The notes beneath the pieces are model-generated. The model was not told where the DNA came from. It worked only from the letters and a program-made list of their open reading frames with translations, and made no database searches. A stretch of 24,000 nt of DNA, from assembly GCA_037478835.1 (NCBI GenBank), contig JBBFLV010000001.1, positions 286,526 through 310,525 of the forward strand. Direction: 5' to 3'. A program made the position numbers and the translations under genes. Below are positions 1 to 24,000 of this stretch, in pieces. Every line of letters begins with the position of its first letter. Position 1 is the stretch's first letter. Source of the stretch: Anaerolineales bacterium (lineage in GTDB: Bacteria; Chloroflexota; Anaerolineae; Anaerolineales; Villigracilaceae).

Positions 1-54
1 TATCAGGTGGTGAAGCAAGGGAGCGATTATCTCGTCTGCGGCTATCGCTAACCT

Positions 55-1458
55 ATGAGCCTGCCCCACATCCTAATTTTCATTGCCCTGGCTTTCTTCC
101 CCGGCAAATGGCTGAAAGGATCGGCAAGGCAGTTCTTCCTGCTGGTGCTGAGTGTTTTGGCGATCTACCTGCTTCAACCGGCCCTTCCGATCCGCGGGCT
201 GGATTTTTACCTGCCAACGTTGACGTTGGGGTTGGTGATCCTGAGCTGGCGCCTGGTGACGCCGACCGAACAGGTTCCCTGGCGCAGTCAATGGAGGACC
301 TTGGGCATTCTGCTTGTCGTTCCTCTGCTCCTGGCCGCGACGCGCTATTTGCCCTGGCCTCTACCGCTCACCCCTTCTCTGCCCCCGCTGCCACTCTATG
401 TGCTGCTTCTGTTACTGCTCTTGTTCGCCGTGAGCACAGGGGTCCCTCGTTGGCGACACGGTGTGATCTTCGGCATCGGTCTGCTGTTGCTGTTCTTTTT
501 GCTCCTGAAGACTCCGGCACTTACCCGATTACTCAGTCAAGGATTACGCTGGTTGACCGCGCAGGATATGACCCGCGCTGCGGCGACCGATATTCGCTGG
601 TTGGGCTTTTCGTTCATCGCCTTTCGCCTGATCCATACCCTGCGCGATTGTCAGATGGGGCGCCTGCCGGGGACCTCCCTGGCCGAATACGTGACCTACG
701 TGCTCTTCTTCCCGGCGCTCACCGCCGGCCCCATTGACCGCCTGGAACGCTTCCTGCAGGATTTGCGCCGTCCGTTTACCTTACAATCTGCGGATGTGCT
801 CGCCGCTGGAATGCGCCTGAGCCTTGGCCTGCTAAAGAAGTTCGTCTTGGCCGATACCCTGGCGCTGATTGCCCTGAACGATCTCAACGCCTGGGAGCTG
901 CGCTCTTCGCTTTGGAGCTGGGGCGTGCTCTATGCCTATTCCTGGCAGATCTACTGGGATTTCAGCGGCTATACCGATATCGCCATCGGATTGGGAAGGC
1001 TCTTTGGCATTCAGCTGCCGGAAAATTTCAACCGCCCCTATCAAATGCCGAACCTGACGCAGTTCTGGAACAATTGGCACATGACCCTGACCCAGTGGTT
1101 CCGCGCCTACTTTTTCAATCCCCTCACCCGTTCCCTGCGCCGCAAGGGTCTCGCCGTGACCTGGCTGATCCTGGTGACTCAACTGAGCACCATGCTCCTG
1201 ATCGGCCTCTGGCACGGTGTGACCTGGAATTTCATTTTGTGGGGCATATGGCATGGGGTGGGGCTTTTTGTGCACAACCGTTGGAGTGAGTGGGTGCGTC
1301 CGCGTTGGCAGATCGCGCCGCGCTGGCAGCCCTGGTGGAACGCCGCCGGTGCCGTGCTCAGTTTCCACTATGTGACTCTGGGCTGGGTGTTCTTCGCCCT
1401 CTCCTCGCCGCAGGCGGCCTGGCGGGTGTTCAGCGTGCTCTTCGGAGGTGCAGGATGA
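55..1458 (+). CDS. MBOAT-family membrane-bound O-acyltransferase (AlgI/DltB/PatA-like)
   Basis: 467-aa multi-pass hydrophobic ORF. MBOAT signature region FWNNWHMTLTQWFRAYFFNPL with the conserved His, and a later LIGLWHG. Its stop overlaps the next start (ATGA at 1455-1458). Confidence 0.85.
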   Translation: MSLPHILIFIALAFFPGKWLKGSARQFFLLVLSVLAIYLLQPALPIRGLDFYLPTLTLGLVILSWRLVTPTEQVPWRSQWRTLGILLVVPLLLAATRYLPWPLPLTPSLPPLPLYVLLLLLLLFAVSTGVPRWRHGVIFGIGLLLLFFLLLKTPALTRLLSQGLRWLTAQDMTRAAATDIRWLGFSFIAFRLIHTLRDCQMGRLPGTSLAEYVTYVLFFPALTAGPIDRLERFLQDLRRPFTLQSADVLAAGMRLSLGLLKKFVLADTLALIALNDLNAWELRSSLWSWGVLYAYSWQIYWDFSGYTDIAIGLGRLFGIQLPENFNRPYQMPNLTQFWNNWHMTLTQWFRAYFFNPLTRSLRRKGLAVTWLILVTQLSTMLLIGLWHGVTWNFILWGIWHGVGLFVHNRWSEWVRPRWQIAPRWQPWWNAAGAVLSFHYVTLGWVFFALSSPQAAWRVFSVLFGGAG

Positions 1459-2570
1459 GCGCGCCGCTCCGTCCCTGGGCTATCCTCTTGAAAGCTCTGG
1501 TGCTATTCCTGGCTTTCAATTGGCTGTTCGCTTTTTTCCCACCATCTCTTGGCAAGCTCTCCCTCTATAATCATCTCTTTCCGGGCCGCCCACGTTTCCC
1601 CTTTGGTGAAAACATCTTGGAAGCGCACAACCTGAGCATCGGCGATCTGCAGGCGCTTTTCGCCGCGCACCTTTTGGATGGGACGCCGAAAGCCTCCGAT
1701 GAGCTTCGGGTGCTGGTGCTCGGCGATTCTTCGATCTGGGGCACGCTGCTGCGCCCGGAGCAGACGCGCAGCGCCCAATGGGACGCCGCGGCCTTGACCT
1801 GCGGTGGGAAGCCGCTGCGCTTTTATAACCTGGGATACCCGACGCTCTCCCTGACCAAAGATCTGCTGATCCTCGAAACGGCGCGGCGCTATCAGCCGGA
1901 TGCGGTGATCTGGGCGGTGACGCTGGAATCCTTTGCCGCCGATACGCAACTCAGCTCGCCGTTGCTGGCGGCAAACGCCGAGGCCGTGCGAGGACTGATC
2001 GCTCGCTATCACCTGCCGCTGAACGAAGCCGACCTGCCACATCCTACCTTTTGGCAACGTACGCTGATCGGTCAACGGCGCGCGCTGGCCGATTGGGCCC
2101 GCCTGCAGCTCCTTGGCGTGATCTGGGCGGCGACAGGCGTGGATCAGGCCTACCCTGAGCGCTATCCCCCTGCCCAACGCGATTTTGCCGAAGATGTGCG
2201 TTTCCACGGCCTGGAAGGCCCGGATTTTCCGCCACATGCCTTGGCCTGGGAAGTGCTACGGGTTGGGATCGAACAGGTGGCGCCGCCCAAGGTGCTCCTG
2301 ATCAATGAGCCGATCCTGATCGCTTCCGGAAAAAACAGCCATCTCCGGTATAATTTCTACTATCCCCGTTGGGCTTATGACCGCTATCGCACCCTGTTGG
2401 CCGCGTTCGTCGCCGAACATGCCATCGCCTACGTGGATGCCTGGGATTGGGTAGATGCTTCTCAGTTCACGAACAGTGCCATCCATCTTACACCCCAGGC
2501 CGAAGCCCAATTGGCTCAGGCGCTGATCCCATCCATTCTGGAAACGATATGCGATTCCTCCGCAAAATAG
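1455..2570 (+). CDS. Membrane-anchored SGNH/GDSL-like protein, probable extracytoplasmic partner of the MBOAT
   Basis: ATG at 1455 overlaps the MBOAT stop. N-terminal hydrophobic anchor WAILLKALVLFLAFNWLFAFF. GDS block VLVLGDSSIWG. Later blocks NLGYPT and NSAIHLT. MBOAT + SGNH-like pairing resembles AlgI/AlgJ-X, PatA/PatB and DltB/DltD. The longer track ORF from 1290 starts inside the MBOAT gene, so I trimmed it. Confidence 0.65.
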   Translation: MSAPLRPWAILLKALVLFLAFNWLFAFFPPSLGKLSLYNHLFPGRPRFPFGENILEAHNLSIGDLQALFAAHLLDGTPKASDELRVLVLGDSSIWGTLLRPEQTRSAQWDAAALTCGGKPLRFYNLGYPTLSLTKDLLILETARRYQPDAVIWAVTLESFAADTQLSSPLLAANAEAVRGLIARYHLPLNEADLPHPTFWQRTLIGQRRALADWARLQLLGVIWAATGVDQAYPERYPPAQRDFAEDVRFHGLEGPDFPPHALAWEVLRVGIEQVAPPKVLLINEPILIASGKNSHLRYNFYYPRWAYDRYRTLLAAFVAEHAIAYVDAWDWVDASQFTNSAIHLTPQAEAQLAQALIPSILETICDSSAK

Positions 2571-4294
2571 TCATCTTCGCCTTTTTGTTGGCGGCCTGTG
2601 TGCCGTCTCGTCCAACCCTGCCACCCATTTCTGCCTCTCCTACGGTTCTTCCATCGGAAACTGCGCCGGGCGGGGGGCTCCCCCTCACGCCAACCTCTAC
2701 GGCCCTTCCCGTTGCTTCCCCGATCGTAGAATCCATATCTGTCCACCCTTCCCCCACCCCCCAAACCCCGCCGCCGGAACAGTGGATGGAATGGCCGGTC
2801 GTGCCGCAGGTTTCTGATCGCATGAAGGAAGTTTATCGCCAGGGGCTGGCTCAGGGGCGCAATCCCTATCGCTTCTCGAAGATCGGCGATTGTCAAAACG
2901 TGGATTCTTACTTCCTTTCGGCTTTCGATCACCCCGGCGAGTATCGCCTGGGGCCCGAGTACGCTTACCTGCAGCCGACGATCGAGCACTTTAACGGCTC
3001 GTGGTCGCGCACCAGCTTGGCGGTGAAGGGCGGTTTCAATGTCGCGGCGGTGTTGGCACCGTTCCGCGCCGATCCGAATTACTGCCGTTCGGACGAATCG
3101 CCGCTGGATTGTGAACTGCGCGTTTTCAATCCCAGCCTGGTGATCATCAGCATGGAAACCTGGTGGGGAAAGAAGCCCGCCGAGACCTACGAGCGTTACC
3201 TGCGTCAGATTGTAGAAAAAGTGCTGGCCCAGGGCGTGGTGCCGATCCTGGCGACGAAGGCCGATAACCTGGAAGGGGATCACAGCATCAATCAGGCGAT
3301 TGCACGGGTGGCCTACGATTATCAGGTGCCGCTGTGGAATTTCTGGCGCGCCGTCCAGCCGTTGCCCAATCACGGTCTTAGCCCGGATGGATTCCACCTG
3401 ACCTTTTCGCGCAACTTTTTCGATGATCCCCAGGTGATGGAAAATGCTTGGCCTTGGCGCAACTTGACTGCGTTGCAGAGCATCGATGCCGTCTGGCGCG
3501 GGTTGAACGATCTGCCACTGGGCAACCTGGAAGTTACACCCACCCCGATCCCGCTCACCCCAACGCCCACCGTCTGGCAGGAGTGGCCGGTGCTGCCGCA
3601 AGCCATCGCCGATTCGATGAAAGCGGTCTATCAGAAGGGGATCGAGAAGGGCAACAACCCGCGCGCCTTCTCGAAGATCGGAGACGATAACGCTTCCAGC
3701 TCGTGGTTCCTGGATGCTTTCGATCAAGGCGCATACGATTTGGGACCTTATGCCGGGCTGCGGGCGACGGTGGATTACTTCGCCGGCTCGTTTGCCCGTC
3801 GTAGCCTGGCCGCCGCTCCGGGTTTCACCACGGCTTCGCTGTTGACACCCTCCAAGGCGCCTCTGTGCACCCCCGGTGAAACGGTGCTGGATTGCGAGCT
3901 GCGCTTGCATCGTCCGTCCTTTGCGCTGATCTTGCTGGGGACGAACGAGGCCTACTACCCGCAGGAGTTTGAGGCCGGAATGCGAGGCGTTCTGGAGCAT
4001 TTGCTGGAAGAGGGGGTGGTGCCGGTGCTTTTCACCAAGGTTGATAACCGCGAAGGGAATCATCAGATCAATGCCCGCATCGTCGCCCTGGCACAGGAAT
4101 ATCAGGTGCCGCTGGTGAACTTCTGGCGCGTGAGCGACAAATTACCGCGTCATGGCTTACAGGCCGATAGCGAACACCTGACCTGGGCCGGGAACTTTTT
4201 CGGCGATCCGCTGGCAATGCAAGCGGCCTGGCCGTGGCGCAACCTGATCACCTTGCAAATGCTCGATCTGCTACGGCAGACGTTCTCCCCATAG
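2549..4294 (+). CDS. Lipoprotein with two tandem SGNH-like domains (internal duplication)
   Basis: ATG at 2549 gives MRFLRKIVIFAFLLAAC, a signal peptide with an LAAC lipobox, followed by a Pro/Ser/Thr-rich linker. Two paralogous halves of about 245 aa (approx 2777-3520 and 3572-4291) share FSKIGD...FLxAFD, LDCELR, GVVPxLxTKxDNxEGxHxIN, YQVPLxNFWR, HGLxxDxxHLT and AWPWRNL. The domain assignment is by motif only. The start overlaps the upstream gene by 22 nt. Confidence 0.6.
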   Translation: MRFLRKIVIFAFLLAACVPSRPTLPPISASPTVLPSETAPGGGLPLTPTSTALPVASPIVESISVHPSPTPQTPPPEQWMEWPVVPQVSDRMKEVYRQGLAQGRNPYRFSKIGDCQNVDSYFLSAFDHPGEYRLGPEYAYLQPTIEHFNGSWSRTSLAVKGGFNVAAVLAPFRADPNYCRSDESPLDCELRVFNPSLVIISMETWWGKKPAETYERYLRQIVEKVLAQGVVPILATKADNLEGDHSINQAIARVAYDYQVPLWNFWRAVQPLPNHGLSPDGFHLTFSRNFFDDPQVMENAWPWRNLTALQSIDAVWRGLNDLPLGNLEVTPTPIPLTPTPTVWQEWPVLPQAIADSMKAVYQKGIEKGNNPRAFSKIGDDNASSSWFLDAFDQGAYDLGPYAGLRATVDYFAGSFARRSLAAAPGFTTASLLTPSKAPLCTPGETVLDCELRLHRPSFALILLGTNEAYYPQEFEAGMRGVLEHLLEEGVVPVLFTKVDNREGNHQINARIVALAQEYQVPLVNFWRVSDKLPRHGLQADSEHLTWAGNFFGDPLAMQAAWPWRNLITLQMLDLLRQTFSP

Positions 4295-4309
4295 AGAAAC
4301 GAGGTGCTT

Positions 4310-5518
4310 ATGCAAACGATCTACGTCGAAAAAGACATCCCCCGTGTCCTGTTGACGAAAATGCTCGCGCCTCACTGGCCGGATTTCGTCTGGACGCGAT
4401 TCTCCGCGGCGCGCGCCGCCCGTTTGCCCGATCCGCCGCTTCCGGGGCCGCGCTGGTTACGGGTGCGCAACCTGCGATGCGGCATTTGCGCTTCGGATCT
4501 CTCTTTGCTCTATGTGCATGCCGATCCCTCCATCGCGCCGGCGGCGTTGCCGGCTAACGAGCGCTTTTACCTGGGGCACGAAGTGGTGAGCATTGTGGAA
4601 GAAGTCGGCCCTGAAGTGACCCGTTTCAAGGTCGGCGATCGGGTGATCATGGATACGCACTTTGCCGGTGCGAATTGTGAAACGCTGGGGATCGAGCCTG
4701 TTTGCCGCCATTGCGCGGCCGGGGATCATCAGCTCTGCGAAAACAAATCCCTGGCCGGCCCGCGCGGGATCGGCGGCGGCTTTGGCGATAGTTACGTGAC
4801 GCATGAGACGGCCGTCTATCCGGCCCCATCCTTTCTCGATGATGATCAAGCGGCGCTGACCGAGCCGCTTTCGATCCCCATGTACGGAGTGATGCGCTTT
4901 CCGCCCCGACCGGGCGATAAGGTGCTGGTGATCGGTGCCGGCATCATCGGCCTGCTGACCCTGATGACCGTGCGCGCTCTGGTCCCGGAAGCAGAAGTGA
5001 CCATCCTGGCACGCTATCCGCATCAGCAGGCGATGGCGGAAAAACTCGGTGCGCGGCACATCCTGACGGGAAAAGAAGGCTATTCGGCGATCGCCGCCAT
5101 CACCGGCGGGCGCTACTTCAGCGCACCGTTGAACAAAGGGATAGTCGTCGGCGGTTTTGACGTGATCTACGATTGCGTTGCCGATCCGCGCACCACGAAC
5201 GATGCCTTGCGTTGGGCACGCGCCGGCGGAACGGTGGTGATGATCGGGGCTCACATGGCCCCGATGCCAAAGGTAGACCTGACGCCGATCTGGTATCATC
5301 AGGTTAACCTGGTCGGCACCTATCATCACGGCTATAACACCTGGAATGGGGAGCGCAAACATACCTACGAATGGGTGTTCGATTTCTTCCGTCAGGGCAA
5401 ACTGCCGATCGATGGGTTGATTACGCACCGTTTCCCCTTCTCCGAATACCGCCAGGCCTTTCGGGTGGCGCTGGCTAAAGGGCGCGAGAAGGCGATCAAA
5501 GTGATGTTTCAAAAGTGA
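4310..5518 (+). CDS. Zn-dependent alcohol/polyol dehydrogenase, MDR superfamily
   Basis: GAGG at 4301-4304 lies 5 nt before ATG 4310. Motifs: catalytic Cys context CGICASD, LGHEVVSIVEEVGPEV (GHE motif), structural-Zn Cys cluster CETLGIEPVCRHCAAGDHQLC, and Rossmann VLVIGAGIIGLL. Confidence 0.85.
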   Translation: MQTIYVEKDIPRVLLTKMLAPHWPDFVWTRFSAARAARLPDPPLPGPRWLRVRNLRCGICASDLSLLYVHADPSIAPAALPANERFYLGHEVVSIVEEVGPEVTRFKVGDRVIMDTHFAGANCETLGIEPVCRHCAAGDHQLCENKSLAGPRGIGGGFGDSYVTHETAVYPAPSFLDDDQAALTEPLSIPMYGVMRFPPRPGDKVLVIGAGIIGLLTLMTVRALVPEAEVTILARYPHQQAMAEKLGARHILTGKEGYSAIAAITGGRYFSAPLNKGIVVGGFDVIYDCVADPRTTNDALRWARAGGTVVMIGAHMAPMPKVDLTPIWYHQVNLVGTYHHGYNTWNGERKHTYEWVFDFFRQGKLPIDGLITHRFPFSEYRQAFRVALAKGREKAIKVMFQK

Positions 5519-5529
5519 GGGAGGGAGCC

Positions 5530-6468
5530 ATGACCTGGCAGATTCTCATCAGCGATGGATTGGAAGAGAACGGGCAGGCGTTGCTTCGTGCCCAGGCTCA
5601 GGTGGAGGATCGCAGCGGGATTGGGCCGGAAGAGCTGCGCACCATCCTGCCGGCCTATGATGCGCTGATCGTGCGCGGCCGCACCAAGGTCACAGCCGAG
5701 TTGCTGGAGCACGCCCCCCGGCTCAAGGTCATCGGACGCGCCGGCGTGGGCGTGGATAACATTGACCTGGAAGCGGCCCGCAGGCGGGGCATTGTAGTGG
5801 TCAACGCGCCGCTTTCCACCACCGTGGCCGTCGCCGAGCTGACCTTTGGCCTGATCCTGGCCACCGCCCGAGCGATCCCCCGCGCCGACGCCGCGATGAA
5901 ACAGGGCAAATGGCTGAAAAAGGAACTGGAAGGAGTGGAACTCCAGGGGAAAACCCTCGGTCTGATCGGCTTCGGACGGATCGGGCGCGAAGTAGCCCAT
6001 CGGGCGCTGGCCTTCGGAATGCATATCCTGGCCTACGATCCGCTGATCCCGGAAGATGTCATCCGTCAGGCGAACGCCGCGCCTTGCACGTTGGAAGAGG
6101 TCCTGGAGCGCTCCGATTTCCTCTCGCTCCACCTGCCTCTGACCGAAGAGACGCGCAATCTGCTTTCTGCGCAGGCGTTTGCCCGGATGAAGCCCGGTGT
6201 CCGTCTGATCTGCACGGCGCGTGGTGGGATCATCGACGAGGCTGCCCTGCTTCAGGCCTTGAATGAGGGCAGGGTTGCCGCTGCTGCGCTGGATGTCTTC
6301 GCCCAGGAGCCGCCCGGCCTGACGGAGCTGATTGCGCATCCCAACCTGATCGCCACGCCGCACATCGGCGCCCAAACGGTGGAGGCTCAGGCGCGCGCCG
6401 CCGAGATGATCGCCACCGAAGTGCTGGCAGCCCTGCGCGGCGAACCCTTGCGTTGGCGCGTGGTTTAA
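5530..6468 (+). CDS. D-isomer-specific 2-hydroxyacid dehydrogenase (short D-3-phosphoglycerate dehydrogenase-like, no ACT domain)
   Basis: GGGAGGGAG precedes ATG 5530. Motifs: GRAGVGVDNIDLEAARRRGIVVVNAP, NAD-binding GLIGFGRIGREVA, RGGIIDEAAL...AAALDVF..EP, and PHIGAQT. 312 aa. Confidence 0.85.
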   Translation: MTWQILISDGLEENGQALLRAQAQVEDRSGIGPEELRTILPAYDALIVRGRTKVTAELLEHAPRLKVIGRAGVGVDNIDLEAARRRGIVVVNAPLSTTVAVAELTFGLILATARAIPRADAAMKQGKWLKKELEGVELQGKTLGLIGFGRIGREVAHRALAFGMHILAYDPLIPEDVIRQANAAPCTLEEVLERSDFLSLHLPLTEETRNLLSAQAFARMKPGVRLICTARGGIIDEAALLQALNEGRVAAAALDVFAQEPPGLTELIAHPNLIATPHIGAQTVEAQARAAEMIATEVLAALRGEPLRWRVV

Positions 6469-6470
6469 TG

Positions 6471-6601
6471 GAGAGGATTGACGGGATTTACAGAGGATTT
6501 GAGTTTGGTAAAAACCAAATCCTGTGGCGGAATGGGACACGGATGGACGCGGAGCGGATATACAGGCTCATGCTGAAACCTAAAAAGCCCTGCGGATTTG
6601 C
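6471..6601. repeat. Family C (GGAT/CGGAT-rich) intergenic element with hairpin
   Basis: GAGGATT, CGGGATT, GAGGATT, CACGGATGG, GCGGATA and GCGGATT motifs. Hairpin ACAGAGGATTTG (6490-6501) pairs with CAAATCCTGT (6516-6525) with a 2-nt bulge. Confidence 0.6.
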
Positions 6602-6686
6602 CCGTGAGGAAACCCGATTGACGCATCGTTTGGAGCGCGCGGGTGTTCTAAAATAACGATTCTGTAGCCTTTGGAGTAGACACTTT

Positions 6687-7922
6687 ATGCGTCGAAGAGT
6701 TGTCATTACCGGCTGTGGTTGTCTTAGCCCCGTGGGGAATAACGTTGCCGAGACCTGGCAAGCCCTGCTGGACGGGCGCTCCGGTGTGGATTGGATCACG
6801 CTGTTCGATGCCTCCCAGCATAAGACCCGCTTTGCCGCAGAAGTCAAAGGGTTCGATGGTGCGGCGCTTTTCGGCAGTCGCGAGGCGCGCCGCATGGATC
6901 GCTTTACCCAGTTTGCCTTGGCGGCGGCCCTGGAGGCTTTTGCTCAGGCCGGGCTGCAGTCGAATGGGCTGGATCGGAACCGGGTCGGGGTGGTGATCGG
7001 CAGCGGTATCGGCGGGATTTCCACGCTTCTAGCGCAGATCGAGGAAATGCGGGCACGCGGCCCGGAACGGGTCAGCCCTTTCCTGATCCCGATGATGATC
7101 GCCGATAGTGCGCCGGCGACGATCGCCATTCAGCTGGGGCTGCGCGGCCCGAACATGGCGTTGGCGACGGCCTGTGCCAGCGGTGCAAACGCCATCGGTG
7201 AGGCGGCTGAGATGATCCGCCGTGGGGTGGCCGATGTGATGTTGGCAGGCGGTGCCGAGGCCTCGATCGTGCCGGTGGCCATGGCGGCCTTGAACGTGAT
7301 GGGGGCCCTTTCGACGCGCAACGAGGCGCCCCAGCGAGCTTCTCGTCCTTTCGACCGTGAGCGGGATGGCTTTGTGATGGGCGAAGGGGCCGGGATGCTG
7401 GTGTTGGAATCGCTGGAGCATGCTCAGGCGCGAGGGGCTCGTATTTTGGCCGAGCTGAGCGGCTACGGCACGAGCAATGATGCCTATCACATCTCCGCGC
7501 CGGCGGAAAACGGAGCCGGGGCGGCGCTTTCGATGCGTTGGGCGCTGGAGGATGCCGGCCTACAGCCGGAGCAGATCGATTACATCAACGCACATGGCAC
7601 GTCCACACCACTCAACGATAAGAGCGAAACCCAGGCGATCAAGACCGTCTTCGGCGAGACGGCCTATGCGATCCCCATTTCTTCGACCAAATCGATGACC
7701 GGCCACTTGCTCGGCGCTTCCGGCGCGTTGGAGGCGGTGATCTGTGTGCAGGTGTTGCAGGAGCAAATTTTGCCGCCTACGATCAATTACGAGCACCCCG
7801 ATCCGGAATGCGATCTTGATTACGTGCCGAACCATCCGCGCCCGCACAAGGTGCGCCATGTCATGTCCAATTCCTTTGGCTTCGGTGGGCACAATGCGAC
7901 ATTGATCTTCAGTCAGGTGTGA
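6687..7922 (+). CDS. fabF: 3-oxoacyl-ACP synthase II (KAS II)
   Basis: 411 aa. N-terminus RRVVITGCGCLSPVGN. Active-site contexts ATACASGANA (Cys), NAHGTSTP (His) and KSMTGHLLGASG (His). C-terminus SNSFGFGGHNATLIF. Confidence 0.92.
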   Translation: MRRRVVITGCGCLSPVGNNVAETWQALLDGRSGVDWITLFDASQHKTRFAAEVKGFDGAALFGSREARRMDRFTQFALAAALEAFAQAGLQSNGLDRNRVGVVIGSGIGGISTLLAQIEEMRARGPERVSPFLIPMMIADSAPATIAIQLGLRGPNMALATACASGANAIGEAAEMIRRGVADVMLAGGAEASIVPVAMAALNVMGALSTRNEAPQRASRPFDRERDGFVMGEGAGMLVLESLEHAQARGARILAELSGYGTSNDAYHISAPAENGAGAALSMRWALEDAGLQPEQIDYINAHGTSTPLNDKSETQAIKTVFGETAYAIPISSTKSMTGHLLGASGALEAVICVQVLQEQILPPTINYEHPDPECDLDYVPNHPRPHKVRHVMSNSFGFGGHNATLIFSQV

Positions 7923-7929
7923 GGTGAGT

Positions 7930-9036
7930 ATGCCCTATGCACATATCACCGGCTGGGGGATGGCCGTTCCGGAGAAGGTGTTGACGAACACCGAGCTGGA
8001 AAAGATGGTGGAGACCAGCGATGCTTGGATCCGCGAACGCACGGGAATTCGCGAGCGACGCATTGCCGGCCCAGATGAACACCCTTCGGTGCTGGGCGCG
8101 CGTGCCGCGCTCAAAGCGTTGGAGGTTGCTCGTCTACATCCACGCGATGTTGAGCTGATCATTTGTGCCACTTCCAGCCCGGAGTACCTTTTCCCGGCCA
8201 CGGCCTGCCTGATCCAGGATGCGATCGGGGCGGCAAAAGCCGGTGCGTTTGACCTGCTGGCGGCCTGTTCGGGATTTATTTACGCCGTGCACATGGCGGC
8301 TCAGGCGATTCGCAGCGGGGCGATCCAGAATGCGTTGGTGATCGGGACAGAGACGCTTTCGCGCATCACGAATTGGAAGGACCGGAACACCTGCATTCTG
8401 TTCGGCGATGGGGCGGGAGCTTTTGTGCTCCAGGCCAGCGATCGGCCGGGTGGGGTGCTGGCCGGGGTGATGCATTCCGATGGATCGGGGGGCAACTTGC
8501 TAATCCTGCCGGCGGGAGGCAGTCGCATGCCGGCCAGCTTGGATACGGTGAGCAATGGCCATCACTATATCTACATGGACGGGCGCGAGGTCTTTCGCTT
8601 CGCCACCCGTGTGTTGGCTCAGTCCACGTTGGAAGTGGTGGAAAAGGCCGGACTGCAGCTGGAGGATATCCGCTGGATCATCCCGCATCAGGCGAACTAT
8701 CGCATCATCGAAACGGCGGCGCGCGGGCTGAAATTGCCGGTAGAGCGGTTTATCATCAACCTGGATCGCTACGGCAACACGTCCACAGCTTCGATCCCGA
8801 TTGCCACCTGTGAGGCCGCCGAAAAGGGTTTGCTCAAGGCGGGGGATAAGATCGTTTTCACCGGCTTCGGTGCCGGCCTGACCTGGGGAGCCTTGGTCGC
8901 CGAATGGAGCGGTCCCTTGCCTTCGGCCACCCGCCCGATCCGACCGCAACGCTATCGCCCTGTGGCGCGCATGCGCTCTTTCTGGCACCGCCTGCTGCGC
9001 TTCCTGGAAGGGTTGATCTGGGGGCGAAAGGGGTGA
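7930..9036 (+). CDS. fabH: 3-oxoacyl-ACP synthase III (KAS III) with a C-terminal extension of about 42 aa
   Basis: GAGG at 7921-7924 lies 5 nt before ATG 7930. Catalytic triad contexts LLAACSGFIYA (Cys), IIPHQANYRII (His) and RYGNTSTASIP (Asn). GFGAGLTWGA is normally near the end of FabH, but here 42 further residues follow (8908-9033). Confidence 0.9.
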   Translation: MPYAHITGWGMAVPEKVLTNTELEKMVETSDAWIRERTGIRERRIAGPDEHPSVLGARAALKALEVARLHPRDVELIICATSSPEYLFPATACLIQDAIGAAKAGAFDLLAACSGFIYAVHMAAQAIRSGAIQNALVIGTETLSRITNWKDRNTCILFGDGAGAFVLQASDRPGGVLAGVMHSDGSGGNLLILPAGGSRMPASLDTVSNGHHYIYMDGREVFRFATRVLAQSTLEVVEKAGLQLEDIRWIIPHQANYRIIETAARGLKLPVERFIINLDRYGNTSTASIPIATCEAAEKGLLKAGDKIVFTGFGAGLTWGALVAEWSGPLPSATRPIRPQRYRPVARMRSFWHRLLRFLEGLIWGRKG

Positions 9037-9096
9037 GAGGGAAAGAGAGCACTTGACGCGTGAGCCTCTGGCTACGGAGGGGGTAAACATTCGGAA

Positions 9097-9131
9097 GGAC
9101 ACGGGTGAGCGCGGATGGGGACGGATTTTTT
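9097..9131. repeat. Family C copy
   Basis: GGACACGGGTGAGCGCGGATGGGGACGGATTTTTT carries the same CGGATGGG / ACGGAT motifs as 15461-15507 and 6531-6560. Confidence 0.55.
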
Positions 9132-9229
9132 GCCGTTGTAATTGACATGCTTCTATCCTTGTCTGGTGGTAGATTACGGCATATGGAGTCTCCCACCCTT
9201 TTTTACCTGGCTGGGTATAATTGAGCTTG

Positions 9230-9904
9230 ATGGACGTTTCCTCTCCCTTTTCTAACCTCTCTCCACAGGTGCGCGAGAAGTTGCGCCCTCTCGTGCGGAC
9301 CCGACAGTTCGATGCAGGGGAGGTGATCTTTTTACAAGATGAACCTACCCAGGCCATTTATATCGTTGGACAAGGCCGGGTAAAGATCACCCGTACAACG
9401 CCGGATGGGGAGGAGAGCATTCTCTGCATTCGCAAGGCCGGCGAATATTTTTGCCCGGTCCCTTTGCTGGATGGAAAAGGACAACTGGGCACTGCTTCTG
9501 CGATCACCCCGGTGACCATCCTTTGTATCGAGCGTAATGCTTTCCTGCAATTGTGTCAGGAGCATCCGGAACTGCTCGCCGTTGTTCAGGCAGATTGTTT
9601 GGGGGAAGTACGCTATCTTTTGCATCGTTTGGAAACGACCACTCATCGCACCTTGCGCGAACGCGTGGTCGTGGCTTTGTTGGATGCGCTCCATTCTTCT
9701 AAAGAGGTGGAAAACAATCATGGCGTGGTCCTGCTCACCCATCAGGAATTGGCCGGTCTGAGCGGAGTCTCAAGAGAAAACACTTCACGCGTGCTCAAAG
9801 AACTGGAACGGGAAGGCTTGTTGAAGCTACAGCGGGGGAAAATCCATATTCTGGATATTGCACGCTTGAGAAGAATGCTGGAGCCCACCTTCTATCGTCG
9901 GTGA
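9230..9904 (+). CDS. Crp/Fnr-family transcriptional regulator (cNMP-binding-like sensor domain + C-terminal HTH)
   Basis: The beta-roll region (EVIFLQDEPTQAIYIVGQGRVKI...) is followed by the HTH THQELAGLSGVSRENTSRVLKELEREGLL, which closely parallels the E. coli CRP helix GCSRETVGRILKMLEDQ. The start is uncertain: ATG 9230 is preferred over the TTG 9221 of the track ORF. Confidence 0.85.
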   Translation: MDVSSPFSNLSPQVREKLRPLVRTRQFDAGEVIFLQDEPTQAIYIVGQGRVKITRTTPDGEESILCIRKAGEYFCPVPLLDGKGQLGTASAITPVTILCIERNAFLQLCQEHPELLAVVQADCLGEVRYLLHRLETTTHRTLRERVVVALLDALHSSKEVENNHGVVLLTHQELAGLSGVSRENTSRVLKELEREGLLKLQRGKIHILDIARLRRMLEPTFYRR

Positions 9905-10061
9905 ACGTATCCAGATTAGCGAAGTGGGGGGATCATTTTGCCGCATAAACATGTTGACCTTGTACCAGTCTCAATCCTTTCGGGCTATGTCCTGTTCCGG
10001 GGCTCCGAGCGGGCTTTATTATGGGCCGAGTGTGGGGTTTCGGTGTGCGAGGAAGTGAAGT

Positions 10062-10099
10062 GTTAGGAGGTTGGGATGTTAGGAGGTTAGAGATGGTAG
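10062..10099. repeat. Two copies of GTTAGGAGGTT plus AGAGATGGTAG, inverted relative to the array at 10553-10658
   Basis: GTTAGGAGGTT at 10062-10072 and 10078-10088. TAGGAGGTTAGAG (10080-10092) is the exact reverse complement of CTCTAACCTCCTA at 10582-10594 and 10612-10624. Confidence 0.8.
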
Positions 10100-10108
10100 A
10101 ATAGTGCT

Positions 10109-10552
10109 ATGGAACAGAGGAAAAAAGTGAATGAATTGAGTTTTGACGAGTGGCAAAAGACGATTCCGGACTACATCAGAAACGATCCGCTATGGGAATC
10201 TGGTTATTACCGGTTAGCGTTGTACCTCTACGATCTTGTCTGGCAAGATTGCGGTTTGCTGAAGCGAGATTTTCGCGGCCGAGAAATAGCCGGCCAGATC
10301 ATCCGCAGTGCAGGAGGCATTTGTGCCAATCTAGAAGAAGCGTACGGACGAGGAGTTGGCACAGCCGATTATGTGCGTGTGATGCGTATTGCTCTCGGCG
10401 AAGCCCGCGAGACACGCGGCTGGTATTTTCGTGCTCGCCGGATTCTCCCCCCGGAATTGCTCTCACATCGTGCTACTCTCACCGGAAAACTGATCGCTAT
10501 GCTTTCAAGCACCATCTCTTCCCACCGTAACAACCTGGGTAAATCGTCATAG
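10109..10552 (+). CDS. Four-helix-bundle protein (23S rRNA intervening-sequence protein family)
   Basis: Family-typical motifs QIIRSAGGICANLEEAYGRG ... YVRVMRIALGEARETRGWYF, compared with the family pattern QLxRSxxSIxxNIxEGxxR ... FLxIAxGSxxE. Lower GC than the surroundings. Alternative start GTG 10127, preceded by GAGGA. Confidence 0.7.
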   Translation: MEQRKKVNELSFDEWQKTIPDYIRNDPLWESGYYRLALYLYDLVWQDCGLLKRDFRGREIAGQIIRSAGGICANLEEAYGRGVGTADYVRVMRIALGEARETRGWYFRARRILPPELLSHRATLTGKLIAMLSSTISSHRNNLGKSS

Positions 10553-10658
10553 CCTACCCTCCTGCGCTCTCCCCTCCTACCCTCTAACCTCCTACCCTCT
10601 AATCTCCTACCCTCTAACCTCCTACCCTCTAATCTCCTACCCTCTAATCTCCTACCCA
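10553..10658. repeat. Tandem array of a 15-nt unit CTCCTACCCTCTAAY (family A)
   Basis: Five full units at 10574-10648, a partial unit at 10649-10658, and a degenerate lead-in from 10553. The last base alternates C/T. Confidence 0.9.
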
Positions 10659-10682
10659 ATATTCACCTTCGTATAGCTAACC

Positions 10683-11534
10683 ATGCATAGAATCCGTACC
10701 AAACTCAAACTTTATTGGCCCCTCATCAAATCCCTCCAAACCAGCCTCTTGCTGGCAACTGGGCTGGCCGGCTATCTCAGCGCGCACACGTCGCCTTCCG
10801 GGTTGATCCTGCTAGGCGTGGCCGTCAGCCTGTTCCTGGCCATCAGCGGCTCGACCGTGCTCAATATGTGGTATGACCGTGATATTGACGCGGTGATGAA
10901 CCGCACCCATCACCGTCCGTTGGTCACCGGGCGCATTTCGCCGACCGAGGCCTTGCGACTGGGGCTGATCCTCTCGATCCTGGGCGTGGGGTTGGCCGTG
11001 TGGATGTCGCCGCTCTACGGGCTGGTGGTCTTCGCCGGGCTGTTCTTTGACGTGGTCATCTACACCCTGTGGCTCAAGCGCCGCACCTGCTGGAGCATCG
11101 TCTGGGGCGGGATTGCGGGAGGGATGCCTATCCTCGCCGGACGGGTGATGGCCATCGGACAGATTGACCTGATCGGCATTCTGCTCAGCATGGCCGTGCT
11201 GTTCTGGATCCCGACCCACACCCTCACCTTTTCCATGCGCTTCTTCGCCGACTATCAAGCGGCGCGCGTCCCGACCTTCCCCTCCACCTACGGCTTTGAG
11301 ACCACCCGAGCCGTGATCGCCCTTTCGGCGATCATCGCCGCGGCCAGCATGGGGGTGGCCGGCGTGATGATCGGCGTTCAGGCCGGCTTCCTGCGTCTGA
11401 TGGCCGTGCTCTCGGCGGGATTGCTCCTCCTCTCCTTCGCCACCGTCTTCCGCCCCTCTGAGCGGATCAACTACAGTTTGTTCAAGTACGCCTCGCTGTA
11501 CATGTTGGCCTCCATGATTCTGCTTTCGATTTGA
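10683..11534 (+). CDS. ctaB: Protoheme IX farnesyltransferase (heme O synthase), UbiA prenyltransferase family
   Basis: 283-aa polytopic protein. Asp-rich motif NMWYDRDIDAVMNRTHHRPLVTGRIS, typical of CtaB/CyoE. No obvious SD before the ATG. Confidence 0.72.
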   Translation: MHRIRTKLKLYWPLIKSLQTSLLLATGLAGYLSAHTSPSGLILLGVAVSLFLAISGSTVLNMWYDRDIDAVMNRTHHRPLVTGRISPTEALRLGLILSILGVGLAVWMSPLYGLVVFAGLFFDVVIYTLWLKRRTCWSIVWGGIAGGMPILAGRVMAIGQIDLIGILLSMAVLFWIPTHTLTFSMRFFADYQAARVPTFPSTYGFETTRAVIALSAIIAAASMGVAGVMIGVQAGFLRLMAVLSAGLLLLSFATVFRPSERINYSLFKYASLYMLASMILLSI

Positions 11535-11647
11535 CCGTAGACGGTGGACCATAGACCGTTGACCGAGACGGTAGACCGTAGACCGTCCACCGTCTACCGT
11601 ACCCAGTCCGTCCACCGTCCACCGTCAACCGTCCATCGTCCATCATC
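11535..11647. repeat. Heptamer-period repeat block GACCGTN / CCACCGT (family B) with an internal 13-bp inverted repeat
   Basis: Successive 7-mers: gaccgta gacggtg gaccata gaccgtt ... cgtccac cgtccac cgtcaac cgtccat cgtccat. GTAGACGGTGGAC (11537-11549) is the reverse complement of GTCCACCGTCTAC (11585-11597). Confidence 0.85.
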
Positions 11648-11649
11648 CC

Positions 11650-12255
11650 ATGAAAACCTCTCCTCTCTCTCGTCTCTTCCTCCTACTCACCGCGTTGCTG
11701 GCTGCCTGGCAGGTGGCGATCGGTATCGAAGGCCTGGAACATGTGCCGGTGCTGGCCTATACCGTCGGCTTCGGCGTCCTGCTCGTCGCCTGCCTGTTGC
11801 TGATCATTCTCGGCCTGGATGTGTTGGAGAGTCCGATCGTGGTCATTGTCTCCACCGTCATCCCGCTCAGCCTCTCGTTAGGGTTGGTCTGGGAGCACCT
11901 GACCTCCTGGCGGACGGCTTACCTGACCTTTGCCCTGGCCGGCTTTCTGGCCATCCTCGTCACCCGTGCCTTCCCGTTCAAGGGGCGGTGGCCGGTGCTT
12001 GTGTTGGCGGTTGTCCATGGGGTTTCCGGGCTGATCATCTTTCTCCTGCCGAGTATCCTGGCGGCGCAGGGAGCTACCCGTCCGGGCTTTGCCCTGGTCG
12101 GCCTGGGCGGCGCGCTGATCGGGCTGGGCGGGCTGCTGCTCTCCTTCCTGAAAACCGGCCGGCCAATCCTGCCGCGTGAGACGATCTTGCGTATCCTGCC
12201 GGCCCTCTTGCTGTTGACGACCGCCGCCTTCGTGGCCGGCTTTGCGTTGGCGTAG
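11650..12255 (+). CDS. Hypothetical polytopic membrane protein (about 6 TM segments)
   Basis: 201-aa ORF of alternating hydrophobic helices. No recognisable motif and no SD. The start abuts the heptamer repeat block. Confidence 0.5.
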   Translation: MKTSPLSRLFLLLTALLAAWQVAIGIEGLEHVPVLAYTVGFGVLLVACLLLIILGLDVLESPIVVIVSTVIPLSLSLGLVWEHLTSWRTAYLTFALAGFLAILVTRAFPFKGRWPVLVLAVVHGVSGLIIFLLPSILAAQGATRPGFALVGLGGALIGLGGLLLSFLKTGRPILPRETILRILPALLLLTTAAFVAGFALA

Positions 12256-12285
12256 TGTGATCCCGAAGGATGCCGAGAAAAACTT

Positions 12286-12313
12286 AGCCTCCACGGGCAG
12301 GGTAGAGGCTTTT
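12286..12313 (+). terminator. Weak hairpin after the membrane-protein gene
   Basis: AGCCTC (12286-12291) pairs with GAGGCT (12305-12310) across a 13-nt loop. The T tract (TTTT) is short. Confidence 0.3.
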
Positions 12314-12400
12314 GGGAAGGTTGTTCGTCGGGAAAGGTTTCGAGGCCGTGGAAATGCGATGAGCCGAGCGTAAAAACGCCGCGCAAAAACGGCCGATTTG

Positions 12401-12409
12401 TGATATAAT
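12401..12409 (+). promoter_or_regulatory. Extended -10 promoter (TGaTATAAT) for tRNA-Lys
   Basis: TG at 12401-12402, one base, then a perfect TATAAT at 12404-12409. The predicted start lies about 7 nt before the tRNA 5' end. The -35 is poor. Confidence 0.6.
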
Positions 12410-12422
12410 ACGCCGCGCCTAC

Positions 12423-12496
12423 GGCCGACTAGCTCAATTCGGTAGAGCAGCTGACTCTTAATCAGTTGGTTCGGGGTTCGAGTCCCCGGTCGGTCA
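12423..12496 (+). tRNA. tRNA-Lys (anticodon CUU)
   Basis: Hand-folded cloverleaf: acceptor GGCCGAC/GTCGGTC (one G-U), D arm GCTC/GAGC, anticodon stem GCTGA/TCAGT with loop CTCTTAA (anticodon CTT), variable loop TGGTT, T arm CGGGG-TTCGAGT-CCCCG, discriminator A. CCA is not encoded. Confidence 0.9.
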
Positions 12497-12502
12497 CTCC
12501 AC

Positions 12503-12529
12503 CCGCCGTCCAGGCGGTTTTTTTATTTT
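12503..12529 (+). terminator. Rho-independent terminator after tRNA-Lys
   Basis: CCGCC (12503-12507), loop gtcca, GGCGG (12513-12517), followed by TTTTTTTATTTT. Confidence 0.75.
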
Positions 12530-12566
12530 CCTCACCGCTCGGCAAGGGGGGGCTGTGACTCTTTTA

Positions 12567-12575
12567 TGCTACAAT
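12567..12575 (+). promoter_or_regulatory. Extended -10 promoter (TGcTACAAT) for the NACHT gene
   Basis: aTGcTACAAT lies 31 nt upstream of ATG 12606. The identical 10-mer ATGCTACAAT occurs at the CODH/ACS promoter. Confidence 0.5.
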
Positions 12576-12605
12576 TAATCCCAAATCCCCTCCCCAGAGA
12601 CGGCC

Positions 12606-15455
12606 ATGGGCGATCGGAATACTTCAATCGGCGGCAATGTCGAAAACAGCATCATCAACACCGGTGATCACAACATCTTCAACCTGGGCACGCCTGCACT
12701 GACCCCGGAAGAACAGGAGCGCCTGACGCAGGCCTACCTGCAGGCCGTGGCCGCCGAGTGGGCTGTGTTGCGCCTCTACGAAGGGGAGGAAGAAGAGCGC
12801 GGCATCCCGCTGACCGATGTCTATGTGCTGCTGCAGGCCCGCCACACCCCGCCGCCCAAACCTTTGGAGCCTCCCCGCCCGGACGTGCCCAGATCCGAAG
12901 ATCGGCTAAAGCACACAGGCCCGCAACTTCCTTTCACGCCTCTCGAAGAAGAAAAAGCGCGCCAGGAGCATCAACCGCCTCCCCCGCCGCCCCCGCCGCC
13001 CGTCCCACTGAAGGACGCACTCAAGGATGCTACCCACCTGATGTTATTGGGTGAACCCGGCAGCGGCAAGAGCACCACGCTGCAATTCATCGGTCTGTGC
13101 TTTGCCAGGCGGGAAGAGAACTGGGCGCAGGAGAAACTCGGCCTGGAGGAAAGCCGCGTGCCGGTCTTGCTGCGCCTGCCCGTTTGTGCCGAGGAACTGG
13201 CTAAGGGCGGTGACGGGCTGCGCCGCGCCCTGATAGAAGAGATCGCCCGTTTGCTGCAGCAATCCGCTATCGCCGAACAACTTTACGAATCCTGGACGGC
13301 AAACGGCCGCTTGCTGGTGCTGCTCGACGGGCTGGATGAAGTGCATGAGCAACGAGAGAAGGTGCGCGAGCAAATCGAAGCCTTCGCCCGTGCCCCGGCC
13401 GGACGAAACGCCCGCCTGGTAGTGGCTTCCCGCATTGCCGGCTTCAGAACCTTGCAGGGGCTGAAGGAATACACCCTCCAATCGCTGGAAAAGGCGGACG
13501 ACATCCGGCATTACCTGGAAGGCTGGCTACGGGCGCTGGAAATCAAGGGCAACCCGAAAACCGAAGCGCAGATCCTGCTGGAGAAGATGCAGTCCGTCCC
13601 GGCCCTGCGCCGCGTGTTGGATAACCCCCTGCTGCTACGCCTGAGCGCCGAGGTCTATGCCCGCCAGGGGGAGATCGCCCGCAACCGCGCCGACCTTTAC
13701 GCCCGTTACGTGGCCGAAGCCTGGCGGCGCGCCGAACGCCGCGGCATTGATCGCAACCGGAAGAAGAGGGCTAGACGGGCACTGAAGGCCATCGCTTGGC
13801 ACCTGCATAGCGGCGGTGAGCGCGGCGAAGAGCGCCTGCTCCAACTGCTGCGGGAAAACGGCCTAGCCGCCGATGCTGAGACCGCGCGGGAGTTGCTGGC
13901 TCTGCTGCGCCAGAAAACCGGCCTGTTGGTGCGCCTGGAAGGGAATCAGTACGCCTTTGCCCATGCTACCATCGGCGAATATTTCGTCGCCTGCTACCTG
14001 AAGTGCGCCTGGAAAAAGAACCCGCGGCGCACGCGGGCCTTCCTACGCCCGCGTTGGCATCTGCCCGAATGGCGCGAGCCGATCATCTTGCTGGCCGGGA
14101 TGTTGGGGAAGAATCAACTCCAGGCGCTGCTTGCTGACCTCTGGCCGCCGCGGGATCGCTTCGAGCGCGCTGCTTACCGCAACCTGTTCCTGGCGGCCGA
14201 ACTGGCCGCCGAGGCTGGGCGTTGGGAAGACTTGGCGCCGACCTTGCGCCCTGCCCTGCTTTGCGCCCTACACGATGAAGACTGGTGGGTTCGTATGGTC
14301 GCAGTGTATACGCTGAGGAACACAGAGGATCGAGATAGATCGACAATCGATCATTTGAGTGTTGCGTTGCTAAAAGATAAGGAGTGGACAGTTCGTGCTG
14401 CAGCGGCTGAGACATTAGGCGAAATTGGCCAACATGCCGGTAGAGATGAGTTTGCCGGAATTGTGAAATCTTTGATTGATGCTTTGAATGACCAGGATAT
14501 ACATGTCCAAGAGAAAGCGACTGATGCTCTGGCAAAAATCGGCAAAGTTTTAAGTGAGCTAAATGAGCTAAATGAGCTAATAAAAGTATTCCAAAATTAC
14601 AACCAAAATGACGAGTTATATTCGCATATCGTCCGGATTCTGAGCAGAATCGGTAAGCCCGCAATAGATTTTCTTGTTCGAGCTTTGGAAAAAGCAGAAG
14701 GGTATAAGTACGTAGAGATTATGTTTACTCTGCAAGATATACAAAGTAGAATTCAAGGTGAAAATCAGGCAGAATCATCGGATTGGTATCAGAAGATTTG
14801 GGCCTACATAAAGAACAATCATTTGCTAGAAATGCAACTCGGTGATCCACGTGATCCACAATTTCTACAAGCCCAAATCCGAGATTTGCAAGATAGAGAT
14901 AAGAATAAGCGTCAGCGGGCAGCTTGGGTATTGGCAGAGATCGGTGACCCACAGGCCATACCTGCCCTGCTCTATGCTTTGCGGGATAAGGAAGAAGAGG
15001 TGCGCAGGAGGGTGTCTTGGGCTTTGCAAAGGATTTTCCGAAATCTACGTTTATCCCAAGATTCGGACATAAATCGCAAAATTATGAGCCTTCTCCGTTT
15101 ATCTCATACACTTTGGCGTCTAAGGCGAGCCGGAGGAGTCTCCCTCCTCTCCTCTGCGTTGACCTACCGCGACGCCCTGGAGGTCGCCCTCTCCACGTGG
15201 AAGGACCCGCTCCAACCGCCGCCGCAGGAAGTGCGCCGGGCGCAGCTCCGGCAGGCGGTGCAAGGGGTAGGCCTGGCTCTGCTGGCCGGGTTGGCCGGGG
15301 TGCTCGCCATTCTGCTCGGCGGAGTCGGGAAGGCGCTGGGCGATTTGATCGCCCCGCTTTGGGCCGCGCGGCCGTTTCTCCTGCTTCTGGCCGCAGTGAT
15401 CCTGCTCGGCGCGTTGGGCTGGGCATTGCAGCGCCGGCTTGAGAGCAGGAAATAG
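12606..15455 (+). CDS. STAND NTPase: NACHT domain + HEAT (PBS-lyase-type) repeats + C-terminal double TM
   Basis: Walker A LLGEPGSGKST (13050-13076 for GEPGSGKST). Walker B LLVLLDGLDEV (13311-13343). HEAT repeats include KDKEWTVRAAAAETLGEIG and DRDKNKRQRAAWVLAEIGDPQAIPALLYALRDKEEEVRRRVSWALQRI. Terminal hydrophobic helices GVGLALLAGLAGVLAILLGGVG and PFLLLLAAVILLGALGWAL. Confidence 0.85.
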   Translation: MGDRNTSIGGNVENSIINTGDHNIFNLGTPALTPEEQERLTQAYLQAVAAEWAVLRLYEGEEEERGIPLTDVYVLLQARHTPPPKPLEPPRPDVPRSEDRLKHTGPQLPFTPLEEEKARQEHQPPPPPPPPPVPLKDALKDATHLMLLGEPGSGKSTTLQFIGLCFARREENWAQEKLGLEESRVPVLLRLPVCAEELAKGGDGLRRALIEEIARLLQQSAIAEQLYESWTANGRLLVLLDGLDEVHEQREKVREQIEAFARAPAGRNARLVVASRIAGFRTLQGLKEYTLQSLEKADDIRHYLEGWLRALEIKGNPKTEAQILLEKMQSVPALRRVLDNPLLLRLSAEVYARQGEIARNRADLYARYVAEAWRRAERRGIDRNRKKRARRALKAIAWHLHSGGERGEERLLQLLRENGLAADAETARELLALLRQKTGLLVRLEGNQYAFAHATIGEYFVACYLKCAWKKNPRRTRAFLRPRWHLPEWREPIILLAGMLGKNQLQALLADLWPPRDRFERAAYRNLFLAAELAAEAGRWEDLAPTLRPALLCALHDEDWWVRMVAVYTLRNTEDRDRSTIDHLSVALLKDKEWTVRAAAAETLGEIGQHAGRDEFAGIVKSLIDALNDQDIHVQEKATDALAKIGKVLSELNELNELIKVFQNYNQNDELYSHIVRILSRIGKPAIDFLVRALEKAEGYKYVEIMFTLQDIQSRIQGENQAESSDWYQKIWAYIKNNHLLEMQLGDPRDPQFLQAQIRDLQDRDKNKRQRAAWVLAEIGDPQAIPALLYALRDKEEEVRRRVSWALQRIFRNLRLSQDSDINRKIMSLLRLSHTLWRLRRAGGVSLLSSALTYRDALEVALSTWKDPLQPPPQEVRRAQLRQAVQGVGLALLAGLAGVLAILLGGVGKALGDLIAPLWAARPFLLLLAAVILLGALGWALQRRLESRK

Positions 15456-15460
15456 CCAGG

Positions 15461-15507
15461 CCGGAATCGGACACGGATGGGCACGGATGACACGGATTCG
15501 CACGGAT
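15461..15507. repeat. CACGGAT-type repeat block (family C)
   Basis: CACGGAT at 15472, 15482, 15491 and 15501, spaced 9-10 nt. AATCGGACACGGATGGGCACGGA resembles AATGGGACACGGATGGACGCGGA at 6531-6553. Confidence 0.8.
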
Positions 15508-15531
15508 CTTTGAGCATCGCTTATCTCAAAG
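15508..15531 (+). other. Hairpin downstream of the NACHT gene (no U tract)
   Basis: CTTTGAG (15508-15514) pairs with CTCAAAG (15525-15531) across a 10-nt loop. It is followed by GGGGG, so it is not a classical intrinsic terminator. Confidence 0.3.
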
Positions 15532-15596
15532 GGGGATGTCGCCACGGCCACAAAAAATCCCACTGCCCGATTCATTGCTTTCAGAATCCAAGCTCT

Positions 15597-15659
15597 CTAA
15601 CCCCTACCCCCTAACCTCTAACCCCTAACCTCTAACCCCTAACCTCTAATCCTCCCCCT
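15597..15659. repeat. Heptamer tandem array CTAACCC/CTAACCT (family A variant)
   Basis: ctaaccc ctacccc ctaacct ctaaccc ctaacct ctaaccc ctaacct ctaatcc tccccct, with strict 7-nt phase. Confidence 0.9.
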
Positions 15660-15660
15660 C

Positions 15661-15690
15661 CACGGTCTACGGTCCACCGTCCACCGTCAA
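15661..15690. repeat. Family B copy (ACGGTCT ACGGTCC ACCGTCC ACCGTCA)
   Basis: The 19-mer GTCCACCGTCCACCGTCAA at 15672-15690 is identical to 11610-11628. Confidence 0.85.
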
Positions 15691-15714
15691 ATCAAGAAAT
15701 TTGTCATCCTGCCA

Positions 15715-15730
15715 TGTGATGAGTATCACG
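15715..15730 (+). promoter_or_regulatory. CRP/FNR-family-type palindromic operator TGTGA-N6-TCACg
   Basis: TGTGAtgagtaTCACg matches 9 of 10 positions of the CRP consensus TGTGA-N6-TCACA. Its centre lies about 42 nt upstream of the start site predicted from the -10 at 15753-15758. Confidence 0.55.
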
Positions 15731-15749
15731 ATGGGCAGGGCATGCCGCA

Positions 15750-15758
15750 TGCTACAAT
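15750..15758 (+). promoter_or_regulatory. Extended -10 promoter (TGcTACAAT) of the CODH/ACS operon
   Basis: aTGcTACAAT lies 77 nt upstream of ATG 15835. There is no recognisable -35; the palindrome occupies that position. Confidence 0.55.
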
Positions 15759-15834
15759 GTATTAAGCAGGATTTTATTTTAGAGGTTTGAGGTCACCATG
15801 TACAACACTTCATGATTCCCGTCAGGAGGTGGCT

Positions 15835-16215
15835 ATGGAAAAGGTCTCGTTTGTAGCGCCGGCGTTGTACGGTGATCACCATGTCACCGAGGTGCGGCGG
15901 ATGCTTCTTTCTCTGGAGGGGGTTACGGAAGTCTATGCCAGCAGTGCCTTTCACGTCATTGAAATCACCTACGATCCGCAAACGATCAATGCAGAACAAC
16001 TGAAGGCGACCCTGGAGCGCAGCGGCTATCTGGATGAATTGCCCGTGCCGGTCGAAGCACCGCCGCAAGGGGGACCCGGCGATGGTCACACCTTTTTCCG
16101 TCACACCGCGGTGATGGAAAACGTACGTCAAGTTACGTTTCTGCGCCCGGCACCCTATCAGGGGCGGCCTCTCTGGCCGTGCCCCGGCTTTGGGGTGTTG
16201 AAGGCGGAGGACTAG
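15835..16215 (+). CDS. Small HMA-fold-like protein lacking the CxxC metal site (hypothetical; possible metallochaperone)
   Basis: AGGAGG at 15824-15829 lies 5 nt before ATG 15835. The N-terminal 70 aa follow the HMA pattern (V.F..P.LYGDHHVTEVRRMLLSLEGVTEV...VIEITYDPQTINAEQLKATLERSGY), with LYGDHH where MxCxxC normally sits. Confidence 0.6.
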   Translation: MEKVSFVAPALYGDHHVTEVRRMLLSLEGVTEVYASSAFHVIEITYDPQTINAEQLKATLERSGYLDELPVPVEAPPQGGPGDGHTFFRHTAVMENVRQVTFLRPAPYQGRPLWPCPGFGVLKAED

Positions 16216-16249
16216 GTTTACGGAGAACCTCCGAGAAAGGCAGGGAGAT

Positions 16250-18268
16250 ATGCCTCGCAAACGCGAACTCCACGAATATTCCACCGATCCGGCCGCCCAA
16301 GAGATGTTGCGCCGGGCGGAAGAGATGGGTATTTCAACCGCTTTTACGCGCGCCGATGCCATGGTGCCTTGTAACATCGGCGGGGCCGGGATGTGTTGTA
16401 AGCAGTGCGGCATGGGACCCTGCCGCCTGACCAAAGAAGGGGATGTGGGCGTCTGCGGCGCCACGATCGACACCATCCAGGCACGCAACCTGACCCGTGC
16501 CATCGCCGCCGGCGCCGCGGCACACTCCGATCACGGGCGCGATATGGCCTTCCTGCTCAAGGCCACGGCCAAAGGCGAGGCCGAAGGCTACATGATCCGC
16601 GATATCGCCAAGCTGCGCATCGTGGCCTCGAAATACGGCATTCCGATCGAAAAACGCGCTCCGGAAGAGATCGCCTCCGACCTGGCCGATCTTTACATCG
16701 CCCAATTCGGCCAGCAGACGGGCGAGATCGTCCTGCCCACGCGAGCCCCGAAGAAACGACAGGAACTGTGGCGTAAGCTGGGCGTCTGGCCGCGGGGGTT
16801 GGACCGCGAAGTGGTCGAATGCCTGCACCGCACGCACATCGGCGACGATCAGGACCCGGAGCATATCCTGCACCATGCCGTGCGCACTGCCCTGGCCGAC
16901 GGTTGGGGCGGCTCGATGATCGCCACCGATGTTTCCGATATCCTCTTCGGCACCCCGGCGCCGATCTATGGACAAGCGAACCTGGGCGTGATCAAAGAGG
17001 ACATGGTCAACGTCATCGTCCATGGGCACGAACCCAGCCTGAGCGAAATGCTGGTCGCCGCCTCGCAGGACCCGGAGATCATCGCCTATGCCCGTGCGGC
17101 CGGCGCGAACGGCGTGAACTTGGCCGGCATCTGCTGCACGGCCAACGAAATCCTCATGCGTCAGGGCATTCCGGCGGCCGGGAATTTCCTCCATCAGGAG
17201 CTGGCCATCCTGACCGGCGCCGTGGAGGCCATGGTGGTGGATGTGCAATGCATTATGCAGGCTTTGGTAGGGCTGGCGCAGAACTTCCACACCCTGATCA
17301 TCACCACCTCGCCCAAGGTCAAGATTAAGGGAGCGACGCACATCGAGTTCGATGAGCACCGCGCCTATTCGATTGCCAAACAAATTCTGCGCACGGCAAT
17401 TGACAATTTCAGGAACCGTGAACGTGCCCGCGTGCACATTCCACAGGTGCGCGAGGATCTGATCCCCGGCTTTTCGCACGAATATATCAACTACATGCTC
17501 GGCGGCTCCTACCGCGGCTCGTTCCGTCCGCTCAACGATGCCATCATGGCCGGGCGCATTCGCGGTGTGGTCGCCGTGATCGGTTGCAACAACCCGCGCA
17601 CCAGTCAGGACTACCTGCACCATTACATCGTGCGCGAACTGCTCAAGCAGGATGTGCTCGTCGTCCAGACCGGTTGCGGCGCCATCGCTTCGGCCAAGCT
17701 TGGGTTGATGCTCGGCGAGGCCGGTTTGGAACAGGTCGGCCCCGGCCTGCGCGAGGTGTGCGAAGCGATCGGCATTCCGCCGGTGCTCCACATGGGTTCC
17801 TGCGTGGATAACACGCGCATTCTGACCGTGCTCACGCAAATGGTCGAAGAGGGTGGCCTGGGCGATGATATTGACCAGATCCCCGCCGTGGGCATGGCAC
17901 CGGAATGGATGAGCGAAAAGGCCCTGGCGATCGGCACCTATTGTGTGGCTTCGGGAGCCTACGTCATCTTCAGCGGCGCTTCGCCGATCAGCGGCATGCC
18001 CGATCGCGTCTCGGATAGCGACAAGGTGCTGCGTTATATCTCCGAAGGCTGGGAGAAACTCTACGGCGGCAAGATGGAATTCATCCCGGAGCCGCGGGAA
18101 ATCCTGGAGCGCACGCTGGCCCACATTGACAAGAAGCGCGCCGCGCTGGGCTTGCCGGCTTACGATCCCAGCCGTTGGGGCAAGAGCGGCGATCTGCTGA
18201 TCCATCAAATCGAAGCCCTACCGTTAGAGCAACGCCGTCAGGCGATCTACGGCCTGGCCGCCGATTGA
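16250..18268 (+). CDS. acsA: Ni-Fe-S carbon monoxide dehydrogenase catalytic subunit
   Basis: 672 aa. Cluster-ligand motifs VPCNIGGAGMCCKQCGMGPCRL, VHGHEPS, AGICCTANE, VIGCNNP and HMGSCVDN. Confidence 0.95.
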   Translation: MPRKRELHEYSTDPAAQEMLRRAEEMGISTAFTRADAMVPCNIGGAGMCCKQCGMGPCRLTKEGDVGVCGATIDTIQARNLTRAIAAGAAAHSDHGRDMAFLLKATAKGEAEGYMIRDIAKLRIVASKYGIPIEKRAPEEIASDLADLYIAQFGQQTGEIVLPTRAPKKRQELWRKLGVWPRGLDREVVECLHRTHIGDDQDPEHILHHAVRTALADGWGGSMIATDVSDILFGTPAPIYGQANLGVIKEDMVNVIVHGHEPSLSEMLVAASQDPEIIAYARAAGANGVNLAGICCTANEILMRQGIPAAGNFLHQELAILTGAVEAMVVDVQCIMQALVGLAQNFHTLIITTSPKVKIKGATHIEFDEHRAYSIAKQILRTAIDNFRNRERARVHIPQVREDLIPGFSHEYINYMLGGSYRGSFRPLNDAIMAGRIRGVVAVIGCNNPRTSQDYLHHYIVRELLKQDVLVVQTGCGAIASAKLGLMLGEAGLEQVGPGLREVCEAIGIPPVLHMGSCVDNTRILTVLTQMVEEGGLGDDIDQIPAVGMAPEWMSEKALAIGTYCVASGAYVIFSGASPISGMPDRVSDSDKVLRYISEGWEKLYGGKMEFIPEPREILERTLAHIDKKRAALGLPAYDPSRWGKSGDLLIHQIEALPLEQRRQAIYGLAAD

Positions 18269-18281
18269 GTAAGGAGGGAGT

Positions 18282-20564
18282 ATGTCACGGTATATCGCTA
18301 CCCGTGCCATCCGTGGCGCCCATGCTCTGGTCACAGAGGCCGAGCTGATGCTCAAAAAGGCCCTCGCCGAAAAGGGGCCGGAGACGCCGGTCGCCTTCCC
18401 GAACACCGCCTACTACCTGCCGGTGATCTACGGGATGACCGGCATCGCCGTGGAAAAATTGGGCGATCTGCGTCCGGTGTTGGAACATGCCCGTCGTCTG
18501 CTCCACCCCCTGCCCTCTGAGCGCTATTGGACGCCCTACCTGGGAGAAACGCTTGATTCGGGCATGGCCACCCTGCTGGCCGCCGAGGCCATCGAGGCCA
18601 TTCGCTTCGTTTACGGCTTGCAACCCGAACCCATGCCCGGCTTCAGGTTGGCCGGCGGCACGTCCTTTACTTCCCCGGATTCCGGCCTGGAGCAGGCCGA
18701 TGGTCACCTGAACGGGCCGATTGACGATATTCAGCTGCGCTCTTGGGGCATTCAGCTGGTGGATGGGCGCATGCCCGGCTTTGCCGCCATCGTCGGCTGT
18801 GCCAAATCGAATGAAGTGGCGGTCAAAATCGTGCGTGAGCTGCAACGGCGCAACATCCTGTGCTTCTTGAGCGGAAATGTCAACGGTCGTAGCATCATCC
18901 ATCAGCTGATCGAGGAGGGCGTGGAGCTGGGCTACGATACGTACACCGTGCCCTTCGGCACCGATACCATCAGCGCCATCTACGCCCTGGGCTTTGCCGT
19001 GCGTTCGGCGCTGACCTTCGGCGGGCTGAAAGGGGGACAGGCGCGCGAAATTTTGCTCTATAACAAGGAGCGCGTCTTCGCCTTTGTCCTGGCGCTGGGC
19101 GAAGTGGATGACCTGAAGTACGCCGCGGCCGCCGGAGCGATTAACTTCGGCTTCCCGGTCATTGCCGATACGGTCATCCCGCAGATTTTGCCCACCGGCG
19201 TCACCACCTATGAGCATGTCGTCTCCATGCCCTTTGACCAGATCGAGGGCAAGGACGATCTGGAGCGTGCCGAGCGTCTGGTGCAGAAATGCATTGAGGT
19301 GCGCGGCGTCAAGGTCAAGGTCTCGCAGGTGGACATCCCCGTCCCGTATGGTTCGGCCTTCGAGGGCGAGGTAGTGCGCAAGGCGGATTTGCGCGTCGAA
19401 TTCGGCGGGAAGCACAGTCGCTGTTTTGAATATCTCTATATGGCCCCGTTGGATGAAGTGGTGGACGGCCGCATTCAGGTGATCGGCAAGACGTTCGAGG
19501 ATGTTCCCGTCCAGGGCTCGATGGATATGGGCATCGTGGTCAAGGTGGCCGGGCGCAATATGCAGCAAGATTTTGAGCCGGTGCTCGAACGTCAGATTCA
19601 CTATTTCATCAACGGCGCCTCCGGCATTCAGCACATCGGTCAGCGCGATATTGCCTGGATCCGCATCTCGAACAATGCCGCGGCGAAAGGCTTCTCGCTG
19701 GAGCACTTCGGCAAGATCCTCCATGCCCGTTTCCATGAGGATTTCGGCGCCATTGTGGATAAGGTGGAGGTGATGATCATCACCGACCCGGCGCTTCATG
19801 CCGAATGGCTGGAGAAGGCGCGCCAAGCCTACGATCAGCGCAACCGCCGCTTGGCCGATCTGACCGATGAGAAAGTGGAAGAGTTTTACTCGTGCACTCT
19901 ATGCCAATCCTTCGCGCCGAATCACGTCTGCATCGTCTCGCCGGAGCGCTTAGGACTGTGCGGTGCTTATAACTGGCTGGACTGCAAAGCTTCCTACAAC
20001 ATCAACCCCACCGGGCCGAACCAGCCGATCAAACTGGGCAAGTTGCTCGACCCGGTCAAGGGCTATTGGGAAGGGACCAACCAATATGCCAAGATCGGCT
20101 CTCACGGGGCGGTTGAGCAAGTGGCGATGTATTCGATCATGGAAAATCCGATGACCGCCTGTGGCTGCTTTGAGTGCATCGTCATGCTCATCCCGGAGGC
20201 CAACGGTGTGATGGTGGTCAGCCGTGAAGATTCCAGCATGACCCCGGCCGGCATGACCTTTTCCACCCTGGCCGGCATTGCCGGTGGTGGCCTGCAGACC
20301 CCCGGCGTGATGGGCGTCGGCAAATACTATCTCCTCAGCCCTAAGTTCATCAAGGCCGATGGCGGTTTCAAACGCGTCGTCTGGATGTCGAGCATCCTCA
20401 AAGAGACCATGGCCGAGGAATTGAAGCAGGTGGCCATCCGCGAGGGCGATCCAGACCTGATCGAAAAGATCGCCGATGAGCGCTACGTGACCACCGTGGA
20501 GGAACTGCTGGCCTGGCTGGAGGAGCACAACCATCCGGCGCTGACCATGCCGCCGATCTTTTAG
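18282..20564 (+). CDS. acsB: Acetyl-CoA synthase (A-cluster subunit)
   Basis: AGGAGGGAG precedes ATG 18282. 760 aa. Motifs FPNTAYYLPVIYG, CTLCQSFAPNHVCIVSPERLGLCG and the Cys-Gly-Cys motif TACGCFECIV. Confidence 0.95.
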   Translation: MSRYIATRAIRGAHALVTEAELMLKKALAEKGPETPVAFPNTAYYLPVIYGMTGIAVEKLGDLRPVLEHARRLLHPLPSERYWTPYLGETLDSGMATLLAAEAIEAIRFVYGLQPEPMPGFRLAGGTSFTSPDSGLEQADGHLNGPIDDIQLRSWGIQLVDGRMPGFAAIVGCAKSNEVAVKIVRELQRRNILCFLSGNVNGRSIIHQLIEEGVELGYDTYTVPFGTDTISAIYALGFAVRSALTFGGLKGGQAREILLYNKERVFAFVLALGEVDDLKYAAAAGAINFGFPVIADTVIPQILPTGVTTYEHVVSMPFDQIEGKDDLERAERLVQKCIEVRGVKVKVSQVDIPVPYGSAFEGEVVRKADLRVEFGGKHSRCFEYLYMAPLDEVVDGRIQVIGKTFEDVPVQGSMDMGIVVKVAGRNMQQDFEPVLERQIHYFINGASGIQHIGQRDIAWIRISNNAAAKGFSLEHFGKILHARFHEDFGAIVDKVEVMIITDPALHAEWLEKARQAYDQRNRRLADLTDEKVEEFYSCTLCQSFAPNHVCIVSPERLGLCGAYNWLDCKASYNINPTGPNQPIKLGKLLDPVKGYWEGTNQYAKIGSHGAVEQVAMYSIMENPMTACGCFECIVMLIPEANGVMVVSREDSSMTPAGMTFSTLAGIAGGGLQTPGVMGVGKYYLLSPKFIKADGGFKRVVWMSSILKETMAEELKQVAIREGDPDLIEKIADERYVTTVEELLAWLEEHNHPALTMPPIF

Positions 20565-20574
20565 CGGAGGTGCC

Positions 20575-21069
20575 ATGAAACCCCTCCTCGTCCGCGATCT
20601 GATGACGGTCGGTGTGCCGACCTGCAAGCGGGATACGCCGGTGCGCCAGGTGGCACGTCTCCTGGTGGAGAAGGACTTGGAGGCTGTGTGTGTATTGGAT
20701 GAGGAGGGGAACGGCATCGGTGTGGTCGGTTTGGAAGAGATCATCGCCGCTTACGGTCGGGAGGGCCTGGAGGACCTGCCTGCCGAAGCCATCATGCGCG
20801 AAGGCATGCCCACGCTGAAGCCGGATATGCCCCTCACCCTGGCCGCTCAATTCATGCGCGATCAGCGCACCCGCATTGCCTATATGACCCACAATGCCGC
20901 CGGCATCATCTATCCGGCGGCCTATATCACCTACCGTCACTTTTTGCGCTATTTGGCGGCGGTAAGCCCGGAAGAACTGCGCGATCTGGGCATTGCTGCC
21001 AGCCGTAAATCTCCGTTGGAAGCGTTTGCAGAGCGCCGTGAACGCAAGCGCAAAGAATTGCTCGGTTGA
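20575..21069 (+). CDS. CBS-domain pair protein
   Basis: 164 aa. Two CBS-like modules (VRDLMTVGVPTCKRDTPVRQVARLLVEKDLEAVCVLDEEGNGIGVVGLEEII and AIMREGMPTLKPDMPLTLAAQFMRDQRTRIAYM). 10 nt after acsB and 17 nt before acsD. Confidence 0.8.
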   Translation: MKPLLVRDLMTVGVPTCKRDTPVRQVARLLVEKDLEAVCVLDEEGNGIGVVGLEEIIAAYGREGLEDLPAEAIMREGMPTLKPDMPLTLAAQFMRDQRTRIAYMTHNAAGIIYPAAYITYRHFLRYLAAVSPEELRDLGIAASRKSPLEAFAERRERKRKELLG

Positions 21070-21086
21070 TCTCATCGGAGTTGCCT

Positions 21087-22031
21087 ATGCCCATCGAAAT
21101 CCCGAAAGACAAATGGCCTGGTAGTGTGCGAACGGTCACGCTGGGCGCCACCCCTGCCGAAGGAGGCACGCGCACCCGCACCGTGACCGTGGGTGGTCAT
21201 ACCACCCTGCCGTTCCTGAGCTTCGAGGCGCCGATTGCCTCTCCGCCTGTTCTGGCGATCGAGATCCGCTCTCGCCCGCCGGAGGATTGGTCGCCCTTGC
21301 TCTTGCAGGTCTGGGGGGATGTGGTGAACGATCTCGCCGCCTGGGCCAAAGCCGCCGAAGCGGCCGGCGCCGATCTGTTGGTGTTGGCGCTGAGCGTTGA
21401 AGATTCGCCGCAAAGCGCCGTCGAAAGCGTCAAGAAGGTGTTGGCGGCCAGCGGGTTGCCGCTCATCGTCTGGGGGCCCGGCCAGGCCGAAAAAGATAAC
21501 GAACTGCTCGTGCCCGTGGCCGAGGCGACCAAAGGCGAGCGCCTGGTCCTGGGCATTTGCGAGGACAAGAACTACCGCACGATCGTGGCGGCGGCGATGG
21601 CGAACGGTCACCTGGTTCAGGCGCGCACGCCGATGGATGTCAACCTCTCCAAGCAGTTGAATATCCTGATCAGCGATATGGGCATGCCCAAGGATCGCAT
21701 TCTGATGGACCCGACCACCGGCGCGCTCGGATACGGCATCGAATACGGTTATTCTGTGATGGAGCGCTTGCGCCTGGCCGCGCTGCAGGGTGATGCCATG
21801 ACGCAATCCCCGATCATTGTCACCCCTGGCTATGAGGCCTGGAAGACGAAAGAGGCCAAAGTCGGAGAAGGGGTGCCCTCGGCCTGGGGCGAATGGAGCG
21901 AGCGTGCCATCCAGTGGGAGGTGCTCACTGCTCTGCCGCTGATCGAGGCCGGCGCCGATATCCTCGTCTTGCGTCATCCGGAATCGCTACGGCGGCTACG
22001 CCTTGCGATTCAGGAACTGTGTGCGGCATAA
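21087..22031 (+). CDS. acsD: Corrinoid iron-sulfur protein small (delta) subunit
   Basis: GGAG lies 6 nt before ATG 21087. N-terminus MPIEIPKDKWPGSVRTVTLGATPAEGGTRTRTVTVGGHTTLPF, typical of AcsD/CdhD TIM-barrel subunits. Alternative TTG start at 21066 overlaps the CBS stop. Confidence 0.85.
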   Translation: MPIEIPKDKWPGSVRTVTLGATPAEGGTRTRTVTVGGHTTLPFLSFEAPIASPPVLAIEIRSRPPEDWSPLLLQVWGDVVNDLAAWAKAAEAAGADLLVLALSVEDSPQSAVESVKKVLAASGLPLIVWGPGQAEKDNELLVPVAEATKGERLVLGICEDKNYRTIVAAAMANGHLVQARTPMDVNLSKQLNILISDMGMPKDRILMDPTTGALGYGIEYGYSVMERLRLAALQGDAMTQSPIIVTPGYEAWKTKEAKVGEGVPSAWGEWSERAIQWEVLTALPLIEAGADILVLRHPESLRRLRLAIQELCAA

Positions 22032-22041
22032 GGAGGCACTC

Positions 22042-23364
22042 ATGGCTCTCACCGGCATCCAGATCTATAAACTTTTGCCCCAGACGAACTGCAAAGAATG
22101 CGGCTTTCCCACCTGCCTGGCCTTTGCGATGAAATTGGCCGCCAAACAGGTGGAATTGAGCGCCTGCCCCTACGTTAGCGAAGAGGCCAAGCGTCAGCTG
22201 GCCGAATCAGCGGCTCCGCCCATCCGTCTGGTGAGCCTGCGCTCGGCGAGCCAGGAAGTCAAGGCCGGCAACGAAACCTGCCTCTTCCGCCACGAAAAGA
22301 CGTTCTACAACCGTCCCGGCATCTTTTTGCGCCTGCGCCCGAACGAGGCAGGCTGGAAAGAAACCCTGCAACAGGCCGCCGGCTGGAAGGTCAGCTATGT
22401 GGGGGTGGAGCTGGGGTTGGATGGCTTCGCCGTGGAGATCGAAGACGAAGCAAGCGCCGCGGCCGTCCGTGAGTTGCGGGCTCTTGTGGCGCATCCCCTC
22501 ATCCTGATCGGCAAAGACCCTGCGGCATTGCGTGCCGCCCTGGAAGCCTTGCGCGGCGAGACGCCTCTGCTGTATGCCGCCGAGGCCTCGAACTGGGAAG
22601 CGATGGCCGATCTGGCCAAAGAATACCGGGCGGCCCTCACCGTGCGCGCCGCCGACCTGGACTCCCTCGCCGACCTCACGCAGAAGGTGCAGGCGCGCGG
22701 CGTGGAGGACCTCGTGCTTGATCTGGGGACCTCGCAGCTGGGGCCCTGGCTGACGCGTTCGACCGTGGTGCGGCGCATGGCGCTCAAGAACTTCCGTCCG
22801 TTCGGCTATCCGGTGCTGGCCTGGCGCACAGAGCCACCTTCGGAGCTGGAGGCGCCTTTCATCGCCCAAGCGATCGCCAAATATGCCGGGTTCATCATCG
22901 TCAATACCTTTGCTCCCGAAATGCTCTATCCGCTCCTGGTCTTGCGGCAGAATATCTACACCGATCCGCAGAAACCGATCCAGGTCCAACCCGGCCTCTA
23001 CGAGATCAACGCTCCGAAGCCGGATTCGCCAGTGCTGGTGACGACGAACTTCAGCATCACCTATTTCTCGGTGGCGAACGAAGTGGAGGGCTCTGGGCTG
23101 CCGGCCTGGCTGGTGGTGACCGATGCGGAGGGCATGTCGGTGCTCACGGCCTGGGCAGCCGGCAAATTCGATGCCGAGCGCATTGCCAAAGCCATCCGCA
23201 CCTTTGAAGTGGATGGCAAAGTGACCCGCAAGCGCCTGGTCATCCCCGGCCATGTGGCCGTGCTCTCCGGCGAACTGGAAGAAGAATTGCCCGATTGGGA
23301 GATCCGCGTCGGGCCGCGCGAGGCGGTGGATATTCCGGCCTTCATCCGTCAGGCACTGAATTGA
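22042..23364 (+). CDS. acsC: Corrinoid iron-sulfur protein large (gamma) subunit
   Basis: AGGAGG at 22031-22036 lies 5 nt before ATG 22042. N-terminal 4Fe-4S motif LPQTNCKECGFPTCLAFAMKLAAKQVELSACP. 440 aa. Confidence 0.9.
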   Translation: MALTGIQIYKLLPQTNCKECGFPTCLAFAMKLAAKQVELSACPYVSEEAKRQLAESAAPPIRLVSLRSASQEVKAGNETCLFRHEKTFYNRPGIFLRLRPNEAGWKETLQQAAGWKVSYVGVELGLDGFAVEIEDEASAAAVRELRALVAHPLILIGKDPAALRAALEALRGETPLLYAAEASNWEAMADLAKEYRAALTVRAADLDSLADLTQKVQARGVEDLVLDLGTSQLGPWLTRSTVVRRMALKNFRPFGYPVLAWRTEPPSELEAPFIAQAIAKYAGFIIVNTFAPEMLYPLLVLRQNIYTDPQKPIQVQPGLYEINAPKPDSPVLVTTNFSITYFSVANEVEGSGLPAWLVVTDAEGMSVLTAWAAGKFDAERIAKAIRTFEVDGKVTRKRLVIPGHVAVLSGELEEELPDWEIRVGPREAVDIPAFIRQALN

Positions 23365-23371
23365 GGAGAAC

Positions 23372-24000
23372 ATGCCTCACACGCTCATCTTTTCGAGCGA
23401 GGAGAAACCGCAGGTTACCGTCCAGGCCCCAACCGGCATGTTGATTTCCGAAGCGGCCCAACTGGCCGGCCTGGAAATTCATCAACCTTGCGGTGGGCAG
23501 GGTCGCTGCGGCCGTTGCATCGTGCAGGTGCTCGAAGGTCAGGTGCGACGACGTAGCACCTTGCGCCTTTCGGCGGAGGACCTCGCCCAAGGATATGCGC
23601 TGGCCTGCCAGAGCGTGATCGAAGGGGCCGCACGGGTGCGCATTCCGCCCCAGGAAACGATCGAGCGTCGCCTGACCACCGATCGGGCGGCGGCGGAGGT
23701 CTACATCCCGGCCGATTACGATCCGCACCTGCATCAGACCCTCCGTCGCTATTGCCTGCGCCTTTCGCCGCCCCGCTTGGATGATCAAACCGATGACTGG
23801 AATCGCTTGCAAACGGCCTTGCGCACGCAGGCCGGCATCGAACGGCTCACCTGCTCGCTGAGCACCCTGCGCACCTTAGGGGATCGCCTGCGGGAAGGGG
23901 ATTGGCAGGTAACGCTGATCCTGGATCAGACGCCGGGGGAAACCGCACGTCTGATCGAGGTCCTGCCTGGGTTCGTGGAGGAGAAAGCGCCGCTTTGGGG
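23372..24000 (+). CDS. Reductive activator of corrinoid proteins (RACo/AcsV-like), 5' partial
   Basis: Not in the ORF track because it is open at the window end. My translation from ATG 23372 (GAGGAG upstream) reads MPHTLIFSSEEKPQVTVQAPTGMLISEAAQLAGLEIHQPCGGQGRCGRCIVQVLEG...YALACQS, a plant-type 2Fe-2S ferredoxin domain. Then comes a linker ending ...EEKAPLW, where the ASKHA ATPase domain would begin. Confidence 0.8.
   Translation, partial: MPHTLIFSSEEKPQVTVQAPTGMLISEAAQLAGLEIHQPCGGQGRCGRCIVQVLEGQVRRRSTLRLSAEDLAQGYALACQSVIEGAARVRIPPQETIERRLTTDRAAAEVYIPADYDPHLHQTLRRYCLRLSPPRLDDQTDDWNRLQTALRTQAGIERLTCSLSTLRTLGDRLREGDWQVTLILDQTPGETARLIEVLPGFVEEKAPLW

Follow-up and report, generated by a model that had tools for sequence, protein, structure and literature searches.

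Bacterial NACHT proteins defend against phage, and HEAT sensors, transmembrane C termini, the combination of both, and EAD- or Death-like adaptors are recurrent classes among them (Kibby et al., 10.1101/2022.07.19.500537); the same study defined D[GAS]hDE as the signature form of Walker B in NACHT. The adaptor EAD10 is proposed to recruit effectors through homotypic interaction (Kaur, Burroughs, Iyer and Aravind; PMC7159879, PMC8195603). Amyloid signalling motifs of NLRs are described as BASS1-10 (Dyrka et al., 10.1101/2020.01.06.895854) and, for E. coli Bab/Agp, as BASS11 (10.1101/2024.11.07.622273).

Here we describe a 949-aa protein that appears to be a bacterial relative of the animal and fungal NLR immune receptors, distinguished by an adaptor motif of minimal size at its N terminus and by the exchange of its sensor region for one of foreign origin. 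Like the bNACHT proteins of the survey it has a central NACHT with the D[GAS]hDE signature and a tripartite layout, in which an N-terminal effector or adaptor slot precedes the NACHT and a C-terminal 'antigen-receptor-type' repeat sensor follows it, and enrichment in multicellular bacteria is common to the survey proteins and to this family. However, its subfamily, with HEAT repeats, a WxDPLQPPP motif and a hairpin, is known here from sequence, whereas phage protection has been shown for other bNACHT proteins, and its N terminus is just half an adaptor domain. Nor do the PADLOC and NCBIfam antiphage models match it; PADLOC returns only P-loop-level matches and NCBIfam EruA scores 16.9 bits against a cut-off of 1000, and assignment to a known defence system was rejected. 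Fungal NLRs of the HET-E/NWD type likewise join NACHT to internally conserved, length-polymorphic repeat arrays, and the NWD2/HET-S pair uses a short N-terminal motif as output, as is proposed below for this protein, but the fungal repeats are WD40, ANK or TPR rather than HEAT, and the bacterial protein has a membrane hairpin and lacks an adjacent pore-forming partner.

Genomic context and the NACHT module

The gene lies within a 24-kb window (the whole stretch of DNA analysed), and its features are listed in Table 1. As the sequence-only reading had it, the ORF is directly downstream of a tRNA-Lys(CTT) gene, which ends 108 nt before the ATG. An identical 949-aa protein in NCBI comes from a MAG of an Anaerolineales bacterium and is annotated as 'HEAT repeat domain-containing protein'. 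The extended -10 promoter that had been attributed to the gene is visible and is kept, leader included, as TGCTAAAAT upstream of the closest homolog, the P0002 gene, which is at an unrelated locus; DNA homology with that locus begins at 12559, and the conserved form of the element is TGnTAnAAT. A full promoter with a -35/-10 pair was not found upstream of the ORF in a consensus scan, and the gene is described here as carrying its own promoter-like element, of putative function.

Table 1. Features of the NACHT-HEAT gene and its upstream flank, in positions of the window
Feature	Residues	Position	Strand	Remarks
tRNA-Lys(CTT) and terminator		12423..12527	+	Neighbour outside the system; tRNA itself 12423-12497, terminator-like hairpin and T-run 12503-12517
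Extended -10, promoter-like, TGcTACAAT		12567..12575	+	30 nt upstream of ATG; read directly
NACHT-HEAT-TM-hairpin ORF	949 aa	12606..15455	+	ATG start
N-terminal strand motif GDRNTSIGGNVENSIINTGDHNIFNL	2-27	12609..12686	+	Beta half of EAD10, by hhalign
Pre-NACHT region	31-143	12696..13034	+	Conserved helix YLQAVAAEW; EEEE, aa 61-64, 12786-12797; strand VYVLL; disordered Pro-rich insert with nine-proline run (P9), aa 124-132, 12975-13001
NACHT NTPase core	145-308	13038..13529	+	Pfam PF05729; Walker A GEPGSGKST, aa 149-157, 13050-13076, with Lys155; Walker B LLVLLDGLDEV, aa 236-246, 13311-13343, with DGLDE; sensor-1 Arg276 in SRIAG, 13428-13442
NACHT-associated helical and winged-helix region	309-539	13530..14222	+	By homolog conservation, AF2 and NLRC4 alignment; NPLLLRL 13623-13643, FAHAT 13956-13970
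HEAT region	540-831	14223..15098	+	About 7-8 helical pairs, irregular, by Pfam and AF2 helices; disordered insert aa 718-750
Low-GC replacement cassette, 828 nt		14283..15110	+	GC3 0.40; nearly all of the HEAT region and the post-HEAT linker
Family-specific C-terminal module	833-949	15102..15452	+	Long helix, WKDPLQPPP, TM1, inter-TM segment, TM2, tail
WKDPLQPPP (family form WxDPLQPPP)		15198-15224	+	In C-terminal module
TM1	887-908	15264-15329	+	Hydrophobic helix
Inter-TM segment KALGDLIAPLWAAR		15330-15371	+	14 residues, conserved, amphipathic, between TM1 and TM2
TM2	923-941	15372-15428	+	Hydrophobic helix, followed by basic tail RRLESRK

The position beside a tRNA had also been taken to fit an accessory locus, but a tRNA-targeted integrative island is rejected. 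Scans of the window for an att-like second copy of the tRNA 3' end, at up to 3 mismatches, and for an integrase were negative, and the gene is set apart from the tRNA by a terminator. The flanking repeat blocks cited for the same purpose do exist; however, they recur in several intergenic spacers, not just around the NACHT gene, and are no evidence of an island. A phage origin was likewise considered and dropped, viral contigs giving only distant NACHT relatives at 23-30% identity.

The earlier description of the locus as accessory is supported by comparison with relatives. The closest homologs are at unrelated loci, with no synteny even between homologs that are 62% identical, and the gene is present upstream of the related CODH operon in 0 of about 33-34 relatives with sufficient upstream sequence. 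The upstream 201-aa membrane protein is not kept beside homologs of the NACHT gene. In Roseiflexus the neighbours of the homologs are an IS110 transposase and a variable pair of AAA_15/21 and Schlafen-AlbA_2 genes. The subfamily is small and patchily distributed, and these patterns point to a mobile, accessory and non-syntenic gene. A housekeeping or developmental function, with the protein serving filamentous Chloroflexota as a membrane scaffold or a signalling NTPase and taking no part in conflict, would be in keeping with the flanking genes, which are of the housekeeping kind (genes for fatty-acid synthesis, for UbiA and for a tRNA, and the CODH/ACS operon, of which the downstream HMA-like gene is part). 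The lack of a PADLOC defence match, which like these neighbours counts against a conflict sensor, would agree with it too, and HEAT proteins are frequently scaffolds, PP2A-A being among the fold matches of the model. We nonetheless regard it as very improbable, given the missing synteny, the absence of the gene upstream of all comparable CODH operons and the patchy family, together with the cassette replacement, the repeat-number polymorphism and the conflict-system adaptors and effectors at the N termini that are described below.

Both the Walker A and the Walker B motif of a NACHT-type STAND module are present, as previously read, and the HMM and structure checks proposed at that time agree. 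PF05729 (NACHT) matches over positions 3-164 of its 167 and reaches 33.3 bits, above the cut-off of 26.7, and the AlphaFold model of the full protein (pLDDT 84.8, pTM 0.80) has NAIP/NLRC4 as its best solved-structure match (8fvu_B; Foldseek against the PDB, E 2.5e-7, 663 aligned columns). D241, G242, L243, D244, E245 and R276 are invariant across 120 homologs, and H485, W489 and E491 are invariant in the helical and winged-helix region. Because the Pfam score exceeds its cut-off, the DGLDE signature is present, the sensor-1 arginine is invariant and NLRC4 is the top fold match, the protein is assigned to the NACHT clade as a bona fide STAND NTPase, for which NTP binding and hydrolysis and ligand-induced oligomerisation are predicted. 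Homology further places it in a Chloroflexota-centred NACHT subfamily whose layout is fixed, running from a variable N terminus through a Pro-rich insert, the NACHT and an alphaRep-type HEAT array to a family-specific tail made up of a long helix, WxDPLQPPP and a TM hairpin. The order noticed earlier at the N terminus, a G/N-rich start followed by an acidic stretch and nine prolines, is seen here too, with AF2 pLDDT of 50-65 across aa 85-135.

The N-terminal strand motif and EAD10

The full protein was said to have no recognisable effector, and Pfam, NCBIfam and PADLOC indeed find no enzymatic effector domain in it; its N terminus, however, is a recognisable adaptor fragment. The first 26-27 residues or so correspond, by profile alignment, to the beta-strand half of EAD10. 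An hhalign comparison of the short-motif profile with the EAD10 N termini of the family places aa 2-27 on positions 41-66 of the latter (97.1% probability, E 6e-11), and in P0009 the Pfam EAD10 match spans profile positions 5-73 of 77 and includes the strand motif. Strands at 15-18 and 23-26 are predicted in the motif by AF2, with low confidence. The alpha-helical half of EAD10 is missing, and no in-frame upstream extension of the 949-aa ORF is possible; Pfam run on aa 1-70 alone gives no match at E <= 1, EAD10 (PF19954) included. The motif otherwise behaves as EAD10 does in occupying the N-terminal slot of a STAND core, and the same slot is filled in various ways among 120 homologs, with EAD10 in about 44, the strand motif only in about 16, and no module in about 25-30; other modules found there are Trypsin_2 (a trypsin-like peptidase) and bDLD1 (a bacterial Death-like domain). 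In homologs, the slot is a site at which adaptors and effectors known from conflict systems are exchanged.

The motif is paired at some related Chloroflexota NACHT-FGS loci (L009, L011, L013 and L014), where it is present on the NACHT protein and again on an adjoining small TCAD2 protein. Such pairing in adjacent genes follows the EAD principle, from which our locus departs: six-frame regex and HMM scans found no second copy of the motif, EAD10 or TCAD2 in the 24-kb window, and no motif, EAD10 or TCAD2 partner at L001, L002, L085 and L086. A motif-profile search of a large protein database yielded nothing but mini-proteins (45-79 aa), most of them probably N-terminal fragments, but collection of candidates in this search was apparently length-dependent and it is uninformative on architectures.

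Repetition of the motif on an adjoining small protein is also a point of likeness to BASS, as are its length of about 25 residues and its place at the very start of an NLR. G and N make up 39% of the first 28 aa (5 G, 6 N, 4 I, 1 L and neither K nor P), which have alternating hydrophobics and predicted beta strands and agree with the composition by which BASS are defined (a beta-prone stretch of about 25 aa that opens the NLR, with G/N/Q/V/I abundant and K/P/L scarce). Amyloid formation by the motif is putative. In contrast to BASS, where the motif is C-terminal in the effector and the partner domain is Bell, the partners at the paired related loci carry the motif N-terminally and the partner domain is TCAD2, and our locus is without an adjacent partner.

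The HEAT sensor region and its cassette

The repeats of HEAT/PBS-lyase type seen by the sequence-only reading are recovered by Pfam above cut-off as HEAT_2 (92.6 bits, E 1.9e-26), HEAT (73.9 bits) and HEAT_PBS (30.4 bits), and their number can now be put at about 7-8 helix pairs. With E values from 1e-139 to 1e-40, HEAT arrays of the family match alphaRep proteins, the designed binders built on thermostable PBS-lyase-type HEAT-like repeats (Urvoas/Minard libraries; PMC3754942). The two have in common a 31-residue unit, its framework and the positions at which it varies. Positions 4, 5, 8, 12 and 16 of the HEAT unit are variable and are equivalent to alphaRep positions 18, 19, 22, 26 and 30, which form the target-contacting face in alphaRep complexes. 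AlphaReps are soluble, whereas in this family the array belongs to a membrane-tethered NTPase, as its presumed sensor arm. Members whose N termini are nearly identical differ in array length, over a range of 888 to 1438 aa, and so do syntenic Roseiflexus loci. The rapid evolution suspected earlier is supported for the sensor region.

Our gene departs from this pattern in that its array has given way to a HEAT cassette that is irregular, divergent and of foreign composition. The compositional mosaic noted earlier is confined within the ORF, with GC3 of 0.75 at 12606-14282, 0.40 at 14283-15110 and 0.81 at 15111-15455. The cassette has no DNA homology to the P0002 gene, which has in its place a tandem array of 19.3 copies of a 93-nt unit, whereas the flanks are 82% and 87% identical to P0002. 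A search with the block only among 5.8e9 proteins found no close relative, giving just generic HEAT similarity of 30-41%, and the best match in the rest of the NACHT subfamily is 33-35%. These searches found no donor.

Several features would suit an artefact, in which homologs of two organisms were joined in a chimeric metagenome assembly, or a decaying and non-functional allele: the sequence comes from a MAG, GC3 changes extremely sharply, and the cassette has a disordered insert, irregular repeats and no known close relative. Either is highly improbable in our judgement. An independent Logan assembly (run SRR33387333) contains a sequence that is 100% identical over 5629 nt and covers both cassette junctions, and sequences with only ~50% identity would probably not be joined by a k-mer assembler. 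The reading frame is unbroken over 949 codons, the cassette is still modelled as a confident HEAT solenoid (AF2 pLDDT ~80-90), and junction alignments place both junctions in conserved family sequence, as recombination predicts.

The membrane hairpin and a proposed mode of signalling

The two hydrophobic C-terminal helices described earlier are confirmed, and Arg/Lys residues flank the hairpin on both predicted cytoplasmic sides. A profile search with the C-terminal module recovered only 105 of 1.84e9 cluster representatives, in every one of which it is C-terminal and follows HEAT; the module was never found outside HEAT/NACHT proteins, and the idea that it is portable was dropped. The hairpin is the conserved signature of the whole subfamily and not peculiar to this protein.

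A plausible scenario, which we hold to be somewhat more probable than its negation, is that the protein is a standalone, horizontally mobile conflict sensor related to NLRs, tethered to the membrane and signalling through homotypic coupling of its strand motif. The hairpin (N-in, C-in) would hold it at the inner face of the cytoplasmic membrane, and the alphaRep-like variable face of the HEAT array would bind the trigger, most likely an invader-derived protein. [quoted passage not shown] The domain identities, the family architecture, the homology of the motif to EAD10, its pairing at related loci, the mobility of the gene and the cassette swap are shown by the analysis; the immune role, ligand binding, oligomerisation, coupling and membrane topology are what we infer. 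The suggestion that the short N-terminal motif is the output module is strengthened by its equivalence to the EAD10 beta half and by the NLR/neighbour pairs elsewhere. Against it are the lack of a partner both in the window and beside the closest homologs, the failure of Pfam to see the motif alone and the low AF2 confidence there; and since about a quarter of the family is without any N-terminal module, N-terminal output cannot be universal.

Members of this kind (~25-30 of 120) have the hairpin as their only candidate output, and the C-terminal module is the sole invariant non-NTPase feature of the subfamily. The hairpin itself might therefore be the effector, with NACHT oligomerisation bundling hairpins and amphipathic segments so that the membrane is depolarised or permeabilised (abortive infection), and the N-terminal motif being accessory. 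Conservation of the 14-residue inter-TM segment and of WxDPLQPPP is greater than mere anchoring needs. We consider this rather unlikely, however, as many members have N-terminal trypsin, EAD10 or Death-like modules, which suggests output through the N terminus; two helices forming a hairpin flanked on either cytoplasmic side by positive charge are typical of an anchor, and, unlike portable effectors, the module never occurs by itself or attached to a different sensor.

A bolder form of the strand-coupling scenario is that the motif is an autonomous beta-templating, amyloid-like element that is the functional core of EAD10 and possibly the same as BASS11, such that a membrane-tethered NLR nucleates a partner-activating polymer at the membrane. 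This we think doubtful. If true, partners activated by the polymer, for example small TCAD2 proteins, would be found elsewhere in the genome, and whole sensor cassettes would be traded between distant lineages of the NLR family.

The basic picture of bacterial NLR-related proteins is unchanged by these findings. The occurrence of the EAD10 strand half alone and in NLR/neighbour pairs would tie the 'effector-associated domain' concept to amyloid-type signalling motifs, and it is a short peptide open to direct testing. The 828-nt cassette of foreign composition, compared with the 19-unit array, is a natural sensor swap that would illustrate the wholesale exchange of receptor specificity, and since the natural arrays are wild counterparts of the alphaRep binder scaffold they suggest what alphaRep-type repeats evolved to do. 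If our reading is right, the subfamily is a compact, single-gene case of a hypervariable repeat sensor, nucleotide-driven oligomerisation and a minimal adaptor motif, three principles known from eukaryotic NLRs, in a filamentous phylum that has been poorly studied for immunity.

The NACHT-HEAT gene and its subfamily

The 949-aa reading frame proposed downstream of tRNA-Lys is real (Table), and the features that the sequence-only reading placed in its product are present. The first 28 residues are G/N-rich (G+N = 39%), the acidic stretch is EEEE at aa 61-64, the nine prolines lie at aa 124-132, Walker A (GEPGSGKST) and Walker B (LLVLLDGLDEV) occupy aa 149-157 and 236-246, and the hydrophobic C-terminal helices are at aa 887-908 and 923-941. 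Both flanks of this helix pair bear Arg/Lys, which fits a predicted N-in/C-in hairpin. Of the extended -10 promoter attributed to the gene, the element itself (TGcTACAAT, 12567-12575) is visible and recurs ahead of the closest homolog's gene, which lies at another locus; a consensus promoter scan found no -35/-10 pair.

The NACHT fold, for which profile and structure checks had been proposed, is upheld by both. Searched with the full protein, Pfam NACHT scores 33.3 bits against a curated cut-off of 26.7, with strong scores also for HEAT_2, HEAT and HEAT_PBS, and an AlphaFold model built with 120 homologs is confident (pLDDT 84.8, pTM 0.80) and has NAIP/NLRC4 as its top solved-structure match.

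An identical protein in NCBI, from an Anaerolineales MAG, is annotated merely as "HEAT repeat domain-containing protein", and many homologs are found in Chloroflexota, among them Roseiflexus sp. RS-1, Chloroflexus and Thermoflexus. In their common layout the N terminus varies; a conserved helix (YLxAVAxEW) and strand come next, then a Pro-rich insert, the NACHT module and an extended HEAT array of regular 31-residue units. The conserved tail that closes the protein begins with a long helix and WxDPLQPPP and continues with two TM helices, between which lies an amphipathic, likewise conserved segment of ~14 residues; its end is basic. A profile of the tail searched against 1.84 billion cluster representatives matches only 105 proteins, at the extreme C terminus in every one; HEAT repeats precede it in 39 of the 43 new matches examined, and the long ones carry NACHT. 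A tail this restricted, always C-terminal and mostly behind HEAT repeats, marks the TM hairpin as the hallmark of one small and distinct subfamily. By the same search the hairpin is neither a portable domain nor an oddity of this one protein.

Table. Coordinates of features in the window and at related loci (L009, L011, L013 and L014, related Chloroflexota NACHT loci; L085, Roseiflexus sp. RS-1).
Feature	Locus	Position	Strand	Remark
NACHT-HEAT ORF	window	12606-15455	+	949 aa; upstream extension of the reading frame impossible
GC3, 5' part of NACHT gene	window	12606-14282		0.75
GC3, internal block	window	14283-15110		0.40
GC3, 3' part of NACHT gene	window	15111-15455		0.81
tRNA-Lys(CTT)	window	12423-12497		108 nt before ORF start
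GC-rich hairpin and T-run	window	12503-12517		between tRNA-Lys and ORF
Short tandem arrays	window	10554-10657, 11531-11642, 15470-15507, 15597-15688		fill four intergenic spacers
35-nt inverted pair	window	11528-11562 / 15659-15693		89% complementary; encloses membrane-protein gene, tRNA-Lys and NACHT gene
NACHT (strand motif ... FGE-sulfatase-like) and motif-TCAD2 genes	L009	5914-8991		
same	L011	5404-8656		
same	L013	5812-8969		
same	L014	5917-8996		
Variable region with AAA_15/21 ATPase, Schlafen-AlbA_2/HATPase_c_4 and IS110 transposase genes	L085	3119-7032 and 12403-13365		ATPase and Schlafen genes inserted upstream of NACHT-HEAT gene, absent from syntenic L086; IS110 downstream in both

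A variable HEAT array with an internal cassette

Searches of PDB sequences with the family's HEAT profile match the alphaRep designed binders (E 1e-139 to 1e-40). When 963 HEAT units from 113 family proteins are aligned, the framework is almost invariant and variation centres on unit positions 4, 5, 8, 12 and 16; an offset of 14 turns these into alphaRep positions 18, 19, 22, 26 and 30, which form the randomised surface in contact with targets in crystal structures (PMC3754942). The bias to small residues at alphaRep position 23 is seen in the family units too. Among members whose N termini are nearly the same, protein length runs from 888 to 1438 aa, equivalent to ~18 units, and array length is unequal between two syntenic Roseiflexus loci. 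Variation of this kind points to a rapidly evolving, putative binding surface.

The compositional mosaic described earlier lies within the NACHT gene itself (Table); GC3 of the window's other genes is 0.52 to 0.84. Compared with the P0002 gene of locus L001, which encodes the closest homolog, the window's DNA shows 82% identity across 12559-14282 and 87% across 15111-15441, and no DNA homology to that gene was found for the low-GC block between, whose L001 counterpart is a tandem HEAT array (93 nt x 19.3 copies). The junctions fall in conserved family sequence, and the change in identity takes only a few dozen bases. Both are spanned with 100% identity by an independent Logan assembly (run SRR33387333), which argues against the mosaic being an assembly chimera. 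AlphaFold still predicts the block with confidence to be a HEAT solenoid, interrupted by a single disordered insert. No close relative of it was found among 5.8 billion proteins searched; its 3' part still aligns to the family-specific post-HEAT linker (40% identity, versus 75-90% in the flanks), so a divergent homolog from within the family, carried by a lower-GC genome, was the probable donor. We also note an in-frame 9-nt tandem repeat inside the cassette (TAAATGAGC x3.3, 14551-14580, encoding ELNELNELI), a possible slippage site.

Genomic setting

The nearest homologs, two proteins of 62% and 50% identity, are encoded at unrelated loci amid housekeeping genes, and homology between the window and L001 begins 47 nt before the ATG, taking in the -10-like element. 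The tRNA-Lys to CODH interval was compared with 34 metagenomic loci having sufficient upstream sequence and CODH relatives 77-85% identical. An HMA-like gene, CODH and ACS are kept in 33 of these, and the NACHT gene, tRNA-Lys, membrane protein and UbiA are upstream of CODH in none (0/34); the NACHT gene is thus not a conserved, syntenic, slowly evolving component, in agreement with the accessory role first proposed for it. The gene at 15832-16215 (127 aa) has a counterpart ~400 nt upstream of CODH in 33/34 loci and therefore belongs to the CODH/ACS operon; its product matches the heavy-metal-associated domain weakly (20.9 bits, under cut-off) and may be a metal-handling accessory.

Neither an att-like repeat nor an integrase was found, and no family members were found on viral contigs. 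An IS110 transposase adjoins the NACHT gene in Roseiflexus RS-1 (L085), and is downstream of the NACHT-HEAT gene both there and in L086, the syntenic metagenomic counterpart; the L085/L086 region resembles a small defence hotspot with variable content. The repeat units in the window's arrays are a 15-mer, heptamers (GACCGTA, ACCGTCC, CTAACCC, TCCACCG) and a 19-mer, and other short arrays lie immediately either side of the L001 gene copy (9853-9901, 13872-13896).

Among neighbouring genes, those for a CRP-family regulator (9221-9904, GC3 0.575) and a 23S-rRNA-intervening-sequence-type four-helix-bundle protein (10109-10552, GC3 0.52) are compositional outliers, most window genes having GC3 of 0.68-0.84. 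Directly upstream of tRNA-Lys is a gene (11650-12255) for a 201-aa polytopic membrane protein without a Pfam match, which was not found beside NACHT-gene homologs.

The N-terminal slot and a proposed role

Residues 1-70 have no Pfam matches. The N-terminal slot is filled by EAD10 (PF19954) in ~44 of 120 homologs, is empty in ~25-30, and holds only the short G/N-rich strand motif in ~16, including the two closest; in family homologs P0096 and P0114 it is a Trypsin_2 peptidase and bacterial Death-like domain 1, respectively. A profile of the short motif aligns to positions 41-66 of the family's EAD10 N termini (probability 97.1%, E 6e-11), right behind the domain's helical part, and in P0009, another homolog, the Pfam EAD10 match extends across the motif. 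By these alignments the G/N-rich motif is EAD10's beta half. Kaur et al. ascribe to EAD10, an alpha+beta adaptor, the recruitment of effectors by homotypic interaction, with a second copy typically on an effector, often one gene away (PMC7159879, PMC8195603). The motif also agrees in length, composition and position with the criteria stated for bacterial amyloid signalling sequences (BASS), and a relationship drawn from those criteria, not from BASS sequences, is a lead.

Neither the window nor the surroundings of close homologs yielded a further copy of the motif, EAD10 or TCAD2. At four related loci (L009, L011, L013 and L014) the NACHT protein, which lacks a TM segment, begins with the strand motif and ends in an FGE-sulfatase-like sensor; the product of the following gene is ~125 aa long and consists of the same motif plus TCAD2 (PF19971). 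Since it is present on both adjacent proteins, the motif alone appears to serve as a coupling element that works in pairs. The L009 pair is preceded by genes for a PDZ-GAF histidine kinase and a FIST protein. Many predicted proteins of 45-79 aa (P0211-P0244) contain little beyond one or two motif copies; the majority probably represent the N-terminal portions of larger genes cut off where a contig ends, but a few come from long contigs, namely P0218 (46 aa, contig of 459 kb) and P0223 (68 aa, found on 7 contigs).

The best-supported scenario is that the NACHT-HEAT protein is a putative membrane-tethered NLR-like conflict sensor, in which the HEAT face would bind the trigger, the NACHT module would oligomerise, the clustered strand motifs would couple to partners encoded at other sites in the genome, and the hairpin would anchor the protein. 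In the main rival reading the effector would be the invariant hairpin itself, and the family members without any N-terminal module favour this view. The architecture class of this putative sensor is already known, since HEAT sensors, TM C termini, the two together, and EAD or Death-like adaptors are all reported in bacterial NACHT proteins by Kibby et al. (10.1101/2022.07.19.500537). New here are the subfamily's own tail module, the motif that makes up half of EAD10 together with its pairing on TCAD2 proteins, and the exchange of the sensor cassette.

What the first reader, a model, noticed from the sequence alone, without database searches (positions are those of the whole stretch)
14280..15120. 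In-frame low-GC block of about 0.84 kb inside the NACHT gene, coinciding with the HEAT-repeat sensor module
Hand counts of G+C per 60-nt line:
- Inside the block: 27/60 (14341-14400), 23/60 (14521-14580), 20/60 (14581-14640).
- In the same ORF just outside it: 43/60 (14161-14220) and 46/60 (15241-15300).

The reading frame stays open through both junctions, at about 14280 and 15120. Codon choice flips inside the block: AAA, TTA, ATA and GAT become frequent, whereas CTG, GCC and CGC dominate outside. The block begins at the first HEAT repeat (HDEDWWVRMVAVYTLRN) and ends just before the GC-rich tail that holds the TM helices.

Inference: the sensor module was probably replaced by recombination with a low-GC donor (cassette-like specificity swap). 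The NTPase and membrane tail stayed native. Such a sharp intragenic boundary is unusual, and it would fit arms-race evolution of a STAND sensor.
Basis: seen in the sequence. Interest (0 to 1): 0.72.

Follow-up and report, generated by a model that had tools for sequence, protein, structure and literature searches.

The report
Swapped AT-rich sensor in NACHT gene
A bacterial immune-receptor-like gene (NACHT ATPase, HEAT-repeat sensor, membrane anchor) in a GC-rich Anaerolineales genome has had its whole sensor replaced in frame by an 828-bp AT-rich version of unknown origin, and related genes show the same kind of sensor swapping.

Summary
Window 14283-15110 (276 codons, in frame) has GC 0.43 and GC3 0.40. 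The rest of ORF 12606-15455 has GC3 0.75-0.81 and the window average GC is 0.60.

The closest relative, P0002, is 82-87% nt identical in both flanks (dS 0.31-0.47). Inside the block it has no nucleotide homology. Its own HEAT array there is 1.85 kb and uniformly GC-rich.

The block's HEAT ends are only 37-41% identical to P0002, against about 60% for family pairs with similar NACHT identity. They are about equally distant from all 44 complete family members. In-situ decay at normal rates cannot explain this, and an independent assembly spans both junctions.

The block still encodes a modelled HEAT solenoid and keeps the family-specific post-HEAT linker. So the source was probably a distant member of the same NACHT-HEAT-TM family.

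No donor was found among 15 billion proteins, phages, plasmids or viral contigs.

The pattern is not unique:
- Two syntenic orthologue pairs have near-identical flanks and diverged HEAT regions.
- A neighbouring NB-ARC-TPR gene shows a complete sensor swap at dS about 0.05, and both alternative sensor ends are AT-rich.

Defence function and specificity change are untested. Interest is moderate.

The parts
12606..15455 (+). Whole gene: 949-aa NACHT-HEAT-2TM protein, identical to P0001 (MAG Anaerolineales bacterium)
   Evidence: ORF listing. Identical protein on a 482-kb NCBI MAG contig and on a Logan contig. Pfam NACHT 33.3 bits (cut-off 26.7) and HEAT_2 92.6 bits (cut-off 27.7). AlphaFold model mean pLDDT 79.6, pTM 0.73.
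12606..14282 (+). Native 5' part (codons 1-559): N-terminal region, NACHT NTPase, helical domains and the first helix of HEAT repeat 1
   Evidence: GC 0.639, GC3 0.75, like the rest of the window. It is 81.6% nt and 77% aa identical to P0002, with dS 0.47.
13050..13076 (+). Walker A motif GEPGSGKST (aa 149-157)
   Evidence: Read from the translation. These residues are invariant in family alignments A1 and A2.
13326..13340 (+). Walker B with the NACHT signature D[GAS]hDE: DGLDE (aa 241-245)
   Evidence: Read from the translation. Invariant in A1 and A2. The signature is as defined in Kibby et al. (10.1101/2022.07.19.500537).
14274..14282 (+). Left junction: GATGAAGAC (D-E-D, aa 557-559), the conserved motif that opens each HEAT repeat. 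This is the last stretch shared with P0002 before homology stops.
   Evidence: Base-by-base projection onto L001. The blastn HSP ends at 14282. The same motif is part of the 93-nt repeat unit of P0002.
14283..15110 (+). The AT-rich block (codons 560-835). It holds about seven HEAT-like helical hairpins of declining regularity, a roughly 30-aa loop, and the post-HEAT linker FRNLRLSQDSDINRKIMSLLRLSHTLWRL.
   Evidence: GC 0.431, GC3 0.40. No nt homology to relatives. At most 34% aa identity to anything retrieved. No stops where 18 are expected. Helices modelled with pLDDT about 70-92.
14556..14840 (+). Central part of the block (aa 651-745), with no detectable homologue in the family or elsewhere. 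It is the lowest-GC core (0.31-0.43).
   Evidence: blastp and tblastn of this part give only chance-level hits. GC per 90 nt.
14757..14855 (+). Low-confidence loop (aa 718-750) that interrupts the solenoid
   Evidence: pLDDT 41-51 with little regular secondary structure (one short helix, aa 725-731) in the model.
15111..15455 (+). Native 3' part (codons 836-949 plus stop): juxtamembrane linker RRAGGVSLLSSALTYRDAL... and two TM helices
   Evidence: GC 0.696, GC3 0.81. It is 86.7% nt and about 79-80% aa identical to P0002, with dS 0.31.
15261..15329 (+). Predicted TM helix 1 (about aa 886-908)
   Evidence: Kyte-Doolittle 19-residue maximum 2.35. A long helix spans 873-904 in the model.
15366..15428 (+). 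Predicted TM helix 2 (about aa 921-941)
   Evidence: Kyte-Doolittle 19-residue maximum 2.41. A helix spans 923-948 in the model.

Best explanation
The gene encodes a bacterial NLR-related STAND protein. It has an N-terminal region of unknown role, a NACHT NTPase, a HEAT-repeat solenoid in the position of the sensor, a conserved linker, and two C-terminal membrane helices.

In the lineage of this Anaerolineales genome, the DNA for almost the whole HEAT array plus the post-HEAT linker (codons 560-835) was replaced in frame. The replacement is a shorter, AT-rich and very divergent version: 276 codons, against about 617 in the nearest relative. The NACHT part and the membrane tail are native.

The most likely mechanism is homologous or homeologous recombination. 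One crossover lay in the conserved 'L-x-D-E-D' start of the first HEAT repeat (GATGAAGAC at 14274-14282). The other lay in the conserved linker just before '...LWRL-RRAGGVSLL' (about 15111).

The block retains the family-specific post-HEAT linker. The source was therefore probably a distant member of the same NACHT-HEAT-TM family, carried on AT-richer DNA. Its composition corresponds to a genome of roughly 40-45% GC if it reflects the donor.

The result is a folded receptor with a new putative ligand-binding surface on an unchanged signalling and anchoring chassis.

Shown: the mosaic structure, the breakpoints, the incongruence, coding integrity, and recurrence in relatives.

Inferred: the recombination mechanism, the nature of the donor, and any change of specificity or role in defence.
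For: 1. Step-like composition change at all three codon positions, aligned with domain boundaries. The shift in amino-acid usage (FYMINK 0.25 vs 0.16; GARP 0.23 vs 0.36) suggests the block evolved for a long time in AT-rich DNA.

2. Nucleotide homology to the P0002 gene covers 12559-14282 (81.6%) and 15111-15441 (86.7%), with nothing between. P0002 has 1851 nt of GC-rich 93-nt repeats there.

3. Rates: flank dS is 0.47 and 0.31, while third-position identity in the block's last 90 codons is 0.30, which is saturated.

4. Incongruence:
- The flanks group the window gene with P0002 (77-80% aa, against 59-64% to P0003).
- In the last HEAT plus linker, window-P0002 (41%) is no closer than P0002-P0003 (40%).
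- Family pairs with 70-80% NACHT identity have HEAT-end identities of 0.60 +/- 0.05 and 0.60 +/- 0.03. The window-P0002 pair has 0.37 and 0.41.
- The block is equidistant (0.36-0.39) from all 44 complete members.

5. The best non-self stretch in the exhaustive search is block aa 186-272 against P0002 1087-1173, the positionally equivalent last HEAT plus linker.

6. Coding integrity: no stops where 18 are expected. The model shows continuous HEAT hairpins, and fold matches are PP2A-A and alphaRep HEAT solenoids.

7. An independent Logan assembly of SRR33387333 is 100% identical over 5629 nt across both junctions.

8. The process is seen elsewhere:
- Syntenic orthologue pairs L168/L005 and L169/L170 have flanks 92-100% and HEAT regions 63-84% nt identical.
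- The neighbouring NB-ARC-TPR gene is 97.9% identical between L007 and L093 up to a sharp break. After it, 1.1-1.2 kb is unrelated, and both versions are AT-rich.
Against: - No donor or close relative of the block exists in any collection searched. The transfer is therefore inferred, not traced.
- There are no mobile-element marks, direct repeats or att-like sites at the junctions.
- P0002 is not syntenic with the window gene. The comparison may therefore be between paralogous lineages.
- Several other STAND sensor modules examined are also AT-rich relative to their NTPase parts. A sensor-specific compositional regime could contribute to the low GC independently of donor GC.
- Read-level support could not be examined.
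Confidence: 0.8

Rival explanations
1. In-situ hyper-divergence. The native HEAT array shrank by unit loss, stopped being homogenised, and drifted to AT. Possible causes are AT-biased mutation with locally ineffective GC3-maintaining selection or biased gene conversion (Hill-Robertson effects in a fast-adapting sensor), or a sensor-targeted AT-biased mutagenic process.
For: - GC3 depression of the sensor part is recurrent and domain-aligned in many STAND genes of GC-rich hosts: P0003, P0006, L118, L125, L130, L132 and the NB-ARC-TPR genes.
- Arrays change length in units of about 31 aa between near-identical proteins.
- The block's repeats are degenerate and interrupted by a loop.
- The linker is still positionally homologous to the family's.
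Against: - Flank dS is only 0.31-0.47 in total, whereas the block's third positions are saturated. GC3 would have to fall by about 0.35, which needs a local rate at least 5-10 times higher and strongly directional.
- Identity to P0002 drops from about 80% to background within a few bases at each junction, with no gradient.
- The block is equidistant from all family members rather than closest to its sister.
- At dS about 0.05, the L007/L093 sensors are already completely unrelated. Only replacement can explain that, which shows replacement operates in these genomes.
- In the GC-poor host L020 the HEAT array has higher GC3 than the NACHT part, which AT-biased drift does not predict.
Confidence: 0.1
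2. Family-wide compositional constraint or shared ancestral state. The HEAT/linker region of this family is intrinsically lower in GC, and the window gene is just the extreme of a continuum inherited vertically.
For: - P0003 (HEAT GC3 about 0.57, trough 0.30-0.53, against 0.80 in its flanks) and P0006 (0.60-0.70 against 0.92-0.98) show drops with the same domain boundaries.
- P0002 and P0006 have their gene GC minima at the last HEAT plus linker.
Against: - Five of eight family genes with DNA show no meaningful drop: L001 0.00, L007 -0.05, L008 -0.07, L088 0.00, L091 -0.04.
- The syntenic orthologue of P0006, P0004 in L168, has HEAT GC3 of 0.70-0.90 (mostly 0.80-0.90). The state is therefore not stably inherited.
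- The window block is not orthologous in sequence to the low-GC regions of P0003 or P0006: 30-34% aa identity and no nt match.
- GC3 is not constrained by protein sequence.
Confidence: 0.05
3. Assembly chimera. Reads from a co-occurring AT-rich organism were joined into the GC-rich contig at two points.
For: The sequence comes from a metagenome-assembled genome. Coverage and read pairs could not be inspected. The Logan contig may derive from the same reads as the MAG.
Against: - Two assemblies made with different software are 100% identical over 5629 nt spanning both junctions.
- Both joins are in frame, and 276 codons are open where 18 stops are expected.
- The insert encodes the right kind of domain, ending with the family-specific linker in the right register.
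- The model folds as one continuous solenoid.
- The only homology seen across the left junction, by comparison with P0002, is about 9 nt. The sequence of any hypothetical AT-rich source is unknown, but two correctly framed graph joins would each need a shared exact k-mer.
- Equivalent mosaics occur in independent samples and genes.
Confidence: 0.03

Closest known systems
Bacterial NACHT (NLR-related, 'bNACHT') proteins with antigen-receptor-type repeat C-termini and/or TM regions (Kibby et al., 10.1101/2022.07.19.500537, read)
   Same: - Central NACHT module with Walker A and the D[GAS]hDE Walker B signature.
- C-terminal superstructure-forming HEAT repeats in the sensor position.
- TM segments or an extra small module after the repeats, which are listed among the described architectures ('TM regions', 'hybrids').
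   Different: - No recognisable N-terminal enzymatic effector or adaptor (no Pfam hit in aa 1-140).
- No match to PADLOC defence models beyond the P-loop.
- Housekeeping neighbourhood.
- No experimental evidence of defence for this Chloroflexota family.
Fungal NLRs with highly internally conserved WD40/TPR/ANK repeats (HET-E/HET-D type), which diversify by repeat-unit reshuffling (Dyrka et al. 2014, PMC4986451). The same regime has been proposed for bacterial NLR repeats (Dyrka et al., 10.1101/2020.01.06.895854).
   Same: - Conserved NTPase with a hypervariable repeat sensor.
- P0002 has 19 units of 93 nt at 75% mutual identity.
- Near-identical family members differ by whole 31-aa units.
- Orthologues have conserved flanks and scrambled arrays.
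   Different: - The window block is not a reshuffled version of the local array. It is compositionally foreign, degenerate rather than internally conserved, and equidistant from all family arrays.
- It is a whole-array replacement, not unit turnover.
- The repeats are HEAT rather than WD40/TPR/ANK.
Antiviral STAND (Avs) pattern-recognition receptors (PMC13581612, PMC11564622)
   Same: STAND NTPase with a C-terminal helical-repeat sensor that binds phage proteins. Sensors differ between families on a conserved NTPase core.
   Different: - Avs proteins are not NACHT-clade proteins of this family and carry N-terminal nuclease, SIR2 or similar effectors.
- The terms 'recombination', 'swap', 'shuffl', 'modular', 'mosaic', 'domain swap' and 'GC content' had no occurrences in the paper where each was searched, so intragenic sensor replacement with a compositional signature does not appear to be discussed.
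- No trigger is known here.
Mosaic genes made by recombination at conserved flanks around a variable specificity module, for example the target-recognition domains of type I restriction HsdS subunits and phage tail-fibre tips (own knowledge, not tested here)
   Same: Conserved framework segments serve as crossover sites, the variable specificity-determining cassette is exchanged in frame, and the cassette often has atypical composition.
   Different: Different protein families and functions. Here the cassette is a repeat solenoid in a STAND NTPase, and no change of specificity has been shown.
Diversity-generating retroelement (DGR) targets among NACHT/STAND proteins (mentioned)
   Same: A dedicated way to diversify the C-terminal sensor of a bacterial NACHT protein.
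   Different: DGRs rewrite about 100-150 nt at adenine positions in C-type-lectin/FGS folds, and they need a reverse transcriptase and a template repeat. The window has no RT and no TR/VR pair, and the block is 828 nt of HEAT repeats.

Membership tests
NACHT clade of STAND NTPases | P-loop Walker A GxxxxGK[ST] | tested here: met
   GEPGSGKST at aa 149-157. These residues are invariant in alignments A1 and A2.
NACHT clade of STAND NTPases | Walker B with the D[GAS]hDE signature (definition quoted) | tested here: met
   LLVLLDGLDEV contains DGLDE at aa 241-245, invariant in the family.
NACHT clade of STAND NTPases | Match to the curated NACHT profile above its gathering score | tested here: met
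   PF05729 scores 33.3 bits against a cut-off of 26.7, over aa 145-308.
NACHT clade of STAND NTPases | Helical/winged-helix extension after the NTPase core | tested here: inconclusive
   The model has a confident helical region at aa 297-540. The whole-protein fold search was dominated by HEAT hits, so this domain was not compared on its own.
HEAT-repeat solenoid (PBS-lyase type, about 31-aa unit) | Profile matches above threshold and tandem helix-turn-helix hairpins | tested here: met
   For the block alone: HEAT_2 97.9 bits, HEAT 75.5, HEAT_PBS 44.6. The model has paired helices at aa 540-717 and 751-813. Foldseek hits are PP2A-A and alphaRep proteins at E 3e-7.
Anti-phage bNACHT / Avs defence systems | Match to a curated defence-system model | tested here: not met
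   PADLOC gives only P-loop-level hits (mad8, PtuA, PbeC, E 7e-5 to 7e-3). NCBIfam EruA scores 16.9 bits against a cut-off of 1000.
Anti-phage bNACHT / Avs defence systems | Location in a defence island or next to other defence genes | tested here: not met
   Neighbours in the window are FabF/FabH, Crp, UbiA, tRNA-Lys and CODH/ACS. In some relatives a second STAND gene is adjacent (L007, L090, L093, L097).
Anti-phage bNACHT / Avs defence systems | Protection against phage, and a phage trigger bound by the sensor | not testable with these tools
   This needs expression and phage challenge. The host is an uncultivated MAG.
Horizontally acquired / recombinant gene segment (mosaic gene) | Composition and codon usage atypical for the host, with sharp boundaries | tested here: met
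   GC3 0.40 against 0.75-0.81. z about -6. CAI-like 0.37 against at least 0.59 elsewhere.
Horizontally acquired / recombinant gene segment (mosaic gene) | Phylogenetic incongruence between the segment and its flanks | tested here: met
   Flanks are 77-80% identical to P0002. The block is 37-41% identical and equidistant from all 44 family members. The baseline for such pairs is 0.60. No formal tree test was run.
Horizontally acquired / recombinant gene segment (mosaic gene) | Identified donor lineage | tested here: not met
   The exhaustive HMMER search of 1.84 billion representatives found nothing, as did the word-indexed search, GTDB genomes, IMG/VR, GenBank phages and PLSDB plasmids. Nothing exceeded about 34% identity over a stretch spanning most of the block; short single-repeat stretches reach about 50%.
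Horizontally acquired / recombinant gene segment (mosaic gene) | Assembly-independent support for the junctions | tested here: inconclusive
   A second assembly (Logan, SRR33387333) is identical across both junctions. It may use the same reads, and read-level mapping was not possible.
DGR target gene | Nearby reverse transcriptase and a template/variable repeat pair with adenine-specific mismatches | tested here: not met
   No RT among the ORFs annotated in the window (a few ORFs gave no Pfam hit or were not scanned). No long direct repeat involves the gene. Only a stand-alone Avd-like 23S_rRNA_IVP ORF lies at 10109-10552.

The most novel reading that the evidence does not exclude
The sensor modules of STAND/NLR-like genes in GC-rich Chloroflexota (HEAT, TPR and FGS types) may form a pool of AT-rich cassettes. 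These would be exchanged in frame by recombination at the conserved NTPase-sensor and sensor-linker boundaries, on very short timescales (complete swaps at dS about 0.05).

Each lineage would then carry a conserved signalling chassis with a frequently replaced recognition surface. That would be a bacterial counterpart of receptor-repertoire diversification.

The systematic AT-richness would mark either circulation of cassettes among hosts of different GC or a sensor-specific mutational or selective regime.
Probability: 0.35. Interest if true: 0.65.

Novelty: new member of a known kind. Interest (0 to 1): 0.45.

Why it matters
Bacterial NLR-like proteins are thought to pair a conserved NTPase switch with a fast-changing sensor, but clean natural examples of how the sensor changes are rare.

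This gene is one such example. Its breakpoints are resolved to within a few bases, it keeps an intact reading frame, and its signalling and anchoring chassis is unchanged. Its relatives show that the same thing happens repeatedly.

Such natural chimeras show where a sensor can be cut and replaced without breaking the protein, which is useful for engineering receptors and for mapping what determines specificity. They also show that compositional steps inside STAND genes could be used as a simple genome-wide marker of recent sensor turnover.

The finding does not reveal a new kind of system.

Tried and rejected
**Donor search**
- Word-indexed protein search with the block alone: only generic HEAT hits at 30% or less. 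It did not even return the parent protein, so its sensitivity for this fragment is doubtful.
- Exhaustive HMMER search of 1.84 billion representatives: only the protein itself matched as one full-length stretch.
- GTDB genomes, IMG/VR viral contigs and GenBank phages: nothing.
- PLSDB plasmids: three HEAT proteins at 26-38%.
- tblastn against all 170 fetched loci, including the other AT-rich HEAT modules (L118, L020, L099/L101): at most 35%.

**Population comparison.** Neither genome contigs nor metagenome contigs held the window's own genome or a relative closer than 50% in the NACHT part. Alleles at the same locus could therefore not be compared.

**Mobile-element explanations**
- There is a tRNA-Lys 110 nt upstream. 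No att-like repeat of it was found, and no tRNA lies next to the relatives' genes.
- An inverted pair at 11528-11562 / 15659-15693 brackets the gene, but it is built from the intergenic heptamer repeats found all over this genome.
- No integrase or transposase was found among the ORFs annotated in the window (a few ORFs gave no Pfam hit or were not scanned).

**DGR.** Rejected: no RT and no TR/VR pair.

**Hidden RNA or other element in the block.** Rfam finds only the tRNA. There is no excess of promoter-like sites.

**Control for GC3 steps in other long genes.** The control was contaminated because the worst 'controls' were themselves STAND genes. That was informative, but it leaves no clean quantitative control.

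**Formal tree-based incongruence tests** were not run. Identity matrices were used instead.

Full report

Yes, in every detail.

ORF 12606-15455 (+) encodes 949 aa. The five hand counts of G+C per 60 nt are exact, and the codon flips are as described: ATA, TTA, GAT and AAA go up, and CTG, GCC and CGC go down.

A 120-nt sliding window falls from 0.62-0.72 to 0.35-0.49 between about 14260 and 15160, then rises to 0.63-0.75. By codon position, GC3 falls from about 0.77 to about 0.37, and GC1 and GC2 fall too.

With boundaries set by homology (section 2), the block is 14283-15110, which is 828 nt or 276 codons. Composition:
- Block: GC 0.431, GC1/2/3 = 0.56/0.34/0.40.
- 5' part: GC1/2/3 = 0.72/0.45/0.75.
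- 3' part: GC1/2/3 = 0.77/0.51/0.81.
- No other 828-nt window of the 24 kb goes below 0.50 (mean 0.605, sd 0.029, z about -6).

A CAI-like index against the other 16 ORFs is 0.37 for the block, against 0.67 for the 5' part and a minimum of 0.59 anywhere else.

The frame is open where about 18 stops are expected (P about 8e-9; 0 of 5000 shuffles). The other two forward frames have 19 and 23 stops. This is real coding sequence of foreign composition.

**2. What is it?**

*Domain content.* Pfam finds NACHT (aa 145-308) and HEAT repeats. The protein has Walker A GEPGSGKST and the NACHT Walker B signature DGLDE. Two hydrophobic helices close the protein.

*Identity.* The protein is identical to one from an Anaerolineales MAG on a 482-kb contig.

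*Structure.* An AlphaFold model built with a 37-sequence family alignment has mean pLDDT 79.6 and pTM 0.73. Through the block it shows:
- continuous HEAT-like hairpins at aa 540-717,
- a low-confidence loop at aa 718-750,
- two further good HEAT repeats,
- a helical linker,
- two long terminal helices.

Fold matches are PP2A-A and alphaRep HEAT solenoids.

*Neighbourhood.* The surroundings are housekeeping genes: FabF/FabH, Crp, UbiA, tRNA-Lys and the CODH/ACS cluster. PADLOC matches only the P-loop.

**3. Comparison with the closest relatives**

P0002 is 1294 aa, from GCA_019873735.1. blastn of the two genes gives 12559-14282 at 81.6% and 15111-15441 at 86.7%, with nothing between.

Both junctions are in frame:
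- The left one falls on GATGAAGAC (D-E-D), the motif that opens every HEAT repeat.
- The right one falls in the conserved linker just before RRAGGVSLL.

Where the window has 828 AT-rich nt, P0002 has 1851 nt. These form 19.3 tandem units of 93 nt at 75% mutual identity, with GC 0.64 and GC3 0.72. The nearest relative therefore does not share the low-GC segment.

| Segment | Identity to P0002 (aa) | Identity to P0003 (aa) |
|---|---|---|
| N part | 77% | 64% |
| Tail | 79-80% | 59% |
| Block | at most 34% to any retrieved protein | at most 34% to any retrieved protein |

The centre of the block (aa 651-745) has no detectable homologue.

**4. Could the block have diverged in place?**

Flank dS between the window gene and P0002 is 0.47 (N part) and 0.31 (tail). 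In the block's last 90 codons, third-position identity is 0.30, which is saturated.

A fall of GC3 from about 0.75 to 0.40 within that time would need a local, strongly AT-directed rate at least 5-10 times that of the flanks.

A family baseline points the same way. It was computed over 45 complete members with N, HEAT and tail parts:
- Pairs with 70-80% NACHT identity have first-90 and last-90 HEAT identities of 0.60 +/- 0.05 and 0.60 +/- 0.03 (minima 0.53 and 0.56).
- The window-P0002 pair has 0.37 and 0.41.
- The block is equidistant (means 0.39 and 0.36) from all 44 other members, whatever their NACHT identity (0.45-0.77).

It behaves as an outgroup to the sampled family while its flanks nest inside it.

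P0002 and P0003 have a typical first-HEAT identity for their distance (0.51). The change therefore happened in the window's lineage.

**5. Where did it come from?**

Unknown. Searches and results:
- Word-indexed search: nothing above 30%. It did not return the parent protein either, which is a sensitivity caveat.
- Exhaustive HMMER search of 1.84 billion representatives: only the protein itself as a single full-length match. All other hits add up generic HEAT stretches.
- GTDB genomes, IMG/VR, GenBank phages and PLSDB plasmids: nothing relevant.
- The other AT-rich HEAT modules fetched are unrelated.

One clue remains. The best non-self stretch is block aa 186-272 against P0002 1087-1173, the positionally equivalent last HEAT repeats plus the post-HEAT linker (IF..LR..Q.S...RK....LR....LWRL). 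Only family members extend into that linker. The source was therefore most likely a distant, unsampled member of the same NACHT-HEAT-TM family.

The composition at all three codon positions and the amino-acid shift suggest long residence in DNA of roughly 40-45% GC. This is an inference from general GC3-to-genome-GC relationships.

**6. Assembly artefact?**

Unlikely, for these reasons:
- A Logan contig from SRR33387333 is 100% identical to window 12457-18085.
- The two joins are in frame.
- The insert is the right kind of domain in the right register.
- By comparison with P0002, only about 9 nt are shared across the left junction. Any hypothetical AT-rich source sequence is unknown.
- The same kind of mosaic occurs in independent samples (section 7).

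Read-level evidence could not be examined, so a small residual doubt remains.

**7. The pattern is recurrent**

*Across NACHT-bait loci.* About 60 complete genes were recovered with a NACHT bait. In most of them, GC3 of the C-terminal part is within -0.10 to +0.05 of the NACHT part. About ten show drops of -0.17 to -0.31.

*Domain-aligned steps*:

| Gene | Sensor part GC3 | NTPase part or flanks GC3 |
|---|---|---|
| P0003 | HEAT about 0.57, trough 0.30-0.53 | 0.80 |
| P0006 | HEAT 0.60-0.70 | flanks 0.92-0.98 |
| L118 | HEAT 0.30-0.36 | 0.75-0.9 |
| L125 | FGS-type end 0.36-0.50 | 0.8-0.9 |
| L130, L132 | TPR 0.24-0.40 | 0.55-0.8 |
| L020 (GC-poor Brasilonema) | HEAT 0.64 | NACHT 0.30 (sign reversed) |

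*Syntenic orthologue pairs of this very family*:
- L168/L005: N part 93-100%, HEAT 63-79%, tail 98-100% nt identity. L005's array is about 10 GC points lower.
- L169/L170: 92-100%, 64-84% and 100%.

*Array length.* Near-identical proteins differ in array length by multiples of about 31 aa.

*The neighbouring STAND gene.* The most striking case came from an attempted control. The long 'control' genes with the largest GC3 drops turned out to be an NB-ARC/AAA_16-TPR STAND gene lying next to the NACHT-HEAT gene in L007, L090, L093 and L097.
- L007 and L093 are 97.9% nt identical up to L007:3573 (NTPase dS about 0.05).
- The next 1.1-1.2 kb (the TPR end plus the spacer) is unrelated: 22% aa and 38% nt identity.
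- Homology resumes at the next gene.
- Both alternative TPR ends are AT-rich (GC3 0.47 and 0.35, against 0.87).

At dS 0.05 only replacement can do this. Whole-sensor cassette exchange therefore demonstrably operates in these genomes, and the cassettes seen here and in several other genes are AT-rich.

**8. What this means for the interpretation**

It needs four qualifications:
- The donor is not identified.
- The source was probably a family member.
- A sharp intragenic boundary is not unusual for this family.
- The AT-richness may characterise sensor cassettes in general, not one particular donor genome.

It is not met. Five of eight family genes with DNA show no drop, the closest relative shows none, and the low-GC segments that do exist are not orthologous to this block.

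Rivals:
- In-situ hyper-divergence under an AT-biased regime: about 0.1.
- Family-wide constraint: about 0.05.
- Chimera: about 0.03.

**9. How it probably works**

*Shown.* A NACHT NTPase, a HEAT solenoid and two C-terminal TM helices lie in one intact ORF.

*Inferred from what is known of NLR-like STAND proteins* (own knowledge). The solenoid binds a ligand, the NACHT module then oligomerises, and an output follows. Here the output possibly acts through the membrane helices, since no N-terminal effector is recognisable.

Replacing the solenoid would change what is recognised while keeping the switch and anchor. Neither a ligand nor a defence role is established. The genomic context gives no support for a defence island in this genome, although some relatives have a second STAND gene alongside.

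**10. Relation to what is known**

- The architecture falls within the categories described for bacterial NACHT proteins: HEAT 'antigen-receptor-type' C-termini, TM regions and hybrids.
- Rapid diversification of NLR repeats by unit reshuffling is established in fungi and has been proposed for bacterial NLR repeats.
- The terms 'recombination', 'swap', 'shuffl', 'modular', 'mosaic', 'domain swap' and 'GC content' had no occurrences in the Avs paper where each was searched. A keyword search found no paper on the subject.

The window gene is therefore a new, unusually clean member of a known kind: a mosaic NLR-like gene with a swapped sensor.

The broader reading is open and moderately interesting. 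It holds that STAND sensors in these bacteria form an AT-rich, frequently exchanged cassette pool.

**Scores:** interest 0.45; novelty: new member of a known kind.

Noticed in passing
L007:3574-4761 versus L093:4962-6066 (gene L007 1887-4511; L093 2807-5929; also L090 1292-5929, L097 2436-5375): An NB-ARC/AAA_16-TPR STAND gene lies next to the NACHT-HEAT gene. It is 97.9% nt identical between samples up to a sharp break. Its TPR end plus the spacer (1.1-1.2 kb) is then completely unrelated. Both alternative ends are AT-rich (GC3 0.47 and 0.35, against 0.87 in the NTPase part). This is an unambiguous sensor swap at dS about 0.05.
   Followed up: yes
L168:3001-6813 vs L005:5001-8333; L169:3001-6885 vs L170:3001-6501: These are syntenic orthologue pairs of the same NACHT-HEAT-TM family. 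The NACHT part is 92-100% and the tail 98-100% nt identical, but the HEAT region is only 63-84%. L005's array is about 10 GC points lower than L168's.
   Followed up: yes
L118:1379-4888; L125:5365-8445; L037:5308-8439; L130:5392-8100; L132:5248-8010; L020:5617-8583: Other NACHT genes show domain-aligned GC3 steps between the NTPase and the C-terminal module (HEAT, FGE-sulfatase-like or TPR). In the GC-poor Brasilonema locus L020 the sign is reversed (HEAT 0.64 vs NACHT 0.30). L125 also has an N-terminal low-GC3 patch at aa 101-200. L125 and L037 have the NACHT plus FGS architecture typical of DGR targets.
   Followed up: partly
L003:8001-11270 (P0003), especially 10476-10925: The second-closest relative has a GC-depressed HEAT region of its own (0.54-0.61). 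A trough of 0.40-0.51 covers the last repeats and linker. GC returns to 0.67-0.72 exactly at the ...LLAAALTYRDAL boundary. It is not related in sequence to the window's block.
   Followed up: partly
Proteins P0044/P0049/P0052, P0017/P0030, P0009/P0016/P0032: Family members with 98-100% identical NACHT parts differ in HEAT-region length by multiples of about 31 aa (348/286/255; 714/560; 684/620/467). This indicates rapid gain and loss of repeat units.
   Followed up: partly
window 12423-12497 (+): A tRNA-Lys(CTT) gene lies 110 nt upstream of the NACHT start, followed by a terminator-like hairpin at 12503-12517. No att-like repeat of it was found downstream, and no tRNA lies next to the relatives' genes.
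   Followed up: yes
window 10539-10668, 11532-11650, 15469-15507, 15597-15652, 15660-15691, 6528-6553: Intergenic regions carry short tandem repeats of 7-15 nt (CTAACCTCCTACCCT, CTAACCTCTAACCC, ACCGTCC-like, GGACACGGAT). Related units recur at several spacers. They resemble the short tandemly repeated intergenic sequences known from cyanobacteria (own knowledge).
   Followed up: no
window 11528-11562 and 15659-15693: An imperfect inverted repeat (35 nt, 89%) brackets a 4.1-kb segment holding a membrane-protein ORF, the tRNA-Lys and the NACHT gene. The arms are built from the heptamer repeats, so this may be coincidence.
   Followed up: partly
window 9000-10800 (Crp-family gene 9221-9904; ORF 10109-10552): A second, milder low-GC stretch (0.50-0.53). 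It holds a Crp/cNMP-binding regulator (GC3 0.58) and a stand-alone four-helix-bundle 23S_rRNA_IVP (Avd-like) ORF. No reverse transcriptase is nearby.
   Followed up: partly
window 12975-13001: A run of nine prolines (CCG/CCC repeats) lies in the linker between the N-terminal region and the NACHT domain. It is conserved in P0002 and is poorly modelled (pLDDT below 50 around aa 104-117).
   Followed up: no
(tool behaviour): The word-indexed protein search with the 276-aa block did not return the parent protein P0001, although the exhaustive HMMER search did. Negative results from the indexed search with fragments of repeat proteins should be treated with caution.
   Followed up: yes
L116:3255-6698; L015:612-3218: A NACHT-FGS gene and a CHAT-domain gene show low GC3 (0.38-0.62) in the first 200-250 codons of their stop-to-stop ORFs. 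This could be an AT-rich N-terminal module or just upstream non-coding sequence. Start codons were not determined.
   Followed up: no

Follow-up and report, generated by a model that had tools for sequence, protein, structure and literature searches.

The CODH/ACS operon of an Anaerolineales bacterium is preceded, in the window (the whole 24,000-nt stretch of DNA analysed here), by a CRP-type palindrome, and a regulator of the Crp/Fnr family is encoded several kilobases upstream. This raises the question of whether the palindrome is a regulatory site at all and, if it is, which protein reads it. The initial annotation took it for a class II activator site and named the nearby regulator as the candidate. 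Here, both proposals are weighed against the orthologous promoters of related genomes and against other proteins which could recognize the same core.

Genes of the CODH/ACS locus

The operon is coded on the plus strand. Its first gene, hma (15835-16215), encodes a 126-aa HMA/CopZ-like protein with weak matches to Pfam HMA and NCBIfam CopZ, and the product is probably a metallochaperone. It is followed on the same strand by acsA, which encodes the CODH (16250-18268), acsB (18282-20564), a CBS-domain gene (20575-21069), acsD (21066-22031), and acsC (about 22003-23364), all recognized by Pfam; the operon thus codes for the carbonyl branch of the Wood-Ljungdahl pathway. The CBS-domain gene between acsB and acsD codes for 164 aa and is kept in about half of the related loci; judged by its domain, this protein could be a small-ligand sensor. 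The comparison set consisted of the 80 best related loci, all labelled Anaerolineae/Chloroflexota except one binned as Alphaproteobacteria. The gene order of the operon is conserved, and in the relatives RACo and methyltransferase genes come next. The hma gene was found 5' of acsA in at least 64 related loci, and in 76 of 78 when tblastn was used. The closest relative is the MAG "Anaerolineales bacterium H68_716" (L001), with a CODH 97% identical to that of the window.

Upstream of the operon, the window codes for the Crp/Fnr-family regulator (9221-9904, plus strand, probable start at 9230) with cNMP_binding and HTH_Crp_2 domains, a 23S-IVP-like gene (10109-10552), UbiA (10683-11534), tRNA-Lys (12423-12497), and a NACHT+HEAT gene (12606-15455). 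The last of these encodes a NACHT and HEAT-repeat protein (STAND NTPase) of 949 aa and stands between tRNA-Lys and the CODH/ACS promoter. It is missing from L001 and thus represents a recent insertion or deletion. Between this gene and hma there is an intergenic region of 379 nt (15456-15834) rich in short tandem repeats. Short tandem low-complexity repeats were found in intergenic positions at 10554-10657, 11531-11642, 15469-15507, and 15597-15649, with repeat units of 15/30 nt (CTCCTACCCTCTAAC), the 7-mers GACCGTA and CTAACCC, and CACGGATG.

No transcription-factor gene is conserved beside the operon, and the upstream neighbours in the related loci are CooC, DUF3786, and CAP+LysM proteins. 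A full-length Crp/Fnr gene within 10 kb of the operon is absent in 79 of 81 loci and was found in the window and L001 only. A 155-aa protein with a cNMP-binding domain and no HTH is encoded in L037 (8307-8774), L042 (8165-8635), L062 (8406-8876), and L079 (8407-8877). Its gene is located directly 5' of hma and 3' of the hdrCBA-mvh hydrogenase operon.

Promoter of the operon in the window

The proximal 16-bp palindrome TGTGATGAGTATCACG is located at 15715-15730, has the core GTGA-N6-TCAC with no strand assigned, and is a candidate regulator site. It agrees with TGTGA-N6-TCACA at nine of ten positions, and the coordinates and letters given for it initially are exact. Downstream on the plus strand follows the extended -10 element TGcTACAAT (15750-15758), with the TG at 15750-15751 and the hexamer at 15753-15758. 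The palindrome centre (15722.5) lies 30.5 nt 5' of the start of the hexamer, and a gap of 22 nt separates TGTGATGAGTATCACG from it. If transcription starts 6-7 nt past the hexamer, the centre would be placed at about -41.5/-42.5 relative to this predicted start. The claim that the -10 element stands without a -35 was borne out, as no canonical -35/-10 pair is present on the plus strand of the intergenic region 15456-15834, and none is conserved in the orthologs. GTGACA was considered as a -35 and dismissed, lying 31 nt from the -10. Likewise, an extended hairpin CCTGCC..GGCAGG around the palindrome is present in the window only and is unconserved.

A distal degenerate copy of the palindrome, CAAGAAATTTGTCATC, was recognized at 15693-15708, also without strand assignment. 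Its conserved core AAATTTGTCAT covers 15697-15707, and its centre is 22 bp upstream of that of the proximal site.

The predicted 5' UTR is about 70 nt long (15759-15834, plus strand) and includes a Shine-Dalgarno sequence, AGGAGGTG (15824-15831); GGTCACC (15791-15797) is a possible anti-SD. The SD-pairing stretch CATCATCC is conserved in the relatives, with covariation almost nil. In a sub-clade, the 5' UTR keeps a GGAAG...CTTCC hairpin together with CATCATCC, which is able to pair with the GGAGGTG SD. In an Rfam search over the window, one tRNA was the only match; the 5' UTR gave neither a known leader nor a known riboswitch.

The palindrome is the single match to TGTGA-N6-TCACA with at most one mismatch in the 24-kb window, where 0.34 matches are expected and 28 of 100 shuffles contain at least one. 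Judged within the window alone, it is not significant.

Conservation of the site across Anaerolineae promoters

The consensus TGTGA-N6-TCACA was searched for in the region -200..-80 from the hma ATG of 76 orthologous loci; because this consensus came from the initial annotation, the comparison is not circular. At most one mismatch was found in 15 of the 76 loci (shuffle mean 0.29, maximum 2). With up to two mismatches allowed, the site is present in 36 loci, when 4.3 are expected from the shuffles (maximum 9), and so the absence of the palindrome from orthologous CODH/ACS promoters, which the initial annotation had named as an outcome refuting its proposal, was not what the relatives revealed. 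In the control region -520..-400, only 2 of 73 loci had a match with at most one mismatch and 4 of 73 with at most two.

By anchoring on the extended -10 TGnTAnnnT, 42 distinct promoters were collected. Their shared architecture is, from 5' to 3', a distal element (G)ACATTT(A/G)TC(A), the proximal site (T)GTGA(C/T)A(A/T)Tnn(T/G)CACA(A), a spacer of 22-23 nt, and TGCTAGAAT, which is near-invariant in the orthologs. The distance from the first A of the distal element to the start of the proximal site is a constant 18 nt. From the site start to the hexamer there are 38 nt in 24 promoters, 39 nt in 10, 43-44 nt in six, and 36 and 46 nt in one each, so that the offset of 38-39 nt to TGCTAGAAT is held in 34 of 42. 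The information content, computed on 26 distinct promoters with the 38-nt offset, amounts to 1.21 bits per column for the site, 0.37 for the spacer, 1.69 for the extended -10, and 0.77 for the distal element. Mean pairwise identity is 63% in the site and drops to 35% in the 22-nt spacer. Orthologs differ widely in the distance from the -10 to the ATG. Spacing that is held while the spacer itself drifts is a phylogenetic footprint, as left by a site for protein binding that must keep its place relative to the polymerase. No -35-like conservation was detected 17-18 nt upstream of the -10 among the 26 aligned promoters.

Invariant columns of the proximal site are T2, A4, and A13; at position 5, 41 of 42 sites have C or T and one has A. 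The best-conserved columns (T2, G3, A4, C12, A13, and C14) show dyad symmetry around the middle of the 16-mer. The sites of the window and L001 are of the TGTGAT-N4-ATCAC type, and most other species have GTGAC. When the distal and proximal motifs are compared in a 22-bp register (G.GACATTTrTCa vs. GTGACAwTnnTCAC), about 10 of 13 informative positions agree, and the distal element is read here as a putative weaker second site on the same helix face.

The class II distance proposed at the outset would be consistent with a centre 30.5 nt from the hexamer, which is nearly fixed in the 34 promoters mentioned, but six of the 42 have 5-6 nt more. These six, with a spacing of 43-44 nt (L017, L019, L026, L041, L044, and L063), are half a helical turn off and possibly represent one clade with a 5-6-nt insertion in the spacer. 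The site centre GAyAATACTCAyA is common to all six.

The conservation makes it very probable that the palindrome is a real regulatory site, at which a putative binding protein would sit. As the leading explanation, it would be the main operator of a conserved hma-acsABDC promoter module in Anaerolineae. That it is a chance match without a regulatory role is extremely improbable. Taken singly, one site with at most one mismatch in the window would be unremarkable, given its frequency in the shuffles, but position and sequence are kept in dozens of diverged orthologous promoters with unconserved flanks, by which chance is effectively refuted.

The Crp/Fnr regulator at 9221-9904

The regulator was assigned to the Crp/Fnr family on the basis of an N-terminal cNMP-binding-like beta-roll and a C-terminal HTH_Crp_2, both of which were found (PF00027, 1.4e-22; PF13545, 4.4e-16; PF00325, 3.8e-06). 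The Arg-Glu...Arg triad reported for its recognition helix is coded as had been described, with R-E at 9773-9778 and the second R at 9788-9790, and this R-E-x3-R helix is kept by all homologs of the regulator. The closest solved relative is T. thermophilus CRP (PDB 4EV0), which is of the same fold family (E = 1e-19) and likewise has the SRE..SR helix. In the phosphate-binding cassette, the regulator has QLGTASA vs. ERSASA of T. thermophilus CRP, and the phosphate-binding Arg is lost. As a cAMP-binding CRP, for which this Arg (R82 in E. coli) was looked for and found absent, the regulator scores 56 bits vs. the 266-bit CRP equivalog cut-off. As an FNR-type sensor, it lacks the N-terminal Cys and scores 19 bits vs. 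the 228-bit Fnr cut-off; none of the NCBIfam equivalog cut-offs is reached. Because the phosphate-binding Arg is missing, the effector of this regulator would not be cAMP.

In an alignment of the sub-clade (22 sequences, 39-88% identity), Cys66 and Cys75 are invariant in GEYFCPVPLLDG, and Cys123 in the C-helix is near-invariant. From these residues, the sub-clade looks like an uncharacterised thiol-, metal-, or haem-type sensor. A bolder proposal is that it is a new thiol/metal/Fe-S/haem sensor (of CO, redox state, or nickel), taken on in this lineage to activate the acetyl-CoA synthase operon in class II manner. It draws on the lost cAMP Arg and on Cys66, Cys75, and Cys123 lining the ligand pocket, and it is considered improbable. 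If true, the Wood-Ljungdahl pathway would be under a CooA-like logic, with another chemistry of sensing.

Orthologs of the regulator were found in L001 (88% identical) and L088 (52%), where a homologous gene for 205/213 aa (65% identity) comes next. Two TGTGA-N6-TCACA boxes (for example TGTGATCAAGATCACA) stand in front of this gene at a distance of 32 bp from each other. The tandem boxes are located at 2839-2926 in L001 and at 9048-9095 in L088, between the regulator gene and that of the 205/213-aa membrane protein. Being found beside the regulator gene in two lineages, they indicate that the sub-clade probably reads TGTGAT..ATCACA boxes. In L001, the 205/213-aa gene is followed by genes for a 508-aa unknown protein and an FGE-sulfatase-like protein. 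The 3.3-kb target cluster of L001 is missing from the window, where the 23S-IVP gene (10109-10552) stands in its place. No matching autoregulatory box was found near the regulator's own promoter.

The sub-clade is sparse. At E<=1e-20, 31 clusters (90% identity) were obtained, 22 of them at least 44% identical, and an exhaustive search of 1.84 billion representatives gave 17 relatives of the regulator at E<=1e-30. At the same threshold hma has 489 clusters, and the regulator sub-clade is about 20 times rarer than the operon. As the site is conserved in at least 40 species, its general binder cannot come from such a narrowly distributed sub-clade. A metagenome scan for orthologs of the regulator returned five distant matches only. 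The contexts of the homologs vary, including an AsnC/POR neighbourhood, a RuBisCO operon, and a dehalogenase-like cluster with five Crp paralogs.

Related sites at other genes

From the promoter sites, a symmetrised matrix was derived, and 1.4 Mb were scanned with it. The scan gave 153 matches of at least 11 bits vs. 49-68 in shuffles, and 91 of the matches are intergenic. In front of the hdrCBA-mvh [NiFe]-hydrogenase operons of L037 and L062, a site lies 22-25 nt upstream of the -10; these hdr-mvh sites are strong, for example CGTGACATTTGTCACA. The site was also found 5' of RACo (L022) and of MTHFR (L041 and L063), and three copies lie just 3' of the regulator ortholog in L001. The presence of the motif at hdr-mvh, RACo, and MTHFR genes suggests that the element marks a small C1/H2 regulon.

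Formate/nitrite-transporter genes adjoining the operon have a box in front of them in L027 (8140), L028 (1562), L029 (5114), and L051 (1050). Their promoters possess a -35 TGACAA, which a spacer of 17 nt (TGACAA-N17-TATACT) separates from the extended -10 TGGTATACT. The box TTGTGATATTATTCACAA is in a repressor position, its start being about 9-14 nt past the -10, and the transporter boxes, TTGTGAT-N4-ATTCACAA, match 13 of the 14 specified positions of a Rex operator. As the transporter promoters have a -35 of their own, these organisms do use this element, and the CODH/ACS promoter is without one exactly where the site is. The transporter operators are thus good candidates for Rex, and the CODH/ACS sites seem to form a CRP-like class of their own. 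By parallel with nirC of S. aureus, this suggests that formate transport in Anaerolineae may be NADH-responsive.

Candidate proteins for the CODH/ACS site

Class II activation by a Crp/Fnr-type dimer is the leading reading of the site and is preferred tentatively, with a confidence that falls somewhat short of even. A Crp/Fnr-family dimer with an Arg-Glu...Arg helix would sit on the proximal site in place of the -35 and recruit RNA polymerase in class II fashion, like NtcA, FNR, and CooA, and the distal site at about -64 would contribute through cooperativity or in class I fashion. Should the local regulator be the binder, the effector would be something other than cAMP. This reading is favoured by the recurrence of the site in orthologous promoters far above chance, by a spacing fixed to +/- 1 nt (34 of 42) while the spacer drifts, by the position of the site at the place of a -35 that these organisms otherwise use, and by the helper site two helical turns upstream. 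The hdr-mvh promoters share the geometry of 22-25 nt, most CODH/ACS sites are poor Rex boxes with C or T at position 5 as in the CRP-type TGTGAT, and R-E-x3-R is present in all homologs of the local regulator. The geometry also matches that of canonical NtcA promoters, in which the Crp-family site is centred near -41.5 (PMC3898017). Class II promoters (E. coli CRP galP1 and FNR; NtcA with GTA-N8-TAC, PMC3898017) and the CODH/ACS promoter both have a 16-bp GT..AC dyad in place of the -35, with about 22 nt from its end to the -10. They are alike also in their reliance on the -10 region, and the second upstream site recalls class III arrangements. The differences are that the -10 of the CODH/ACS promoter is a near-consensus extended -10 instead of a weak one, that one Anaerolineae clade has the site shifted by 5-6 nt, and that the local regulator is without both the cAMP phosphate-binding Arg and the N-terminal Cys cluster of FNR. 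A Crp-family protein controlling a CODH operon is known in CooA, which acts at the coo promoters of R. rubrum, but that system is of the CooS/hydrogenase type and the operon described here of the acetyl-CoA synthase type.

Several observations do not fit class II activation well. With the TG and a hexamer of 5/6, the extended -10 comes close to perfect and suits repression. Near-consensus extended -10 promoters can work without a -35 or an activator, so activator dependence is probably not obligatory here, and the step from a missing -35 to activator dependence made in the initial annotation does not follow for a TGnTAnAAT with a 5/6 hexamer. A strict class II geometry should not tolerate the 5/6 nt of additional spacing in 6 of 42 promoters. 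At the transporters the core motif is in the repressor position, where a common binder would repress. No Crp/Fnr candidate is conserved in linkage with the operon, 79 of 81 loci being without one. In addition, dyad symmetry does not call for the degree of conservation observed in the left half and centre, GTGACAwT, and TGTCA-N10-TGACA offers an alternative.

This asymmetry, with GTGACAwT stronger than its mirror positions, could mean that a different protein reads a composite element, either T(G/A)TCA-N10-TGACA across the distal and proximal elements or GACAwTT repeats spaced by 22 bp, the likeness to TGTGA-N6-TCACA then being partial. In keeping with such a protein, the distal element retains the inner bases and not the outer GT/AC, and TGTCA-N10-TGACA is perfect in some loci, for example L005. 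It is nevertheless held to be quite unlikely, as the best-conserved columns are dyad-symmetric about the centre of the 16-mer, TGTGA-N6-TCACA is perfect in many loci, and the distal TGTCA reads TATCC or TATCA in most.

As to which Crp/Fnr protein would be the activator, the regulator at 9221-9904 is a doubtful candidate for binding the palindrome even in this organism, and its chance forms a part of that given to class II activation, not an addition to it. The part of the initial proposal that stands is the R-E-x3-R helix and the probable reading of TGTGA boxes by its sub-clade: the tandem boxes near the L001 and L088 orthologs indicate a TGTGAT...ATCACA specificity, the sites of the window and L001 are of the corresponding TGTGAT-N4-ATCAC type, and the gene lies on the same strand 5.9 kb upstream of hma (5.8 kb from the site). 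Against it, the regulator is near the operon in 2 of 81 loci only, which together with its sparse sub-clade (22 clusters at least 44% identical vs. 489 for hma) makes it too rare for a general binder. The DNA between it and the operon is variable, with the NACHT/HEAT gene in the window only and the 3.3-kb cluster in L001 only. Its homologs stand in differing contexts, its own promoter is without a matching box, and the conserved adjacent target is another gene cluster, absent from the window.

The main competitor is Rex, an NADH/NAD+-sensing repressor, which was left out of the initial annotation and whose operator has the same TGTGA-N6-TCACA core. Bound to the proximal and distal boxes, Rex would cover the -35 region of a promoter which, with its extended -10, is otherwise constitutive; it would leave when NADH rises, and the Wood-Ljungdahl pathway, Hdr-Mvh hydrogenase, and formate export would be derepressed together as electron sinks. 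This is possible, if on balance rather unlikely. Rex is a widely conserved protein and would explain a widely conserved site. Besides the common core, the transporter boxes of L027, L028, L029, and L051 match at 13 of 14 positions and are in the repressor position, the near-consensus extended -10 needs no activator, and a repressor could tolerate the class with 5/6 nt of additional spacing. Rex recognises TGTGAn6TCACA, refined to TTGTGAAW4TTCACAA, and among its highest-affinity targets in S. aureus is the formate/nitrite transporter gene nirC (PMC2883068). Rex boxes were also predicted upstream of ACS/CODH in Eubacterium limosum (PMC11725836). Thus, the formate/nitrite transporter, hydrogenase, and ACS/CODH targets of Rex regulons, known or predicted (PMC2883068, PMC11725836), parallel the Anaerolineae set.

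On the other side, only 7-12 of the 14 specified positions agree in the CODH/ACS sites, with a mode of 10. The window site has 10 of 14 and 2 of 4 W, when up to 3 mismatches were allowed for a Rex box in PMC2883068. The outer TT/AA and inner A/T which define Rex boxes are missing from these sites, position 5 being A in 1 of 42. In the same genome, the transporter box fits Rex much better than the CODH/ACS site (13 vs. 8 positions in L029 and 13 vs. 7 in L051). Rex operators of Gram-positives and acetogens overlap the promoter with the same core, but the tight spacing to the -10 at CODH/ACS is unexpected for simple occlusion. A phmmer search of the 81 loci with B. subtilis Rex revealed no rex gene, which says little, as the loci are only about 0.5% of each genome. 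The best 120 matches listed in a database search with Rex were all from Bacillus or Streptococcus. Between the two, class II activation by a Crp/Fnr-type protein is kept as the leading reading of the CODH/ACS site.

Significance of the promoter module

Anaerolineae are abundant, mostly uncultured fermenters and syntrophs of digesters, sediments, and groundwater. Full-text searches for literature on the control of the Wood-Ljungdahl pathway or CODH/ACS in Chloroflexota/Anaerolineae found nothing. The kind of element, a Crp/Fnr- or Rex-type dyad at a promoter, is familiar; the instance, the tandem architecture, and the regulon are new. Conserved across dozens of species, the predicted module combines an operator at a fixed position with a helper site and an extended -10, and hydrogenase and further C1 genes have it as well. 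It provides a candidate C1/H2 regulon which can be searched for genome-wide, and it could serve as a DNA bait for finding the sensor protein. The module may also help to predict the expression of CODH/ACS from metagenomes.
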